IMG/VR virus record: IMGVR_UViG_2703718871_000003
DNA length: 11,770 nt
Source of the DNA: a virus
Taxonomy: Duplodnaviria; Heunggongvirae; Uroviricota; Caudoviricetes
Strand: one strand, 5' to 3'
Notes under the pieces: model-generated
Databases searched by the model: none
What the model was told of the DNA's origin: nothing
What the model saw: the letters and a program-made list of their open reading frames with translations, nothing else
Translations under genes and position numbers: made by a program
Part shown: positions 1 through 11,770 of the stretch, one piece after another
Layout of the letters: every line of letters starts with the position of its first letter
Position numbering within the stretch: the stretch's first letter is position 1

Positions 1-25
1 TCCCGTAAACCGAGGTTATCGATAA
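1..25. other. Candidate site-specific DNA invertase crossover site (gix/hix/cix/pix-like), truncated by the window edge
   Basis: Minus-strand sequence TTATCGATAACC-TC-GGTTTACGGGA (reverse complement of plus 1..25) is two imperfect inverted ~12-bp half-sites sharing an inner AAACC, around a 2-bp core. It matches my recalled gix consensus TTATCCAAAACCTCGGTTTACAGGAA at about 23 of the 25 visible positions. It lies inside the tail fiber reading frame, the position where Mu-type G segments begin. The consensus is from memory and was not searched. Confidence 0.55.
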
Positions 26-542
26 AGGTTCCTTTGTCCTGGATATCCGCGCCATTCTGGTCCCTGCGCAGGTAACGGTTATCACCTTCGCTCCTGCTGT
101 AAACATCCAGATTATTACGGGCGGTTTCCGCATTCTCCAGGTCGGCAAGGTTCTGATCCTTCGCCAGGGCATTAACGTCAGCGGGACCAAGACTGTTTTT
201 TGTGGCAAGCGTCCCCAGACCAAGATAACCACGGGCCAGACGCTGGGCTTCCGCACCGGCATCAGCAATTTCTTTCAGGTTGTTTTTCCGGGAAAAGGCA
301 TTCGCAGCGATAATGGCTTTAATGGACAGCGTAAGCTGGTTTAACTGCGCCTTATCCGGCTGAATACTGGCTTCAGCCAGAATATTCAGCAGTTCGGCCT
401 GGAGAATATTCAGCCAGTCCTGACCAATCCAGCTGATACCTTTTTGTCCGTCACCTTCGGTAAACCAGGTGGTGGTATTACTCTGCGCCGGAGCCAGTTC
501 AGGCATATTCGCCACGCCGGAATTATTATCAACATGGAACAT
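1..542 (-). CDS. Tail fiber protein, N-terminal constant region (partial; 3' end lies beyond window position 1)
   Basis: ATG at 542..540 preceded by AGAGGAGAA about 8 nt upstream. Translation MFHVDNNSGVANMPELAPAQSNTTTWFTEGDGQKGISWIGQ... and ending ...QNGADIQDKGTFIDNLGLR stays open to the window edge. Position immediately after the gp48-like gene matches Mu-like synteny, and the N-terminus resembles conserved enterobacterial Mu-like tail fiber N-termini (recalled). Confidence 0.75.
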   Translation of the reverse strand, partial: MFHVDNNSGVANMPELAPAQSNTTTWFTEGDGQKGISWIGQDWLNILQAELLNILAEASIQPDKAQLNQLTLSIKAIIAANAFSRKNNLKEIADAGAEAQRLARGYLGLGTLATKNSLGPADVNALAKDQNLADLENAETARNNLDVYSRSEGDNRYLRRDQNGADIQDKGTFIDNLGLR

Positions 543-602
543 TAAATATTCTCCTCTTTGTGACTGTTTGCATACACGTAAATAAACGTCTGCCATGCAG
601 GC

Positions 603-989
603 TTATAACGGTTCAGAATACATTCCAGCGCACCAAATATCTATTTCATAACCAAACTCTGCCGCAAACCGGATATAAAATTCACGGTTAAGAGAGGGTT
701 TCATCCGGTATTTATTCCCTGCATAACGCTGACGTTCCTGAATGGTTGCGCCGGTCATATCACATTCCGGTAACCCCAGATAACGCTCCCAGTCTTCCAG
801 CAGCAGACGGGATGAATCAGGAAAACGTTCTGCCAGCATCTGGTTACCGGTCCAGGAAACACGCTCCGTGGAATGACTGAGGCCCAGGCACAAAGCCGCA
901 AGAACGGATGACGGCCGCTTATCCCATGCCAGCCCGTCAGGCAGCAACTGCAACAGGGCGCGCTGATGCGGGGTCAGGGTTACAGCCAT
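603..989 (-). CDS. Baseplate/tail protein, Mu gp48-like (DUF2313/YmfQ-like)
   Basis: 128-aa ORF with LLP.G.AW and DWERYLGLP motifs that I recall as characteristic of the Mu gp48/YmfQ family. Its start overlaps the end of the J-like gene by 10 bp, and it sits between baseplate J and tail fiber. Confidence 0.7.
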   Translation of the reverse strand: MAVTLTPHQRALLQLLPDGLAWDKRPSSVLAALCLGLSHSTERVSWTGNQMLAERFPDSSRLLLEDWERYLGLPECDMTGATIQERQRYAGNKYRMKPSLNREFYIRFAAEFGYEIDIWCAGMYSEPL

Positions 990-2065
990 GTGATTTCCCC
1001 CACGGTCAGCAACTCTGTATCTCCGGCCATCACGGACTTCAGCGGACTGCGAACTTCAAAATCCTCCAGTCCTTTCACCCCTGCAACAGCCCGCCAGAAT
1101 GATGAAGGCAATACAAGTCCACCCGGCCGCGATTCGTTATAAAGCAGGTCCGTTAATGCCTGTTTTACGGCAGCCTGATTTTCCGGCGTTTTGGGTACAA
1201 TCCTGATCTCAAACGCCACCGGCTTATTGGTCAGCTTAAACACGCTGATTGTCGGCCCAAGTGGCTGACCAACGGGCTGGCCCGTCGCCGGATCATCATG
1301 ACTGCGGATATAATCCGCCACCCGCTTCACATCACCTTCTCCGGGGAAAATGTCAGGGTTATTATCCTGAACAAAAGTCACACCAACACTACCCGCCTCA
1401 GGCCATTCAGGCTTACACCATGCCCGCGTCACGCCCGGTACTTCCCGTGCCCAGCGTTCAAAATCATACTGTGTTCCCCCTGATGGCGGGTTCTGTACCC
1501 GGAATACCAGCCTGGACAGCAACTCCGGCACCGTTTCCACATCCGCACCACCGGTGAGTCCCGTGCCGGTAACCGTGGCTGTCTGGTTGATGCCCGCCTG
1601 TGGCGTGATAAAGGACAGGCGGGTTCCGGTCGGGGTATTTCCGGCGCGCCCCGCACTTTCCGCCTCCACATTAACATTCAGTGTTCCGGCTTTTCCGGTC
1701 GCAGAGCCGGTGATGCGGTACACAACACCATCGCTTCGCTGAAGGAGTACGCCTTCCGTGATCCCTGCATCCGTGGTCAGCATCAGTTGTACCGGTCCGT
1801 CAGCGCGGGAAGCCGGTTTACGGATGACACCCCAGAATGCGCAGTGTTTCAGGAGTTCGGCTTCATCAGCTTCTGTCGGAATTATCTGCCGGGAGATCCA
1901 GGCCAGATGTTCATGCTCCTGTGCTGACAGACCCGCCAGTGCATACGCAATGGCATTCAGGGTGGTTTCATTCACGCCCGGCTGCGAACCGGGCAGGCGC
2001 TGGCTGATATCCTGTTGTGTCTGTGTGATCAGTTGCGCCAGTGGTAAGGGCTGATAAGGCATCAT
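980..2065 (-). CDS. Baseplate J-like protein (Mu gp47-like)
   Basis: 361-aa ORF, size and position typical of baseplate J family proteins. Start MM at 2065/2062 is preceded by AAGGGGGAA and forms an ATGA overlap with the stop of the upstream gp46-like gene. Confidence 0.85.
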   Translation of the reverse strand: MMPYQPLPLAQLITQTQQDISQRLPGSQPGVNETTLNAIAYALAGLSAQEHEHLAWISRQIIPTEADEAELLKHCAFWGVIRKPASRADGPVQLMLTTDAGITEGVLLQRSDGVVYRITGSATGKAGTLNVNVEAESAGRAGNTPTGTRLSFITPQAGINQTATVTGTGLTGGADVETVPELLSRLVFRVQNPPSGGTQYDFERWAREVPGVTRAWCKPEWPEAGSVGVTFVQDNNPDIFPGEGDVKRVADYIRSHDDPATGQPVGQPLGPTISVFKLTNKPVAFEIRIVPKTPENQAAVKQALTDLLYNESRPGGLVLPSSFWRAVAGVKGLEDFEVRSPLKSVMAGDTELLTVGEITWL

Positions 2066-2499
2066 TCCCCCTTCATATCAGCATAAAAAATCATCGGATG
2101 TCTGCTTCCGTCCGGCAGGGTGATTTTCACGGAAAGCGAAAGGCGATCATGCCCCACACGCATGGCATGACATACCACGGATGTGGCAGCACCGCTTTTA
2201 TGCAGCCACGCCAGCGCTTCATCAGCATAGGCCTGTGCACGGCTGACCACGGAGGACAGCGTCTTTTCACGGCTTAACAGCCAGAGACGGGAGCCAATGG
2301 GGCGCTCCCGGAAACTGTCTCCCCACCATCCCCGACGGTCACGGGTGCCGTCAGGGATTTCATCGGAATCCAGCGCCCGCCTGTCCGTAAACAGTGAAAT
2401 AATGACCGCAGTCAGCAGGCTGTTATCCGTCAGAAGATCTGCGCCGTTCAGTTGCAGGGAACCACAACCCTGATCCCAGACGACAGCAATATCAGCCAT
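2062..2499 (-). CDS. Baseplate protein, Mu gp46-like
   Basis: I start this gene at the internal ATG (2499..2497, MADIAVVWDQ...), which has a GGGAGGA RBS and gives about 145 aa, matching the gp46 family size. The track ORF 2062..2712 begins earlier but its 5' part would run through most of the gp45-like gene in another frame. Chosen start overlaps the gp45-like stop by 8 bp. Confidence 0.75.
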   Translation of the reverse strand: MADIAVVWDQGCGSLQLNGADLLTDNSLLTAVIISLFTDRRALDSDEIPDGTRDRRGWWGDSFRERPIGSRLWLLSREKTLSSVVSRAQAYADEALAWLHKSGAATSVVCHAMRVGHDRLSLSVKITLPDGSRHPMIFYADMKGE

Positions 2500-3106
2500 T
2501 CTCTGGTCCTCCCGTTTTGCTGCCTTCACCGTTATCGTGATGCACATGACCTGAATAGGTGATCCCGGCAATAACCGCTTCGGACATCGTGAACGCCCCC
2601 TGTGATCTTCCGGTGCCGTCAATGGACACATTGCCTTTGACATGCAGGTTCTTATCCACTGTGATATTACCGGTAAAGTGAGCCTCCGGTGTATCCACCT
2701 GAACACCTTCATCGGCGTAAATCTCCAGCGTCTTACAGGTCACAATGATCCGGCCGTTCTTTGTCAGACGTATACGGTGCCCCTCATGGTGATACACGCC
2801 GGTATCTCCGGCGGTAAGTCCGGTCGGGCGACTGCGGCGGTCTTCCACCACAAGCACCACGGCCTGATCCCGTTGTCCGCCAGCACAGGCCAGAAAAACT
2901 TCCGCACCAGGCAGGGGGACGCTGATTTGCCCGTACTGCTGGGGGCGTTCAACGTCATCAAAGGTTTCACCATCCATACCGGTGATTTGCACATTCTGGA
3001 TTTTCAGCGTGTCCGTTGTGCCGGTCAGTACACCACGCCCGAACAGCAGACGAACACCCCGCATCACGGGGGCCAGAAGGCGGCTGATGACTTCGTCATT
3101 CATCAT
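2492..3106 (-). CDS. Baseplate spike / assembly protein V-like (Mu gp45-like, P2 gpV-like)
   Basis: 204-aa ORF with MM start at 3106/3103 and AGGGGA RBS. Size and position between hub and gp46-like match gpV-type spikes. C-terminus carries HVHHD (2537..2548), consistent with the His-rich metal-binding tip described for some gpV-type spikes. Confidence 0.8.
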   Translation of the reverse strand: MMNDEVISRLLAPVMRGVRLLFGRGVLTGTTDTLKIQNVQITGMDGETFDDVERPQQYGQISVPLPGAEVFLACAGGQRDQAVVLVVEDRRSRPTGLTAGDTGVYHHEGHRIRLTKNGRIIVTCKTLEIYADEGVQVDTPEAHFTGNITVDKNLHVKGNVSIDGTGRSQGAFTMSEAVIAGITYSGHVHHDNGEGSKTGGPENG

Positions 3107-4220
3107 TGAATTTAATCCCCTGTTTTTTCATCTGTGCCCGCACGAAGGCGTCCACGTCACCCGCATTTCCGCTTCCGCTGTTTCCCGGCTCTGCCGGAAC
3201 AATAAAGCCGTCACGGGGTGCCAGAATCAGACGGGTGGTTTCGCCGTGATTTGCATCCAGCGAAAACTCCACCTGACAGACAAGAAGATCACGCTCTTCC
3301 ACTCCGGTGCGGGGAGCCGTGACAGCCGTCAGCAGGTTGATATCCCACAACTGGCCGTTCTCCCGAAACCAGTGCCGCACGGTGGCTGTCAGGCGCACAG
3401 AGCGGGCAACCGCCCGGCGCATTTCCCGGACAGCCCTCTGGCGTGCACCGTCTGCATCAACAGCATGATCCGCCAGCACAATTTTCGGTCTGTAACGGTG
3501 GATGGCACTGTCTGTCACCGTACCAACTGGTGCGGCCAGCGTTCCGGCTGTCAGTGCATCCCCGGCATGACCACCACCACGCCCGTGCCCCCGTACACGG
3601 TATTCACTGTGGCGCAGACGGTGATCCACGTTGTGATCCAAATCCAGCAGATTTTCGCCCAGCGTCAGCGTGTCGCCACGCTGACTGCCGGCCTGAGTGA
3701 AAACCAGTTCACCGGCGGCATTACTGGTTACCAGGACGCCTCTGTGTCTCGCGGCCCGTGTCAGCGCATCTGCCACGGTTTCTGAATTTTCCAGTGTGAA
3801 GGTGGAAAAGGGCCGGGCTGCCGTTGCATCATTTACCTGCCAGCGCACCGTGACCCCGAACGGAGCACACAAATCTGAAGCAATGTGCTCCAGCGTGCGG
3901 TTCCTCCACTGGCTGCCCGGATGAATGGCTGAACAGTCCACCAGGTCACCGGTTTTATCCCGTCCGCTGAGCGTGATCTGAAAACGCGTGGCGCTGATGC
4001 GCTGCCGGACCTGATCCAGCCAGCCAGTGATCACAGGCTGACCGTCAATGCGCAATTCCAGAGACTGACCGGCACGGACGGATGACGGAAGGCGTACACC
4101 GGGCATCATTACCCCCAGTTCAAAGGAACCCGCCAGATGTTCAAGAGAGCGACGAACACTCACCGTCAGCCAGCCGGAAAAAATCTCACCGCCCAGATAC
4201 AGTTCAACCCTGCTGCTCAC
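3096..4220 (-). CDS. Baseplate hub protein (Mu P/gp44-like, P2 gpD-like)
   Basis: 374-aa ORF. Start is GTG at 4220..4218 (first in-frame start codon) with a strong GGAGGTG RBS about 5 nt upstream. Overlaps the end of the N-like gene by 17 bp. Size and position match Mu gp44. Confidence 0.8.
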   Translation of the reverse strand: MSSRVELYLGGEIFSGWLTVSVRRSLEHLAGSFELGVMMPGVRLPSSVRAGQSLELRIDGQPVITGWLDQVRQRISATRFQITLSGRDKTGDLVDCSAIHPGSQWRNRTLEHIASDLCAPFGVTVRWQVNDATAARPFSTFTLENSETVADALTRAARHRGVLVTSNAAGELVFTQAGSQRGDTLTLGENLLDLDHNVDHRLRHSEYRVRGHGRGGGHAGDALTAGTLAAPVGTVTDSAIHRYRPKIVLADHAVDADGARQRAVREMRRAVARSVRLTATVRHWFRENGQLWDINLLTAVTAPRTGVEERDLLVCQVEFSLDANHGETTRLILAPRDGFIVPAEPGNSGSGNAGDVDAFVRAQMKKQGIKFNDE

Positions 4221-5553
4221 TAATCACCTCCACTGAATGGCCTCCGGGAATGAACAGCGGATCAACAATACCGTTACGGCGCACAAAACGTTGCCAGCCG
4301 GTACTGTTCCCGGTGGCACGGTACAGGGTCACCAGTGCAGGCTCGGTGGTACGTACAGTCACTACTGTTGCACCGGGTAGCTGAACTCCCCGTGTATTCA
4401 GATCCTCTGTCAGTGCCAGTCTGGCATCACGAAGCGTCAGCGCCGTGGCGGTATACCCCTGCCCGGACAGTGTCATCACCTGCCGTTCGAGCGCTTCGCT
4501 TAAGTCACGGTTAATGCGCTGAAGATCAACTGAACTTTCCAGCCAGACAGGCCAGGTACGGTGGGCTGCGTCACTGTCCGGCAGGGTTTCCTGACTGAGA
4601 ACCTGATCCAGCAGTTTTCCCACGGTCTGTGCCTGGGCCACCACGGCAGCACTCTGCATTACCGCCCGTATCAGACGAATATTCTTTTGTGCTGCCGGTG
4701 TCAGACCGATGAGAGTCTGCGGATTATCTTGCTCATCCAGCACGTAACGCAGGGAAGATAATGTCCTGTACAGTTGCGGCATTCCCTGAGAGACGGCGGA
4801 TGTCGTCCGGCCGATACTGCCACCGGGCCGGGTATTCAGGCCTCCTGAAGACAGTGACGGCAGCGATGGCAGGGTGATCAGGGCACTGAAAAGCCCCGCA
4901 AAAGATGAGGCCATGCGGGAAGGTGCTGTCAGTAATGCCGTGGCATTCCCTTTCAGCGCCGTGAACGTGGCAGTAAAGGCACTGATATCCTGTACAATCC
5001 CCATGCCGGAAACGGCATTTTCCAGGGCGGACACCTTATCACTGATGGTTTCGGTCATTGCCTGGACATCGTGCATTCCGTCAGAGATCACCGTCCAGCC
5101 TGCTTCCAGGGTTTCAAAAACCTGCCCGAGCGCGGTGGTACTCTTCTGCTCCAGAATGGCGGCCGTGTCCTGTGTGACAGCAGGTGCGGTATCATCACTT
5201 ACCGGCGTGACATTAATGGTGAACTCAACCACGCCCTGTTCAGCGGCGTTATAACGACTTTCAAAGCTGTTTATCAGCACATTTAACGTGCCGTAATCCG
5301 GGTGAAGCAGCTCCCCGGCACCGGGAGCACGAAGGGCATCACGCAGACGATTTCGCTGTGTCTGAACATCATCCCCCATCACAAGTACACTGAACGTAAA
5401 TTCAGTCAGTTTAGGTCCCAGATCGTCTGCCCCACCGGTTTCCCGTAACGGATATTCCCGACGGACAATGTTTCGCCCACCACGTTCGCGCTGCTCACGC
5501 CAGACGAGGAACGGCACACCACGGAACGCACCACGACCGTCACCAGAGGCCAT
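4204..5553 (-). CDS. DNA circularization protein N-like (Mu gp43-like)
   Basis: About 450 aa in the expected position between tape measure and baseplate hub. I prefer the ATG at 5553 (MASGDGRG...) because GGAGGG lies about 6 nt upstream. The track ORF starts 7 codons earlier at 5574, which would overlap the tape measure end by 35 bp. Confidence 0.75.
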   Translation of the reverse strand: MASGDGRGAFRGVPFLVWREQRERGGRNIVRREYPLRETGGADDLGPKLTEFTFSVLVMGDDVQTQRNRLRDALRAPGAGELLHPDYGTLNVLINSFESRYNAAEQGVVEFTINVTPVSDDTAPAVTQDTAAILEQKSTTALGQVFETLEAGWTVISDGMHDVQAMTETISDKVSALENAVSGMGIVQDISAFTATFTALKGNATALLTAPSRMASSFAGLFSALITLPSLPSLSSGGLNTRPGGSIGRTTSAVSQGMPQLYRTLSSLRYVLDEQDNPQTLIGLTPAAQKNIRLIRAVMQSAAVVAQAQTVGKLLDQVLSQETLPDSDAAHRTWPVWLESSVDLQRINRDLSEALERQVMTLSGQGYTATALTLRDARLALTEDLNTRGVQLPGATVVTVRTTEPALVTLYRATGNSTGWQRFVRRNGIVDPLFIPGGHSVEVISEQQG

Positions 5554-7615
5554 AATTCCCTCCGTTCCAGACATTCACATCCAGTCCGTGACCGGACGTG
5601 TCATCAATATCAATACTGCGAGCCTGCCACCCTTCCGGGGCAACCAGCTCCACACGGGCAGAGGCTTTTTGTACCGCCTGTCCACTGCTTTCATCATCAC
5701 TGCCCCGTAATTTCTGCCAGGCTTCAGTCAGCCATCCCCCCAGATAGTTACCGAGATAGCTGCCCACCGTAGAACCAATGGCAATCCCCACAGGTCCGGC
5801 TGCCGCCCCCAGCGCACCACCGGCAATACTGCCTGCAAGAGAGCCGACCGCTTCTCCCTTGTCTGTGGCACTGGCGCTGCCATCCAGCAGAACCGGGGCT
5901 GCCATCGCGCCAGCCCACAGGGCACCTCCACCCAGCCGGCCGGCCAGTCCACCGGCACTGCGGAAAAAGCCGGAGAAACGCCCCAGCCCCATGCGGCTAC
6001 CGACAGACGAAAGTAACCCACCGGCGCGCCCCATCATGCGCCCCCAGAACCCTGCCCCACCAGAAGAGGGAGACGGTGGCACTGGGGACGGTGGCAGGGG
6101 AGGCGTGACCGGTCTTCCGCGCCCCGGTCCGCGTTTCCTGCGGCCCCGCCCCTGACGTCCGCCTGAGGATGTATCGGTCGCGCCGGTGCCGGACAGTCCT
6201 CCTGTGGGCCAGTTTGTTACAAGTACTGGCTGAACGGCTGCCGGATTTACCCCGGTAAGAAAGTTTATAAAACGTTGCCCTCGTCCCTGAGATGTGCCTG
6301 GTGGTGTTCCGGCCGGAGGAGAGCGCCGGAAAGGTGAGGTAAGGAAGGCCGCCGCTGATAATCCGTATCCCAGCAATGCAGCACCCGGACGTATAATCCC
6401 CGTTCCGACAGCCCGCGCCATTTTCAGGGCACGGGTGGCGAGATACATGTACAGCAGGTATTTCGCGGCGGTCTGTGCCCCCTGACCAATGCGATCCAGC
6501 GCATCACCATAGCCCGCATCCCGCAGAGCCTGAAGCGTGTCGCGTACCTTTCTGATCGCCTGATAAAACCCTGTCACTGCATCACGGGCATACTCAAAGC
6601 CCTGGTTCATGGCTGATGCCGTGCTTTCCGCCAGGGAATGGTAACTGCCATCAGATTTGGCACTGTCAACCCATGAAAGAAATCCCCTGAGATTACCCTT
6701 CAGTTTTTCAAATGGCCCACTGTCCATCACATCCCGGGCAAACTGATCCCAGATGTCACCCATCATGGCCGTCAGGCCACTCCAGGAATTCATTGCGTCC
6801 TTTTGTGCTCCCCTGGCCTGTTCCGCCAGCGTCTGAAATAACAGGCGAATACTGTCCGGCCCAAGCAGCCCTTTTTCACCAAGTTTTCTGACCACTTTCT
6901 GGTCCACACCCAGACGATCAGCCAGCACGCGGTAGGCATTAATGCCGTAGGTGGCAAGAATATTTGCATCCGCTGCCTGAATACTGCCTCTTGCATACAT
7001 CTGTTTCAGTTGCAGGGATGCCCCCTGTGCATCGGACAGTGACCAGCCGCCCACGGCACCCTGATCCTGAAGCATGGTGACAAAATTTCGGGCCTCCCTG
7101 TCACTCATACCAAAGCCCAGACTGGACGTATATTCCTGCATGACGCCAGCCAGCCCCCAGGTGGTTTCCTTCGCATTCTGTATTGCCCACCTGCGGACAT
7201 CATCAGTTTTCGCCCGATCCCCTTTGTAAAGGGAGTTCAGGCGAATCATATAGGTTTCCATCTCCGCTGCCGGGCGAATAAATCCCCGGTTAAAGCCATA
7301 TACAGCTGCACCACCGGCCAGCATTCCGTAAAGATTGCTGATCCGCCCGATGGTGCCGGTAATACTGCCCTGAAGACGGTCAAAATCAGAAGTGACATGG
7401 CGGATACTGCCCCGCACCCCGGCCAGCGTGCGCTGCATCCTGCTTCCGAGTACATCTGTTTCCTGCCCGGCACGGCGGGCAGCATTTCCCAGGCCACCCA
7501 GCCCCGCCTGGCCGGAGCGTGAGAATGCCCCCAGCTCCTGTGACCACTGGCGGGATTTGGCTGAGATATTGCCGAGCAAATCAACTATCAGAGATGCTCT
7601 GAGATTTCGGGCCAT
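5540..7615 (-). CDS. Tail tape measure protein
   Basis: 691-aa ORF immediately downstream of the chaperone pair. The C-terminal third holds Gly-rich hydrophobic glycine-zipper-like segments (GSIAGGALGAAAGPVGIAIGSTVGSYLGNYLGGWL) and Arg/Pro-rich low complexity. Length fits a Mu-size contractile tail of roughly 100 nm. Confidence 0.85.
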   Translation of the reverse strand: MARNLRASLIVDLLGNISAKSRQWSQELGAFSRSGQAGLGGLGNAARRAGQETDVLGSRMQRTLAGVRGSIRHVTSDFDRLQGSITGTIGRISNLYGMLAGGAAVYGFNRGFIRPAAEMETYMIRLNSLYKGDRAKTDDVRRWAIQNAKETTWGLAGVMQEYTSSLGFGMSDREARNFVTMLQDQGAVGGWSLSDAQGASLQLKQMYARGSIQAADANILATYGINAYRVLADRLGVDQKVVRKLGEKGLLGPDSIRLLFQTLAEQARGAQKDAMNSWSGLTAMMGDIWDQFARDVMDSGPFEKLKGNLRGFLSWVDSAKSDGSYHSLAESTASAMNQGFEYARDAVTGFYQAIRKVRDTLQALRDAGYGDALDRIGQGAQTAAKYLLYMYLATRALKMARAVGTGIIRPGAALLGYGLSAAAFLTSPFRRSPPAGTPPGTSQGRGQRFINFLTGVNPAAVQPVLVTNWPTGGLSGTGATDTSSGGRQGRGRRKRGPGRGRPVTPPLPPSPVPPSPSSGGAGFWGRMMGRAGGLLSSVGSRMGLGRFSGFFRSAGGLAGRLGGGALWAGAMAAPVLLDGSASATDKGEAVGSLAGSIAGGALGAAAGPVGIAIGSTVGSYLGNYLGGWLTEAWQKLRGSDDESSGQAVQKASARVELVAPEGWQARSIDIDDTSGHGLDVNVWNGGNYGLW

Positions 7616-7617
7616 AC

Positions 7618-7800
7618 TTACTGCTTCGTTCTGATGATTTTTTCTGTCTGTCGGCAGTGCCGGTAAAGTTGCGACAGGGGGAGGTTAAGCGCCCATTCCG
7701 GACCGCTTTTTGTCACCATCCCCAGGATAATTGCCGCTTCTTCAATCTGATCCCGACACTGCGCCTGATCGCCCCCGGTCAGCTGCCAGCTTTCCGGCAA
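7618..7800 (-). CDS. Frameshift extension of the tail assembly chaperone (lambda GT / P2 E+E' analogue), +1 frame relative to the chaperone
   Basis: Reading frame with no ATG at its 5' end (the track initiates it at TTG). It overlaps the last 59 nt of the chaperone ORF and ends at TAA 7618..7620, 2 nt before the tape measure ATG. This is the geometry expected for a chaperone frameshift product. Confidence 0.5.
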   Translation of the reverse strand: MPESWQLTGGDQAQCRDQIEEAAIILGMVTKSGPEWALNLPLSQLYRHCRQTEKIIRTKQ

Positions 7801-8218
7801 GCGCGGTATCCAGCAGGCTGACCGCTGCCATCAGGCGGGAGAGATCGCGCTCGCTTAACTGTCCAATCTGACGGGGTGACAACGGACCTTCAATGTCTCC
7901 CACTGCGGCAATCTGACGGCGCAGCAGTGCAACACCGCGTAACGACGGAGACGCTATCAGCATCGGGCCATTGTTTGTCTCCACCACGCGCTCGGCTTCT
8001 GCTTCTGCGTCAATACTGTCTTTCGCTGTCAGTTCCCGGAACGTGACACGATATTCACGGGTCTCACCAAACGGCAGACCATCAAGCAGATCCACATATC
8101 CCTTTGCCAGTTGCTCTGTCAGCCCGGCAGTGCGTGGATCAGCCCCCTCAAGTGCTTCCCGGATTGCCTCCATCACGGCTGCCTCGGAAACTGCCGTTTT
8201 TTTCTTACGTGTGGTCAT
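7742..8218 (-). CDS. Tail assembly chaperone (Mu gp41-like)
   Basis: ORF between tail tube and tape measure, ending ...KLAADRGRSGAVSGSD. Start taken as ATG 8218 (MTTRKKK...) with AGGA about 8 nt upstream. Alternative is GTG at 8236 forming a GTGA overlap with the tube stop. Confidence 0.7.
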   Translation of the reverse strand: MTTRKKKTAVSEAAVMEAIREALEGADPRTAGLTEQLAKGYVDLLDGLPFGETREYRVTFRELTAKDSIDAEAEAERVVETNNGPMLIASPSLRGVALLRRQIAAVGDIEGPLSPRQIGQLSERDLSRLMAAVSLLDTALAGKLAADRGRSGAVSGSD

Positions 8219-8232
8219 TTTATTTTTCCTGA

Positions 8233-11770: not shown

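Follow-up and report, generated by a model that had tools for sequence, protein, structure and literature searches.

The inversion mechanism of phage Mu and similar phages has been textbook material since the 1980s. The G segment of Mu is 3.0 kb long, its two gix sites are identical and lie within 34-bp repeats, and it includes two tail fibre assembly genes, U and U', so that each of the alternative fibre cassettes has a co-oriented one of its own. The Pin/pix system of e14, the Cin/cix system of P1 and the Hin/hix system of Salmonella have the same 12-2-12 site architecture and likewise a small serine invertase; the core of these sites is AA, and Hin flips a promoter instead of fibre cassettes. 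Among the sites of the Din family, a GA/TC core is used only by Gin and PinB (PMC3241671). The mechanism described for Gin and Hin comprises an invertasome, a Fis enhancer, staggered cuts and subunit rotation (PMC3575834, PMC3798978). Within E. coli, it was pointed out in 2009 by Asadulghani et al. that Sp18, the Mu-like prophage of the O157:H7 strain Sakai, has an invertible host-specificity region distinct from that of Mu (PMC2669165), and the Sakai genome annotation names ECs_4992 'DNA-invertase'. On account of the textbook mechanism, this annotation and the 2009 report on Sp18, the switch described below is filed as already known; it is an ordinary system with nothing biologically new in kind, and the first-pass annotation of this DNA was right to call it a known system type.

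The window, i.e., the whole stretch of 11,770 nucleotides that was analysed (IMGVR_UViG_2703718871_000003), belongs to a Mu-like prophage, of which it carries the head-proximal, tail and baseplate module, with all its large ORFs on the minus strand and no tRNA within it. It is matched in 230–232 of 5,426 complete E. coli genomes; among the matches listed, most are Shiga-toxin-producing or O157-type strains and the best one is strain 88_1577 (locus L002), which is 99.9% identical. The identity to Sakai Sp18 (locus L005) is 98.3% over 11.1 kb and 96.1% over the last 634 bases, whereas the last 635 bases of the window, with the edge at position 1, are 100% identical to genomes in which the system is complete. 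The DNA beyond position 1 was read in relatives that are 99.8–100% identical at the window edge, and 12 prophages were compared, namely L001 (FORC_028), L002, L003 and L005–L013. At the other end of the window, an HI1506-related gene contains a hexamer array (CGGCTT, 9.8 units) at 11378–11436; the 88_1577 prophage has 7 units (42 bp) more, and this difference is an in-frame repeat-number polymorphism. A 'tRNA-OTHER' placed by RefSeq at 4172–4251 of locus L002 was not reproduced by ARAGORN.

At the edge of the window, the tail fibre gene holds the following features, given in window coordinates:

1..542, minus strand: constant N-terminal part of the tail fibre (Sc), codons 1–180 plus 2 nt
1..25, minus strand: left (constant-side) crossover site, 25 of its 26 bp inside the window
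25..14, minus strand: outer half-site, TTATCGATAACC, read from the window
12..13, GA on the plus strand and TC on the minus strand: core dinucleotide, where the staggered cut and the strand exchange would be expected
11..1, minus strand: inner half-site, GGTTTACGGGA, read from the window

The minus strand from 25 to 1 is TTATCGATAACC-TC-GGTTTACGGGA, exactly the sequence given in the first-pass annotation, and it is organised as two imperfect inverted 12-bp halves that flank a 2-bp core and agree at 8 of 12 positions. The inner AAACC that the annotation had ascribed to both halves is indeed present in the inner half-site, whereas the outer half-site has TAACC. Its remark that the DNA is cut within about 1 bp of the site was accurate, given that the 26th base falls one past position 1; in the relatives, this final base of the left site is A or T. 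The alignment to curated sites that the annotation had proposed was carried out with the Din-family site table of PMC3241671 as the reference for site identities. The 25 window bases showed 22 of 25 identities with Mu gix and with bixL and bixR of Shigella boydii (each with the GA/TC core in common), versus 19 of 25 with hixL and with cixR and 18 of 25 with pixL, i.e., the sites with an AA core are less similar. When the left site is completed from the relatives, it shares 23 of 26 bases with Mu gixL/gixR, with the GA/TC core in both, and likewise 23 of 26 with both bixL and bixR of the B segment (PinB), which has a GA core and whose published site sequences were compared; the outer-half ending TCGATAA is common to bixL and the window site. 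By sequence similarity, positions 1–25 are confirmed as a crossover site of the Din family of invertases (Gin/Hin/Cin/Pin).

A chance resemblance to gix was rejected, since a search with the Mu gixL 25-mer at up to three mismatches returned a single match in the window (1–25, minus strand) and none in 200 dinucleotide-preserving shuffles of it. A related objection is that the site lies within a conserved protein stretch, and the likeness to gix could reflect the peptide FIxNLGLxE in DNA that has no role as a site; elsewhere in the constant part, the 25 nt at window 344–320 are just as similar to Mu (23/25). We consider that this coincidence has a negligible probability. Inside the site, the codons of the conserved residues are the same as those of Mu in 6 of 6 cases, against 42 of 75 elsewhere; in addition, the natural inverted block begins exactly at the site, and its partner site, which is outside any fibre constant region, keeps the core and the inner half.

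The ORF of the tail fibre has its ATG at 542–540 (minus strand) and is open past position 1. The crossover site corresponds to codons 173–181, in frame, where the protein reads ...GTFIDNLGLR; the annotation had placed it about 175 codons from the start. The constant part in the window is 50% identical to that of Mu S (86 of 173 aligned residues), and the site occupies homologous codons of these homologous regions, with FIQNLGLQE at residues 166–174 of Mu S and FIDNLGLRE in the window. The location expected in the annotation from Mu-type phages, at the junction between the constant and the variable parts of the fibre, is in fact homologous to the position of gixL; as in the G segment, the site stands at this junction and both orientations yield in-frame fibres. 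Past the window edge, the ORF extends into the variable cassette that happens to face the constant part; in relatives, the complete fibres gave matches to phrog_1833 (tail fiber protein) with E values of 3e-164 and 2e-130.

In the related prophages the same 26-mer borders an inverted block, and past position 1 the order is a forward fibre C-terminus, a reverse assembly gene and a reverse second fibre C-terminus. The features of this region in the relatives are:

FORC_028 (L001), left site: TTATCGATAACC TC GGTTTACGGGAA, complete 26 bp
FORC_028 (L001), 11664–11689: right site, TTCCCGTAAACC GA GGTTTTCAGGGA, inverted, 1,375 bp further on
Sakai Sp18 (L005), 32481–32506 and 33856–33881: crossover sites with TT/AA cores
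88_1577 (L002), 20327–20352, versus FORC_028 (L001), 11664–11689: right-site T-run variant, GGTTTCAGGGAT versus GGTTTTCAGGGA
88_1577 (L002), 19295–19851: single tail fibre assembly gene, with the same layout in L001, L003 and L005–L013
FORC_028 (L001), 11319–11731; 88_1577 (L002), 20208–20393; L003, 3075–3461: silent cassette, inconsistently annotated in RefSeq

The segment between the sites measures 1.35–1.43 kb in the 12 prophages, in contrast with the 3.0 kb of Mu. A partner site that is inverted and has a matching core was found in all 12; the cores are TC/GA in 11 of them and TT/AA at both sites of Sakai Sp18. The right site of FORC_028 has the same inner half-site and core as the left one. 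The left and the right site have different outer halves, unlike the identical gix sites of Mu. The last base of the left outer half is variable (AACC or AACG), which changes a fibre codon from Leu to Val; the lineage of the window has AACC together with TC/GA cores, whereas Sakai has AACG together with TT/AA. The right outer half shows a 1-bp run-length polymorphism of three or four T residues (GGTTTCAGGGAT versus GGTTTTCAGGGA); both versions occur in genomes with the flipped orientation, and both seem to be tolerated at the right site. From both sites, an imperfect inverted repeat of 185 nt, 82% complementary, starts in the inner half-sites and runs inward. Sakai Sp18 (ECs_4989–ECs_4992) belongs to the same prophage family and has the order fibre, assembly gene, silent cassette and 'DNA-invertase'.

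These relatives, 99.8–100% identical at the edge, support the interpretation made from the window alone, and the predictions that could be checked in their sequences held. The annotation had foreseen an inverted second copy of the site at 1–4 kb, and it was found at 1.35–1.43 kb, the small end of that range; an adjacent serine invertase of about 190 aa was expected, and one of 186 aa with 75% identity to Mu Gin is present. It had also foreseen oppositely oriented fibre C-termini with their assembly genes, and of these the two in-frame C-termini were found, accompanied by one assembly gene instead of two.

The forward cassette (Sv) has approximately 127 aa and the alternative C-terminus encoded in reverse (S'v) has 117–122. 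It is the conserved 127-aa Sv that adjoins the constant part in the majority of genomes (182 versus 26). Each of the 12 prophages has one expressed and one silent variable cassette, and all 24 are intact ORFs, in frame and 117–127 aa long; open silent cassettes are what a working switch predicts. These cassettes form at least five families that are less than 65% identical to one another, and the two cassettes of one locus are 50–60% identical; as far as can be judged from sequence, this divergence fits different receptors. Beyond the first 40 residues or so, they are unrelated to Sv and S'v of Mu. In all 12 loci the ORF of the silent cassette is intact and is short of nothing but the constant part, which inversion supplies; its labels in RefSeq vary between 'tail fiber protein' (67 aa), 'partial pseudogene missing N-terminus' and, on the opposite strand, 'hypothetical protein'. 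Given this mislabelling, static annotation under-reports the phage receptor repertoire.

The only assembly gene of the segment (Caudo_TAP, PF02413, phrog_136) is co-oriented with the S'v cassette. Sv is followed by a hairpin only, and its stop codon is 34 bp from the convergent assembly gene; hence the arrangement of Mu, in which U and U' provide each cassette with its own co-oriented assembly gene, is not found here. A speculative reading, which we regard as rather doubtful, is that this family represents a stripped-down Mu switch, in which the Sv tip has no co-oriented chaperone and the cores have changed in concert between lineages. If this were true, the 127-aa Sv tip would fold unaided or would rely on a chaperone supplied by one of the many other prophages of the same host, and the matching cores might insulate the segment from other Din-type sites, e.g., those of the pix type with an AA core.

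The invertase of the relatives, a protein of 186 aa, starts approximately 55 bp after the right site, the same place as Gin in Mu, and the distance from the core to its start is 67–68 bp, also as in Mu. It contains the Resolvase (PF00239, E=1e-51) and HTH_7 (PF02796, E=2e-14) domains, falls in phrog_125 (DNA invertase) and matches the Mu Gin structures 3UJ3 and 4M6F with an E value of 2e-91. It shares 136 of 182 residues (75%) with Mu Gin and keeps the catalytic Ser9 motif RVSTNDQ; in one part of the gene, the DNA of E. coli pinE matched at 76%. Further downstream, com and mom-type genes are present in both Mu and the relatives. With regard to a putative enhancer, Mu gin contains pairs of G-N13-C motifs at a spacing of 48 bp, and no such pair was found in this invertase gene. 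The first 120 nt of the gene are 77–80% identical to Mu gin, and the later 60-nt bins are 57–80% identical; identical codons amount to 19 of 33 in codons 1–40 and to 44 of 98 later, so that synonymous sites near the 5' end show only a slight rise in conservation. Two candidate Fis cores lie 49 bp apart instead of 48 and were not relied on.

The occurrence of both orientations was studied with two queries, i.e., the natural 2,534-nt region of FORC_028 and a synthetic copy of it flipped at the core, against the 5,426 complete E. coli genomes. The natural orientation was detected in 182 genomes at a coverage of at least 80%, and the flipped one in 26, of which 16 gave a single colinear match; 15 of these 16 showed 98–99% identity over all 2,534 nt, including both junctions. 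When the 88_1577 prophage is flipped in silico at the core, it becomes 100.000% identical to that of AUSMDU00014361 over 5,584 bp; these two strains are among the four closest relatives listed for the window. In this lineage the two inner half-sites end in different bases (A versus T) and the outer halves bear no relation to each other, so that the exchange must lie within the 17 bp common to both sites, AACCTCGGTTTACGGGA, which include the core. Simulated inversion at the core gave intact fibres of 295 aa (L001) and 298 aa (L002), compared with 303 aa in the observed orientation.

These inversions could in principle be the product of general recombination by RecA between the 185-nt inverted repeats that the cassettes share from the inner half of the sites. 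This is very unlikely, and it was rejected on the mapping of the exchange to 17 bp. Complementarity within the repeat is no more than 82%, whereas the exchange between 88_1577 and AUSMDU00014361 took place within AACCTCGGTTTACGGGA, near the core, with the rest 100% identical; an exchange within so short a stretch favours site-specific recombination over RecA acting on 82% repeats. A stretch of 17 bp is shorter than the homology normally needed by the RecA protein of E. coli. Moreover, the cores co-vary between the two sites, and a Gin homologue adjoins the segment. At the level of genome comparison, both orientations in nature, together with an exchange mapped to 17 bp, indicate that site-specific inversion takes place at this site.

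From the biochemistry of Gin and Hin, it can be proposed that dimers of the invertase would bind both 26-bp sites and that the bound sites would then be brought together in a synapse, probably at an enhancer occupied by Fis within the 5' portion of the invertase gene. Both strands would be cut at the core with a stagger of 2 nt by means of the catalytic Ser9, and one pair of subunits would rotate 180 degrees before the DNA is religated. Such a flip would join the constant N-terminal part of 180 codons in frame to the other C-terminal cassette, and by analogy with the known systems it presumably changes receptor specificity and host range. Taken as a whole, it is highly probable that positions 1–25 are the equivalent of gixL in a Gin-type inversion switch of an Sp18-type Mu-like E. 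coli prophage.

A different reading is suggested by the condition of the window copy itself. A deletion of 113 bp is located at window 635/636, in the minus-strand ORF 603–989; it was called against the four relatives that were directly aligned (L001, L002, L003 and Sakai), and all the database matches listed span more DNA than the window query, which is consistent with it. Its junction has no microhomology. The deletion shifts the frame of a gene for a baseplate wedge protein similar to YmfQ/Mu gp48 and shortens the product from 186 to 128 aa; this 128-aa product matches only positions 5–124 of 224 in phrog_203. No exact match to the deletion junction was found among the viral, genome and metagenome contigs searched, and the 128-aa protein has no record in the collections searched. 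The prophage that carries this deletion may be defective, or the deletion may be an assembly error.

The site could therefore be a relic, i.e., a true gix-type site by descent in a genome where the switch is dead, because the segment or the invertase has been lost or mutated or because the prophage is too degraded for the switch to matter. In line with it, the frameshifted wedge gene is peculiar to the window copy, its junction is absent from all the collections searched, and the window stops at position 1, with the downstream DNA out of view. We judge this reading to be improbable, inasmuch as the 635 bases next to the edge are identical to those of genomes in which nothing of the system is missing, none of the 25 visible positions of the site is damaged, and the two sites, the two cassettes and the invertase are retained in 12 of 12 relatives. 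Nor would a defective baseplate prevent the DNA from inverting; it may only leave the inversion without a phenotype or consequence in that prophage.

A functional switch, which is the reading we prefer, gives the fibre gene at the window edge two alternative 3' ends. In the closest lineage, position 1 of the window (18925–18926 of L002) is the last base common to both orientations, and the next one (A or T) is the first that tells them apart. The location of the window edge at this branch point would fit a contig broken by a culture of mixed orientation; a de Bruijn contig would break exactly there only if the reads mix both orientations, the shared stretch being of only 17 bp. Switches of this kind break short-read assemblies at the crossover point, and a Din-type site is recognisable from 25 bases; the result is useful in practice, and its conceptual weight is small.

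Another difference from Mu is found just after the invertase gene, where the relatives have a gene (21067–23106 in L002) for a 679-aa protein that combines DUF6645 at its C-terminus with a carbohydrate-esterase domain of the SASA type (PF03629). This gene sits between the invertase and the com/mom-type genes, a place where Mu has nothing between the invertase and com, and its product may be an accessory protein that modifies surface sugars or is related to the receptor.
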